Shown here: one piece after another, positions 1-64,000 of the stretch
How positions within the stretch are numbered: position 1 is the stretch's first letter
How the letters are laid out: every line of letters starts with the position of its first letter
NCBI GenBank assembly: GCA_030390025.1
Contig: CM059431.1
Span: 106,952,001-107,016,000 of the forward strand
Origin: Squalus acanthias
Taxonomy: Eukaryota
Reading direction: 5' to 3'
DNA length: 64,000 nucleotides
Notes under the pieces: model-generated
Databases searched by the model: none
What the model was told of the DNA's origin: nothing
The model's input: only the letters and a program-made list of their open reading frames with translations
Position numbers and translations under genes: made by a program

Positions 1-260
1 ACGGGTTTCGGTAGCACCTGAAACTGGCCAACTACCCGTTAATGTTTTCCTCATTGTTGAACCGGCTAGGAGCCTCCCTGGCTGGGTTTTGGGGGCCCCC
101 GAATACTTGTTTAATCACCCGAGAATGGCTCTCTCATTGTAGAGCCGTGGGGGTATTTGTGTGTTGATGTGTCTGGATGGGCCTTCGATTGCCCAGTACA
201 ATGGTCCTTACTTGTGCATGGAAAACGATTCCAGCACTCATATCTTTTGCTATTGTCACA
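1..260 (-). mobile_element. Possible LTR fragment truncated by the window edge
   Basis: CpG-containing non-coding stretch ending ...TGTCACA at 260 (TGTGACA start on the minus strand). The other end and the TSD are not visible. Confidence 0.2.
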
Positions 261-2917
261 AATGCAAACAGTTTGCATCCTGTCTTATATTGAAATGTTT
301 ATTCGAACGCCATCTTGTCTGCCCACTGTAATTCTGGAAGCTTCTGCCACGATGCGCGGCAGCCATTTTACAGGCTTCTGTGTCCTTTATATCATGACAG
401 CATTTCGTTTAATAAAACTGATCAAACGAATCTGCTTCTATCTTGTTATTTTGAATCGCGATAATTGCGAAACTTTACAGGACAGTTTGTTTAAAATATT
501 AATGTGCAGATTGACAGACAGCAGAAGAGATGATTTCAATCTGTCCAGATATTGAGCCATTACGGGAAAAGTTCAGAGGAAGTGACTGAATCCAGACATA
601 CTCATAAGGTGTGACATCTTTTGTTTATTAACATCAAGGTAGTGGCTCTAAACATGAAAGATGTCCCATGGCATAAATCACAGTTGGTTAGATTCAGTTC
701 TGGCAGGAATTTATAACTGTCTGGATAAACTGGGATTTGCTTCATCCATTTACAACATTGCCTCTGTAAAGTCCTGCAAAAGACAAACCTGCTTCATCCT
801 GTTGTTTATTTGACTTTTTCCAAGAAATGTGTTCTTAAAAGTGTATATTATTCTCTCAATTCTAATTATTTTTAAGTATTGTGCTGATTCAACGCATTGC
901 TGCATTGGCTTCTGCGGATTTATTCTGTAAAAATAATTCCACCGAGTAGTTTTAGCCCAACACACTGGCTGATCAGTGCATTTTCCACCCTTTGGAAGTG
1001 GCAGTAGAATTCGATGGGCGTTTATCCACAATTAGGGGTCAATTGTTAAATCTGGGCATGTTAAACCATAACATGGCATGCATTAGCACAACAGATGTTG
1101 GTTCCTATGAAACATGGTCTGCTCATTGTAGCTGCTTTTGCTACGAATAAAGTGTTGAGGAAAAATCCCAAACTGTAACGGGCCCCATAACTCGATTAGA
1201 TTACCATGTATGTATCTGATGCATATTCCAGCAGGAGCTGGAGGCCCAGCTGCGATCTGTTACTTTTCTTCCTGACTTAAAACAAACAAAGTTTAAGAAA
1301 AATAACTTTTTGCCGTGTTGAATCTATCAACAGATAGCAGATGCTTGTTCGCCACTTGCCAGTATGGTGGGGTAGCTTACAGTATGTAAAACATGGCACA
1401 GTATACATGCTTTTGTGCCACCTTTTAATGAGGCAATCTGGCTTGAATTAGGAAACACCTGGGCATATTTTTGACAAAACCTGATATGCAATAATTCAGG
1501 GTACTTTAGTTTATAATTCAGCTGTGATATCACTTGTATGCATTATTTCCATCAATTAGTACAGTTAAAAGCTAAATAGATTTGAAAATGTTGTTATTGT
1601 TCAATCTTCAATAATTGTTTTGAATTAATTGCGCTCGTCAATGAACAAAAACTATCCCCAAGGATTGGTTTGGACATTCAAATTTTGATGGGCCTTCCCC
1701 ATAACCTTGCAGTACGGTGCTTTCAGGAGACAATTTAATGCTGGGGGTGGGGGGGGGGGGGGGCGGGTGGATGTTAAAAGCCAAATTTCAATCTTCAGCA
1801 TTCAGTAGAAAATCATGGGCAATGCACGCTCAATTTTTCAATATGTGCGCCCTATAACGCAAAGCACTGTGCTGGAAGCACTGAAAACAAAAAATTACCA
1901 GCTGGCTGAAAGAGTGGCACAGGTTGGAAACCCATTTAAACTATGAGGGTAGATTTTATGTGTTTGTGCTCCCATTGTGAAGCTTCGCATGTCAGTATAT
2001 TGTGAGTTATTGAATTCACTGGTTTCCCATCCACTGTCTTAGATATTCTCTTGAATGCCATCGCACTGGTCACTTCTGTAAACAGTTTAAGCATCTTGCA
2101 TTCAGGAGTAAAGAAAGACATGAAAGAAAGAAAGATAGACTTGCATTTATGCCCTTACTGCCCAATGTCATCGTACCAGAGACCAGACAGGTCTCGAAGG
2201 AGAGCTACAGGGCAAAGAAGACAGCAGGGACATGCTAATCAAGTACCAAGTAGGCACTAGGTAAGTCTCAAATTAAGACATAAGCCAAGTAATCGCTTGG
2301 CTGGACAACAGGTGAGGCAACTATAGGAAGCATGTCAGAAGGAAAACAGTTCAGGCATGAAGATGTCGATTCAAAACTGAGGGATGCTCAAAAGTCAGAT
2401 AATTAGCAGCACCTCCGCTAGACTCACTGGAGGGTGCCAGAGAAAGCGTACTGTATAATGTGATAGTGAGTCAGCAGAGTGTCAGTAACTAAGCAATATG
2501 TGTTCAAATGCTTTAGAATAGACTGGTTACTAAGCCAGCAAGAGACAGATGGCAGAAGGTTAGATTGGGGATTAATTTGTATATTCCTATGCAACTGAAC
2601 AGAGTTGAATTAAGTATCCGGATGAATCAAGGGATGTATACTCAATCAGATATGTCAATCCTCACTCATTTGCATTTAAAAATATGACCAATTTGGACAT
2701 ATCCCGGTTCCATTGGTTTAAGTAGGTTTGCAATTGAACACAAATCTCACTCAAACACTTCCCTGATACTGACAGCTCGTGTTCTAATGTGCTGCTCCTG
2801 ACCAAACCCTATGATAAGACTTCATCACTCTATCTCTAAGGAGTAGAAATCTATTATCTTAAAAAGTCTAGATGCAAGGGTAAATTCAGCACTTCCACTC
2901 TCCCAAGTTTAAATTAT

Positions 2918-3236
2918 ATAGAATTTAAAGCACAGAAACAGGACATTCGGCCTAATTGGCCCATGCTGGTGTTTATGCTCCACATGAGCCCCCTCCCACC
3001 TTATTTCATCTCACCCTATCAACATATCCTTCTATTCCTTCCTCTCTCATGTGTTTATCTCATTCTTCCTTAAATGCATCTATGCTATTCGCCTCAACTA
3101 CTCCAAGTGGTAGCAAGTTCCATATTCTAACCATTCTCTCGGCAAAGAAGTTTCTCCTGAATTCCCTATTGGATTCATTAATGACTAGTTTATATTTATG
3201 ACCCTTAGTTTTGGACTCCACACAAGTGGAAGCATC
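2918..3236 (-). mobile_element. CR1 LINE 3' fragment
   Basis: Minus ORF KGHKYKL...FRRNFFAERMVRIWNLLP...FKEE matches the CR1 ORF2 C-terminus. Interrupted by a Harbinger at 3237. Confidence 0.85.
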
Positions 3237-4961
3237 GGCTGAGATTTTGCGTGGGGTTAGCGGGCGGGATCGGTGATGGGTCAGATGGGAACCTGCTGTC
3301 AACCCGCTGCAATGCACCTTTGCCAATGTTGGGTCTGTCAACGCTGAGCAGACCCAATTGGTAGTGGCGGGGGACCCAATTAAAATCATTAGCATCTACT
3401 TGACAGATGCCTAACAGGTTTTTTGAACTTAGCTGTTGACTTTAACTGCATGACCATGGGAACCAAACTGTTCGGGGACCACGGCTGTCAACCTGAGGCG
3501 GGAGTTCAGTGGCCATTGCTCCAGCTGATTACTTGGCAGCTGCAAGTGTACAGTTAAAGCTCCCACCAGGCAGAAGGTGTTTCTCAGTCCATTTCCAGCA
3601 CAGATTCTGCAGACTTTCCACTTTCCACTCTCCATCCACTCTTACCTCATTGGAAGAACTCTTTCACCATTGACAGATCATTTCTGTCATCTCTACTTCA
3701 CCTGCCATCTATTCCATCAACATGGGTGCCCTTTATACTGTCTCATCTTGGTCCTCAGAATCCCACCACAATCAACCCCAACACCAGCAGCACCAGGCAC
3801 ACCAGCAGTACCAACAACAACACCAATCTTCTCCGCAATCACCTGATACTGCACAGGACAGAAGGCATCAGCACCCGAACATATTGCTGCCCGGGAGGTC
3901 AGGGATGGCCTCATCATGGCTAGATTTACATAAAACTTTACGCTGTACATCCTGGCTGCCACATGATGCGCCAGGTTGGCACCACACCACACCAACACCA
4001 AAGAGCATCCCTACAATGACCTAGCCATTCCTTTCACACTCATCATCATTGCGGGGGGTACCGTTATGTGTCACCATTCACTGCAACTCACTAAGCCACT
4101 TCCAAAGGTGCACACAAATCTGTCCAATACCGGAAAGTGTTGAAAATAAAGATTTCAATGTTTGACAGCACATCAACAGAAACTTTACATGAACATTGGA
4201 TAAAACACACAAGTGGCTACCCTTGTGTGTTGTTAGTTGATATGATTGCACTAGGATGAGGGTGAGTGTGAGTGGTGGCTAGTGAGATGGGAATGTGATA
4301 ATGTAGATAGAGAGAGATGGGTGGAGGTGCAAGGTAAGTTGGTGCAAGTAACGATGTGCAGGAGTAGGGTAGGGAAGGCAGAGTGATGGGGATGTGATGA
4401 GAGGGACAGCAGGATGAGGTTGAGTGTGGTTTTGTACTAACATTTCGTGATCTAATGAGATCATTGAAATGTTTGTGCCACTCCATCCAGGTCCTCCTGA
4501 CCACAGCCCTGCTTGTGCCCTCCTGTGTAATGTGCAACCAGGCTGTGTTGATCACCTGGGGCGGTCTCTTCCGCCCATGGTAACGGAAGAGGACCTCCCT
4601 GCGTGCTGTGACTCCCTCCATAAGCATATGGAGGGAGTCATGGAAGAACGTTGATGCAGCCCTCTCCCTCTGTGCAGTCATTGTCGGTGTTTGCAGCACG
4701 TCAATGCTGCAGAATACTGACAGCAGAAACGTCAAAAGTAAGGCGGCCATGGTCCCTTTAAGGAAAGCAGCTGGTGACGTGTCATGAATGACGTCACCAG
4801 ACCCGCTTCCTCTAATTGGGTCGGGAAACGCGCTGGGCAGGCTTAACGAGCCCTATCAACGTAAATTCATTTTAGGCAGTAGGATGGAGCCAGCAGCGGG
4901 GCCACGACCCCACACCAACATTGCCCACCCCGGACCCGCTGGGGTGAGCAAAATCCCAGCC
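3237..4961. mobile_element. Non-autonomous PIF/Harbinger deletion derivative, copy 1
   Basis: TIRs GGCTGAGATTTTGC / GCAAAATCCCAGCC. Transposase N-terminus on + (MGALYTVSSWSSES, 3722) resembles the 27469 transposase start. Myb-like exon on -. Collinear with copies at 7022 and 62784. Confidence 0.85.
4441..4681 (-). pseudogene. Harbinger Myb/SANT-like DNA-binding domain, exon 1
   Basis: MTAQRERAASTF...REVLF...AW..ITQE...RRTWMEWHKHFNDL followed by a GTTAGT donor-like site. Aligns by eye with the 46938 protein. Confidence 0.75.
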
Positions 4962-5823
4962 TACCTATTGTGAACAATTAACTTTTAAATAATTCCCTTC
5001 TGACAAACTCTAATCATAGGAAACTATGGAATGTGGAAAGACCATACAGCCCATCAATCCCATTGCCTCCAACAAACCATTTAATTGGCTGCTATCAGGG
5101 ACTCCTTCCAATTTATTTAATCCCTTGAAAGAGGTGAATAACCACAGACAAAAGTTCTATAACAAAACTGTGTGAGATTTCTCCTTGAAGCCTGAGGTAA
5201 TTGAGTGAAGTTTTAGGATATCAATTGAACATTACAGTCTAAATTATTCAACCCTGAGGTTTGCTAGTCAGAGGAGGCGACACAAATTAAATTAGCTGAA
5301 CTTAAAAATACAGGAACTGACAGAAATGGCCATTATAAGATGAACATCAACACTAGCTGCAATCAAGATCAGATGACAGACTTTTTTCACTGGCTATTTA
5401 AAAAATACTATACCTATTAAATACATGAGATAGCTCCACCTGGTCACTGAAAGGATAATAAGGCTCTTAGTGCGTACAGGAATCCATTGTAGATAGCATG
5501 TGTCCCTTAATGTTACATTTATTACATTATTGTTACTCCATTTTGATAATGGGGAAAATCTCTTCCTTAATAAAGGGAAATCAGACTAGTGACCCTCTGG
5601 TGACTCTCCTTAATCGCACACTGCACACCTCAATGGCTTTAATGAAACTTCTCCAGATAAAGACTCCTACTGCTACGCAAGTGCCCCAGGATTTCATTCA
5701 GCCTCTGTAGCAGCTTTAGTTCAAATCAGGCGTTGTTTGTTGAGTGTGAGCAGATGAAACTGTATTAAAATTAATAACAGAAGCAATTTAGCAAATCCAT
5801 CATATATAGTGAGATAATACATT

Positions 5824-6583
5824 GGCTTGTAATTTCCAATAGGAGGTTTCCTGCGTGCGGATGCCTCCTATCGGAAAAAAATCTACGGACTTACCTGAGG
5901 GCTCCCGAGGTCCGGACACTTCCGCTCCTGGGCCTCTCCAGAGTCGAAATGCGCAGGGCCCACGTATCCCAGGGGCGCAGGCGGTTCGCAAACGTCCCTA
6001 GGATCACGTGGGCTACGGGGAGCCAATTGGAGAAGGGAATCTCCCTTCATACTTTTGACAGGCAGACCTGTCAAATATATGAATGGAGATCACCCCAAAA
6101 AGACACTAAAACATTAAATACATTTTTAAAAAACCATCACGATTTTAAAATTAGTTAAAATTACATTAAATTAAATATTTTAAACAAAAATTTAATTTTT
6201 TGAACAAAATAATTAAAGTTTTTTACGGGGCTAAAAATAAACTTACCTTTTTTAAAAGTATTTTAAAATTATAAATGAGTGAAAAAAATTTTTTCACTTT
6301 TTTTCAACTCTTATGTTGGTAAAAGCAGGCCTTAAACCTGCTTTTACCAGGCGTAAGATTTCGAAGGGTTTTCTGCGGGCGGATGTTCTCCAGAAAGCGG
6401 AACTATCCGCCCGCAGAGGCCCTTCTCTAGGGCAGGCGTCCGATCTGTCAAGAGCAGTCTTGACAGATTGGAAATGCTGGTTTTCAGCACATGCGCTTCG
6501 CATGCTTGAAACCGACATTTCCAATGTCCCTACGGGTGGGTACACAGTCTGTACACACCCGTAGGCATCGGAATATACGGGCC
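5824..6583 (-). mobile_element. Harbinger-type MITE, family A (reverse orientation)
   Basis: Degenerate TIRs GGCTTGTAATTTCC / GGAATATACGGGCC, ATT on both flanks, GC-rich arms with an AT-rich core. Same layout as the 17636, 19307 and 28719 copies. Confidence 0.8.
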
Positions 6584-6692
6584 ATTGAGATTGAAACAGT
6601 TTTAACATTACACGCAACAGGGCCTGCATCAGCAAGCCAAACTCTTTAAACAGTTAACCAAAGCAGCCTGAATTAAATAAATACTTCTGTTT

Positions 6693-7021
6693 CAACAACA
6701 ACAACTCATATTTATAGAGCGCCTTTAACGTAGTAAAATGTCCCAAGGAGCGTTATCAGACAAAATTTGACATCGAGTCACATAAGGAGATATTAGGGCA
6801 GATGACCAAAAGATAGGTTTTAAGGAGCGTCTTAAAGGAGGAAAGAGAGGTAGGGAGGCGGAGAGGTTTAGGAAAGGAATTCCAGAGCTTAGGGCCAAGG
6901 CAGCTGAAGACACGGCCGCCAATGGTGGAGCGATTAAAATCAGGGATGCTCAAGAGGCCAGAATTAGAGTAGCGCAGATATCTCGGAGGGTTGTGGGGCT
7001 GTATGAGATTACAGAGATAGA
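6693..7021 (-). mobile_element. L2 LINE 3' fragment
   Basis: STIGGRVFSCLGPKLWNS..P..LR....FKTLLKTYL with a (TTG)n tail. Interrupted by a Harbinger at 7022. Confidence 0.85.
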
Positions 7022-8769
7022 GGCCAAGATTTTCTGAAGGGGGGTCAGCGGGCGCGATCGGTGGCGGGTCGGGTGGGAAAGTGTTTTTTTTCCCCAGTGT
7101 GTCGGGAACCCACTGTGAACCCACTGCCATGCGCCTTTCCCCGGTGTCGGGTCTGTCAGTGCTGAGCAGACCCGACACGCAGCGGTGGGGGACCCAATTC
7201 AGGTAATTATGGGTCTGTTTAGAGATCATTAAGAATATATTTGAGCTCACCTTTTGATTTTATGTGCTCGACCACGGGGTCCTCGCTGCTCGGGGACCAC
7301 ATCTGTTGAGCTGAGGTGAGAGTTCAGTGGCCATCGAATCAGCTGTTGAGTTGACAGCTTCAAATGTAAAATAAAAGCTCCTACCTTGCAGAGATAGCTT
7401 CCCTCAGCCACAAGCTCTTCCTCACTGCATTTCCACAACAGATTCACCAGGTTACAAGTTTTCACATAAGTCTCCATCCAGTCTCACCTCATTACCTCTC
7501 TCACCATTGACAGATCGCTTCTGTCATCTCTACTTCACCTGCCATCTATTCCATCAGCATGGGTGCCCTTGAAATATCTCACTTTGGTCCTCAGAATCCC
7601 ACCACGATCAGCCCCAACACCAGCAGCACCAGGCACACCAGCAGCACCAACAACAACACCAACCCTCTCCGCAATCAACTGATGCTGCACAGGACACAAG
7701 GCATCAGCACCCGACCACATTGCTGCCCGGGATGCCAGGGATGGCCTCACCATGGCCAGATTTACTTCACTTGACGCTGTACACCCTGGCTGCCACATGA
7801 TGTGCCAGGTTGGCACCACCCCACACCATCACCATAAAGCATCCCTACAATGCCCAAGCCATTCCTTTCACACTCATCACCATTGCGGGGATACCGTTAT
7901 GTCTCACCATTCACTGCAACTCACTCAGCCACTTCCAAAGGTGTACACAAATCTGTTCAAGAACGCAAAGAGTTGAAAATAAAGGTTTCAATGTTTGACA
8001 GCACATTAACAGAAACTTTACATGAGCATTGCATAAAACACCCAAGTGCCTACCCTTGTGTGTTAGTTGGTATGATTGCACTAGGATGAGGGTGAGTGTG
8101 AGGGGTGGCTTGTGAGATGAGTATGTGATAATGTAGATAGAGAGGGATGGGTGGAGGTGCAAGGTAAGTTGGTGTGAGTACGGATGTGCAGGAGTAGGGT
8201 AGGGAAGGCAGAGTGATGGGGATGTGATGAGAGGCACAGCAGGATGAGGTTGAGTGTGGTTTTGTACTAAGGTTTCGTGATCTACTGAGATCATTGAAAC
8301 GTGTGTGGCACTGCACCCAGGTTTTCCTGCCCACATCTCTGCTTGTGTCCTCCTCTGCAACGTGCAACCAGGCTGTGTTGATCTTCTGGGGAGGTTTCTT
8401 CCGCCCATGGGAAGGGAAGAGGACTTCCCTGCGTGCTGTGACTCACTCCATAAGCATATGGAGGGAGTCATGGGAGAGCCTGGGTGCAGCCCTGCACCTC
8501 TGTGCAGTGCTTGTCAGTGTAGAACACTGACAGCACAAATGTCAAATTCAATTTGGCCATGGTCCCTTTAAGGAAACCGGCTGATGACGCGTCATCAAAT
8601 GACATCACCAGACCCGCTTCCTCTAATTGGCCGAGAAACGTGCTGGGCAGGTTTAACAAGCCCCATCAGGGGAAAATAATTTCTGACAGCGGGATGGAGC
8701 CAGCAGCAGGGTCGGGACCCGCCACCGACGACCCGCCACTGACCTGCAGAGGTGAGCAAATTCGCGGCC
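7022..8769. mobile_element. Non-autonomous PIF/Harbinger deletion derivative, copy 2
   Basis: TIRs GGCCAAGATTTT / AAAATTCGCGGCC, flanks AGA/AGG, collinear with 3237-4961. Confidence 0.85.
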
Positions 8770-9139
8770 AGGGAGTTTCACACACAATACGCCCTAGGTT
8801 ACAGACAGGGATATTACTTCGATACAGAAATTGCATATTGCTAAACTCGGTAACAAAACATGGCCTCTGCTCTTGTCTTAATCCTGCACACTATTACAGC
8901 TCTTGCATAACAATAGGTTAAATGCTTTCTACAACTTGTCCAGTAAATGTTACTTTTTGACTGACATCCAGTCACTTTTTCCTGCAGGGTTTTCACTGAT
9001 CCGAAGTTGCACCAAAGTGAGTCAGGTGGTTTCTTCCACGCAAACTGGTTGAAAGAAGCTTATTATGAAAAGCATTAATGTCAATCCGTTACCCAGCAGT
9101 CAGAAAAAAACATTGCTATTAACCAGAAAACACCACACA

Positions 9140-9275
9140 GCAGGTTGATCAATATTTAAAAGAGAAAGACAGATTAACAGTTGGGATGAAGGAATCACAC
9201 TGAACACATTAATTTATCTTTCTCTCTCAGATGTTGACCTGCTGTGTACTGCCTGCATTTTCAGGTTTTACACTG
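9140..9275. mobile_element. Decayed PLE fold-back remnant
   Basis: CAGCAGGT...AGAGAAAGACAGATTAAC faces TTTCTCTCTCAGATGTTGACCTGCTG, the same pLTR motif as at 28.4 and 36.7 kb. Confidence 0.4.
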
Positions 9276-10603
9276 CAGCCACCCATTGGTCAGTGGAAAT
9301 TGGAGTCAATTGTGTTTTGCTGAGGACTATGGGATTGATTGAACTTCACTTTGAAGGTAAAGCCTGCCAGAAATGATTAAGGAAAGGCTGTCTCAAAGAC
9401 TCATTGGTGAAGTCTGCTAAGATATACAGACAGGAAGATTTGATCCTCAGTCTGTGCTGAATTAACTTAGCCAGAGCATTGATATAGATGCTGCAACTGG
9501 CCATCGTCCAACCTGTGGAATCATACCCCAGTGAGGAAGTCAATGCTTTTAAGGAGAGAATTGAAGAAGAAATAAAGAAGAACTATGATTATGTAAGCGA
9601 TGATAAGGTTTATTAAAAAATCCTGCCAAACTAACAACTGAAAATATCTAAAACAAACTCAAGCCATTTCCCTTCTGAGAATACATTTCTTGAATGGGTG
9701 TACAAAGCATACTAGAATTTTTTTATATCTGACTGGCCATTCACAGAGCACAGTGGAACTCAACTGTTTATAAGTCCCATTCACTAAATGGACAAGGGTT
9801 GCGAAATGATGGCTTTAAGAGGCCGGAAGACATTATTAGAACTAGTACAACTGCAAATTTGTTTGTATGAAAATATCAAAACAAGATAAAGCATGAAATT
9901 TTGAATTTAATGTGCGTAGTTTTGACAGGAAAAATAATATAAGTACTGTAATGATATTGAAAGATTCCTTATTTATGCAACAACAGCATGTTACGTGCAT
10001 AGATTTAATTATTCATTTCTGTAATTTTGGTATGTGCCAGAAACATTCATTGTTTATCTGCCTGGGTAATCAAGGATACATTTTTATTTCTTTGGTCCAA
10101 AAAAACTTACTTCGCTCTGATCACATCTGTCTCAAGCTTCTTTCCAAACCCTTTCAATGCTCAAGTGCACGACCCCTAGTCCACATCCCAGCATCCCGTT
10201 ACCTAGCACTTTATAAGACTCGTCTAAAATACAAGTAACTTTATATTCTCTTCCCTTCCCAAAAGTATCATATTCTCAGCTATTTACATAACTGTCAACT
10301 CTTTCAATTGCTGAATCTCTGACTCATGAGATCTGCTCTTCCAATTAAAAGTCTGACAATTAGCACGCATGACACTTTAAATCTATCACATTTTAATAAT
10401 TGACTGAGTGTCATATTTAAATCTAACATAATTTACATCAGAATCTCATGCTGTAAATCTATCTGCAGCACTTCAGTGATTTGCTTAAATAATCAATATC
10501 TGTTCAATTAAGCATCCTGGCTTACCCAAAATGGTTTACTACCATTATTAGTCAGGACTTATGAGCCAACTACCGTGAAACCAACCAATCAAGTTGCTGA
10601 AAT

Positions 10604-10874
10604 GGGGGCGATTTTAACCCTACTCACTCATCAGAAACTTGGCGGGTGGGCAGTTAAAATTGTCCTGGGCTCTTGCTTGTCCGAAAGCCGCCATGATCGC
10701 AACATCTGCAATTTTAATCTGCTCTCCTGAGCAGGCAGCAAGGGCACACGCGGCCGGAGCCAACAGGGTCCTTCCTTACATCTGCGCATTGCGGCCCAAT
10801 GACATCATTGAGACCCGACTGTAATTTCAACTCCGGCCTGACTGGGGAATCCACCTGGAGTTAAAAATCGCCTC
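10604..10874. mobile_element. Short Harbinger-type MITE
   Basis: TIRs GGGGGCGATTTTAAC / GTTAAAAATCGCCTC and an internal TGACATCA. Confidence 0.6.
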
Positions 10875-11354
10875 TATTTCTCTTCCTCGTTCAGGTCAGT
10901 ATTTACAGCTGAAAATAACATTTATAACCTAACAAATCTAGAACACGCACAATTCGGGGGAAAAAAAATGATGTAAACTGACCCATGAAATGACCCACTT
11001 CATTTTAAAGTGATTGCAAAGAGGTTCCACCACCTAGGGTGCAGCCCTCATTCTGGGACTCCAGTTCTGCCTCAGTCCCAGAACCTGAGCCTATGCTGGG
11101 GAGTTGCAGCCCCTGTTGGCCAAATCCTGTGTGCGAGCGAGATGTATAATGGGAGCTGTTGTTTTCATCCTCCTCTTGTGGAATTACAAAGCTAGAGCTT
11201 AGGTAAGTATTATCCACGTGGGAGGTAATGCAATCTTATCATGTCGATAACTGTGAAGCTGTTTTGGGGACAGAATTTTTATGAAGTGTATATTTTAGTC
11301 GTATACAGTAATAAAGCTCCATATAAGTATCATTGTTATTATAATAGCATTATA

Positions 11355-11465
11355 TAACATTACAACAATGACTACACTCCAAAAGTACTTCATTGGTTGT
11401 AAAGCGCTTTGAGACGTCCAGTGGTCGTGAAAGGCGTTATATAAATGCAAGTCTTTCTTCTTTCT
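11355..11465 (+). mobile_element. DeuSINE-like SINE 3' tail
   Basis: CATTACAACAATGACTACACT...GTAAAGCGCTTTG...ATATAAATGCAAGTCTTTCTT, the reverse complement of the 23232 SINE tail. Confidence 0.7.
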
Positions 11466-12789
11466 TTCTATAATAGGGGATTTTTCAGTAGCATTGTGTG
11501 TGAGTTGAAGTCTTGAGAAGATTGGCTGACTCAGAGCTGTTTGTAGTCTGAAGTGTTAAATTGTTATTTTCAACATTGATTTGATATTTTTCTCCCCTAT
11601 TTTTTCCCTGTCTAGATTACAAAATTCTCCCTTTCTTCTTTTCCCTGCTCCCATTTTCTATAAATTTCCGATTTCAATGTCCTCCCATTTCTACCTATAG
11701 TGTTGGCTTGGTGCGAGGTAGCATAGAACAGGCGTTCCAAATTTCAAGCCCTGCACCAGGTTGTAAACTTTAACCTAAAAATACTGAAAATGAAACACTG
11801 ATAAAGAGATTGCGAAAATGATGAATAGTGTTTAAAAGGTTGCAAACTTCGCTCCAAGTATTAAAACTAATTAAAAACAGAAAATGAATATTACACGTCT
11901 TGAAGTGAAAGTAAGCAAACCTCATGCAGTTTCCATGGTTATAATGGAGCGATAACCAATGTGGATTTCTCACGTCCTTATCCAAAAGATGATCAATCTA
12001 TTTGAGATGCAGGGCAATCTATAGACAGGATTAATAAAAATCAAATAGACTTCATTCTGGTAATTAGAAAAATCAAGACTTGCATTTATATAGCGCCTTT
12101 CACAAATCAGAGCATCCCAAAGCGCTTTACAGCCAATCAAGTACTCTTGAAGTGTAGTCACTGTTGTAACGTAGGAAAACAATGTAGAAACCCAAGTGTT
12201 ACAAATTGTTGCATTTTGCTAATGCTGACGTAGGAACTGACCACCAACTAGTGCCTTAGACGATGTTTGCTAAATACTTTCACAATGCCAAATAAAACCA
12301 GCACTTCTTTAAATGTTGAAAAATTATGAAACGTTGCTGATAAAATACAATTTGATGAAAGAAACCAACTGTTGCAAGTTTCATTCTGTCTTGGATATTC
12401 TTTTGGGCACAGCAGTGTTGATCAATCCTGTAAGTGGTCCAAGCATCTTATGTTCAGGGGTGCGCCCATACTGCCCAACGACTAATTCCACAATAATGTT
12501 ACCCAGGGGTGTAACAATAAGGAACCCTTATGATCTGAACTGGAGAGCTTGTCTTCCATGTATACCCAGCTGTGAGCTTCTCCAATCTTTCAATAGGAAG
12601 ACTGAGAAATGCTTCAATCAGAAAGGCATGATGCAAATGATTGAACTCCTTATTTTACAGACAGCAAGTGAATACACGGAGTAATGTTTAAAGCACATTC
12701 CATTTCTGTCACTCGCACACATACACACACATCTCTTTTCTAAAAAAAGTAGAAAAAATAACTAATACACCCTCTCAGACTGAACCAAA

Positions 12790-13143
12790 CTGCCCTGTTG
12801 GACGCTGAGCTGAAATTCTGACCCCATGTTTCCTTCAGCACAAAGACCGCCTACTTCTACCAGTGTAATATCGCCCGCCTCTGCTTCTGCCTCAGCTCAT
12901 CTGCTGCTAAACCCTCATCCGTGCTTTGGTTAACTCCAGACTTGACTATTCCCATGCTCTTTTAGGCGCCCTCCCATCTTCCATCTGTCATCCTCCATAA
13001 ACTTAAGCTCGTTCAAAACTATGCTGCCTGTATCCTAACTTGTACTGAGTCCCATTCACCCATCACGCTTGTGCTTGCTGACCTAGATTGGTTCCCGGTC
13101 CATCAGCACATCGATTTTAAAATTTTCATCCTTGTGTTCAAAA
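12790..13143 (+). mobile_element. L2 LINE fragment
   Basis: Decayed RT C-terminal region (SRLDY; HITxVLADLxW) homologous to 14236-14803. Confidence 0.75.
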
Positions 13144-13144
13144 C

Positions 13145-13262
13145 AAAGAGTAGAGGTTAAGGCTAACTGGTCAGACTGAAAAAAAGGTGGGAAGTGGTGT
13201 TCCACAGGGATCGGTGCTGGGACCACTGTTGTTCACTATTTACATAAACAATTTGGATGATT
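13145..13262 (+). mobile_element. CR1 RT fragment
   Basis: Encodes SGVPQGSVLGPLLFTIYINNLD. Confidence 0.75.
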
Positions 13263-13391
13263 AGGAGGTGAGGAGGAAACTTTTGAGTCTTTCTAGATGG
13301 AGGAACTAAAATGGGCTACAAAGCACTGCTCATTTGAAAATAATGAGAAGTCGCATAACACCAGGTTATAGTTCAACAGATTTATTTAAAA

Positions 13392-13429
13392 TTACAAGCT
13401 TTCGGAGCTGTTGCCCCTTCGTCAGGTAA
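13392..13429 (-). ncRNA. Minimal type I hammerhead ribozyme motif
   Basis: Minus strand UUAC-CUGACGA-A-GGGGC-AACA-GCUCC-GAAA-GCU-U-GUAA: intact core, stem I UUAC/GUAA, 5-bp stem II, palindromic AGCU stem III. Confidence 0.75.
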
Positions 13430-13828
13430 AGGTGCAATGAAGGAATCTACAATATTACACAGTATATAAACACAGAAACTGCAGAGATACAATCTTTCAG
13501 GGAGGGATTACTTCAAAGACACACCAGAGCACAGCCAAGACAATGAGATGGATCACAGGGGGTCCAACGTGTCAAATCCTGCTGTCTGCAGTTGAGCTTT
13601 TAACTTTTTTTTTGGTTTGGTTTTTTTTGTGTTTTTTTTTTAAACTGGAAAGACAGACAACGATGTCGAGTCACGTTCTGTAGCATGACATGAACCATCT
13701 CATTGTCCATCTCATTTTCTTGGCTGTGCTCTGGTGTGTCTTTGAAGTAATGCTTCCCTGAAAGATTGTATCTCTGCAGTTTCTGTGTTTATATACTGTG
13801 TAATATTGTAGATTCCTTCATTGCACCT

Positions 13829-13866
13829 TTACCTGATGAAGGGGCGACAGCTCCGAAAGCTTGTAA
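13829..13866 (+). ncRNA. Minimal type I hammerhead ribozyme motif
   Basis: UUAC-CUGAUGA-A-GGGGC-GACA-GCUCC-GAAA-GCU-U-GUAA, same fold as the left arm. Confidence 0.75.
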
Positions 13867-14235
13867 TTTTAAATAAATCTGTTGGACTATAACCTGGTGT
13901 TGTGCGACTTCTCATTTTTGTCCACCCCAGTCCAACACCGGCATCTCCGCATCATGACCACATTTGAAAATAGCTTGTGATCTTGTGAGAAGCTGGACGA
14001 ATACTAAAAAATGGATAACAGACAGAGAACAGGTGGCGTGAGCATCCTGAATAATAGCTAAAGATGACATACCTTGTCCTTAAATTTTTCAACCTGTGAC
14101 AATAGGATACTGAGGAGCCTGGACAGACACTACTCTTGAAAATTTTAAGGATTGAGATTAGAGTTGCCATCCCTGAATTGGAAAATGATAAAAAGTGCCT
14201 GAAATAGATGATGTTTAGGCAGAAAAGATGAAGGT

Positions 14236-14803
14236 ATCTAGACTTGACTATTCCAACGCACTCCTGGCTGGCCTCCCACGTTCTACCCTACGTAAACTTG
14301 AGGCCATCCGAAACTCTGCTGCCCGTGTCCTAACTCGCACCAAGTCCCGCTCACCCATCACCCCTGTGCTTGCTGACCTACATTGGCTCCCGGTTAGCAA
14401 CGCCTCAATTTTAAAATTCTCATCCTTGTTTTCAAATCCCTCCATGGCCTCGCCCCTCCCTATCCCTGTAATCTCCTTCAGCCCCACAACCCCCCGAGAT
14501 CTCTGCGCTCCTCTAATTCTGGCCTCTTGAGCATCCCTCATTTTAGTCGCTCCACCATTGGTGGCCGTGCCTTCAGCTGCCAAGGCCCTAAGCTCCAGAA
14601 TTCCCTCCCTAAACCTCTCCGCCTCTCTACCTCTCGTTCCTCTTTTGAAACGCTCCTTAAAACCTACCTCTTTTTTGGTCATTTGCCCTAATTTCTCCTT
14701 ATGTGGCTCGGTGTCAAAATTTGTTTGATAACACTCCTGTGTAGCGCCTTGGGATGTTTTACTACGTTAAGGGCGCTGTATAAATACAAGTTGTTGTTGT
14801 TGT
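14236..14803 (+). mobile_element. L2 LINE 3' fragment
   Basis: SRLDYSNALLAGLP...ITPVLADLHWLPV and a (TTG)n tail. Confidence 0.9.
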
Positions 14804-14929
14804 AGAAATCGGAGATCAGGCTAACCACAAACTGTGCAATAAAATATGGAAGATTGAACAGTTCCCAGAGGACTGAGGAAAGCAGCAGTAGTGCTGTTTC
14901 TGGAGAAAAAAAAGGGGTAATAACAAGAT

Positions 14930-15150
14930 CAAGAATTGTCATGCAATTACCCTCCTGAGTATTACTTGTAAAGTATTCATGACCATCTTACAAATCAAAT
15001 TACTAACAGAGTCGATTCACTGCTTGATGAACAGAATGAGTTCAGGAAAAACCGAGGCATAGTAGACCATATGTTTACCCTCAGGCAACTATCTGAAAAA
15101 CGCCATGAAAAGAACAGATTATATGTATCACAACATTGTTGATTTTAGAC
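14930..15150 (+). pseudogene. Old RTE-clade RT fragment
   Basis: Manual translation: ITLLSITCKVF ... DEQNEFRKNRGIVDHMFTLRQLSEK. Confidence 0.65.
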
Positions 15151-15174
15151 TGAATGAACCAACTTCCATTTATA

Positions 15175-16679
15175 GGGCCTTAGAAATTCCAGTACGCTGG
15201 AAACCTGCTGGGAGCAGCGCCGGCCAAGGCTAACGGTCGCCCACCGAGAGAGCGCCGGCAGCACCGCTATTTTGGTGCTGCCTGCTAATTAACATCAGCG
15301 GAGCGTTGATTTTTGTGGTGCAGCGCGCTCTTTCCAGCGCTAAGCTCAGCCAGAGGCCGAAGGTCGCATCCGTGTCCCGCTTGCAGCAAAGGAGAACGGG
15401 GAAGAAAGGAGCGAACCTGTAGGCCAGGTACGGAACAGTTGGCATATTTGCTGCAAAAATATTACCTGCCACCCAATTATTAACTATGTTTGTTGATTTT
15501 TTAATAGTTCATGGAATGAATGCATCTGCGTTCTCTGTGACACTAATCTTTCCCCAATGGTTACTCTTGAAAGTGTTCAAATGTGCAGTAATCCTGCCAG
15601 CTTTTAGTGGGCCTTGCATACTCGACACAAAATAATTATTTGATAAATTATGGATTTTTGAATAAATTAATTATAATTCCTTAAAATCTTAAGCAGTTGA
15701 GTCCAGATTTGCTAGGGGGTGACGTTCTGGTGACCCTATTGTAAAGATAAAAGAGATCTTATCAGAGAAGACCGTCAAACGTTGCAATGGAGTTGTAGCT
15801 TATCTGATGCTCTTCAGCAATTTGTTTTTTTTATTTGCCTGGAATCCGCCGAGGGATTTGCAGTTTTGTGCAGGTGTTCAGTTCTGAACTAAAAGCTTGT
15901 ACCACAAGGTTTCACCCATTGATTTACTGATCCACAAACACTGTAGGCCTCCTGGAAAGCCGCCAGAAAATGCAATAACTCCCCCCACCACCACCCACCC
16001 CCCACGCCCCCCACCCCACCCCACACCCACGCCCACCCACCAGCACCCACCCCACGCCCCCGACCACCACCAGCCCCCCCACGCCCCAGACCACCACCCC
16101 ACCCATGCCCCCCACCATCCCCCCCCACACACCTGACCACCACCCCCTCCATGCCCACACCATCCCCCCCACAATCCCCACCACCACCAGCCCCCCCCCA
16201 CGCCGCCCCCCCACGCCCCCCACCACCACCCATGCCACTGATGTGCAAAAAATGAAAGTATAAAAGAAGAACCTTTGCAAAGGAGGCGTTTGAAGTTCCA
16301 GCATCCGTCTGAGCTGTTTTCCACTTGCCAGCCTCCATCTTGTCTACAATCTGCCAAGTCCTGCCAGTCAGTTGAAGCATCCTCAAGGCCGTTAACGCTG
16401 CTGAAGTGCTTTTAATGGCTGCACGCAAGGGCGTGCTTCAGTGGGGGTGACAAGAGGAGCGGCGATATCTAAAATGGATCAGCAGGCGTCAACTCGGCCT
16501 TGCGTGTCGATTGACATCACGCTCCGACTAATTACAATAGTTTCAACGAGCGCAGGCAACGGCAGTGCTGCCGACCTGACGAAAATGGCGGCCGCCGGCA
16601 ACGGTCGAAAATGGTCGCCACATTTTTCCCCGAATCGGGCGGTTAATGGTTGGCGCTAAACCCTCTGAATTTTTAGGCC
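15175..16679. mobile_element. Decayed Harbinger-type element
   Basis: TIRs GGCCTTAGAAATTC / GAATTTTTAGGCC with ATA flanks and GC-rich ends. Faint transposase-like remnants on + at ~15750-15980. Confidence 0.65.
15981..16232. repeat. C-rich degenerate tandem repeat (CCACCACC/CCCCACGCCCC units)
   Basis: About 250 bp of almost pure C/A, seen directly. Confidence 0.9.
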
Positions 16680-16887
16680 ATAATGTCTTATCGTGTACTC
16701 AGAACATCTCAAAGCACTTCACCAGCAACGAAAAGTTGATACCCGAGTGACATCATTAAATGTTATCTTTGAAGTGCGGTCACTGTTATGTAAGCAAATA
16801 TGTCAGGCAGTTGTGCAAGACAAAACAGCAAATGAGATCATAGAATCATGGAATAGTACAGCACAGAAGGAGGCCATTCGGCCCATT

Positions 16888-17187
16888 GGGCTGGATTTTG
16901 ATACTGGGGCGGGTTGGGGTCGTGTTATCCACTTTTCGTGTTATCCACCTGACTGCAATTGGATGTGGGAGATTGATGCAATTTTCACCTAATTGGGCAA
17001 TTGAGTTCCAGCATGTGGGAACCCATGACCCAATTAGTGTTTTCAGTCTGAAAGTTGCCTCTGATGATGTCATCATTGCTGCTGCATTGAAGGTCTTCAG
17101 AGACTGCCTGGCCTTTGCTGTGAGAGGACCTGGATGCAAAATGAGCAGCAGCAGTCCTAAGTCTGCTCCCAGATATTTTTACACCAC

Positions 17188-17252
<65 letters not shown>

Positions 17253-17552
17253 GTGCTCCCGCCAGCTTTCACAATCGTGGTTCAGACCAGGCGTGCTTCA
17301 CGTAGAACAAGGGTTAAAATCACAAAGGCCTTTCAAAATGGCATTATAGAGCCAATTTAATGCTTGTTAAGGGCCTTAACAGCCTATCCTGTCTCTTAAA
17401 GGCGGGACGGAGTCGGGACCAGCAGACACGATTTAATGAAATTTGCGTGGAGGCGGGATGGAGGCGGACTTGTGCCCGCCCGCCAGTTTTAACAATTTTA
17501 ACCCCCCACACGCCTCCAAACCCGCCTCCACGGGTCAATGAAAATCCAGCCC
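16888..17552. mobile_element. Harbinger-type MITE
   Basis: Perfect 12-bp TIR GGGCTGGATTTT / AAAATCCAGCCC with exact ATT TSD (16885-16887, 17553-17555). Confidence 0.85.
17191..17248. repeat. (AG)29 microsatellite
   Basis: Pure dinucleotide run inside the MITE. Confidence 0.95.
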
Positions 17553-17635
17553 ATTGAGTCTGCGCTGGCTCTTTCCCCATTTCCCTGCAATTTTTTCTCC
17601 TTCAAGTATTTATCCAATTCCCTTTTGAATCTATT

Positions 17636-18388
17636 GGCCCGAAAATTAGACCTAATACGCGAGAGTACGCACTGTGTACTCTCGCGTTTTAGGTCTCCAA
17701 TTGCCGGTTTTCAGCATGCACTGTGCATGCGCGGGAAACCGGCACTTCGTGAACTCAAAAGGGGGCGGTTCCTAAGTGAACCGCGTGCGCGCTACAGGCT
17801 GCGCACACGCAGTGCACTTAGTGCTTTGAACGCGCAGGTAAGCATGAAAGATTTTACACATAAAGAAAGGAGGCGTAAGACCCTCTTTAAACAAGGTAAG
17901 TAGTTAATTAAGTATTATTTTAAAATGTTTTCAACAGGTTTATCTTTTTTAGAGACTTTAAAGAAAGGTAAGTTTATTTTTATAACTTTTAAAAAGATTT
18001 AAAATTTTTTCAAAAATTTAAATTTTTGTTTAAAGTGGTTAATTTATTTAAATATAGTTATTTTATTAATGTGATGGTTTTTAAAAAAAAATAATTGAGG
18101 TTTAGCTGTTCTTTTGGGGGTAAGTTGTATTCATAGCTTTGACAGTTGTCCTGTCAAAACTATGAATGAAAGATGGTGTGCTGCCATTGGCTCTAACTGA
18201 ATCACGTGATCCCACAGCTCGCACGAACTAACTGCGTCTGTGGGTCACGCAAGCACTGCACAGCTGCATGTGGGACTGGCCTTGAAACTAAAGTTCGTGT
18301 GAGCCCGGAGGGAAAAGGTAGGCGCGCAGTGAGATATCGCGGGGAAGCCTTACCCCCGCAGGAACACTCCGTGTTTAATTTCTGGGCC
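17636..18388 (+). mobile_element. Harbinger-type MITE, family A
   Basis: TIRs GGCCCGAAAATTA / TAATTTCTGGGCC, ATT TSD, closely similar to 28719-29483. Confidence 0.9.
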
Positions 18389-18779
18389 ATTATTATTGAA
18401 TCTGTATCCACCGCCCTATCAGGCAGTGCATTCCAAATCCTAACCACTCGTTGCATAAAAAGTTTTCCCTTATGTCGCCTCTAATTCTTTTGCCAATCAC
18501 CTTAAATCTGTGCCGTCTTGTTACCGACCCTTCAGCCATGATGAAGGAACAAATAATCTGTTTTAGGTCATGTTGGTTGAGGGCGGAACATTGGTCAGGG
18601 CACCGAACATTTGTTCATCCCTAGAGAAATAAATCATGCCAACGTCACAAAGCCACGGGCTGGATGAGATAATGGTCAAAATCCTGCAGAATACGAATTT
18701 TTCAGAGAATCTCCTCTGCATAAATGGTCAACTGCTGATTTTAAGATCGAATAAGGAACAAGATAAGACTGTGCTCTGT

Positions 18780-19306
18780 CTTCAGCAGTCTAGAAAGTAA
18801 TGTTGGATGCAATTATGAAGATTTTTCTAGATGATTTAAACATGAGTGTTAAATTTAGAGGCTGTTTTCTTTAAAAACTGTTGTTATTGCTGCTGAAAGT
18901 GGGAATGATCTCTTAGAGCTAACGAATAGCATTTCCAAAGCAAGTAAACAGACACATGTTTCCTTGACTGGAAAACCATAAAGTTACCTTAAATGAAGAA
19001 CTGGAGCAAGTGGATAAATGCGTACATCTAGGCAATCCAAATAATGCAATCCAAAGAACCACCTTGAAAGCAGGGGCTCATTTGAAGCTGATAAACATCC
19101 CCTTTCCAGCAAAACTCAGATGACATGAATCTGTTGTGTTCTTATGTTGTAATATTTGGGTTACTGATGATTCAACATTGAATGACGAGGGACATGCCAG
19201 ATTTCCAATGGCTGAAGACATCTTTAAACACATCAGTCCATTAATTGTTGATAGACTGCACCTTGTCCAGTTTGGATTTAACTGGTTGTTGCTTATGTGA
19301 AACATT
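18780..19306 (+). pseudogene. Old RTE-clade LINE fragment, probable continuation of 14930-15150
   Basis: LEQVDKCVHLG and DSTLNDEGHARF..AEDIF-like motifs of the RTE RT C-terminal half. Confidence 0.5.
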
Positions 19307-20060
19307 GGGCCAGAAATTCGGGTCTCCACGGGTGAGTACGCGCTGTGTACTCACCTGTAGACCCAACGAAACTGCCGGTTTCGCGCATGCACTGCACATG
19401 CGCTGGAAACCAAAACTTCCGTTCCCCTGAAGGAAGGGGTTCAGAGGTCGAACACGTGCGCCGGAGAGGCAGCGCGCACGCAGTGAACTTCATTTTTATT
19501 TTCAGCTTTCTCCGTGAGGGTAAGTACGGAGAAGCTGCGCAGGAAAAAAGGAAGCGCAAGGCCTGCTTTTAACAAGGTAAGTGGTGAATTAAGTACTATT
19601 TAAACATTTTTTCAACAGGTTTATTTTTTTTACATTAAAGAAAGGTAAGTTTATTTTTAACACCATTAAAAAGTGTAATTAATTTTTTCAAAAATTTAAA
19701 TTTTTGTTTAAAGTAGTTAATTTATGTAAGTTATTTTAAAATTTGATTTTTAAAAAAAATTTATTTGAAGTTTAAGTGAGGTTTTGGGGCCGATCTCTAT
19801 TCATAGATTTGACAGGTCATCCTGTCAAAATCTATGAATGGAGATTCCCTGCTCTGATTGGCTCTCCATGGCCCACGTGATCCCAGGGGACGCTTCGAAC
19901 TAACTGCGCCCCTGAGATATGCAAGCACTGCGCGCCGGCAGCTGCAGGAGGCCCAGGAGCCGAATTCCATGTGGGCCCGAAGCACAATGGCAGGTGCACT
20001 AGGTAAGTACGCGTGCGTTCCTTGCACCCGCGGGAAGCCGGAGAGCCGAATTTCTGGCCC
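19307..20060 (+). mobile_element. Harbinger-type MITE, family A (divergent subfamily)
   Basis: Perfect 15-bp TIR GGGCCAGAAATTCGG / CCGAATTTCTGGCCC, flanks ATT/AAT. Confidence 0.9.
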
Positions 20061-20594
20061 AATCCTGAGGGAGCATCACTATAAATGTCATATTCAAACT
20101 GACGTAAAATGACATGCTCCTTTCCTCAAAACAAATTAATATTTGTGTTTATGTATAACTAAGTAGTCACCTTTTATATTTTTCATTTGCATAATTTATT
20201 AGTAATCCTGTGATTTAATTGCATTGTATTGCATTCTAGAGTTTTTTTTAATCACCTGAATCTGAGACTCCTTTACACATATTAGAATCTTGAGACTTTA
20301 GCTTTTTGTTGTGTTTCTCTAAATCTTCCTGGCTGTTTAATCTGACAATTAGTCTTACTTTAGAAATTTCACTTGCCAATGAACTTGGTCTTTGAACCTT
20401 TCCCGTATTGATCATTAATCAGTCAGATGGTAGAGAGGATGCAGTTGGGTCTGCCCTTCGAGTTGCTGTCTTGTCAGTAAGTGATTCAGGAGTTTGTTTC
20501 TCATTTGCTTCTTTGATTTCCTGACAATTATGTCTAAATAACACGCCCTGTACTGTTTGTACCAAATATGACCTTGGATATACATGTTCCTTGT

Positions 20595-20940
20595 AGAACA
20601 TAAGAACATAAGAACATAAGAACCTAAGAAATAGGAGCAGGAGTCGGCCATACAGCCCCTCGAGCCTGCTCTGCCAGTCAATAAGATCATGGCTGATCTT
20701 CGACCTCAATTCCACTTTCCCGCCCAATCTCCATATCCCTTGATTCCTCTAGAGTCCAAAAATCTATCGATCTCACCTTTGAATATACTGAACGACTCAG
20801 CATCCACAGCCCTTTGGGGTAGAGGATTCCAAAGATTCACAACCCTCTGAGTGAAGAAATTCCTCCTCATCTCAGTCTTAAATGGCCAACCCCTTATCCT
20901 GAGACTGTGTCCCCTAGTTCTAGACACATCAAGCCAAGGG
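20595..20940 (-). mobile_element. CR1 3' fragment with 8-mer tail
   Basis: SRTRGHSLRIRG...RRNFFTQRVVNLWN and an (AGAACATA)n tail on +. Confidence 0.9.
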
Positions 20941-20989
20941 AATCCTTTCTCTACCAGTGTATTTAGAAGGGCAGATGTTCTGAGCCCTC

Positions 20990-21330
20990 ACACACCGCAA
21001 GGATATGGGAATTTGTGGACAGCGAGACTGTCCCGGATGACCACACCTGTGGGAAATGTCTACGCCGTGAGTCACTCCGGCTCAGAGTTATTGAGCTGGA
21101 CCACGAGTTAGAGACACTCCGACACATGAGGAAGGGGAAGGATTATCAGGAGCATTAACTCCACAAACACAGACACACCACATAGAGAGGTATAGGTACA
21201 GGAAGAGGGTGTGACTGACAGTCATCAGGGTAAGGGAAGTCTAGTGGAGGCAGGGAAGGAGGAACCACAGAAACTGTCCAACAGGTAGGATGTTCTGGCA
21301 CTGACTTCTCCATCAGCTCATTTGACAAGG
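20990..21330 (+). pseudogene. CR1 ORF1 N-terminal fragment
   Basis: Manual translation TVPDDHTCGKCLRRESLRLRVIELDHELETLRHMR: CxxC plus leucine-zipper pattern. Confidence 0.6.
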
Positions 21331-21410
21331 TGTGATTCAACCTTGAAATTGAGTGAATGAAACCATTGGCAAATTGTTCAAACTCAACGTTTGTACCAAG
21401 GCTTCCATAT

Positions 21411-21912
21411 CAACAACAACAACTTGTATTTATATAATGCCTTTAACGTAGTAAAACGTTCCAAAGCGCTGCACAGGAGTATTTTAAGACAAAAAATTTG
21501 ACACCGATCCACATTTGGATAAATTAGGGCAGGTGACCAAAAGCTTGGTCAAAGAGGTAGGTTTTAAGGGGCATCTTAAAGGAGGAAAGAGAGGTAGCGA
21601 GGCGGAGAGGTTTAGGGAGGGAATTCCAGAGCTTAGGGCCCAGGCAAAAGAAGGCACGGCCACCAAAGGTTGAGCGATTATAATCAGGGATGCTCAAGAG
21701 GGCAGAATTAGAGGAGCGCAGATATCTCGGGGGGTTGTGGGGCTGAAGGAGATTACAGAGATAGGGAGGGGGACGAGGCCATGGAGGGATTTGAAAACAA
21801 GGATGAGAATTTTGAAATCGAGGCGCTGCTTAACCGGGAGCTAATGTAGATCAGTGAACACAGGGGTAATGGGCGAACGGGACTTGGTGCGAGTTAGGAC
21901 ATGGGCATCCAG
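21411..21912 (-). mobile_element. L2 LINE 3' fragment
   Basis: Reverse complement of the 14330-14803 sequence. Confidence 0.9.
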
Positions 21913-22299
21913 AAAGAAAGGTAGCTTCCATGCAGTTTAACACCATTTTGCTGGTTGTGTTGTTCACTGTGCACGCAAGTTTAATAGTCAAGGAATGCAG
22001 CACATAGGAATTGGGTTGCCAAAGCTAGGTTTGCAACATGATGGAACCTAATTCTATCTGTAATGCAGAAGCTGAAATGTTTCAGGATTCTAGAACTTCA
22101 TAATTAGCTTTTGCATGAGTGGTCTTTTAAAAAAAAAACTCCATGTTTCTTCCTGTTTGATTCCATCTTAATTCAATAATATTTTTCTATCAGCTTTGTG
22201 ACAGGAAATATTTTTTCAAAGAAATTTGGCATGAATTTACTTTGTTAATTGACCATACCTAGGGATTCCTGCACACTTTTCTTGCACAATGGACTAAGA

Positions 22300-22450
22300 A
22301 CATTACATAAGAACATAAGAAATGGGAGCAGGAGTCGGCCATTCAGCCCCTTGAGCCTGCTCCACCATTCAGTAAGATCATGGCTGATCTTCAACCTCAA
22401 CTCCACTTTCCCGCCTGATCCCCATATCACTTGATTCCCTAGAGTCCAAT
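22300..22450 (-). mobile_element. CR1 3' end
   Basis: Same tail and 3' UTR as 20595. Confidence 0.8.
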
Positions 22451-23231
22451 GGACTGAAATATTCAAGCTAAATATTATTCCGAGTGATGATGTCGCTAAG
22501 AAATGACAACTCAGTGACTCCAAAAAGATCTGTATTAAGTTCCAATTTTGCTCTTCTGGCAAATCCAAGTACCTTCTGAAGTCCAACAGCATCCTCCTAT
22601 TTGGATGAACCTCACATTATTGTGTCATCTACTGATATATCAACACCCTTCAAATACGTTTTTGCATCTCTGTATAAGTTTTTTTCAGATCCATATCACT
22701 GAGTCTCTAACGTAAGTACCTATTTTACCAGATTAAATTCTTCAGAGACACTCTGGACTAAAATTGGCTGGATAGTTGTTCTACCGCAAAGGATAATGTG
22801 TGCATTTGATGTGTTGTATGTGACTCTGGCAACATATCTTATTATCACTGAGAGCTATTCTATCACTGGTATCTATTTTATCTTAACTTCCTAGATGATT
22901 CCACCTCTAATGATAGCTTCCAATCTCTCTCATTTGCTTGGCTTACTGCTACTATGTTCATATAAATCCCTCAAGTGACTTTTCTTTCACAGTGCCTTGT
23001 CTGTTCTGCAATGTGATGCATATTGTATAATGGTTCGTCCTGCCCCAGTTTTTAAGTGTGCTTTTGCAAAGGTTGGGTAACTTTTGTGTTTATGCTGCAT
23101 TGTACAACATGAATTATTTTTTCCCTTTCTTTAGCTTTGACGGATAACATTTCAGATTGCTCGTATTTAATCATTTCTCTGTTTATTGCCTAAATGGTTT
23201 CATTTTCATTTTCATCTCTGCACAACACCTT

Positions 23232-23662
23232 AAAAGAAAGACTTGCATTTATATAGCGCCTTTCACGACCACCGGATGTCCCAAAGCACTTTACAGCCAA
23301 TGAAGTACTTTTTTTGAAGTGTAGTCACTGTTGTAATGTCGGACACGCGGCAGCCAATTTGCGCACAGCAAGGTCCCACAAACAGTAATGTGATAATGAC
23401 CAGATAATCTGCTTTAGTGATGTTGGTTGAGGGATAAATGTTGGCCAGGACACCGGGGATAACTACCCTGCTCTTCTTCGAAATAGTAGCATGGGATCTT
23501 TTACATCCACCTGAGAGAGCAGACGGGGCCTCGGTTTAACGTCTCATCTGAAAAACGGCACCTCCGACAGTGCAGCATTCCCTCGGTACTGCACTGGAGT
23601 GTCAGGCTAGATTTTTGTGCTCAAGACCTGGAGTGACACATGAACCCACAACCTTCTGACCA
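23232..23662 (-). mobile_element. DeuSINE-like (SacSINE1-type) SINE, near full length
   Basis: tRNA-like head with a B-box-like GGTTCATGTG on minus, central GTACCGAGGGAATGCTGCACTGTCGGAGGTGCCG domain and an L2-like tail. Confidence 0.75.
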
Positions 23663-24609
23663 CTGGCTGACACACCTTGGCTTGCTCTTGTATTGTTTCT
23701 GTAGCCCTGCGCTGCCTTCTCTTTATCTTTGGTAAGGTTCTGCTCACCAGCAGCTTTCCTGTCAGAGAATTATCTTCCATAAATGAATCAGTCCTTCATT
23801 AGTCATTCTGTCAGTTCACCAAAGTCAAGATCCTAATGCAAGTTCTTAATGCGGTTACATACTTACAGTCTCTTCCATTTTCTGTGAGCTTTTCTCGGCT
23901 CACGGTTTATTTGGGATTGCATTAACTCCTAATATTATTCATTATTGCATTCTGTGATAGACTCTAACCTTCTCAAAGTTGAAATTATTACATTTAGTGC
24001 TTCTTCCACAGTAAGACAAAGGAAAATTGATGCTCTACTCTTTTTCTTCTGCTCCACTGGCTGCTCGATACACTTACAACTATTGCTTAAATATTCTAAT
24101 ATTCTGACTTCAATAGAAGTGAAGATTGGGCAGGGCGTAAAACAGGCAGCTGATGCGATACCACTGTATTTACGCGCTACCGCCAAGACGAATTTCTACC
24201 CCCAAGTGTCCGTATCCAAGCACTTTTAGGTCAGGGTACCACAAGGTTAGATGGTTATTGAAGCTTCCTCTACCCTACACCAACAATCTGCCTCTGCTCC
24301 AATCTCCAAAGAATACCCTCCACTCCATGGCCGCGATTTCGCCTGCCTGGGTGGCTTCAAGGCGGGAGAGGTCGGCGGTGGGGGGCGATCCCGCTGCTGC
24401 GTGGATCCCATCGATAAACCGAACCTTGCCCTAATGGGCCTTGTTAGGTCCGCCCTGCGCGTTTCCCGGCCCTATTAACTAGTGCGGGTCTGGTGACGTC
24501 ACCGGAGGACGCGATTATTGCCGATTTATTTAAAGGGGGCCATGTCTCCAGTTACTGTCAGTTGCAAATTGATAGCATTCAGTGCTGTCAGTGTTTATGT
24601 CTCTGCACT

Positions 24610-25620
24610 ATGAGCTTGCAGCACCAACGAGCAGCACCTCGCTTCACAGATGAGTCCCTCCATCATCTGGAGGGTGGTTCTCTTCCCTGTGGACGGCAGG
24701 AAGAGGCCTCTCCAGCAGATAAAGGCAGCATGGCTGCAGATATCGCAGGAGGTTAAAGGGCCGTCAGTGGTGGTTCGCACCTGGTGTCTCACAGATCACA
24801 ACTGAGCAGCTGCAGATGGTGGAGACATTGACAGCCGTGGAGACTCCTCGTCGGAGGGTGCAGGACTCTCCCAGCTCTGCTCAGCTGCATGCATACGCTG
24901 AGCCTCGGGGGCCATCCAGGAAGTGGGTGATCCTGGAGCTGCAGGAACAAGTGCAGGAGGCTCTGACTGGTTTGGCGACTGCGGTGACTGCGAGTGTGCA
25001 GAGAATGGAGGAGTCCATCTCCAGCATGAGCAACACCGTGGTGCACTCACGGGTAACTATAGCTTCCTCCATGGATAGAATGGCCACCTGCATGAAGGAG
25101 ACATGGCGCCAGTCGCATGAGGACATGGTTTCTCTTCAAAATAGATGCTCATCTATGGAGGAGAGATGGGGAAAAATGAAGCAGAGATGGGCATCTATGG
25201 AGGAGAGAAACCAGATGCTCATAGATGTCCTTTGTAGGAGGGATGTCAGTATAGAGGTGGGCCCTCATGGCCCCACTGAAGTGTAGCAAGGTGCTCTCCA
25301 GTTACTTGCTAGCAGGGAAGTGCGGGTGGCCCATGAGAGTGATGATGGTGGGAGGGGACATGGAAGTGGGGGCTCCGCTCCAAGCGCCCTGACTTCCACC
25401 CCCTTGCCACCCCCTCGGTCAGAGCCCCAGATGCCTCCCCGGACAGTGATGGCCAGGTCTGCACATGCACAGTCGCTGGAGGAGCAGACTTTGGCGGAGC
25501 CATCAGTGGCTCCAAAACCCAGGCGCAGCATGGAGATGAGGAGGCTGCCTCTACCTCTGCTGAAGCCGCAGGGGTAGCACGACGTAGAAGCACCCTGAAA
25601 AGAAAGATCCTAAACAAATA
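24610..25620 (+). pseudogene. Harbinger Myb/SANT-like gene, frameshifted and deleted
   Basis: MSLQHQRAAPRFTDESL start, plus a coiled-coil-like and Pro-rich C-terminal part in ORFs 24816-25286 and 25320-25577. Confidence 0.7.
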
Positions 25621-25906
25621 GTCACAAGGGTAGTCACTCGGGTGTGTCTTTCTTTATCAATATTATGTTAATATTTTATGAAGTGCTGTTAATAAATCAT
25701 CTAATTGTCACACTTGGAGGTCGTTGGCAAATTATTGTGATGAAATGGAAGTGGCAGAGTGAAGGGTCAGGGCTCATTTCACACCTAGCAATGGTGGTGA
25801 GAGTCAAAACAAGGACAAATCATTGTTTGACTGCTGCATGGTGTTGGTGTTGGGTGATGCAAACCTGTGTACGCGGGTGGCAGCTATTTGTATGAGCTGC
25901 ATGAAG

Positions 25907-27469
25907 TTATTGAAATCTGCCATTGATAAGGGTATCCCTGGCGTGACGGGCTGCAAAGTGCTCGCGTACTGGTCGCAATGGGACCGCCGGCTCGTCCAGG
26001 TGTTCCTCATCCTCGTAACCAACCTCATGGAGAGCCTCCTCATCCTCATCCTCCTCGTCCTCCGATGAGGCTCCTGCGCTCAGCGGTGTCTTCCTCATCC
26101 AGTACTAATCCTCACTGCTGTGCTATGTTTTGCAGGGCTCAGCAGATGACGACTATTCGTGAAACGCTAGCTGGTGCGCACTGAAGGGCTCATCCAGATC
26201 TATCGAGGCATCTGAAGCGCACTTTGAGCAAGCCTATTGTCTGCTCGATGACACTTCTCGTGGAGATGGGGTTTTGATTATAACATCCCTCAGGCTCATC
26301 TGTTGGCCTCTTCAAAGGTGTCATGAGCCACGTCTTCAGGGGAGAGCCCTTGTCTCCAAGCAGTGTACCATCTACAAGATGCACTGCAGCAACTCGCCAA
26401 GGCTTCTTTGGCAGCACCTCCCAAACCTTCAACCTCTTCCACCTAGAAGGACAAGGGCAGCAGGCACATGGGAACACCACCACCTCCAAGTTCCCCTCCA
26501 AGTCACACACCATCCTGACTTAGAAGTATATCGCCGATCCTTCATCGTCGCTGGGTCAAAATCCTGGAACTCCCTCCCTAACAGCATTGTGGGAGTAGCT
26601 TCACCACATGGACTGCAGCGGTTCAAGAAGGCGGCTCACCACCACCTTCTCAAGGGCAATTAGGGATGGGCAATAAATGCTGGCCTTGCCTGGGACACCC
26701 ACATCCCATAAACAAATTTTTTAAAAAGCCAGCCGCCAAGACTATTTGGTGGTGCGAAGAGCTGAGGGACAGTGGAATGGCGCAGGATGTATGATTCATG
26801 GCAGCTGCCAGGGAACTTGGCGCACACATGGATGATAATCTTCCTATGGTTGCAGACCAGCTGAACGTTGAGGGAGTGAAAGCCCTTGCGGTTAACAAAT
26901 ACTACTGGGTTGTGATGGGGTGCCGTGATGGCCACATGTGCGCAGTCGATGACTCCTTGCACCCGTGGGAAGACAGCTAGAGCGGCAAAGCCAAGCGCAC
27001 GTTCATTGACAGTGGCTTCATCAGTTGCAAAATGAATATAATTTGTGGACTTGTTAAAGAGGGCATTGGTGTGTGGCTGACTGCGAGATGCCTGGAAGGA
27101 GCCTGAGGTGAAGAAGTTGAGGGCAAGGGTGAATTTGACAACCACTGGTGAAGAATGTCCACCCCTTCCTCTGGGCTGCAGGTCTTGCTCCAGTAAAGCG
27201 CAAATGTCTGCGATGACCTGGCGCTGCTGCTCCGTCATGTTGAGGAAGCTCATCCTCTGCCGGTATACCCTGTGTTGGGAGTATGGCCTCCGGCGCGGTG
27301 CAACCCTGTGCTGATGCCCTCTGCCCTGTGCTGTATCAGGTGGTTGAGGAGAAGGTCGGCGCCCTTGTTGTTGTTGCTGCTGCTGCTGGTGTGGATGGTT
27401 CTGCTGCTGCTGCGGCTGATCGTCATCAGATTCGGAGGACCAAGGTGACAGAGCATAAATCGTGCCCAT
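25907..27469 (-). pseudogene. Harbinger DDE transposase (HARBI1-like), disrupted
   Basis: [52 protein letters not shown]. Internal deletions, stops and a LINE insertion. Confidence 0.9.
26362..26725 (+). mobile_element. CR1-group LINE 3' fragment inserted in the transposase
   Basis: CTIYKMHCSNSPRLL...SWNSLP...FKKAAHHHLL, same family as 41680-44412. Splits the GGWL/LGDKG motif. Confidence 0.85.
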
Positions 27470-28404
27470 TCTGATGATTCATATGGCAGGTGAAGTTCAG
27501 ATGACAGAACCAATCTATCAAAGGTGAGATATGAGGTTGCAAGGAGGTGACAGTGAATAGAGAGTTTACTGCAAACACTTCCCAAATGCATAAAGCTTAA
27601 AAATCTGTTCCAAATACCTGAAGTTTCTGAGATTGGAAAGTGACCAGCTGTAAAATGGCAGGTTTTAAACCACTTTTGCAGCTGTCACCTATTGAAAGAA
27701 ATGGAGAGTTGTTCAGAACCCAACATACTTACCTGGCCTGATCCCCGAGTGACGGGAACCTCGTGGAAAACTTGGGAAAATGTTTTGTACCTGGTAAAAT
27801 GGTGATTAAATTGCTTTAAACACCCTCTCAATGAGCGCAATTGAATGACCCGCCACTTAGTGCCGTGTCTGCAGAGCGCAGGCAGAGCCGACGTTAGGGA
27901 AACTCACAAGGAGGCGGGTTTAGAGCGGGATACCGCCCCGCTGTCAATCATTTGGATTTTGACAGCGGACCCGCCTCCGAACCCGCCCTCTGAGCGCCGG
28001 CAAAATTCAGCCCCATGAGTGGAACTTTTTATCCAGTTCCCACACCAGTCTTGACTCTCTGAGTTGAGATTGCCAGTCAGTGATGAATTAGCATCTGGTT
28101 TGCGGAGTGAGCCCATGGTCACGACCAGCTAGAGGAAGTCGATTGGTTTGTGCGATTAAAAGTATTTATCTATCTTTGTCACCTTGGCTCCTACCACAGA
28201 TTGCCACCAAAAGAGTAAGAGCAAGCAGAATGGAATAAATCAACTCTCTGTATATTCTATTTTTGTTAATCTGAAAGGAATCACTATTTAAAATGGTCTG
28301 AATCGGACAACTTCATTATTTTTGAATTGACCTAAAGTGACTCAATTTGAGTTACCTCAGGTCTGGAATCAATACTGAGAAGTTCAAGCCCAACAACAAA
28401 AATA

Positions 28405-29590
28405 TTTTCATAAAATGCTGGAAATACTCAGCAGGTCAGTCAGCGTCTGTGGAGCTTGAGACAGTTAACTTATCAAGTCGATGACCTTTTGTCAGAACTG
28501 GAAAAAAGTCAGAGATGTAACAGGTTTTAAGCAAGTACAGAGGCAGGTAAAGGCGGGGGGGGGAGGGGAGGAAAGAACAAAAGGGAAGGTCTGTGATAGG
28601 GTGGAAGGCAGGAGAGATTTAAATCACTCCCTATCTCTGCAACCTCTGTACTTGCTTAAAACTTGTTACATCTGTAACATTTTCCAGCTCTGACGAAAGG
28701 TCACAGACCTGAGACACAGGCCCAGAAATTCGTCCGAATACGGGAGAGTACGCACTGTGTACTCACCCATATTCGGTCCCGAAGTGCCGGTTTCCTGCAT
28801 GCACTGCGCATGCGCGGGAAACCGGCACTTCTGATATTGCGAAGGGGGCGGTTCCTAAGTGAACCGCGTGCGCACTACAGGCTGTGCGCACGCAGCACAC
28901 TTAGTTTTTTTTTCAGGTTTCAACGCGAAGGTAAGTGTTGAAGATTTTACACATGAAGAAAGCAGGCGTAAGACCCCCTTTTAACAAGGTAAGTAGTTAA
29001 TTAAGTATTATTTTAAAAAATTTCAACAGGTTTATCTTTTTTAGAGACTTTAAAGAAAGGTAAGTTTATTTTTATAACTTTTAAAAAGAATTTAAATTTT
29101 TTCAAAAATTTAAATTTTTGTTTAAAGTGGTTAATTTATTTATCTATAGTTATTTTATTAATGTGATGGTTTTTAAAAAAAATTTAATTGAGGTTTAGCT
29201 GTTCTTTTGGGGGCAAGTTGTATTCATAGCTTTGACAGCTCTTCCTGTCAAAACAATGAATGAAAGATGGTGTGCTGCCATTGGCTCTAACTGAATCACG
29301 TGATCCCAGAGGTCGCATCAAACTAACTGCGCCTCTGGGACACGCACACAATGCGCGCCGGCACCAGGGAGAGGCCCAGGAACTGAAGTTCGTGTGGGCC
29401 AAAACCATAAAGGCAGGCGCGGAGTGCGATATCGCGGGTGATCCTTACCCCCGCGGCAACCATCGAAGTCCAATTTCTGGGCCATTAAGTCTGTTTCTCT
29501 CTCCACAGATGCTGCCTGACCTGCTGAGCATTTCCAGCATTTTCTATTTATATTTCAGATTTCCAGCACCCGCAGTATTTTGCCTTTTGA
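28405..29590. mobile_element. PLE fold-back element interrupted by a MITE
   Basis: Left arm 28405-28545 is the reverse complement of 28640-28715 plus 29484-29550. Hammerhead-like CTGACGA..GACCT GAGA at 28690. Confidence 0.75.
28719..29483 (+). mobile_element. Harbinger-type MITE, family A
   Basis: TIR GGCCCAGAAATT / AATTTCTGGGCC. Flanks ACA/ATT do not match. Confidence 0.9.
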
Positions 29591-30114
29591 ACAAAAATAT
29601 ATTCATTAATTTAAATCAGGAAAGAATAGACTAGTGAGGAATAGCTTCCAAATATTCAATGAAGTATTTCATAGTAATATTGCCCGTACAGCTAGTAAAA
29701 AAGAAGTTATCCAAAATTTTAACAAGCATAACAATGGAAACATTTCAAGATCATATTGGGAAACATCAACAATTTCTTTGATGGGTACATTGCTTCTTCT
29801 GGTTTTCTTCTTCTTTGACATGACACATTTTTGGATGACTTTGTTTCTTACTGACACACATATCAAATTGATACACATCTACAAGAAAATGTCTGGTTAA
29901 ACTATATTAGAAATTTTACTAAACGTAATATTAAACTTGACCTGAGTCTGTTTCTCTGGAACTATATTGTGATTTTTGTAGTTTTTATATTGAAGTGTTT
30001 TCTGGTTGTAGTTCCAAAGATGATATGAGTCATTGCATTGCAAGATTGCGCTCCTGTGTGTCTCTCTGTAGCACCATCCCACAGGTCAGCACTGCAACGT
30101 GTCCACAAGAAGGT

Positions 30115-30535
30115 GTGACCTACATTGGCAACGCCTCGATTTTAAAATTCTCATCCTTCTTTTCATATCCCTCCATGGCCTCGCCCCTCTCTATCTCTGT
30201 AACATCCTCCAGCTCTGCAACCCTCTGAAATCTCTGCGCTCCTCTAATTCTGGCCTCTTGCGCATCCCTGATTTTAATCGCTCCACCATTGGCGGCCGTG
30301 CCTTCAGCTGCCGAGGCCCTAAACTCTGGAATTCCCTCCCTAATCCTCTCTGCCTCTCTACCTCTCTTTCCTCCTCCAAGACCCTCCTTAAAATCTACCT
30401 CTTCAACAAAATTTTTGGTCACTTGTCCTAATATCCTGATATGGCTCGGTGTCAAATTTTGTCTGATAACGCTCCTGTGAAGCGCCTTCGGACGTTTTAC
30501 TACGTTAAAAGCGCTATATAAATGCAAGTTGTTGC
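30115..30535 (+). mobile_element. L2 LINE 3' fragment
   Basis: FKILILLF..LHGLAPLYL...STIGGRAFS...LWNSLP. Confidence 0.9.
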
Positions 30536-30943
30536 TGTATCTACAACCAAGTAAAGTCAGTTGGGGAAATGAAGGAGAATTGGTCTTCCTAAGTCACTTC
30601 TAAAGAAGCAGAGCTATCTTATCTGTATTCATACGCTAAAATTGCGACAATGTAACAATCATGTAATGTGGCAATTTTAGAGTATGAAAATTGGTAAGAT
30701 AGCTCTGGTTTAGCACTTAAAATAATTAACCTCATACAAAGGTCCCTCTGCATATAATTGCAGAATCATAAACAGATACATTAGGCTAGACATTGTGAAA
30801 TTGACAAGGAACAGGCTCAAAGGTTAATGTGTTCACTAACCTGCCACTGTAGCAAAAATGCATATAGCAGTATGATCATTTTGTTTAAGCTGGCTGCAGG
30901 GCCAAGGCTACAGCCCCTCCCTCCTCCATTGCCCGAAGACATT

Positions 30944-31620
30944 GGGCCTGAATTTGCGGTCGGAGGCTTCCTGAGGGCGGATGCCTCCGACCGACAATAA
31001 ATCTACGCACCTACCTGATGGTCCTGGAACCGCGGAGACTCGCGCTCCTGGGCCTCTCTGCGTAGACATGCGTAAAGGCCCACATATCCCAGGGGCGCAA
31101 GCGGTTCGCAAGCGACCCTGGGATCACGGGGACCGGCCCAATGAATGAAAGAAGGGAATCCCCCTTCATACATATGGGGATTCCGTACATATAGAATCTC
31201 CATAAGCATGAATGGGAATTACCCCAAAAAAACATGTACACATCAAATTTAAAAAAAAGACATATTTAAAATGAATTGAAATGCCATTTAATTAAATATT
31301 TAAAACAAAACATTATTTTTTTGAAAAATAAATGTAAATGCTTTCAAGGGGCTAAAAATAACCATACCTTATTGTACAGGTTTTATAATGTTTAAATGAT
31401 TGAAAAAAAAATATGTTTATGTTCATTTAAACTCTTACGCTGGTAAAAGCAAGCCCTGCACCTGCTTTTACCAAGCGTAAGAATTTCACGGGCATTTGCT
31501 GGGCAGAAGTTGGGCAAACAGCCCAACTCTCTGCCTACAGATGCCCTTTTCCTGGAGATGCGTTGGCTCTGTCAAGAAGATAATTCACAGATCGCAAGTT
31601 CCGGGTTTTGGTGCATGCGC
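30944..31620 (-). mobile_element. Harbinger-type MITE, family A (reverse), right end lost
   Basis: ATT then GGGCCTGAATTTGC, collinear with 5824-6500, ends at a short CR1 piece. Confidence 0.75.
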
Positions 31621-31774
31621 CTTTTGGAAGTCCATGTACACCACATCAACCGCATCGCCCTCATCAGCTCTCTCTGTTACCTCAACAAAAAACTCAATCA
31701 AGTTAGTTGCTGCCAGGAAGACGGATGTGAAAATGTGCACCAATTGAGGAGTAACTTGCCGATTACAGTTTGAT

Positions 31775-32505
31775 TACAGTGTGCCAGTGCAGCCTTCGGT
31801 CGCCTGAGGAAGAGAGTGTTTGAAGACCAGGACCTCAAACCTGGCACCAAGCTCATGGTCTACAGAGCAGTAGTGATACCCGCCCTCCTGTATGCCTCAG
31901 AGACATGGACCATTTACAGCAGGCACCTCAAAGCACTGGAGAGGTACCACCAATGCTGCCTCCGTAAGATCCTGCAAATCCATTGGCAGGATAGGCGCAC
32001 CAACGTTAGTGTTCTCGCTCAGGCCAACATCCCCAGCATCGAAGCTTTGACCACGCTCGATCAGCTCCGATGGACGGGTCACATCATCCACATGCCCGAT
32101 ACGAAACTCCCAAAACAAGCGTTCTACTCGGAGCTCCGACACTGCAAGACAGCCCCAGGTGGGCAGAGGAAACGCTTCAAGGACACCCTCAAAGCTTCCT
32201 TGAAAAAGTGCAACATCCCCACCGACACCTGGGAATCCCTGGCCCAAGACCGCACAAAATGGAGGAGAAGCATCCGGGAAGGTGCCGAACACCTTGAGTC
32301 TCTTCGCCGGGAGCAAGCGGAAGCCAAGCGCAAGCAGCGCACGTCAACCCAAGCACCCCACCCACCCGCCCCTTCAACCACCGTCTGCCCCACCTGTGAC
32401 AGAGACTGTAGGTCCTGCATTGGACTCATCAGTCACCTGAGAACTCATGTTTAATGTGGAAGCAAGTCACCCTCGGTTCCGAGGGACTGCCGAATAAGGA
32501 GAAGA
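31775..32505 (+). mobile_element. RTE-clade (BovB-like) LINE 3' fragment; ORF 31816-32454 open
   Basis: TKLMVYRAVV..LLYASETW...QLRWTGH...GGQRKRFKDTLK and a C-terminal CxxC..HxxxH zinc finger. Confidence 0.9.
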
Positions 32506-33672
32506 ACAGTTTGAGGAAATTCCAGGCCGATGTGGTTGACTCAATGCCCTCAAAGTAAACAGGGATGGCAATAAATATGGCCACATCACATTGGGGAAAA
32601 AATGGATGGGTCTTTCTGAGGACGACTTACTGAGGAAATCTTTAACTTTAAATAATCAATGTTATGAGTTAAGTTTATTTTTCTTTTCAAAATTTTGTAG
32701 AAATTGAGCAAAAGAAAACTGAGTATTATTATTTGGAGTATGTTAATTGGTTGATCTTTTATTGGTAGACATGGCAGAGCGCTTACTTTTGATTAGTGTT
32801 TTCCATTCATGCTTACTATATGCTGATTGGTAGATTTTCTGCTCCGATATTTGTGATTTGTCGCTGTTTTACGTACGCTAAATTTAAGTGATACAAGTAA
32901 GACTCCGAGATGTCCGTGAGTTTCAGTGTGATCCTGAAGTGTTAAGCAGGAAATGCATGCAGTCATATCGTTTTATAATATTGATGGATAGATATATAGA
33001 TAGATTTAGATAGAAAATTGCAGATGCATCACTTTAATACTTAAGGAAACCTAGACTATTTAAAACTCTCTTTATCTATCATATTCTAATAAGTCACAAG
33101 AACATAATCACAGCCGAGGATAAGAATAGACCATTCAGATCATCAACGCTAATTCCTCTATGACCTTAATTCTCCCACCCCGGCATCCAGCTACATTTGT
33201 TAAAGCTCGAATGCCTTTGTCTCTACTATCCTGTCTGGTAGATTATTCCAAACATTTATCATCTTTTGAATAAATGTCCCAAATTTCCTTTTCACTAATT
33301 TAAATTTATATCCTCTGGTCTTTCGAGCCTGACTTACTTTGAGGTAATATTCAGGGTTTGCTTGATCTATGACATTTAATATTTTATATTCCTCAATGAT
33401 GTCAACCGTTAACCTTTTCTCTCTAGACTGTAGAACTTGAGCTTCTATAATATTTCCTCATGGTTCATCCCATTTGAACATTTGGAATGAATTTCAAGTC
33501 TTCACACTTTTATTTCTCCACGTTGTTTCAAAGAATGGAACTTTGCTGGAGATAGTGTCCAAACTGACGTATTTTTGCTCAGAGATGGGACACAGGATAG
33601 TCCCCATGCTTAAAATCTATATCTGTTATCATTTTTAAAAATCCAGTTTAAGGTACTCCACTGCTTTTAGTT

Positions 33673-34045
33673 TAAGAACATAAGAACATAAGAAATAGGA
33701 GTAGGCCATACGGCCCTTCGAACCTGCTCCGCCATTCAATAAGATCAAGGCTGATCTTCCACCTCAACTCCACTTTCCCGCCCCATCCCCATATCCCTTC
33801 ATTCCCCTAGAATCCAAAAATCTATCGATCTCACCCTTGAATATACTCAACGACTCAGCATCCACAGCCCTCTGGGGTAGAGAATTCCAAAGATTCACAA
33901 CCCTCTGAGTGAAGGAATTCCTCCTCATCTCAGTCTTAAATGGCCGACCCCTTATCCTGAGACTATGCCTCCTAGTTCTAGACTCTCCAGCCAGGGGAAA
34001 CAACCTCTCAACATCTACCCTGTCAATCCCCCTCAGAATCTTATA
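33673..34045 (-). mobile_element. CR1 3' fragment
   Basis: FPLAGESRTRRHSLRIRGRPFKTEMRRN. Confidence 0.9.
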
Positions 34046-34524
34046 TGTTTACCCTTTAAACAGTGAGAAAACTACTTGCCCAGACGGTTGGCTTGTTCCT
34101 TACATATCGGTGATCTGGGGGCTCCATTGATATATTTTTCATTCGGTCTCATTTGTATACATTTGAACCTTTTTTAAAACAATAACCATTTCTTTAGTTA
34201 AACTTAAACCACAGTGATGTCTTCCAAGATTCCCTTTAGACCCAGTTTTTTATGACTATACTAGACACTTATTCAATATCAGACCAGTAATAGAAATTCT
34301 AGAAATATAGTCATCTAGTCCTCCATTCTACAATGTGATTTGAATCTAAATTAGAACATTAGATTGAAGTTAGATAATCTACCTTGTACTATCAATGCTT
34401 CATAGTGCAACCAACCCTTTAGTTATGTGCAAATAAATGTATAAGATCATTTCCATTTATTTTGTCTTTGATATTCTTCCTTCACCCCTCCTTTTGTGAA
34501 TGCGGCAACTTATTCTGATGTACT

Positions 34525-34795
34525 TACACAGCACATCCTCATCCAAGTGACGAGTCTTTATGTGAGATTGGGTAGCATTGGTTAGGCTGTTTGGCTGCCA
34601 GCCCACCACTGCCGAGCCCAATTGTGTCTTCACCTTGCATCCTGATTTTATCAGGAGTCACTAGAGATCCCCATCTAATTTTCTTGTCCTTCCTTGGAAA
34701 TACTGGGGCCATTTGTGACACACAACCACCCTGCTCCTAACAGTGCCACATTGGCTGAGATTAACTCACTCAGGACGTCGTGGAGACGTAGCTCG
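34525..34795 (-). mobile_element. Old SINE-like repeat, copy 1
   Basis: Reverse complement aligns with 37340-37615. Confidence 0.65.
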
Positions 34796-36182
34796 AGACT
34801 ACTCGAGTCAAGGATAAGGAATATTATAGTTGGTCTGTATTGTTACATTTATTCCTGCTCAAAGATACCATGTGCCCGTGTTACAGTTTGAGATTTTTCC
34901 AACACTTGCTGTTGTGTTCATGGCTGGACTACAGATTTAAGATTTTACTCTTCCCTCCCTCTTTGAATGCCATGGCAACCCTGAATACCAGGATTTTGTT
35001 TTAGTCTCTGCCCTTCCTACTGCGTGCGTTGCTATGGCATAAGTGGCGGTAAATGTATTGTTGGCGTAATTTGAAATTAATTTCAATTGGCCTGCCCAAA
35101 TTTGGGCAGGCCTATTGTATGCTCAGTGTCACTTTCCTAGTAGGAAATGCCAGAATTGTTCCCTGCATGATTATCGTCACCCTCACCCCACCCCGCCCCG
35201 CCCCACACAGCAGACGTTATGCCGGGGAGCTACATAACTCCACAGGAAAATCCGCCCCTATATTTGCAATAAAGTTTGGGAATGGTATTCTAACAGCTTT
35301 AGACTGAAATAATTTTGACTTATCTGTAACTACAGTTACACTTTGTTGTATGCGGCTGGTTTTATTTTTGTATTCCGTTTTAAGTTTCCTCATTTTATAT
35401 CAGTGTTGGCCAATAGAAATCGCTGACTCGGCACAAGTGTGGCTACGACGACACTGCTTTAGCCACATGCACTTTTAGTAGAAAACGCCTTCCGTGCACT
35501 CACACTGTACAGGTAAATGCACTTCACGCGTGTCTTATTTACTTAACAAACGTCGACTACCATTCAGCAATCAAGGAAGTAAAGCACTCACAACGATCAT
35601 TCGCACCCTCTGCTTTTTGTCTTGCCAGTTTACCAACAAACACAGAAGTAAGGATAAAGTGCACAAGCATCTGCCTTGTAAATATGTGTATTGAGATCAC
35701 ATGCCCAATGACACTGTCTGTTACTCATTTTTTGCTTACTAATCAGAAATGCAATTGGCGCAATAACTGGATTCACAATTAGCCAGCTGTTGCTAGTGGC
35801 TAACATATAGGACAATGCGGGCATATAAAATGTTACTGGATATATTCTGTTAATTTCTCACATAAATATTGCAGCTATCTTCATTCTAATGGGGACTATA
35901 TAATTAAAGCAAAACTTTTTAAAAAAAACACAGAACAATATTATGCCAAAATGGATAAATAAAAGACCCATTATTTCAAAAATTGAAAAATTAAAACATA
36001 TTTCCTAATAGGATAATGGGCTGAAAGACAATATTATACGATTTAGGATTTAAGGAGCAGGAAACTATAATGAATGTTAAAATTGGTAAGAGAGCCATTA
36101 CATTATATGACTTGTAAATGTGCTTTTATTAAGATTAGTTCATTCTTAGCTTCTAGCATTTACTGTTGTTAGAAAATAGACT

Positions 36183-36443
36183 TTAAAGCTGAGATGAGGA
36201 GGAATTTCTTCACTCAGAGGGTTGTGAGTCTTTGGAATTCTCTGCTCCAGAGGGCCGTGGATGCTGAGTCTTTGAGTATATTCAAGGCTGAGATAGATAG
36301 ATTTTGGACTCTCGGGGAATCAAGGGATACGGAGATGGGGCCGGAAAGTGGAGTTGAGGTCGATGATCAGCCATGATCTTATTGAATGGCGGAGCAGGCT
36401 CGAGGGGCCCTATGGGCTACTCCTGCTCTTATTTCTTATGTTA
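36183..36443 (+). mobile_element. CR1 3' fragment
   Basis: MRRNFFTQRVVSLWNSL and the CR1 3' UTR. Confidence 0.9.
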
Positions 36444-36674
36444 TACTGCGGGTATCGATTTGAGATTGGCATCTCATGAGAATGATGTGGGACTGACAGA
36501 CCTCAATTAAAATGCTGGTCACTCATCATTCTCAGATCTGGAAAACAGAATTCCACATGCATGGGCGGACTCACCAGCAAATGATTTTTAAAAATTTTCA
36601 AACTTCGCTTTGCACCAGGCTGCAGTTATTCTATAACTGGACATGAAGCCAAAGCATTGGGAGATGGGGAGAAA

Positions 36675-37085
36675 AAAAAGGCAAAACTCTGCCGATGCTG
36701 GAAATCTGAAATCAAATCAGAAAATGTCTGGAAAGTCTCAACAGATCAGGCAGTATCTGTGGAGAGAGGAAGATAGGTTTAATTCCTCCCCACAGCCTCC
36801 CCCTTGCTTTTTCATCTGTTTCATTTCCTGCTTTTTTCTCAGTTCTGACGAAGGGTTTCGACCTGAAGCGTTAACTCTGTTTCTCTCTCCACGGATGTTG
36901 CCTGGCCTGCTGAGTTTTTCCAGCGTTTTCTGTTGTTGTTTCAATTTTCCAGCATCCGCAGTATTTTGCTATCGTATCAAGATAGGTTTAATGCTGTGTT
37001 CTGACAAAAGGTCATCGACCTAAAACGTTACCCCTGCCTTCCTCTCTCCACAGTTGCTTCCTGACCTGCTGAGTGTTTCCAGTAT
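36675..37085. mobile_element. PLE fold-back element with a tandem second pLTR
   Basis: 36675-36782 is inverted against 36870-36970. Hammerhead-like motifs at 36841-36875 and ~36997-37030, each with core substitutions. Confidence 0.75.
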
Positions 37086-37309
37086 TGTGAGATGAAGTAC
37101 TTTCACACAATTTAAAAAGAATAGATACATTTAAACTGCACCTGAATTATGCTGCGCAGTTTGTGACTCATAACTATATTTGCTTTGCATTAACACACAT
37201 TGTCCTAAAAAACGCCCAAACTGTAACACCTACATGGTAACTTTGGAAATGAATAAATGTAACAATAAACACCGATTATGTTGCTCCTTATCCTTTTCTC
37301 CTAGTGTTA

Positions 37310-37615
37310 TTGGAACGTACACCAAGAGAGTCTCAGCTTCCATTCCCCGAGATGTCCTGAGTGAGTTGATCGCAGCCAATGTGGCGATGTTAGTAGAGGG
37401 GATGAGTGTTACAAATGGCCCCAGCATTTCCAAGGAAGGACAAGAAAATTGGCTGCGGATCTCCAGTGAATCCTGATAAAATCAGGATGCCAGGTGAGGA
37501 CTTGATTGGGCTCGGCAGTGGTACGCTGGCAGCCAAACAGTCTAAGCAATGCTCGCTGTCCAATCTCACACAGAGACTGTCCACTTGGATGAGGCTGCTG
37601 TGAAAGTACATCAGC
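37310..37615 (+). mobile_element. Old SINE-like repeat, copy 2
   Basis: Homologous to 34525-34795 in opposite orientation. Confidence 0.65.
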
Positions 37616-39504
37616 ATGAGTTGGCTATGGAAGGAATTTAGCAGACAGAGTGATTGGCCTTGGAAGCGCAGTTTTTGAATTGGACGGTGAAGTGTTTTTC
37701 TGAGGAAGCAATACTCTTGATCCACATACACACTTTTAGTTTTGTTGATATTAACAAAGAACGATTGTATGGTTTGTGCTTGCAATTTGTGCTATTGATT
37801 GAGAATTGCCAGGTGATTGCCTTGAAAGAACCTCATCAGCAGTTACATTGCTAACTAACATGGGGTGGAGACCTGGGCATTATTTGGGCTTTACTAACAT
37901 TGATATTGTATCCAATCTATCCTGAATTCTGTAACACAAAAGGTTTTTGGAGAACATGGCATTTACATCAATATCTGTTGGATTCTATCATTTTACATTT
38001 AGGAGGGAGGTAAAATATAATATACTGTGCATTAAAATGGATTTCTCCTTGTTTTGCAATGTTTATGTTTTAGTCCTTGTGCAGGAGGGAAATTTAATTG
38101 TCGGAATTCTCCTGTCCCTACCACTAATACCGTTTACATTATTTATACTGTGCAACGGAATCATGGAGAAAAATCTCCTTTGACATTAGCCTGTCTTCAA
38201 TGTGCGCACAACAACTCACGCCTTCTTTGATGTGAGAATTGAAAACATTTATGATTCTTAACCATCTGCTGCAGTTGATCCTTTTTGTGATGTGTATGAA
38301 TTTCAAATCAGATTTTGCAAGTGTGCTCAGGCAATTTAATAGTAAGATCAAAATGCTTCACAAGGCGTGCAGTATTTTTCTACTTAATAAATGTCAAAAT
38401 ATTACATCACTTGCAGCGCTTCAGATAAACTGTTCCTGTAGAACAGAAATTAATTGATAAATGGAAGGTTTTTTTAAAAAGATAAATACAAAAAATTGTC
38501 AGTAAAAGTGGAGTTTTACAAACATCAAATGCATATCATTATTGAAGCATTTCTATAATATTATTATTAAAGATCGATTATAAGAGACATGTTTGTACAC
38601 AATAATTATCAAAGGACTTAATCTAGTAGGCAGGTTTGTTTATGTCTCTGGAATCACTCTGTACAGAAAGATTGAGCTCCAATATGACTCTTAAAGTTCA
38701 CCCACTGAGCCTATTAAAGTGAGATTTGGCATAATAAAAAATACAACAAAAAGCCTTGCTAAGGGAAGTATTTAACTTGATTTTCCCCTTCCCTGGTATT
38801 AGTGTTGTTTGGCAGAAACTCAGTGTCCTGGTGCCAAGTTTCTGCTGTGATACAAAATTGCAATATTCCCTTTGGATTTGGTATAGGTTGTCCTGCTGGT
38901 GTTCTGTGCAAGTCAATCAGGAAAATCATGTAAACAAATGGGTACCACATTGAAAACAGATGCAAATTATGCTGACAATGGGATAAAAGTGAAGCATGCT
39001 GTTTGCACCAGAGGGAAATACTTAGCAAGGTGTGGAGCAGATTGTCACAGACTGGACTGTGCTGTTTGATTCCAAGCTCATGAGGTGAACACCCCCCTTC
39101 CCTTCATTGAAGAAGTTCTGAAGCAGAACAGGGCCATTTGACGACTGCACCTGGGGAGAGATGACTGTTAATAGAAACAGAATTGTCCAGGTCATGAACA
39201 ATGGGAAAGGCTGTTCAAAAGGTGAGCCAAGGAGAAATTAGATGCAATAATGTGCTTCATAAACATTGCTGGAAGGCGCCACCCATTTCCAGAGGCTCTA
39301 TCCTAATAACGGGAAACTGCTCAAGATACTATTGAAGCCTGTGAAAGGTTGGAGAGAATAGATCAGGTAAGACTTGGATGATATGATCTGCTTTAACTGT
39401 TTTTGAGTACCTTAGAATTTATGTAATTGTCTGGTTTGAAAGTAGATTGAATTATATTTTTTTCTTTTTCCATTTCTGTAATTTTTAATAATACATTTTT
39501 TTAT

Positions 39505-39861
39505 TTCTCCCTATCTCTGTAATCTCTTCCAGCCCCGCAACCCTCCGAGATCTCTGCGCTCCGCCAGCTCTGGCCTCTTGAGCATCCCCGATTTAAATCA
39601 CTCCACCATTGGCGGCCGTGCCTTCAGCTGCCTCGGCCCTAAGTTCTGGAATTCCCTCCCTAAACCTCTCCGCCTCTTCACCTCTCTTTTCTCCTTTTAA
39701 GACGCTCCTTCAAACCGATCTCTTTCACCAAGCTTTTGGTCACCTGCCCAAATATCTCCTTATGTGGCTGGGCGTCAAATGTTGTTTGATAACACTCCTG
39801 TGCAGCGCCTTGGGATGTTTTACTACGTTAAAGGCGCTGTATAAATACAAGTTGTTGTTGT
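39505..39861 (+). mobile_element. L2 LINE 3' fragment
   Basis: Same family as 14236-14803, with a (TTG)n tail. Confidence 0.9.
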
Positions 39862-41679
39862 TCTGTCGGTACCTTCAAAACAATAAAATACTGCAGTTGC
39901 TGAAAATGTGAAATAAAGCATTCAGCAAGCCAGGCAGTATCTGTAAAGAAAGGAAACATGTTGATGTTTCAGGCATAGCATTTCGTCAAAACTGGAAGAT
40001 ACTACAGATGAACAACTCATAAGAAGGAACAGCACGAGGAATGAGGAGGGGGTGGGTGAAGGAATGAGCTGCAAAGTGATTAGGTGGAGAACAGGAGACA
40101 TTTCACTGACAGAACACTAATAGCACAAGACAAAAGGAGACATGATAAGAGAAATTAGAGAAACGGAAGACATGTGCAAGAGCCAGAGAATGCGTGAATA
40201 ATTAAAGCAGGTTCGCTAAGTTGAAGCGGGCATGCATGAAAACCTGGCAAAGTGGAGCAGGCTTCAGTGGCCCAGCCCAGGAATCTGGGCAAAAAAAAAG
40301 CAGGTCAACACCACAGCTACAGACGACCCCGTTGGCAATGTATCAATTGGGAATCCACATCCCAAGCAACAACCTACTCCCTTCCCCATCCCCGGAAACA
40401 CTGGGAGCTCAAGTTTGTGCTGTGGACAGAATGGAGATAGATGCTCAGCAAAGCGATCACCGAATCTGTAAAAAAGACTGCATCATGAGCAGTGCAGATA
40501 GTATAGTAGATTGAAGGAAGTGCAAGTAAATTCCTGTCTCAGTCAGGAGGAGTGTTTGGGGCCCTGGATGGCGGAGTGGGAGGAAGTGAATGATTAGGTG
40601 TTGCATCTGCTGTGTTCACATGGGAAGGTTCCAGGGGAAGGAAAGCAGGTTTGAAAGGAGAGGAAAGAGTGGATTAGGGTGGAATCCGATGACAATGGGC
40701 CCTTTGGCATGCTAAAAGAGGGGGTGCGGGTGGAAAAATTTACTTGTAGGTGGGATCGTGTTGGAGGTGGTGGAAATGGCAGAAGTCGTTCTGTCGAATG
40801 TGAAGGGGGGGAACCTATTACGGTTCTGGGAGGGGCGAGAAGAGGTGAGGGCAGAAGTACGGGAAATGGATAGACTCGGTTGAGGGCCCTGTCTGTCATG
40901 GTGGAGGTAGGTGGCATCATCATTGCAGCTGCGACGGAGGCACTGGGAGAAGGGAATGGAGTTCTTACAAGAAGCCGGATGGGAAGAAGTATAATGTAAG
41001 TAGTTGTGGGAATTAGTAGGTTTCTTATAGATGACAGTCAACAGCCTAGAGATGGAAATAGAGCAGTCCAGAAAGGATAGGGAAGAGTCAGCGATGGACT
41101 ACATAAAGGTAAGGGAGGGGTGGAAATTTGAAACAGACTTAACTAAATTCTACAGATCAGGGCGAGAGTAGGAAGCAGCACTGACATAGTCATCTGTGCA
41201 ATGGAAGAGGAGATCAGGGAGGAGACCTGAGTAGGACTGAAAGAAGAAGAATTCACACATCCAACAAAAAATATAGGCATAGATAGGACCCATCTGGTGG
41301 AAGTGAGTGGAGTTAAAGGAAAAATTGTTCATTTTGAGAACAAGTTCAGCCGCACAGAGGAGAGTGGTGGTGTCTTAAGTCTGGTTGGACCACTGTTAAA
41401 GGAAGAAGCGGAGGTTCCGCAGACCATCTTGGTGAGGGATGGACATGTAGAGGGATTGTATGTTCATAGTGAATAGGACCAGAAAACTAAAATGTGTTAA
41501 AGTGGTGGAGGGTGTTAGAAGAATTGTGGATGTAGGTGGGTAAGATCTGGACAAGGGGAGAAAAAGTGGATTGATGAGATAAGAAGAAATATGTTCCATG
41601 GGGAAAGAGTAGGCTGAAACGAGACAATCTTGTTTATAAGTCTACTGAGATGGTCATGTTTATGGATCTTGGGGAGGAG

Positions 41680-44412
41680 ATTCCAGATGTGGGGTGAGAG
41701 TGACTGCCCTTGAAATCAAGGCAGCATTTGACTGGCATGAAGGAGCCCTAGTAAAACTGAAGTCAATGGGAATCAGGGGGAAAACTCTCCACTGGCTGGA
41801 GTCATACTGAGTAAAAAGGAAGATAGTTGCGGTCAATCATCACAGCCCCAGGACATCGCTGCAGGAGTTCCTCAGGGCAGTGTCCTAGGCCCAACCATCT
41901 TCAGCTGCTTCATCAATGACCTTCCCTCCAACATAAGGTCAGAAATGGGGATGTTCGCTGATGACTGCACAGTGTTCAGTGCCATTCACAACTGTTCAGA
42001 TAATGAAGCAGTCCATGCCTGCATGCAACAAGACCTGGACGACATTCAGGTTGGGCTGATAAGTGGCAGGTAACATTCGCGCCACAGAAGTGCCAGGCAA
42101 TGACTATCTCCAACAAGCGAGAGTCTAACCACCGCCTCTTGACATTCAGTGGCATTACCATCACCGAATCCCCCACCATCAACATCCTGGGGGTCACCAT
42201 TGACCAGAAACTTAACTGGACCACCCACATAAATACTGTGAAAACAAGAGCAGGTCAGAGGCTAGGTATTCTGTGGCGAGTGTCTCACCTCCTGACTCCC
42301 CAAAGCCTTTCTACCATCTACAAGGCACAAGTAAGGGGTTTGATGGAATACTCTCCACTTGCCTGGATGAGTGCAGCTCCAACAACACTCAAGAAGCTCG
42401 ACACCATCCAGGACAAAGCAGCCCGCTTGATTGGCACCCCCTCTACCACCTTAAACATTCACTCCCTCCACCACTGGCGTACTGTGGCTGCAGTGTGTAC
42501 CATCTACAAGATGCACTGCAGCAACTCGCCAAGGCTTCTTCGGCAGCACCTCCCAAACCCGTGACCTCTTCCACCTAGAAGGACAAGGGCAGCAGATGCA
42601 TGGGAACTGTAAGGTTTCCAAAATTTGCAGATCCCCAAAAACCTAAGGAAAAAGGACTTTGGAACTACCTCAGAGTGATAAAAATGCATTTGGGCCTAAA
42701 CTAAGGAATTTAAAACCAAAAACAAAGTTTTGGCAGTTTTAAAAGACATGTCTGGACTTGTAAGGGAGAAAAGGCTGTGAAGGAAGGTGGGTTCGACCTC
42801 TGTAAAAGCAGTTTTGGACATTGGAGTTAATTACACTGTCTGGGGAACTGGGATGACCTCACTCAAGCCCCAGCAGACATTAACATTTTAACAATAGACC
42901 CACGGAAGATCAGTCTCCACCCCAATTTACAGAACCCATTAAAGACATGCATAAAACAGATACTCTATAGAAGTCCAAGGCCCAGTCAAGAAACCCAAAA
43001 CATGAGGACAATTCAAACTCCGATTAAACAACAGATCGACAGGATGGAGCTATCCTGAAACCACTTCACACATTTACAAACCAGTTACCGTGCTAGTAAG
43101 TCATTACCGATTTACGAGCCCGCCAAAAACCAGACAATGAACTGAGTAGATTTGGCGGGTAGATAAGGCCACTTCAATTTGGTATAATTGAAGGCCCATC
43201 AAGCGGTTCAAGGTCGTTGGGTCGAGCAGTCAGTCGCTACCGGTGGTCATCAGAAGAAGAAGTAACCAGGATTAAGAAAACCCGAGCTGGAAGCGAGTCA
43301 GCATCGCTCACCACTCAGACACACCCGAGTCCAGCTCGTGAAGATACCACCTCGACGGACCTCCAACAACGGTCCCAACACAGTCACCCGGAGCAACAAG
43401 CAGTAACAAGTCACCGACGGCTCCACGAGGTCGACCGACACACTAAACAAGGCCTAAACCCATCGCGGAAACCAAAGGCCTCACGAAACCAACAACCGCG
43501 TATTACCCCCAACTGACCGGGTAATAGCAGGCCACCGCGACCAACAAAGACCAACTCCAGGGAAGAAATCCCGAAGAACCGCAAAGTTTCCACACTACAA
43601 ACTACTCCTGACTTACCCCTGGGTAAGATTTTCCCCAAAGACTCTAAACCCTACTGCCAAACCAAAGAAATGGGGTGCTCACCAGATAAATCCAAAATGA
43701 CTTCCTACCGCATCAGCGGACTCGCGAAGACTGATCAGAGACCCAGGTGAAGTCCTCTACCGCGTACGGGATACGGCAGACACTAACCGCCATAAACAGT
43801 GAACCCCAAAACCGCGATTTAATCCAACTGTCAAAGGATTGGTGAGCATTACCCCTGGTCCTTCAAAACCTAACTTAGCTAGTAAAGTGGGGTTGGGAGG
43901 GGTGAAGTATTGTTCTACTGTCATTTCCCTCGCTTGTACCAAAGTGTTCCCCACCTTTAGAGTGTTAAGAGTGTTATTATTTGTGTCTTACCTTTTAATA
44001 AAGATTGAAGTTCTTTCATCAAACTCAGTTTTCTGCTGCACCTTTGTATCACAACCCCCAAATAAGTCCAAGGTCTAGAACCAAGGGAGTGGGAGTGGGA
44101 GCGATTCGAACCGCTCAGAAGTCAGAGGTAAAGCTGACACAAACCACCACCCCCTACAGAACACCACCACCTCCAAGTTCCCCTCCAAGTCGCATATCAT
44201 CCTGACTTAGAAGTATATCGCCGATCCTTCATCGTCGCTGGGTCAAAATCCTGGAAATCCCTACCTAACAGCACTGTGGGAGTAGCATCATCACACGGAC
44301 TGCAGCAGTTCAAGAAGGCGGCTCACCACCACCTTCTCAAGGGCAATTAGGGATGGGCAATAAATGCTGGCCTTGCCAGTGACGCCCACATCCCATAAAA
44401 ACGCATTAAAAA
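41680..44412 (+). mobile_element. CR1-group LINE (RT to 3' end) split by a solo LTR
   Basis: GVPQGSVLGP..FINDL, MFADD, YKAQVR..MEYSPLAW. The sequence resumes exactly at 44159 and ends in an A-rich tail. Confidence 0.85.
42608..44158 (+). mobile_element. Solo LTR, 1551 bp (ERV or Gypsy type)
   Basis: TGTAAGG...CCCTACA termini, exact GAAC TSD (42604-42607, 44159-44162), AATAAA at 43997. Confidence 0.85.
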
Positions 44413-45149
44413 AAATAGAAGTGGACTGTGCAGTGTAGGGGAACTGTAAGGTTGGAACAAAGGGTTCCAGTTCTAATGAAAGGTCATCAACCTGAAACGT
44501 TAACTCTGTTTCTCTCTCCACAGATGTTGCCTGACCGGCTGAGTAATTTCAGCATTTTCTGTTTTTATTATGGAAATGATGCAAGTCACCATAAGGGCTT
44601 GAGGATTGTTGTAGTTGTGTCAACAGTGTTTGTACTGCTGTGTCAAGGGAAATATTGAAGCCAATGTCTTGCTTTGTTGTCTTCTTTGAATCTTCAAGTG
44701 GTGCTTGTGTGCCACCCCATTGTACCCTGTAATATTCAAGAAAGCCATTAGTTATATTTAGATCTCATTTCCACGTCCTTTTCAAAACACAGAACATTTT
44801 TTGTTCCTTTTTGAAAGGATTAGATTATGAAAATCTGTGAACCTGGATTTATTTTATAACATTTTGATTTTTCCGGTTTAATCTTGGATAGTATTAAAAA
44901 TGAATTATGCTCCCTGAAAGATTTCTAGTGAATCTGTATAAATACAGACCTTATGAATCATAATTGGAAACATTCTCTTTCGAATTATTTTCAATCATTT
45001 TCCCACTAAAAATCCTTCCTGTGGGACCAGATGCCCTTTTATCTCAGAGAAAAGAATGAAGAAAGCAGTCGGACATTTTCAGTGTACTTGAATGCGTAGT
45101 AAATGTCTTTGGTATACATCAAACGTAGTTGTTAGCTTTCTTCTAAAGA

Positions 45150-45320
45150 ATGTAAGAACATAAGAAATAGGAGCAGGAGTAGGCCATACGGCCCCTCGAG
45201 CCATTCAATAAGATCATGGCTGATCGCCTAACACAACTCCACCTTCCTGCCCGAACCCCATATCCCTTGAGTCCCTGAGTATCCAAAAATCTACCCATCT
45301 CTGTCTTGAATATACTAATT
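45150..45320 (-). mobile_element. CR1 3' end
   Basis: AAGAACATAAGAAATAGGAGCAGGAG tail and 3' UTR. Confidence 0.8.
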
Positions 45321-46937
45321 GTTAAAGCATTGATTTTACTTGCATTGCATCTTTTAATGACAAAATAATTTATTAAATCAACAATAATTAAATCAGTGAC
45401 TGCTGATGGGCTAACCAAAAATGAAATACATGTTTTCCTTCTTTCAATATGATTTTATGTTATTAGCATGAGATAGGCCTTGAGTTTAATCGCGAGTGAA
45501 CATTTTTACACACTGATCTGCTGTAATCTCAATATGTAAAAATATCTTCTGACGAGGTACCAATTGGTGCTCATTAACTTCAGCACAATTACTCTTTGGC
45601 CTTCTGATAAATGTTTTGCTTTCTGTTAGTGAGTGCTGAAAAACACAGTGGAATGCTTCATCACTTTTGTGCATCGTTTTCAAAACAGGTGCAATGTTTG
45701 TCTGATTTTTTTTTAATCTCATACTTAAAACAGTTCTCATTATCCTACCAGCTGCAAGACACATGGGTATAGTAGATGAAAATGTTACAATTAGCCATTC
45801 TGTGTTGGGATTATAGGAACAGGAGTTGGCCATTCTGCTCCTCGAGCCTGTTCCACCATTCATTTCGATAGTGGCTGATCTGTAACTCAACTCCGTTTAG
45901 CCACCTTTGATCCATATCCCTTGCTAAATTTACCGAATAAAAATCGGTCAATCTCAGTCTTGAAAATTTCAAATCTCCTAGCATCCACGATAATTTGGGA
46001 GAAGAGATTCCAGATTTGCTCTATCTTTTATGTGGAAAAAGTGCTTCCTGATTTCACTCCTAAATGGCCTTACTCTAATTTTAAGTTTATGCCCTTTGTT
46101 CGGGATTCTTCAACAGAGGAAATAGTTTCTCTGTGTCTACTTATTGAATCATTTTATCATTATAAACACTTCAATTAAATTATCCCTCAACCTTCTAAAC
46201 ACAAGGGAATACAAGCTTATGCAACCTGTCTTCATAACTTAAGCCCTGGTATTATTCTGGTGAATCTGTGCTGGACCCCCTCCAAGGCCAATATATCCTT
46301 CCTGAGGTGCCCAATACTGAACGCAGTTACTCCAGATGGGGTCTGACTTGAGGGGGTCCAGGTACATAGATCATTAAAATATCATGAACAGGTACAGAAA
46401 ATAATCAAAAAGGCCGATGGAATGCTGGCCTTTATATCTGGAGGACTGGAATACAAGGGGGTAGAAGTTATGCTGCAGCTATACAAAACCCTGGTTAGAC
46501 CACACCTGGAGTACTGTGGCAGTTCTGGGCACCACACCGTAGGAAGGATATATTGGCCTTGGAGGGAGTGCAGCGTAGGTTTACCAGAATGATACCTTGG
46601 GGGAGAAATTCGATATCGCCTCGTTTGGGGCACTAAATTTTGAAATCGTGGAAAATTAGCGCCAGGCGCTAATGAGTCTGAGCTTCCCCTAAATTGGCTG
46701 TTAGCGCCCCTGGAAAGAGCTGGAGCACTCAATCAAGTGCTAATGATCTCAGTGGGGCGCTACAGGGGCGCTACCAGTAGAGCGATAATGAATTTCAGGT
46801 GCTATTCAATCGGGAATGATCCTTCACACTGGCTCCTTCCAGCTCTTAAAGGGGAGGCTGCATCATTGTGCAGCTCCTCATTATCAGCATTGCTGGCTGT
46901 GAAGACGACCTGCAACCAACTCAATCCCCTGATCGTG

Positions 46938-48131
46938 ATGGCTGCTCCCACTCCCAGGGAGAGAGCTCGTCATTTCACGGACGAGGCATTGGTCGCGGGA
47001 GTGGAGCGAAGGAGGGCAGTGCTGTTCCCGAACACTGGAAGGAGGCCATTGCCCCAGGTCTTCAGGGCAATGTGGAGGGAAGTGGCCCAGGAGGTCTCGG
47101 CCAGTAGTGTGGTCGTACGCAGCCTGACACAGTGCCGGGAGAAATTCAACGACCTCACTCGGGTGGTCAAGGTGAGTACATGCTTCAACAGGTCCTACAG
47201 ACCAGCATCTGAACCTCAAGGCCAGGGGAAAAGGGTAGCTCGGGAGCTAATTCCCCGGAGGGTGAGTTCGCACGCAACTTCTGCTGCACAGGACTCAGAT
47301 GACAACCTCGATGTGGAGGCATTCACAAGAAGGGTGATGGGCATGCACTGCGAGATGATAGGTGCAATGGCAAGGGTGCCCGAGAGCCTCTCGGCAATGG
47401 TAAGGAGTGTGGAGGAGTCCACCTCCAACATTGCACAGAGCTCTGTGCACACCATGGAGCCCATCATTTCCACTCTGCAGAGGATGGTGGACTCCCAGAG
47501 AAACCGTGCGGATCCAGACCTCATGACATGTGTCATGGGCGATGTGGAAGCTTCCATTGCAGCACAGGCGGAAGCGATGCAATGTCTTAGCGCTATAATG
47601 CAGGCAATGGTTGGTGGCATCGAGCCTCAGACTGCTCTCATGCAGTCTCAGCTTGATGCCACGCAAGCTCTGACTACTGTCATCGTCGCTGGGTCCACCA
47701 CAGTCCACCGGGGATCTCACGGTGTTGCAGCAGGCCACCAATCTCTACTCCAGCAGATTAGTAGGGATGCTGAGGTGCTGCCCTGGGGAAGTGGCAGTGG
47801 GTCAATGGAGCAGGAACCTGCTGTCCTCTCTCAGGATGACAGCATTCCTGATCCCACCACTGCCACTCAGCCATTGCACTTGTCGCTGCCTGTCATCCAG
47901 CCAGCCCAGACTGGCGCCGCCCAGCCTGAGGTGGTGCAGTCTACAGCCGGGCCTTCCAGGCCCAGAGCTGGTCGAGGGTGTCTTGCAAGGCCATCTGTAG
48001 TTTCTGGCACTGACACTCAGCAGCCTTCCACCCGCCCTGCTGCACCCACTGGGGAGACACTACGTAGGAGCAGTAGATTAAGGAAAGGCACTGTAAAGAA
48101 GGCAAGTAAAGGCTTGCACAGGAGTCATTAG
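46938..48131 (+). CDS. Harbinger Myb/SANT-like DNA-binding protein, 397 aa, open
   Basis: MAAPTPRERARHFTDEAL...RRAVLF...MWREVAQEV...RSLTQCREKFNDL, followed by a heptad-like middle and a Pro/basic tail. Confidence 0.75.
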   Translation: MAAPTPRERARHFTDEALVAGVERRRAVLFPNTGRRPLPQVFRAMWREVAQEVSASSVVVRSLTQCREKFNDLTRVVKVSTCFNRSYRPASEPQGQGKRVARELIPRRVSSHATSAAQDSDDNLDVEAFTRRVMGMHCEMIGAMARVPESLSAMVRSVEESTSNIAQSSVHTMEPIISTLQRMVDSQRNRADPDLMTCVMGDVEASIAAQAEAMQCLSAIMQAMVGGIEPQTALMQSQLDATQALTTVIVAGSTTVHRGSHGVAAGHQSLLQQISRDAEVLPWGSGSGSMEQEPAVLSQDDSIPDPTTATQPLHLSLPVIQPAQTGAAQPEVVQSTAGPSRPRAGRGCLARPSVVSGTDTQQPSTRPAAPTGETLRRSSRLRKGTVKKASKGLHRSH

Positions 48132-48296
48132 TTAATATTGTTGCTGTATATATGTGGTTGCTGAATGTAGATAAATGTATTATTGGAATGTTGCAGATTT
48201 GGGGCTGTGTCTCATTTCAACTTTGGGGTGTGGTATGGAATGAGAATTTGATGGAATGATGGGGACATGCTGAGCTACCAGGAAGTGGCCTCCAAT

Positions 48297-49481
48297 TCAT
48301 TGGAACCGAAGTCTGATGAGGCGGTCACGGACCACCCTTCCACAAGGCCGATTGAGTGGCGACCTCCTCCGTCGCTGATGTTCGTGCTCCTGTTCACCCC
48401 CCTCCTCCTCCTCCTCCTCCTCATCCTCATCCTCGTCCTCCTTGTCTCCCTCTTCCTGCTCCTGAGGTGGTCCTGCTATTCCTGGTGGCAATGGCTGCGC
48501 CCTCATGATGGCCAAGTTGTGCAGCATGCAGCAGACCACCGTGAAAAGGGACACCCGCTCAGCCGAGTACTGGAGGGCTCCTCCCGAGCGATCAAGGCAG
48601 CGGAACCATTGCTTGAACACTCCGATGGTCTGCTCAATGATGTTCCTGGTGGCAGCATGGCTCTCATTGTATGAGTGCTGCGCAGGAGTGTTGGGGTTGC
48701 CGAGGGGAGTCATGAGCCAGGTGGAGAGCGGATAGCCCTTGTCTCCCAGCAGCCAGCCACCAGCTTGGTGTGGTGGCTGGAACAGAGCTGGCAGGATGAA
48801 TGCATCGTGGCTGCTGCCAGGAAAGCGGGCATTGACGGTGAGGATTCGCCATGTGTGGTCGCACACCAACTGCACATTAAGTAAGTGGTAGCCTTTGTAG
48901 CTACGGAATACCTCAGGATTGTTACGGAGTGCTCACAGAACGACGTGGGTGCAGTCAATGGCGCCCTGCACCACGGGGAAGCCCGCTATCCTGGCAAAGC
49001 CACATGCACACTCGCGCTGCTTCTCTCTGGTCATCGGGAAGGAAATGTAGTCCCTTCTCCTTCTGTAGAGAGCATCTATGACTTCGCGGATGCAGCAATA
49101 GACGGCGAACTGCGAGATGTTCGCTATATCTCCTGTTGCACACTGGAAGGATCTGCAGGCGTAGAAATTGAGGGCGATGGTGACCTTGACTGCCACTGAG
49201 AGAGCCGTGGTGCTCCTGATGTGAGGCTCAAGGTGTGGCTGCAGGAGGTGGCAGAGTTCTGTGACCACGCCCTTGGTGAAGTGGAGCCTTCTAAAACACT
49301 GTTCCTCAGTGAAATTCATGTAGGAGAAATGTTGCCGGAATACCCTGGGTGGGTAAGGCCTCCTGTTGAGAGCCCTGTTGGCCCTCCTCCCTCTGGCCAC
49401 ATTTTGCAATCTCTCTCTCTGGCTCTGCTGCCTCCGACGTTGACGCTGGAGGGCCAGGTCCAGTGCCAGTACAGCCCCCAT
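48297..49481 (-). pseudogene. Harbinger DDE transposase (HARBI1-like) with one in-frame stop
   Basis: ORFs 48933-49508 and 48297-48875 share a frame and are separated by a single TGA at 48933-48935. GAIDCTH, FPGSSHD, LLGDKGY and IEQTIG are present. Confidence 0.9.
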
Positions 49482-51017
49482 TGAAGTATGGAAATGTTGC
49501 ACTTTCAAATCTCAACTAAATGAAAGTGAATAATTTTTCTGAGCCAGAAGACTCCTTCAAGTGAAAAATGCTGAAATCGCTCAAAACGCCTGTTTGCCTA
49601 TGTCAAACTGACAAGACAGCATTCTTTGCCGACTAAATATAAACCGGATGTTGATGCCTTTATATACAGCTCCTCCAGCGCTCATCCGACTGCATTCCGC
49701 CTCCTTTACCTGTCGTTGCTAACAGCAGGCGCTCAGGCAGGGGGCAAGAGTGAATTTCTGAGCTGGGGCGCTGCACAGCCGGATGAAGTCACGATCTCCG
49801 GGCGCAGGAGAACGTGGCGCTAGTGGTTACCGCCGCCGCAAACCTCCACCTCAATTTTGCGGGCGTCGGTACTATCGCCCCGCCCGGTTGCTAAGCCGTT
49901 AGCGCCCCTCGGAGGCACTAATGGGAGGCGCAAAGGTACCCAATTTCTCTCCTCTGGACTTCAAGGGTTAAGTTACGAGGAGAGATTACACAAATTAGGG
50001 TTGTATTCCCCAGAACTTAGAAGGTTAAGGGGTGATCTGATCGAAGTTTTCAAGATATTAAGGGGAACAGATGGGGTCGATAGAGAGAAACTATTTCCGC
50101 TGGTTGGGGAGTCTAGGACTAGGGGGCATAGTCTAAAAATTAGAGCCAGACCTTTCAGGAGTGAAATTAGGAAACACTTCTACACACAAAGGTTGGTAGA
50201 AGTTTGGAACTCTCTTCTGCAAACGGCAATTGATGCTAGGTCAATTGTTAATTTTAAATCTGAGATTGATAGCTTTTTGTTAACCAAAGGTATTAAGGGA
50301 TATGGGCCAAAGGCGGGTATATGGAGTTAGGTCGCAGATCAGCCATGGCGGAACAGGCTCATTGAATGGCGGAACAGACTTGAGGGGCTGAATGGCCTCC
50401 TCCTGTTCCTATGTTCCAAGGCTCTGTACAACTGAAGCATACCATTCTTCACTCTGTATTCCAACCCTTTTGAGATAACTTGTTGGATAACCTGTTGAAT
50501 AGCTAATTGCTCTTTCTCTTATATTAAACCAAGGATATATTAATAGCTTCCTCATTTAATTTTTTTTAGATGGATTACTTTGATAAATAGCGTGACCCGA
50601 CCATCCAATGTAACTACACTAGTGCATTTCTCAAAATGCAGGGTGTCCGTGGTGGCTACCATATGTCTGGCTACCGTATGCCCAACACAAAGCACCTTCT
50701 GGCGGGGCTCAGTAACTGAACCTGTTTGTGCTTTGACAGTTCTATGTGAAGCCCTTGGAAGATGTCATTGTGGCAAAGGTTTCACATAGCAGCCTGAATG
50801 GGTGGCCTGCTGAGGTAAGGGTAGCATATGAGATGTAGTGAAAGAGCTGTAAGTTGTAAAAGGGCTTGGCATGGAAAAGCAGTAAATGTGGAGCAGGCTG
50901 ACAGGCAACATTTTGTGGCATGCAATCTTGGGCTATCTAACTGGTACGTGGTAGCATTACCATCCCACCTTCCCTAAAGTGCGCATATTCTTCCACATCT
51001 ACCCCAAGTTTTGCAGC

Positions 51018-51370
51018 TAGATAGACTAGATGCAGGGAGGATGTTTCCCCTGGCTCGGGGGTCTAGAACGAGGGGTCACAGTCTCAAGATACAGGGTAGG
51101 ACATTTAGGACTGAGATGAGGAGAAATGTTTTCACTGAGAGGGTGGTGAACCTGTGGAATTCTCTACCACAGAAGGCTGTGGAGGCCAAGTCACTGAATA
51201 TATTTAAGAAGGAGGTCGATAGATTTCTAGACACAAAAGGCATCAAGGGGTATGGGGAGAGAGCGGGAATATGGTATTGAGATAGAGGATCAGCCATGAT
51301 CATATTGAATGGCGGAGCAGGCTCGAAGGGCCGAATGGCCTACTCCTGCTCCTATTTTTTTTATGTTTCT
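51018..51370 (+). mobile_element. CR1 3' fragment
   Basis: MFPLARGSRTRGHSLKIQG...RVVNLWNSLP. Confidence 0.9.
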
Positions 51371-51379
51371 ATATAAGAG

Positions 51380-51620
51380 CTGGGGAATTCTCCCCGGTAT
51401 CCTGGCTAATATTTATCCCTCAGCCAACGTCACCAAAACAAGATTATCTGACTCATTTATCTGATTGTCGTTTGTTGGACCCTGCTGATGTGCAAATTGG
51501 CAGCCGCGTTTCCTACATTACAACAGTGACTGCGCTTCAAAAAGTACTTCATTGGCTGTAAAGCGCTTTGGGACGTCCTGAGCTCTATGTAAGGCGTGAT
51601 ATAGATGCAAGTTCTTTCTT
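51380..51620 (+). mobile_element. DeuSINE-like SINE 3' half
   Basis: Reverse complement of 23232-23465. Confidence 0.75.
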
Positions 51621-53699
51621 TATATAGCATTGAACTTGACCACCGGGCATGGCACACTGCCATCTCAATTGTGGATGCCCTGGAGTGCCAAGCCTTCCTC
51701 ACACCCACCTCATGTAGCAGCATGCCCCCTTTGCCCGCCATCAGAACGGGAAGGCAGGTGTGGCACCCCTCCCTCCGCTACCAGCCCACAGATTCTGCTT
51801 TGCGCCTCGACATTGGGGTTTGCCTTCCCTTGCTTTTAGTCTGCCACCCTTTCCCCCCCCATGTCCGCCTTGGCCAAGGCTGAGAAATACTTAAAAGCTA
51901 TTTTACAACATTTCGAAAGGTTAATAGAAATTTTTTGCCTCCGGTTCCTTTAAGATTTTGTGTTGAGATATCCTGCCCGTGATCACCCCTGCATCGAAGC
52001 CAATCTGTACAGGCAGCGCGTTCAAATGATTTAAATAGCCTAACCCCTCAAGTTCAGGTGAGGTGAGATTACCCTGCTATTTGTGTGCCATGCATGCAAA
52101 GTGCACAATTGCTACATTTCTACTGATGTATGCTTGGCTCCCTCACACCGTTGAGCTCGACCCATCCCAGCAAGCTGTTGTGGCATTTACTTTGAACAAG
52201 GTATTCAAAAGTCGATAGAAATTTACTTGTCATCTTAAAAAAAAGCAAGTTCCTGATGGCGAGGCTGCCGCTATATTTATTACTGTCGATGAGATCAGAA
52301 CTGACTGAATCTTGAACTGCATATTTTGTTTGCACATATTGGTCTAAGTAGTCACCAAATTTAATTCACATAGATGATATCTAATATGGGGGTTATTTGT
52401 CTTAGTTGTAGACAGACGAATGGATAAGAACATTTTAACAGAGTGCTTTAAAGCCTCACAGAGAAGGAGCTGACAAGAAAAACACCCAGTGCGAGCATGC
52501 TTTGAGAGATTTCAGCTGCTGTCTTCTTGAGACTGACAGTAATTTCCAATCACTGAGTGCTTAAGTGACTGAACTCTTCAACTGAAAATTTAAAATACAC
52601 TTCAATCACTTAGGTAGCTAGAGAATGAAATGTAAAACCTCAACTGCTATAGAATACATTTACAGTGGATCGCTTATGATTTAGTTATTATCCTTCAATG
52701 TGCAGTGACTAATGTACAGTGAAACCATTGTGCTTCCGATCTCTTGGTGCAGACAATCCTTCCAGTTTATGACATCTCCTGAACTCGCTGATTGTATAAC
52801 TGCATGAATTGACATTTTTTTAAATCATTTAATTACTTGATGAAATGGGTATCCGGTGAATTTACACGAGACATTTAGCTATCTTAGATTTTAGTCATTA
52901 ACCACCGTCCCCTGAGCCACAGTGGCATCATAGAATCATAGAATAGAACAGCACAGAATGAGGCCATTTGGCCAACCCTGTCTGTGCCGGCAATCCAGTC
53001 AGTCCCACTCCCCAGCTCTTTCCCCATATCCCTGCAAATTTTTCTCCTTCAGTTATTTAAACTGAGACGTAATCTGCATCAGATGGACTACACAGTGCTG
53101 ATTCAAATATTGAGTAAGCTTTGGGTATCTCTTCATGAGGGCTGAAATGTCTGTCAGGGTAAGCTTAGAGTAACTATCCAATTTATCTGGGGTATTCGAT
53201 ACACCAATTCTAGAGCATCTAATGAACCTACTGCATTGGTTTGGATGAGCCTGGAGCATCTTGTGGTGAAGCTTGGAACCCTCATGGAAGTTGACCTTGG
53301 GGAAAATGTAGAGAAGCAATGGGATTGAATTAAGAAACCTGGCACCTATTCCTTTCCATACCTGCTTGAATCTATAGGTATACTTAATGGGTAGGAGTAT
53401 CCTGGGGCACTTCGGGAGCTGTGAGGATTGGATGGAGAGGTTGAACAAGCCCATCAATGCCATTGATTTTTTGAAAAGTTTAGAGATTGCAAAAAACATT
53501 TCCCCCCCCCACAGTTTGTAGCACATGTGGAATAAACTCTCAACAACCAAAACCTACATTATATACAGTCATTAACATAGAAAAACATCCCATGGTGCTG
53601 CACAGTGGCATTATCATAAAAATGGATACCGAGCTAAAGAGGGCGATATTTAAGAGAGGTGGCACTTGGTCAATGAAGTGGGTTCCAAGGAGGGTCATA

Positions 53700-54460
53700 G
53701 GGGTAAAAATTGAGTCGCGCCCCATTTGGGGCGCTAAACTCGCCGGGGCGCGACTTTTAGCGCCCTGAAAAAATTAGCGGCCCCGCGCCGGAACTTCAGT
53801 GGTTGCGCCCCAAGAGGGAAGCGGGGCGCAACTGGAAGCAGCCCGCATCCCTCTTGGGGCGCTGCGAGTGAATATCCTGGCGCTACGTGCCACAGCGCCA
53901 CGCGCTGCGGCACGTCGCGCCGCGGTATTGCAGGCCTTCCTCCCCTTCTTAAAGGGGAGGGACCCTGCGCAGCGCGAACCGGGGCCCAGCTGGGCCCCCA
54001 GGGATCGGGAGTGCCGGCAAAAGAGCCCGGCACTCAAGAGAAGTGCCGGGCTCTTGGAGCGCAGCCGGCACTTCACGGTGGGGGGGCTTCACGGGGGCCG
54101 GGGGCAGGTGCTGGCAGGCGGCCAGCAACAAAAATGGCCGCCTGCCACCTCCGCTTTAAATATCGCCGCCCCGGCCGCACGTACGCCTCCCTGAACCCGT
54201 CGGACATAGCGTCTGGCGGTAAATCAGGGGGCGCGACTGAAGATCACGGCCGGGGCGCGAGCGGGGTGCTGCGCACGGCGATGACGTCATCGCCGGCGGC
54301 GCAGCGCCACAGGGCGCTACCGGCTGCCGCCGCCGCTAACCTCCCACTAAATTTTTCGGGAGGCGTGGGCGGCGCTGCGCCCGGGCGTTAGCTGCTTTAC
54401 GCCCCATTAGCGCCCTCTTAAGGCGCTAACGGGAGGCGCAAGCAGCTGAATTTTTCCCCC
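53700..54460 (+). mobile_element. CpG-rich Harbinger MITE related to the 46599 element
   Basis: TIR GGGGTAAAAATT / AATTTTTCCCCC, exact ATA TSD. The right end CTAACGGGAGGCGCAA matches 49918-49933. Confidence 0.88.
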
Positions 54461-55880
54461 ATAGAGTCATAACGGCACAGAAGGAGGCCATTCGGCCCAT
54501 CGAGTCTGTGCCGGCTCTCTGTAGAGCAATTCAGTCGGTCCCATTCCCTTGCTCTATCCCCTAGCCCTGCAACTTATTTCCCTCACGTGCCTATCCAGTC
54601 TCCCCTTGAAAACATTGAGTGTCTCCGCTTCCACCACTTCCGTCGGCAGCGAGTTCCATATCCTCACCTCTCGCTGAGTAAAAAAGTTTTTCCTCACATC
54701 CCCCCTGTATCTCTTGCCCAAAACCTTAAATCTGTGTCCCCTAGTCCTTGTACCATCAACTAGTGGGAACAGCCTTTCCCCGTCTAGCCTATCCAAACCC
54801 GTCATAATCTTGTACACCTCTATCAAATCACCCCTCAACCTCCTTTGCTCTAATGAAAACAAATCCAGCTTCTCCAACCTGTCCTTGTAGCCAAGATCCC
54901 CCATCCCCGGAACCATTCTGGCAAATCTCCTCTGCACCCTCTCAAGTGCCTTCACATCCTACCTAAAGTGTGGTGACCAGAACTGGACGCAATACTCCAG
55001 TTGTGGCCTAACCAGCGCTTTACAAAGGTTCAGCGTAACTTCTCTACTTTTGTACTCAATACCTCTATTTATGAAGCCCAAGATCCCATATGCATTGCTA
55101 ACCACACTCTCGCTATGTCCTGCCACTTTCAGGTACCTATGCACATTAACTTCCAGGTCCCTCTGTCCCTGCACACTCTTTAAAACTGTGCCATTAAGTG
55201 TATATTGCCTCTCCATGTTCCTTCAGCCAAAATGCATCACCTCACACTTCTCTGTATTAAATTCCATCTGCCACTTGTCTGCCCATTCTGCTAGCCTTTC
55301 TATGTCCTGTTGCAGTCGATTGGTATCATCCTCACTGTTTGCCACACCCCCAAGTTTGGTGTCATCGGCAAATTTAGAAATTCTACTCTGTATTCCAATA
55401 TCCAGGTCATTTATATCTATCAAAAAAAGCAGTGGCCCCAGCACTGACCCTTGGGGAACACCACTGTCTACCATCCTCCAGTCTGAAAAATAGCCATTTA
55501 CCACAACTCGCTGTTTTCTGTCCTTAAGCCAATTCCTTGTCCAAGCTGCCACTGACCCACCTATTCCATGAGCCTCAATTTTGTTAACCAGCCTTCTATG
55601 TGGTACTTTGTCAAACAACTTCCGAAAATCCATGTAAAAAACATCCATTGCATTCCCTTCATCAATCCTCTCTGTTACTTCATCAGAAATTTCAATTAGA
55701 TTAGTCAAACATGATCTGCCTTTTACAAATCCGTGTTAGCTCTCCTTAATTAGCTTAAACCGCTTCAAGTGCCCGTTACTTTTTCCTTGATTATTGTTTC
55801 TAAAACTTTACCCACCACTGATGTTAAACTGACTGGCCTGTAGTTACTAGGATTGTCCTTACACCCTTTCTTGAACAATG
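54461..55880 (-). mobile_element. CR1 LINE, ~1.4 kb of ORF2
   Basis: YMDFRKLFDKVPH, GVPQGSVLGP, KFADDTK, LVRPQLEYC, RRLRGDLIEVYK, with frameshifts. Confidence 0.95.
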
Positions 55881-56117
55881 GTCTTAAATGAGGATAGAGG
55901 TGGAGGTGGACAGGGAGGGAATTCCAGAGTGTGAGTCAGCAAGGATAGGGTTGATGGGTGAGCAGGACTTGGTGTGAGATAGGACATGGGCAGCAGAGTA
56001 TTTTGGATGAGCTGAAGTTGATGGGTGGTGGACGATGGGAGGCTAGTCAGGAGAGCTTTAGAGGCAGCAGACCTCCTTTTCCCTCAAATTGATGTTCTTT
56101 TAGTTTATTTGAAGGAA

Positions 56118-56482
56118 TAAGAACATAAGAAATAAGAGCAGGAGTAGCCATCTGGCCCCTCGAACCTGCTCCGCCATTAAATAAGATCATGGCTGATCAT
56201 CGACCTCAACTCCACTTTCCCACCTGATCTCCATATCCTTTGATTCCCCTAGAGTCCAAAAATCTATCTATTTCAGCCTTGAATATGCTCAAAGACTCAG
56301 CATTCACAGCCCTCGGGGCAGACAATTCCAAAGATTCACAACTCTCTGAGTGAAGAAATTCCTCCTCCTCTCAGTCTTAAATGGCCGACCCCTTATCCTG
56401 AGACTATGCCCCCTAGTTCTAGACACTCCAGCCAGGGGAAACAACCTCTCAGCATCTACCCTGTCAATCCCCTTCAGAATCA
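56118..56482 (-). mobile_element. CR1 3' fragment
   Basis: ILKGIDRVDAERLFPLAGVSRTRGHSL. Confidence 0.9.
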
Positions 56483-57514
56483 ACATTAAATACATAATTT
56501 CACCATGGTTAACAATTTAGGACTAACAGCCATCGTAACCCATTACTCTACAGGAGCATGTGGGCTGACATGGCTATAATATAGATAGACTGATGGTGTG
56601 GACATAATGTGTGCACTCATGCATGTTGCATTGATGCACATCCAAATCTAAATTTGATGGAAGACCCAAATTTGATTGCATGAAAATAGGTCTGATTGAG
56701 TTTAATTATCTGGATGCGTAATCAATCACTAAATTTTAGCACTTTGTGAAAGTGCTGGATTGTTCATTTACCATGAGTTCATGTAACCATCCGACTAGTG
56801 ATCACCTGTTTGGGTAAAAAAAGCAGGAAAATTAAATATGCAATTATTTTTGTTAATCAGTCAGAAATCATGAACATCATCCTCTTTTATTGGTCCAATA
56901 ATGCCATCGTTTGGAAATAGCACAAAGAGCAGGATCACCAGAAATAGCGCAATCATAGATAACTGAATAGCTCCTTTAAACACTTGACATTTGTGATGCT
57001 CAGTGGAGTTCAGCTGGCAGGATGAGCTTCAAGCAGCCAACTTCTGATGGCAGCCCTGCTTGCCAGGCAATTCCCAACTGGGGGAAGGCTAGGCATAATG
57101 ATTTATAAACATTTATAAGACCTGCAAGCATTTCACTAGATCACATTGCTCTCCCTTAATTAGGTTAACGTGTTGCCATCTTTTGTGTCCACCTTCTCTT
57201 CAGAAGAAATGGCACTTAATGGCCTTATAAATGTTTCAGAAATGTGCATCTGGAGGCTTGTGCAGCATGTGAGAATCAGAGGCATTGAGGGAGGGTTGAG
57301 GGAGCAGAAAATTACCACAATGAATACTTAGCCTGCTTGCCAATATTTTTTGAGGCAGATAAAAAACAGTATTCCCTCTCGGCAATATGGGCTTTGCATC
57401 CCGGTGACATTTCAAGAAAATAGAGCACGTAGGCTAGGAAATTCCTCGGAGCTGCTTTCACTCTGCTGGCCTTATTCCACCAGAAGTACAGTGGGGAAAA
57501 AAGGTTTCCACCAC

Positions 57515-57738
57515 ACTCCCCGGCTTCTTTGGCTCCACCATTGGTGGCCGTGCCTTCAGCTGCCTAGGCCCTCAGCTCGACAATTCGCCGTCTCCGACAC
57601 TCCTTAAAATCTACCTATCCCTGTCCTAATGTCTCCTTCTTTGGCTCGCTGTCGAATTCTTTCTGATTACTCTCCTGTGAAGCGTCTTGCGATGTTTTAC
57701 TACGTTAAAGGCGCTATATAAATGCAACTTGTTGTTGC
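57515..57738 (+). mobile_element. L2 3' fragment
   Basis: CTCCACCATTGGTGGCCGTGCCTTCAGC...GTTAAAGGCGCTATATAAATGCAA. Confidence 0.8.
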
Positions 57739-58454
57739 AAGTCCAACGAAGGAATTTCTCAACCATAATCTTGCATATTGCATGTTTATTTTCTATGGTT
57801 TTGAAAAATTAGCAATTTTCGATGTGCACAGGATACACGTCCAAGATTGGAGATTTGGGTGTTGGCGCCAGCTGAATAAACAATCAATAAAACAATTGCA
57901 AACCATGGTGTTGGTGCTTATGTTTTGAGCCTGGCACATTCTGCATATACAAAACTACACCGAAAACAGGACGAAACATTCAGTAGTGCTCATATCTCAG
58001 GGCATGTTGCAAAAAAGTATGAGTTGAATCTTGCCTTGATATAATGCTGGAGCAAGGGTTGGGGATAAAAACACAACTTAACAGCCCATTCTCCAGCTCC
58101 CTTCTCCATAGCCAGCACACTCCAGAATGCTATTCATCTCAAGACAATGTATAATTAACCTTATCTCCCTTCCCACACATGTATATCTCTCTGTCCAAAT
58201 ATCTGATAATAGACTCCTCCAGCACAATGCATTTCTTTGTATTGGTTATTCTAGGTTTTAATTTGTTGAAAAGCTGGCGTTCTGCTCAGCTGTGGCTCAA
58301 CAGTAACACTCTTGCCTCTGGAACTGTGATGTGGGAGTTTGTGGGCAGTGAGCCTGTCCTGGGTTGCCACATCTGCAGCAAATGTTTCTACATTGAGAGA
58401 CTCCGCCTCAGAGTCTTTAGGCATAGAGAATGGAGATCCAAATACTAGAGACTT

Positions 58455-59149
58455 GGGGGGCAAAATTGGGTGCCTTTGCGCCTCCCGTTAGTGCTAATGG
58501 GGCGCAAATGGCTTTGCGTCCGGGCGCGGTGCTGACATCGACTCCCGCCATATTCGCCGGGAGTTTTGCGGCGGCGTTGTGGCCCGATCTCCTTCGCCCG
58601 GAGATCGTGACGTCATCGCCCCGGTAGCGCCCCAGACCTGAAATTGACTTCTGCCCCCTGCAGCAGCGCCGGTCGAAAACACCGGCAGCTGCAGGAGGCG
58701 CGCATCGGGCGGCCGGCTGCTTCGAGGGCCATGATTAAAGGCGAGGTGGCCGAGGTAAATAAACAAAAAACGTACCTTTCCTGTTCTAGTTTTTTTCGCT
58801 GCTTGAGTACCGGGGCTGATCGCACGGGATCGCGGCTGCCTTGGTGGTCCAGGTAGGTACTTTTTATATTGCAGAGCCTGCAGCGATGGCCCTTCTCTTT
58901 AAGGGAGGGAAGGAGCCTTTGAACGCGGCAGCGCTGCACGGCCCAGTGTGCAGCGCTGCTGAAGTCTCTGTCCCGCCTGCTGCCGATTGGGCTCCAAGAA
59001 GGAAGTGGAGCGATTGATTTACCGCTCCACTTCCTCCTTGGAGTGCAAACGGCGAATTTTTCAAAAGTTTGAAATCGTTCGCCCCTGGGCTAACTTTTCA
59101 AACTTTTAAAAATTAGCGCCCCAAACGGGCGATAGTGAATTTCTCGCCC
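58455..59149 (-). mobile_element. CpG-rich Harbinger MITE related to the 46599 element (reverse)
   Basis: The first ~170 bp align with the reverse complement of 49765-49952. The last ~60 bp align with the reverse complement of 46599-46670. Confidence 0.85.
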
Positions 59150-59359
59150 TTGAGCTTTAAATATGTCACCTGTATTAGAACCAGTGTAATTCCAACAATC
59201 TACAATAAGGAATTAATGTGCAATTTTCTCTTTTGCTGCTAAAGCTGCTCCAGCAGGTTTGATAACCTTATGTTACTGTTGTAAGAGAATTTGGAACAAT
59301 GTGCAGACAAATGCTCCAGATATTCGGTGTATAATTGCATTGCTTTGTGAGTCATTCAA

Positions 59360-59640
59360 CCAGGCAGCGCCATGGTTCAATCCTGCTCTGTGTTGAAACA
59401 TGTAATTTCAGCTATGGGAGCACTGAGCCACCATAGTTTGCCCCAAAGTGCTAGGCTAGGGACCACCTGATGACTATCCAATAACCCTTGCTGGAAAGAG
59501 TGTGGTAAATGGGCAACAATGAGCTGAGGTTCCTCTAATGGTCAAACAGGCTGCCTACACTTGCTGCTTAGGCTCAGGGGTGAAAAATGACCAGTTTGGT
59601 GAATTGCTGGAAGACTGCTATTGCCTGAGGAAACATAACC
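59360..59640 (+). mobile_element. Old tRNA-derived SINE-like repeat
   Basis: B-box-like GGTTCAATCC and weak similarity to 37340-37615. Confidence 0.45.
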
Positions 59641-61344
59641 CTCTCTCAGTGAGTCGGTGCCTTCAGGACAGACGGGGGAGAAAAAGTATTGAGAAAAATG
59701 AACTGAAGTCCAAGTATAGTTTCAGGGGGAAAAATTTGTGTTCGCCCGCTGAAAATGGCCACAATGCTAAGCGAGTGAATTTGGTCTGGGGGACATGGAG
59801 ATAGGTGGAGCAGCGCTCACCTTCCATGCATTGCTGTCCTGGTGGCGTTGCTGGAGGGATCTGGGACAAAGTCCCTGTCCAGATGCAGCATTGGAACTTC
59901 CTACAGCCTCTGGGAGCGAAGCTTTGGAGCTCGCAAGGAATTGTGGGCAATGAAGAGCTGTGAGAATTAAAGGGGCCATGCACATTGAAGCAATACAAAA
60001 TAAAATGAAGTGAATCAATACATTTTTCAGCCCTTTCTGCCTTTTAAAAAATATCCAACATTTAAAAGAAATTCCAAATGTGAATATTCAGCTGTTAAAG
60101 CTGAATTACCTTCCTAACCTTAACAAATGGGAAAACTGCCTCAGCACCAACACAAATGGCTCAGCAAGCCAGGGAAGGGGCACCAAGGGTCTCGTACGCA
60201 GCACTCCAGCTTTATGCAGGGGGTCAACATTGCAAGACAGGCCCTCTACCCACAGGGGCCAGGAGGCCCTCCAGAAATAACGATGTGGGACTACATCACC
60301 GAGGCCGTCACTGCCAGCAGTGTCGCCTCCACCATCTGGCTCCAGTGCCCAAAGAAGCTTCATGACCTCAGACCACTGGCCAAGGTCAGTGAGTGCATCT
60401 TCAAAATTCGTCTCCTACCAACTGCACCACTAGCCTCACACACTGCTCAATGCAGGATCCCCGATCACTCACCTACCAACAACCTGCACCAATGACGAGG
60501 CACATCTACCATTCCCAGCATCACCTCAACCCCTTGGAGGTGACAGCGCAGGCCATTCTTGGCAGGGGCATGGCTGAGCCCTTGGCCAGTGCCGGGGCTG
60601 AAAGGATACAAGAGACGGGTATCCTCATACGTTATCCCCCTTCTGGCATGCACCTCTAGGTTTCCCACCCTCCCGTCAGCACAACTCCACCCTTGTGTCT
60701 TCTCATTTCACACACCCAAGAAATGCAGCCTGCCCTGCCAGTGGGTCAACAAGAAGAGGGAGAAGAGAGTGAAGAAGAGCAAGAACAGAAGACGATCAAT
60801 TTGACACTCCCAGCCACCAGCTCCTCAAGGTCAACCAGCAAGACCATTTGCTGTGTCCCCCACTGAAAGTCAGCAGCCTTCCACCAGCCCTGCTGCAGCC
60901 ACTAGGGTAGCACTGCATGTCATCAGTAGGATAGGCAAAGGTACACACAAGACAGTCACTAGGAGAATGCATATGGGTGATGAGTTGATTCCTTGATGTC
61001 ACATTGGATGGATAGACGTATATAGGTGGATTGGAAAGTTTGCTTTGTGGTGGCTTTTATTTCAGCATTGTGGTCAAGAGGACGTTGTGATGGTCAGTAA
61101 CAGATGGAAGGTAAGCTGTTGGACTATTGTTGAAAGGGGAATTTGGGTTGTGGTCACTTGGACCGCAGGCGTATGATTCCATCCTGGATATCCCGGCTAC
61201 AAAGGGGCCGTTTGTGATGCATCCTTCCATCTGATTGCTCCTCTTCTGATTCTTCCTCTTCGGCTTCCTCCTGTTCTGCGTCTTCCTCTTCTGTATCTTC
61301 CTCTTCCCTCAGCAAGCGGATGCCGTAAATGTGAAATTACAGCA

Positions 61345-61460
61345 TAAAATGCTGGAAATACTCAGTTGCTCAGGCAGCAGGTCAACCTGAGACGTGAACT
61401 CTGTTTTTCTCTCCACGGATGTTGTGTGACCTGCTGAGTATTCGCAGCCTATTCTGTCTT
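61345..61460. mobile_element. Very short PLE fold-back remnant
   Basis: AAATGCTGGAAATACTCAG..CAGGCAGCA inverted against GATGTTGTGTGACCTGCTGAGTATT. Confidence 0.6.
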
Positions 61461-61629
61461 CTCAAAGGCCTTCATTTATCATCTGAGCCCTTTCAAGCAT
61501 CCAGCAGCACTCCCTACACATTTAAAAAACGTTTCACGTTTATTGCATTAAGCCACCACTTCAATAAAATCAAAAATACCCAGTCCAATCCCTTAAATTC
61601 AAATTTACCTGAATGATGTGTGTGTCCCT

Positions 61630-62397
61630 TGTAAGATTCTAAAAACAGTAATAAAACTGCTGCTACCATGTGGAAATCGAAGTTCAGAACGAATTGTGAA
61701 ATGGTTCAAAATGTAGGAGGTCAGCATGTGTTCTTTGTTTGTGAAGACACAAAATGGCAGAAGTCAGCAGGGGCTCCTTTGCCTGGTGGTCAGCATGGTC
61801 CTTTGTTTGTAAGACCACATGGACAGGAAGGAGAAACACGAGTGATGAGGAAGTCCCACCCCCACACACATCACAGGAACATGAACGTGTCATGCAGAAG
61901 GAACTCCAATCAGGGAAAGTATGGAGTGAAACTGACCTATCAGAGGGAGGCAGATGGTGATATACGAGTGGGGCCAGCAGAAAGGCCCTATAAAAGAAGT
62001 GACCCAGAGGTGGGACATTTAGAAAGAAGGAAGATGAAGGGAGAACAGAGTAACAAAGAAAGCTGGCCAGTCTATGTTTGCGACTTACGACTTTTCAGGA
62101 CCGATCACCCAGAAATAAAGGAGTATGTATGAAAGTCGGACATAGAGCTTAGATATTTTTAAAGGGTACTTTTATGTACGGTTGACTTGGGATATAAATT
62201 GCCAGGAGTTAGCGTATAAGTTGCTGGGGAGTACGTTTATGTACGGGTAAATTGGGTGTATATTGATTGCGATGTACACTTGAATTTTGAACTGTAGTGT
62301 GAATAAAGACCAATTTTATTGATCACATACTTATCTGTCATTGTTACGCTTATTTGTAATTCTTGAGGTCTGAACAGTACTAAGAGAAAGACTTACA
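61630..62397 (+). mobile_element. Solo LTR, 768 bp
   Basis: Perfect TGTAAG/CTTACA termini, exact CCCT TSD (61626-61629, 62398-62401), TATAAAA at ~61989, AATAAA at ~62302. Confidence 0.88.
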
Positions 62398-62783
62398 CCC
62401 TTTAAGAGGTTCAGACATTGCCACTATCAGTCTGCTTGCATGACCTGGCATGCTTCGGACCCAGTGCTGAATTCAGCGCTAGAGTCGAAGTTCGCGCTTA
62501 TGATGTAAAGTTGGCGTTGCACACCGATTTATGCCACAATGCCAGTATTTTCTCTAACATGGCACTGCCAGTGTTTATGCTCCACGCAATTCTCTTCCCA
62601 TCCTATTTCGTCTAACCCTATCAGTATAACCTTCTATTCCTTCGCCTAAGATGTTAAACCGAGGCCCCATTTGCTCTCTCAGGTGGACATAAAAGATTCC
62701 ATGGCAATATTTTGAAGAAGAGCATAAGAGTTATCCCTGGTGTCCTGCCCAATATATCTCTCAATCAACGTCACTAAAACAGA

Positions 62784-64000
62784 GGCCGCAATTTTGCCAG
62801 CGCTCTGCGGACCCAATTGATGGTGGGTCAGCTGTGAAATTTAAAATGAACCCACTGTCAAAACGCGCACACCTGCATTTCCCGATGTCGGGTCTGCCAG
62901 CGCTGAGCAGACCCGACAGGCAGCGGCGGGGGACCCAATTTAAATCATTAGTGACTTGTTTACAGCCTCTTAACAGTGCTTTTTTCCCAGCTTTTTAACT
63001 TTCACAGGTCTCCCAGGGGTTTCCCGCTGTGCCTAGACCTCATCGGTGAAGCTGAGGCGGGAGGTCACTTGCCATTGAATCAGCTGATGAGTTGACAGCT
63101 TCAAATGTCAACTCAAAGCTCCCAGCTGATTCAGATAACTTCCCTTCAACATTAGCATCTCTAAACTGCATTTCCACCACAGATTCAGGATGCTGCAAGT
63201 CTTTACATAAGTCTCTATGCATTCTGACCTCATTACCTCTCCCACCATTGACAGATTGCTTCTGTCAACTCTACTTCACCTGCCTCTATTCCATCAGCAT
63301 GGGCGCATTTTATACTATCTCACTTTGGTCCTCAGAATCTGACCACGATCAGCCCCAACACCAGCAGCACCAGGCACACCAGTAGCACCAACAACAACAC
63401 CAGCCTTCTCCACAATCACCTGATGCTGCACAGGACACAGGGCATCAGCATTCGACTACATTACTGCCCGGGACACCAGGGTTCGCCTCACCATGGCCAG
63501 ATTTACTTCACTTGACGCTGTACACCCTGGCAGCCACATGATGCGCCAGGTTGCCACCACCCCATACCAACAACATAAAGCATCCCTACAATGCCCAAGC
63601 CATTCCTTTCACACTCATCACCATTGCAGGGGGTACCGCCGTTATGTCTCACCATTCATTGCAACTCACTAAGCCACTTCCAAAGGTTAACACAAATCTG
63701 TCCAAGAACGCAAAGTGTTGAAAATAAAGGTTTCAATGTTTGACAGCACATTAACAGAAACTTCACATGAACATTGGCTAAAATACACAAGTGCCTACCC
63801 TTGAGTGTTGTTAGTTGGTATGATTGGACTAGGATGAGGGTAAGTGTGAGGGGTGGCTATTGAGATGGGGAAGTGATAATGTAGATAGAGAGGGATGGGT
63901 GGAGGTGCAAGGTAAGTTGGTGTGAGTAAGAATGTGCAGGAGTAGGGTAGGGAAAGCAGAGTGATGGGGATGTGATGAGAGGCACAGCAGGATGAGGTTG
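62784..64000. mobile_element. Non-autonomous PIF/Harbinger deletion derivative, copy 3 (runs off the window)
   Basis: TIR GGCCGCAATTTTGC inserted in a SINE fragment, collinear with 7022-8250. Confidence 0.85.

Follow-up and report, generated by a model that had tools for sequence, protein, structure and literature searches.

Structure of the insertion

A 618-bp insertion lies within the window (the whole 64-kb stretch of DNA that was analysed). It consists of the 3′ ends of two copies of a Penelope-like element, both 5′-truncated (354 and 266 nt) and placed head to head. The longer copy occupies 13343-13696 on the minus strand, has no tail and comprises the last codons of an ORF, the 3′ non-coding part of the pseudo-LTR (pLTR) and a hammerhead motif. 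The shorter copy (13695-13960, plus strand) carries a tail. An inverted-repeat finder returned arms of 217 nt at 96% identity, a figure that overshoots by 7 nt, into target duplication and tail. Trimmed of the flanking duplication, the arms measure 210 bp (13343-13552 on the minus strand and 13706-13915 on the plus strand) with 203 Watson-Crick pairs and 7 differences, i.e. a divergence of 3.3% (95% CI 1.4-6.7%). The right arm also contains a TATA-like TATATA at 13790 and an AATAAA at 13872, both being pattern matches only.

The insertion is bounded by an exact 12-bp direct repeat (13331-13342 and 13961-13972, plus strand), which adjoins both of its ends and has a chance probability of approximately 6e-6. 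Ten of the 12 bases are A or T (83% A+T vs 55% for the window), as would be expected of a short target-site duplication (TSD) at an AT-rich target. A BLAST search with the empty site reconstructed in silico found no repeat spanning it, and the TSD therefore rests on the direct repeat itself. The two copies meet at a 2-nt microhomology, CC (13695-13696), where the inverted 5′-truncated copy adjoins the 5′ end of the other. The 5′ end of the right copy moreover contains a 12-nt tandem duplication on the plus strand (13695-13706 and 13707-13718, 11/12 identical). The tail is present on one side only, there being none on the left arm. It runs for 45 nt on the plus strand (13916-13960, 71% A+C over 13920-13960), set against a known range of approximately 30-40 bp for such one-sided tails, and its end overlaps by a few bases what are probably the first codons of the ORF.

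Coding content inside the insertion is limited to seven codons and a stop (13671-13694, minus strand), a probable assignment made from the translation. Family contigs, read by eye, keep this frame open for 30 more letters, and in their 30-letter loose ends open frames continue on both sides. These codons would presumably belong to the GIY-YIG end of the ORF. No reverse transcriptase (RT) or endonuclease domain was found in the 618-bp insertion, so that its membership of the Penelope-like elements rests on the ends. BLAST revealed neither a third copy nor a full copy of the element in the window.

A first-pass annotation, made from the letters of the sequence, had described a fold-back element with 210-bp inverted arms, and the arms with their 7 mismatches bear this out. 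That description overlooked the TSD, the one-sided 45-nt tail and the origin of the spacer. Its attribution of the arms to Penelope-like pLTRs is upheld, as is its reading of the inverted pLTR as a truncation product.

Paired hammerheads and RNA folding

Each arm carries one complete minimal hammerhead motif, at 13829-13866 on the plus strand (predicted cut after 13862, CUU) and at 13392-13429 on the minus strand (predicted cut after 13396), approximately 400 bp apart. Both positions had been given exactly by the first-pass annotation, and its CUU site near 13862 is likewise upheld; H17 lies at 13862 and 13396. Each motif has a 4-bp stem I, a CUGANGA core, an extra A, a 5-bp stem II, GAA, the palindrome AGCU and U at H17; a U at this position cleaves slower than C or A. 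The features of the minimal type are thus all present (CUGANGA / GAAA / UH boxes, extra base 9-10.1, G10.1-C11.1 and palindromic 15.2-16.2), and its earlier assignment to the minimal, dimer-type class stands. CUU also conforms to the NUH rule for the cleavage triplet (PMC6908138).

A motif scan of the 64-kb window recovered only these two hammerheads, and 40 Markov simulations yielded 0.025 motifs per window and none with a palindromic stem III. The search with hammerhead models that had been proposed as a check came back empty, Rfam returning no match at the gathering score and no hammerhead among 8 weak matches at E<=10. The hammerhead call is therefore based on the motif and stem pattern. 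Single-strand folds of the 51-nt motifs resembled those of shuffled sequences (z -0.94 and -0.70) and folding energy alone consequently does not set the motifs apart.

Dimer cleavage of Penelope-like element hammerheads has reportedly been seen by Lunse et al. In Cervera 2014 (PMC4209133) minimal hammerheads occur in pairs 100-700 bp apart on opposite strands, and an assayed motif of the minimal type was inactive as a monomer and weak as a dimer. The motifs described here share with those the core boxes, the extra base 9-10.1, G10.1-C11.1, the palindromic 15.2-16.2 and a 4-bp helix I. Unlike the Schistosoma families, in which helix II is 7-8 bp, helix II here is 5 bp and H17 is U.

Only two positions within the motif distinguish the arms, N7 (13837) and the first base of loop II (13846); both are CpG-type changes, just as had been noted beforehand. 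If seven changes fell at random, the 12 core bases would escape with P=0.66, and the 32 core and stem bases with P=0.31. Sparing is thus expected by chance, the earlier caution over selection was justified, and selection on the two cores at this locus was rejected. All five of the arm transitions give rise to G-U pairs in the plus-strand hairpin (P=0.06), a bias that weakens to P=0.22 once the spacer change at 13685 is included. It amounts to a weak hint of hairpin retention, which we count against neutrality and treat as chance. Polarised by the family majority, the same five transitions are C-to-T on the plus strand, which is likewise not significant. If a C-to-T bias were to hold over many such stubs, it could be a sign of hairpin retention or of single-strand deamination.

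The whole insertion is predicted to fold back into a hairpin with a minimum free energy (MFE) of -420.8 kcal/mol (z -35.7), an uninterrupted run of 163 bp and, on the plus strand, five G-U pairs. Because the arms point outward, transcription through the insertion yields the antisense arm ahead of the sense arm, whichever strand is read. In prefix folds, which are equilibrium folds and not a kinetic simulation, more than 120 long-range pairs are present before the first ribozyme base emerges. By the time the motif is complete, 38/38 of its bases on the plus strand and 36/38 on the minus strand are paired to the antisense arm. In secondary-structure models of the read-through RNA of either strand, the ensemble is favoured over the hammerhead fold by 58-67 kcal/mol. 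With the antisense arm absent, stems I and II with an open core come within 1.3-3.9 kcal/mol of the ensemble. The stem III duplex amounts to only -2.5 kcal/mol. Moreover, a read-through RNA holds a single sense motif, and the dimer needed by the minimal type therefore cannot form in cis. An internally started RNA would have a free motif but would lack a cis partner, and under these models the variable would be the start of transcription rather than the fold. An RNA switch calls for folds of similar energy, or for a kinetic window for the ribozyme, and the secondary-structure models offer neither.

The element family in public sequencing runs

At least half of the words of 13553-14230 were contained in 5 of the 24 sequencing runs listed, all of them probably DNA of one organism and coming from two studies. 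Four runs were compared with 13553-14230, one of which (X1) was read to approximately 55%, and the empty site was not seen in this comparison. The depth of the unique flank was 16.1 in X1 and 10.1 in X2. Summed depth on the arm and tail reached up to 6.6 million in X1 and 5.6 million in X2, which is 4e5-5.5e5 times the flank in the peak bin and 6e4-1.3e5 times in the hammerhead bin, ratios to be taken as orders of magnitude and not as copy numbers. The family is thus very abundant, at roughly 10^5 copies. Runs from eight other organisms contained small shares (0.04-0.25), and no match to a 21-nt tail motif turned up in either metagenome or viral contigs. In X6, a probable RNA run, 2146 contigs fell on the family and none on the flank 13990-14230, which reflects a lack of cover and is uninformative on transcription of the locus.

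Contigs also reveal where the sequence between the arms comes from. Family contigs extend upstream of 13707 into the left part of the spacer in reverse complement (13553-13582), and past 13696 into other family sequence. It follows that the minus-strand copy (13343-13696) is the long one. The part of the spacer at 13645-13696 is also found at family depth (13553-13646 was left out as repeat). The spacer is upstream family sequence belonging to the longer left copy. The 3′ ends of the family cluster at 13955-13963 before unrelated flanks (agreement 0.37-0.51), with for example 68 and 53 contigs in X1 among the loose ends listed. One contig from another organism (X18), read by eye, extends beyond the tail as an open frame, the ATG of which stands at the end of the tail.

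At the joint (13699), depth was 0 in X1 and 12.6 in X2, compared with the 16.1 and 10.1 of the flank. Cover in X2 came from a single contig (13654-13732) with 8 other letters and 4 gaps, which represents either a diverged allele or a separate insertion that broke at almost the same point. With the joint absent or at single-copy depth, the fold-back was not amplified as a unit. As regards presence of the insertion in a second individual, contigs leading from the tail to the flank were found in both X1 and X2, which come from two studies. They include no more than 25 and 20 letters of the tail, below the 31-letter threshold. X1 may be the source sample.

Both arms carry three letters that are in the minority within the family (13746, 13817 and 13824), from which it follows that both derive from one source element under either model of formation considered below. 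Variants present in the family at >=5% within the motif were confined to N7, loop II, H17 (U or C) and stem I, with zero in the core or stem II; they were scored on contigs at least 85% alike, which introduces a bias. This pattern would fit a ribozyme that was selected while the family was active.

Origin of the head-to-head copies

The layout described above has already been published for Penelope-like elements, and the locus is one more instance of it. In Arkhipova 2013 (PMC3846280), Pen2a_Av of Adineta vaga combines pLTRs of 218 bp with an inverted pLTR that is shorter, a tail of 31 bp and a TSD of 9 bp, and head-to-head is the most frequent arrangement. Craig et al. 2021 (PMC8557442) present an inverted pLTR with tail and TSD as typical of endonuclease-bearing (EN+) Penelope-like insertions. 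The insertion resembles Pen2a_Av and the EN+ scheme in its head-to-head inverted copy of approximately 200 bp, its tail at one end, its short TSD and the TATATA of its pLTR. It differs in having no ORF body, in that the inverted copy is the longer one and in the lack of a palindrome at the joint, whilst the TSD is 12 bp here vs 8-10 bp in the rotifer examples and the tail is 45 nt.

A further comparison is offered by PAc, a Poseidon element of Anolis carolinensis. According to Frangieh et al. 2024 (PMC11167929), the PAc protein cuts and extends both strands at AT-rich DNA, two internal RT start sites bound the tail and the protein is predicted to be a dimer. Shared with PAc are the AC-rich tail into the ORF start region, the AT-rich target and the presence of tailed and tail-less ends. 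In PAc the hammerhead contains the start of the ORF, and RT begins 111-118 nt within that ORF, unlike the present element, in which the probable start codon lies approximately 90 nt after the hammerhead, at the tail end. Non-LTR retrozymes (bioRxiv 10.64898/2026.07.22.740005) are similarly short, non-coding, hammerhead-bearing and pLTR-derived. They form head-to-tail tandem arrays that allow dimer cleavage, whereas the copies here are head to head and were not amplified as a unit. The window holds only two copies, inverted rather than head to tail, and a retrozyme was rejected as a candidate.

The locus is very probably the product of one insertion, old and neutral, of a Penelope-like retrotransposon with an endonuclease, of which two head-to-head 5′-truncated 3′ ends are left. 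The ribozyme pair is a known by-product of element insertion and not an RNA switch. As to how the ends arose, the nuclease of the element would have introduced a nick into each strand of an AT-rich site, at a spacing of 12 nt, and reverse transcription of element RNA of common origin would have been primed at each nick. One RT start would have been at the tail-end site and the other approximately 45 nt upstream, giving two short cDNAs, tailed and tail-less, that would have been joined at CC and then repaired. Since PAc cuts and extends both strands and has two RT starts, such double priming suggests itself as the simplest route, and we give this step, taken by itself, an even chance. The hammerheads would be passengers that owe their conservation to selection on the family during its active period. 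Here they would either lie silent, buried in the 210-bp hairpin of a read-through RNA, or remain lone monomers in an RNA started internally.

The same double priming may extend beyond this locus, in that head-to-head Penelope stubs might be the genomic record of two-ended target-primed reverse transcription, a proposal we make tentatively and rate at somewhat under even odds. An RT-endonuclease dimer would prime from both nicks of a staggered cut, one for each internal start site. If true, a single step of two-ended priming would account for inverted copies, a tail on one side only and a clean TSD. Among the points against the reading of the locus as a Penelope-like insertion is the tail, at 45 nt vs 30-40 nt in the papers. 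A literature search by title found nothing on Penelope twin priming with inversion; older subscription papers lay outside the search and the idea may be in print.

The principal competitor to double priming concerns this step only and leaves the identity of the insertion as it is. A single cDNA would have reached 13696, folded back through CC/GG at 13550-13551 and copied itself, with nuclease resolution trimming one of the tails. The scheme resembles self-priming as proposed in Arkhipova 2013 (PMC3846280), together with the formation of tails by resolution proposed in Craig et al. 2021 (PMC8557442). The 2-nt microhomology agrees with the fold-back register, and the minority letters common to both arms would be expected too, although they fit double priming equally. 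However, the left copy meets the TSD without a tail, so that a tail on the right only needs extra trimming, and in place of a palindrome at the joint there are approximately 140 nt of unpaired sequence. Two start sites moreover account for tailed and tail-less ends in vitro (PMC11167929), and we regard fold-back copying as possible though doubtful.

The other alternatives assign the locus a different nature. In one, the locus is transcribed into a long dsRNA hairpin that is edited or diced and silences the family, with the ribozymes uninvolved. Its attraction lies in the predicted stability and long uninterrupted run of the hairpin, and in the antisense small RNAs that rotifer Penelope families attract (PMC3846280). 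Yet the G-U bias is not significant, no host exon appeared in the 49 of 52 long ORFs that were scanned (short exons would escape) and every head-to-head stub would form such a hairpin, so the locus need not be special. We consider this quite unlikely. A literature search by title on Penelope inverted-repeat hairpins or dsRNA with hammerheads returned nothing beyond a plant review. The switch between self-cleavage and hairpin that the first-pass annotation had put forward is highly improbable. Both cores are intact and an internally started RNA could fold the motif at little cost, but on both strands the antisense arm comes first, the energy gap is wide, stem III is weak and there is no partner in cis. 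Furthermore, the minimal hammerhead that was tested gave no cleavage as a monomer and little as a dimer (PMC4209133), and the anole motif requires the protein of the element (PMC11167929). Long inverted termini and a target duplication would also be found in a non-autonomous, MITE-like fold-back family that amplifies as a unit. However, whilst both sides of the joint are at family depth, the joint itself is not, the termini are asymmetric because of the tail and the spacer is ordinary upstream family sequence. An amplified family of this kind was accordingly rejected, and we find it scarcely credible.

Read as a neutral Penelope-like insertion, the locus is of small importance, being one decaying stub among very many. 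It does provide a clean teaching example, in that two intact ribozymes on opposite strands require no selection, and a data point on how Penelope-like elements make inverted ends. The ends, joints and arm alleles of the approximately 10^5 copies in the genome could separate double priming from self-priming. Should many such stubs lie where transcription occurs, long dsRNA directed against the family would be readily supplied by them.

The surrounding window is rich in repeats. Among the 49 long ORFs scanned (3 of the 52 were excluded as low-complexity), 5 had Pfam matches, all to transposon domains. Two of these ORFs converge, with a Myb/SANT domain at 46644-48128 (plus strand) and DDE_Tnp_4 at 48300-48932 (minus strand), a layout which we take to be a Harbinger-type transposon. 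Further pieces lie at 4220-4852 (Myb) and 26663-27478 (DDE_Tnp_4). A repeat of 1.1-1.7 kb is present in three copies (3287-4961, 7104-8769 and 62848-64000) with 81-85% identity, the first of which overlaps the Myb ORF at 4220-4852. An older inverted pair (11357-11465 and 12066-12172, approximately 109 bp, 83%, approximately 600 bp apart) is the end of a short dispersed repeat that is also found at 23232-23343 and 51509-51620. Just left of the insertion, at 13190-13260, is a short decayed reverse-transcriptase fragment, presumably CR1-like, of which 36 bp match an RVT_1 ORF at 55226-55735. Lastly, a C-rich low-complexity tract of approximately 280 bp extends over 15968-16246.

Follow-up and report, generated by a model that had tools for sequence, protein, structure and literature searches.

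The window (the whole 64-kb stretch of DNA that was analysed) is rich in repeats; it contains fragments of LINEs and numerous TIR elements, and some of the latter encode Myb/SANT-like and DDE_Tnp_4 domains; a Myb-like protein together with a DDE transposase is described as the two-gene signature of PIF/Harbinger (PMC9710019). As shown in Table 1, it contains five copies of a short element, designated family A, four of them full and one truncated, with three copies in plus and two in minus orientation. The full copies were small and uniform in size (753–765 bp), and the longest ATG ORF per copy was 58–83 aa (58 aa in A1), in agreement with an earlier note on this DNA, which had seen no ORF in the element. 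The TIRs are 12 bp long and begin with G, as in PHIS MITEs, matching at 12/12 positions in A2 and A3 and at 8/12 in A4. An exact 3-bp target duplication (ATT/ATT) was present in two of the four full copies (A1 and A4); the flanks of A3 were ATT/AAT (one mismatch) and those of A2 ACA/ATT (unmatched). A2 is set between pieces of other repeats (28640–28718 and 29484–29590), and its left flank is possibly rearranged.

Table 1. Copies and features of family A, and other elements discussed, by position in the window
Feature	Position	Strand	Remarks
A1	17636–18388	+	753 bp; TIRs 10/12 identical; ATT at both flanks
A1 left TIR	17636–17647	+	preceded by ATT target duplication at 17633–17635
Three subterminal palindromes	17648–17821		NRF1-like motif in second; GC box between second and third
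D1	17835–17843 (GT 17838)	+	A1–A3 subfamily only
D2	17893–17901 (GT 17896)	+	A1–A3 only; homologous to palindrome-arm end in A4/A5
TTAAT (branch-point-like) and acceptor-like TTTTCAACAG	17904–17937	+	A1–A3 only
AT-rich core	17905–18135		79–82% AT; between-copy conservation highest here
Putative micro-exon, acceptor to D3	17938–17967	+	30 nt
D3 and U-rich tail	17965–17982 (GT 17968)	+	best-conserved block of family A
Right module	18129–18208		palindrome 18129–18167; ATTGG/CCAAT 18186–18190; E-box CACGTG 18203–18208
Right-end donor DR	18315–18323 (GT 18318)	+	~70 nt from TIR, facing outward
A1 right TIR	18377–18388	-	followed by ATT at 18389–18391
A2	28719–29483	+	86% identity to A1; donors 28931, 28989, 29060
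A3	19307–20060	+	~73% identity to A1; donors 19520, 19577, 19645, 20003
A4	5824–6583	-	divergent subfamily; donors D3 (6246) and DR (5894) only
A5	30944–31625	-	truncated; D3 variant AAG/GTATGG (31367) and DR (31014)
H3 transposase-side leader	27465–28014	-	decayed Harbinger; donors 27790, 27732; acceptor ends 27689
MITE family C	58456–59149		unrelated to A; donor-plus-U-tail at 58775 (-) and 58853 (+)
Families B, D, E	15176–16679, 16888–17552, 53700–54460		non-autonomous, Harbinger-type

A TWA target duplication marks PIF/Harbinger in the narrow sense, and assignment of family A to PIF/Harbinger sensu stricto was rejected, its duplication being of the type AWT instead of TWA. Other elements in the window had duplications of ATT, TTG, ATA and ATG. 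In Han et al. 2015 the duplication of Pangu is given as ANT and that of NuwaI as CWG; the AWT of family A matches the former and not the latter (PMC4482050). Because AWT fits Pangu while the neighbouring elements have the Myb-plus-transposase layout, family A was filed at the level of the PHIS superfamily only: it is a non-autonomous, non-coding MITE of PIF/Harbinger type, ~755 bp in length. Non-autonomous copies in the PIF/Harbinger superfamily are mobilised as DNA by proteins in trans, and by analogy family A most likely transposes as DNA, using proteins that autonomous Harbingers provide.

Among 31 candidate rows no host exon was recognisable by eye in the window; none of 141 unmasked ORFs matched Pfam at the cut-off, and Rfam gave no match in the window. 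No strand skew was detected across the 28,638 unmasked bases. In this unmasked part, which showed neither a base skew nor a host exon, GGTAAG occurred 11 times on the plus and 3 times on the minus strand. A pattern for family A had no matches in metagenome contigs or in viral contigs.

Palindromes and promoter-type motifs

Family A has GC-rich, palindrome-packed ends flanking a core of about 80% AT. Copies A1–A5 contained 5, 5, 3, 10 and 4 palindromes, against at most 0.5 in shuffles, and the DNA fold had a z score of -12.2 (20 shuffles). Over the leftmost 195 nt of A1–A4, 14 of the 53 predicted pairs of the subterminal palindromes had changed two-sidedly. The palindrome arms (17648–17821 and the homologous parts of A2–A4) co-change between subfamilies. 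Such covarying arms suggest either arm homogenisation or selection on hairpins or cruciforms. Phased A-tract bending in the AT-rich core was rejected, as no 10-bp A-tract periodicity was found.

CpG o/e was 0.82–1.06 in family A versus 0.49 in the window. An NRF1-like motif was found in 5/5 copies and an E-box in 4/5, with counts mostly significant against shuffles; since the NRF1-like motif lies inside a palindrome, its weight as promoter evidence is reduced. The NRF1-like TGCGCATGCGC that the earlier note had located at 28805–28815 was confirmed. Its GC box GGGGGCGG at 17761 (17761–17768) is also present, with a count at chance level (p 0.09–0.17, where the box is present), and of its E-box/CCAAT module the E-box was mostly above chance and CCAAT at chance (p 0.07–0.5). 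A GTGATCC sequence in the right module was invariant in all five copies. This module could equally be the inward-facing promoter of the opposite end of a two-gene Harbinger, and its outward use is argued by the donor DR alone. Poly(A) signals numbered 0, 0, 2, 1 and 1 on the donor strand of A1–A5 (expected 1.45–2.46) and 4, 4, 4, 5 and 3 on the other strand, an asymmetry that was significant in no copy.

Splice donors on one strand

The count of GGTAAG per strand against shuffled sequence, which had been proposed as a check, was run with 1000 dinucleotide shuffles per copy as the baseline, giving 4, 3, 4, 2 and 0 occurrences on the donor strand of A1–A5 against about 0.2 expected. For A1–A4 the expected numbers were 0.27, 0.23, 0.20 and 0.21 (p = 0.002, 0.002, 0.002 and 0.025, values that are not independent because the copies are related), and for the partial copy A5 0.13; the opposite strand had 1, 1, 0, 0 and 0. 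Sites agreeing with the 9-position 5′ splice-site consensus at 8/9 positions or more numbered 3, 3, 5, 2 and 1, against 0.12–0.27 expected. The sequence common to all donors was the splice consensus only, and the sites were co-oriented, with no mirror image between the ends. One strand of family A bears 5′ splice sites of U1 grade.

All donor GTs reported earlier for A1–A3 (those in Table 1, and 18120 in A1), as well as the reversed sites at 5889–5897 and 6241–6249, were present on the strand given for them. The site at 18318 is not the full consensus donor it had been taken for, and reads AAG/GTAGGC. Several donors had been ascribed to each copy: this holds for D3, found in 5/5 copies, and for DR, in 4/5, and does not for D1 and D2, in 3/5, or for 18120, which was absent from the four copies other than A1.

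D3 lies mid-element. With its U-rich tail it formed the top window of the 817-column alignment, 16 of 18 columns being invariant across the five copies; the next non-overlapping 18-column windows, which contain no donor, reached 14/18. The core AAG/GTA was kept in all five copies, and the chance of keeping these six bases, calculated from flank identity, was 0.04–0.11 in the divergent copies. The contexts of D2 and D3 were 81% alike across 16 nt. DR had the form AG/GTARG in four of the five copies, at the same place or at most 9 nt away (in A3 it is displaced by 9 nt); A2 has GC at this position. Flank identity at DR between A1 and A3, A4 or A5 was 49–56%, and the chance of retention was 0.01–0.03 per pair. 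The donors were kept while family A copies diverged by 30–50%, and D3 and DR appear to show signs of constraint. Wherever D1, D2, D3 and DR occur, they lie outside the hairpins that were detected.

The main acceptor-like site, TTTTCAACAG, lies 302 nt from the left end of A1 and would close an intron of 100 nt from D1, or of 42 nt from D2. The acceptor-like sites proposed earlier were borne out in so far as TTTTCAACAG occurs in 3/5 copies; it falls below the pyrimidine threshold, which the next AG, 15 nt on, passed, and an acceptor of that grade was found in this zone in 42–50% of shuffles, i.e. at chance level. The same note had described family A as a promoter-plus-donor MITE with two tandem modules. 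Co-oriented donors above chance and CpG-rich ends agree with the former, with the left three-donor module missing in 2/5 copies; the left and right modules share no sequence, and their tandem duplication was rejected on this ground.

U-rich tails aid U1 recruitment via TIA1-type proteins. A donor-plus-U-tail pattern, defined after inspection of D3, gave 13 sites in the window, nine of them in MITEs, which occupy 7,338 of the 64,000 bases. Family A had six against 0.48 expected, and families B–E three against 0.23; all three of the latter belong to family C, and two of them overlap.

Other elements and a possible origin of the left module

Family C has a TTG duplication, a CRE motif, TATA-like sites and strong donors on both strands. 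Families B, D and E had no donor of 8/9 or better. Family D ends 83 bp upstream of A1 and also has an ATT duplication; B, D, A1 and A3 lie within 5 kb. In 17 other Harbinger ends, 7/9 donors numbered 11 inward (8.16 expected) and 9 outward (8.81), and 8/9 donors 4 inward (0.95) and 3 outward (1.22), with both family C sites entered from each end. Inward-donor enrichment is at best weakly indicated as a general rule of Harbinger ends.

Three Harbinger derivatives (3237–4961, 7022–8769 and 62784–64000) have kept the start of the Myb-like gene and lost most of the transposase; each contains a perfect AAG/GTAAGT (4334, 8164 and 63912) antisense to the Myb-like gene, apparently in its first intron. 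A near-complete two-gene Harbinger lies at 46599–49951, with the Myb-like ORF on the plus strand and the transposase on the minus strand over two frames. Inverted repeats at 13336–13552 and 13706–13922 are 96% identical across 217 bp and presumably resemble Penelope-type terminal repeats.

In the leader on the transposase side of H3, two donors lie 225 and 283 nt from the TIR, and an acceptor ends at 326; the corresponding distances in A1 are 203, 261 and 302. The pattern donor-58-donor-42/44-acceptor, tuned after inspection, had four matches in 128 kb (A1–A3 and H3) against 0.075 in shuffles. It was missing from all three homologous leaders (H1, H2 and H5), which have lost most of the transposase. 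It had been foreseen that the donors might be leftovers of an autonomous element's 5′ UTR; the H3 spacing agrees with this, and the three spacing-free leaders do not. A profile search of family A against autonomous ends gave no match, and local alignments of four copies (A3 left out) with 14 ends gave short AT-rich or motif-sized matches only. Anchored global alignment to H3 had z scores of 4.3, 2.0, 1.6 and 1.7, which we read as driven by the motifs themselves. The ORFs of another Harbinger, H4, contain Myb_DNA-bind_5 and DDE_Tnp_4, and its TIR is similar to that of family A, with no internal homology between the two; a search for relatives of the H4 transposase in metagenome contigs gave 593 pattern matches, none of which was confirmed. 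It is plausible that the left module came from a transposase-type leader, the spacing hinting at a 5′-UTR origin.

Interpretation and comparison with known systems

The reading that we tentatively prefer, while giving it somewhat less than an even chance, is that family A has Harbinger ends of promoter type, in which selection at the level of the element keeps the U1 sites. Its ends would go back to those of a two-gene Harbinger, where the promoters lie, and its left part to a transposase-type leader with a promoter, a short first exon and a 5′-UTR intron of ~100 nt. At least D3 with its U-tail, and probably DR, would have been retained through selection on the element as landing sites for U1 snRNP. 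Such sites may help to keep promoter-like DNA transcribed and open to transposase, and may suppress premature polyadenylation, by which an insert of 80% AT would become tolerable in host transcription units. The element would move as DNA with autonomous Harbinger proteins, and chimeric transcripts would be spliced only now and then, as a side effect and not as its purpose. U1 is known to suppress cryptic polyadenylation in introns (PMC10228655); its benefit to a DNA transposon is something that we infer, not a described mechanism.

Selection on U1 sites is supported by the one-strand donor excess, the D3 block and the retention of DR, as well as by the excess of donor-plus-U-tail sites, CpG o/e near 1, the NRF1-like motif and E-box, and the H3 spacing. 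The co-oriented, shared splice-consensus core argues for it too, together with the known suppression of cryptic polyadenylation by U1. Against it, the whole AT core is better conserved than the ends, with non-donor blocks at 14/18, and D1, D2 and the acceptor are missing in 2/5 copies. The five copies are related, the motifs were chosen post hoc, and aligners favour common motifs; the H3 and U-tail patterns were likewise tuned post hoc, and the leaders homologous to H3 are without the spacing. The lack of homology to autonomous ends, the non-significant poly(A) asymmetry and the donor-free families B, D and E also count against it.

A rival reading, which we consider rather unlikely, is a neutral relic. 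Here the donors would be left from the promoter and 5′-UTR introns of an autonomous parent; some would have been multiplied where short stretches of the AT-rich core were duplicated, and they would now be decaying without function. The spacing shared with the transposase leader of H3, the absence of D1, D2 and the acceptor from A4 and A5 through loss, and the likeness of the D2 and D3 contexts are all consistent with such a relic, and the leaders of H1, H2 and H5 would be expected to be without the pattern if it were relevant only to transposase expression; splice sites inside DNA transposons are, moreover, already recognised (PMC9341512). However, D3 and DR persist where the surrounding identity is only about 50–70%, an outward DR is unexpected from an inward-reading end promoter, and no parent with homologous ends was found in the window.

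It is unlikely that AGGTAAG is a DNA-level motif which matches U1 by coincidence, whether it is bound by the transposase or its Myb-like partner or is a side effect of palindrome arms (CTTACG/CGTAAG and TTTTACCAG). The donors are co-oriented and not inverted between the ends, D3 is mid-element, D1, D2, D3 and DR are outside the detected hairpins, and the shared bases are those of the splice consensus, extending further only at the D3 tail. Such a motif would nevertheless be in keeping with the covarying palindromes (3–10 per copy) and the strongly negative fold score, with the homology of D2 to a palindrome arm in A4 and A5, and with the Myb-like protein of Harbinger3_DR, described as binding a 9-bp subterminal motif (PMC9710019).

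The model of the earlier note, a mobile promoter and first-exon cassette that would launch spliced chimeric transcripts at many insertions in the manner of MaLR LTRs, appears improbable: promoter-type motifs do lie upstream of strong one-strand donors, A1–A3 have a canonical 100-nt intron geometry, DR faces outward and a retroelement precedent is described (PMC13408016), but no host exon to splice to was found in the window, making RNA brings no direct gain to a cut-and-paste element, and the left module is limited to one subfamily.

A non-coding DNA transposon is expected to need just the cis-sites for cut-and-paste. If the best-conserved block of family A serves RNA processing, the way in which such elements treat host transcription would also be under selection, and cartilaginous fishes would have an abundant source of new first exons outside the retroelements. 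Should the donors prove to be relics or motifs at the DNA level, family A is an ordinary MITE. A wider proposal, which we regard as doubtful, is that Harbinger MITE families in this genome were independently selected for housekeeping-type promoter motifs and for U1 sites with U-rich enhancers. They would then be a very abundant DNA-transposon counterpart of MaLR LTRs, protecting host transcription from premature polyadenylation and seeding new spliced first exons.

There is nothing unusual about family A as a transposon. In vertebrates, short non-coding derivatives of Harbingers are known, e.g. those of Harbinger-Snek (PMC8437027), and family A resembles Tourist-like MITEs, the Harbinger-Snek derivatives and PHIS elements, as these are described, in its short TIRs starting with G and its 3-bp duplication (PMC8437027, PMC4482050). 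Like those PHIS MITEs it is also small, uniform in size and non-coding, and occurs alongside Myb-like plus DDE transposase elements of similar TIR. It is unlike them, as far as the descriptions of PHIS go, in its conserved co-oriented splice donors, and no vertebrate Harbinger MITE with conserved donors was found in the literature searched.

Introners, reportedly described by Huff et al. in 2016 as intron-generating DNA transposons, non-autonomous and carrying splice sites, are similar in being non-autonomous DNA elements that bear such sites. Intron formers of the Introner or Ds type have donor and acceptor at or beside the element termini. Introner-like removal was rejected for family A, whose donors are internal (203–333 nt from the left end) or face outward ~70 nt inside the right end; because its splice sites are internal or outward, splicing would not excise it, unlike Introners. 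It also resembles DNA transposons with splice sites that permit capture by host transcripts (PMC9341512), sharing with them internal splice signals and the potential for joining to host RNA.

MaLR/MT LTRs are described as supplying a promoter and a splice donor to LTR-initiated transcripts (PMC13408016). Like them, family A is a dispersed repeat combining promoter-type motifs with a donor on the same strand, here as sequence motifs, and as a unit of promoter and donor it would act in the manner of MaLR LTRs. An identity as a retroelement LTR was rejected, given the TIRs and the 3-bp duplication. MaLR/MT are retroelement LTRs with mapped starts and junctions, whereas family A is a TIR element and, unlike MaLR/MT as described, it has several donors plus an internal acceptor-like site.
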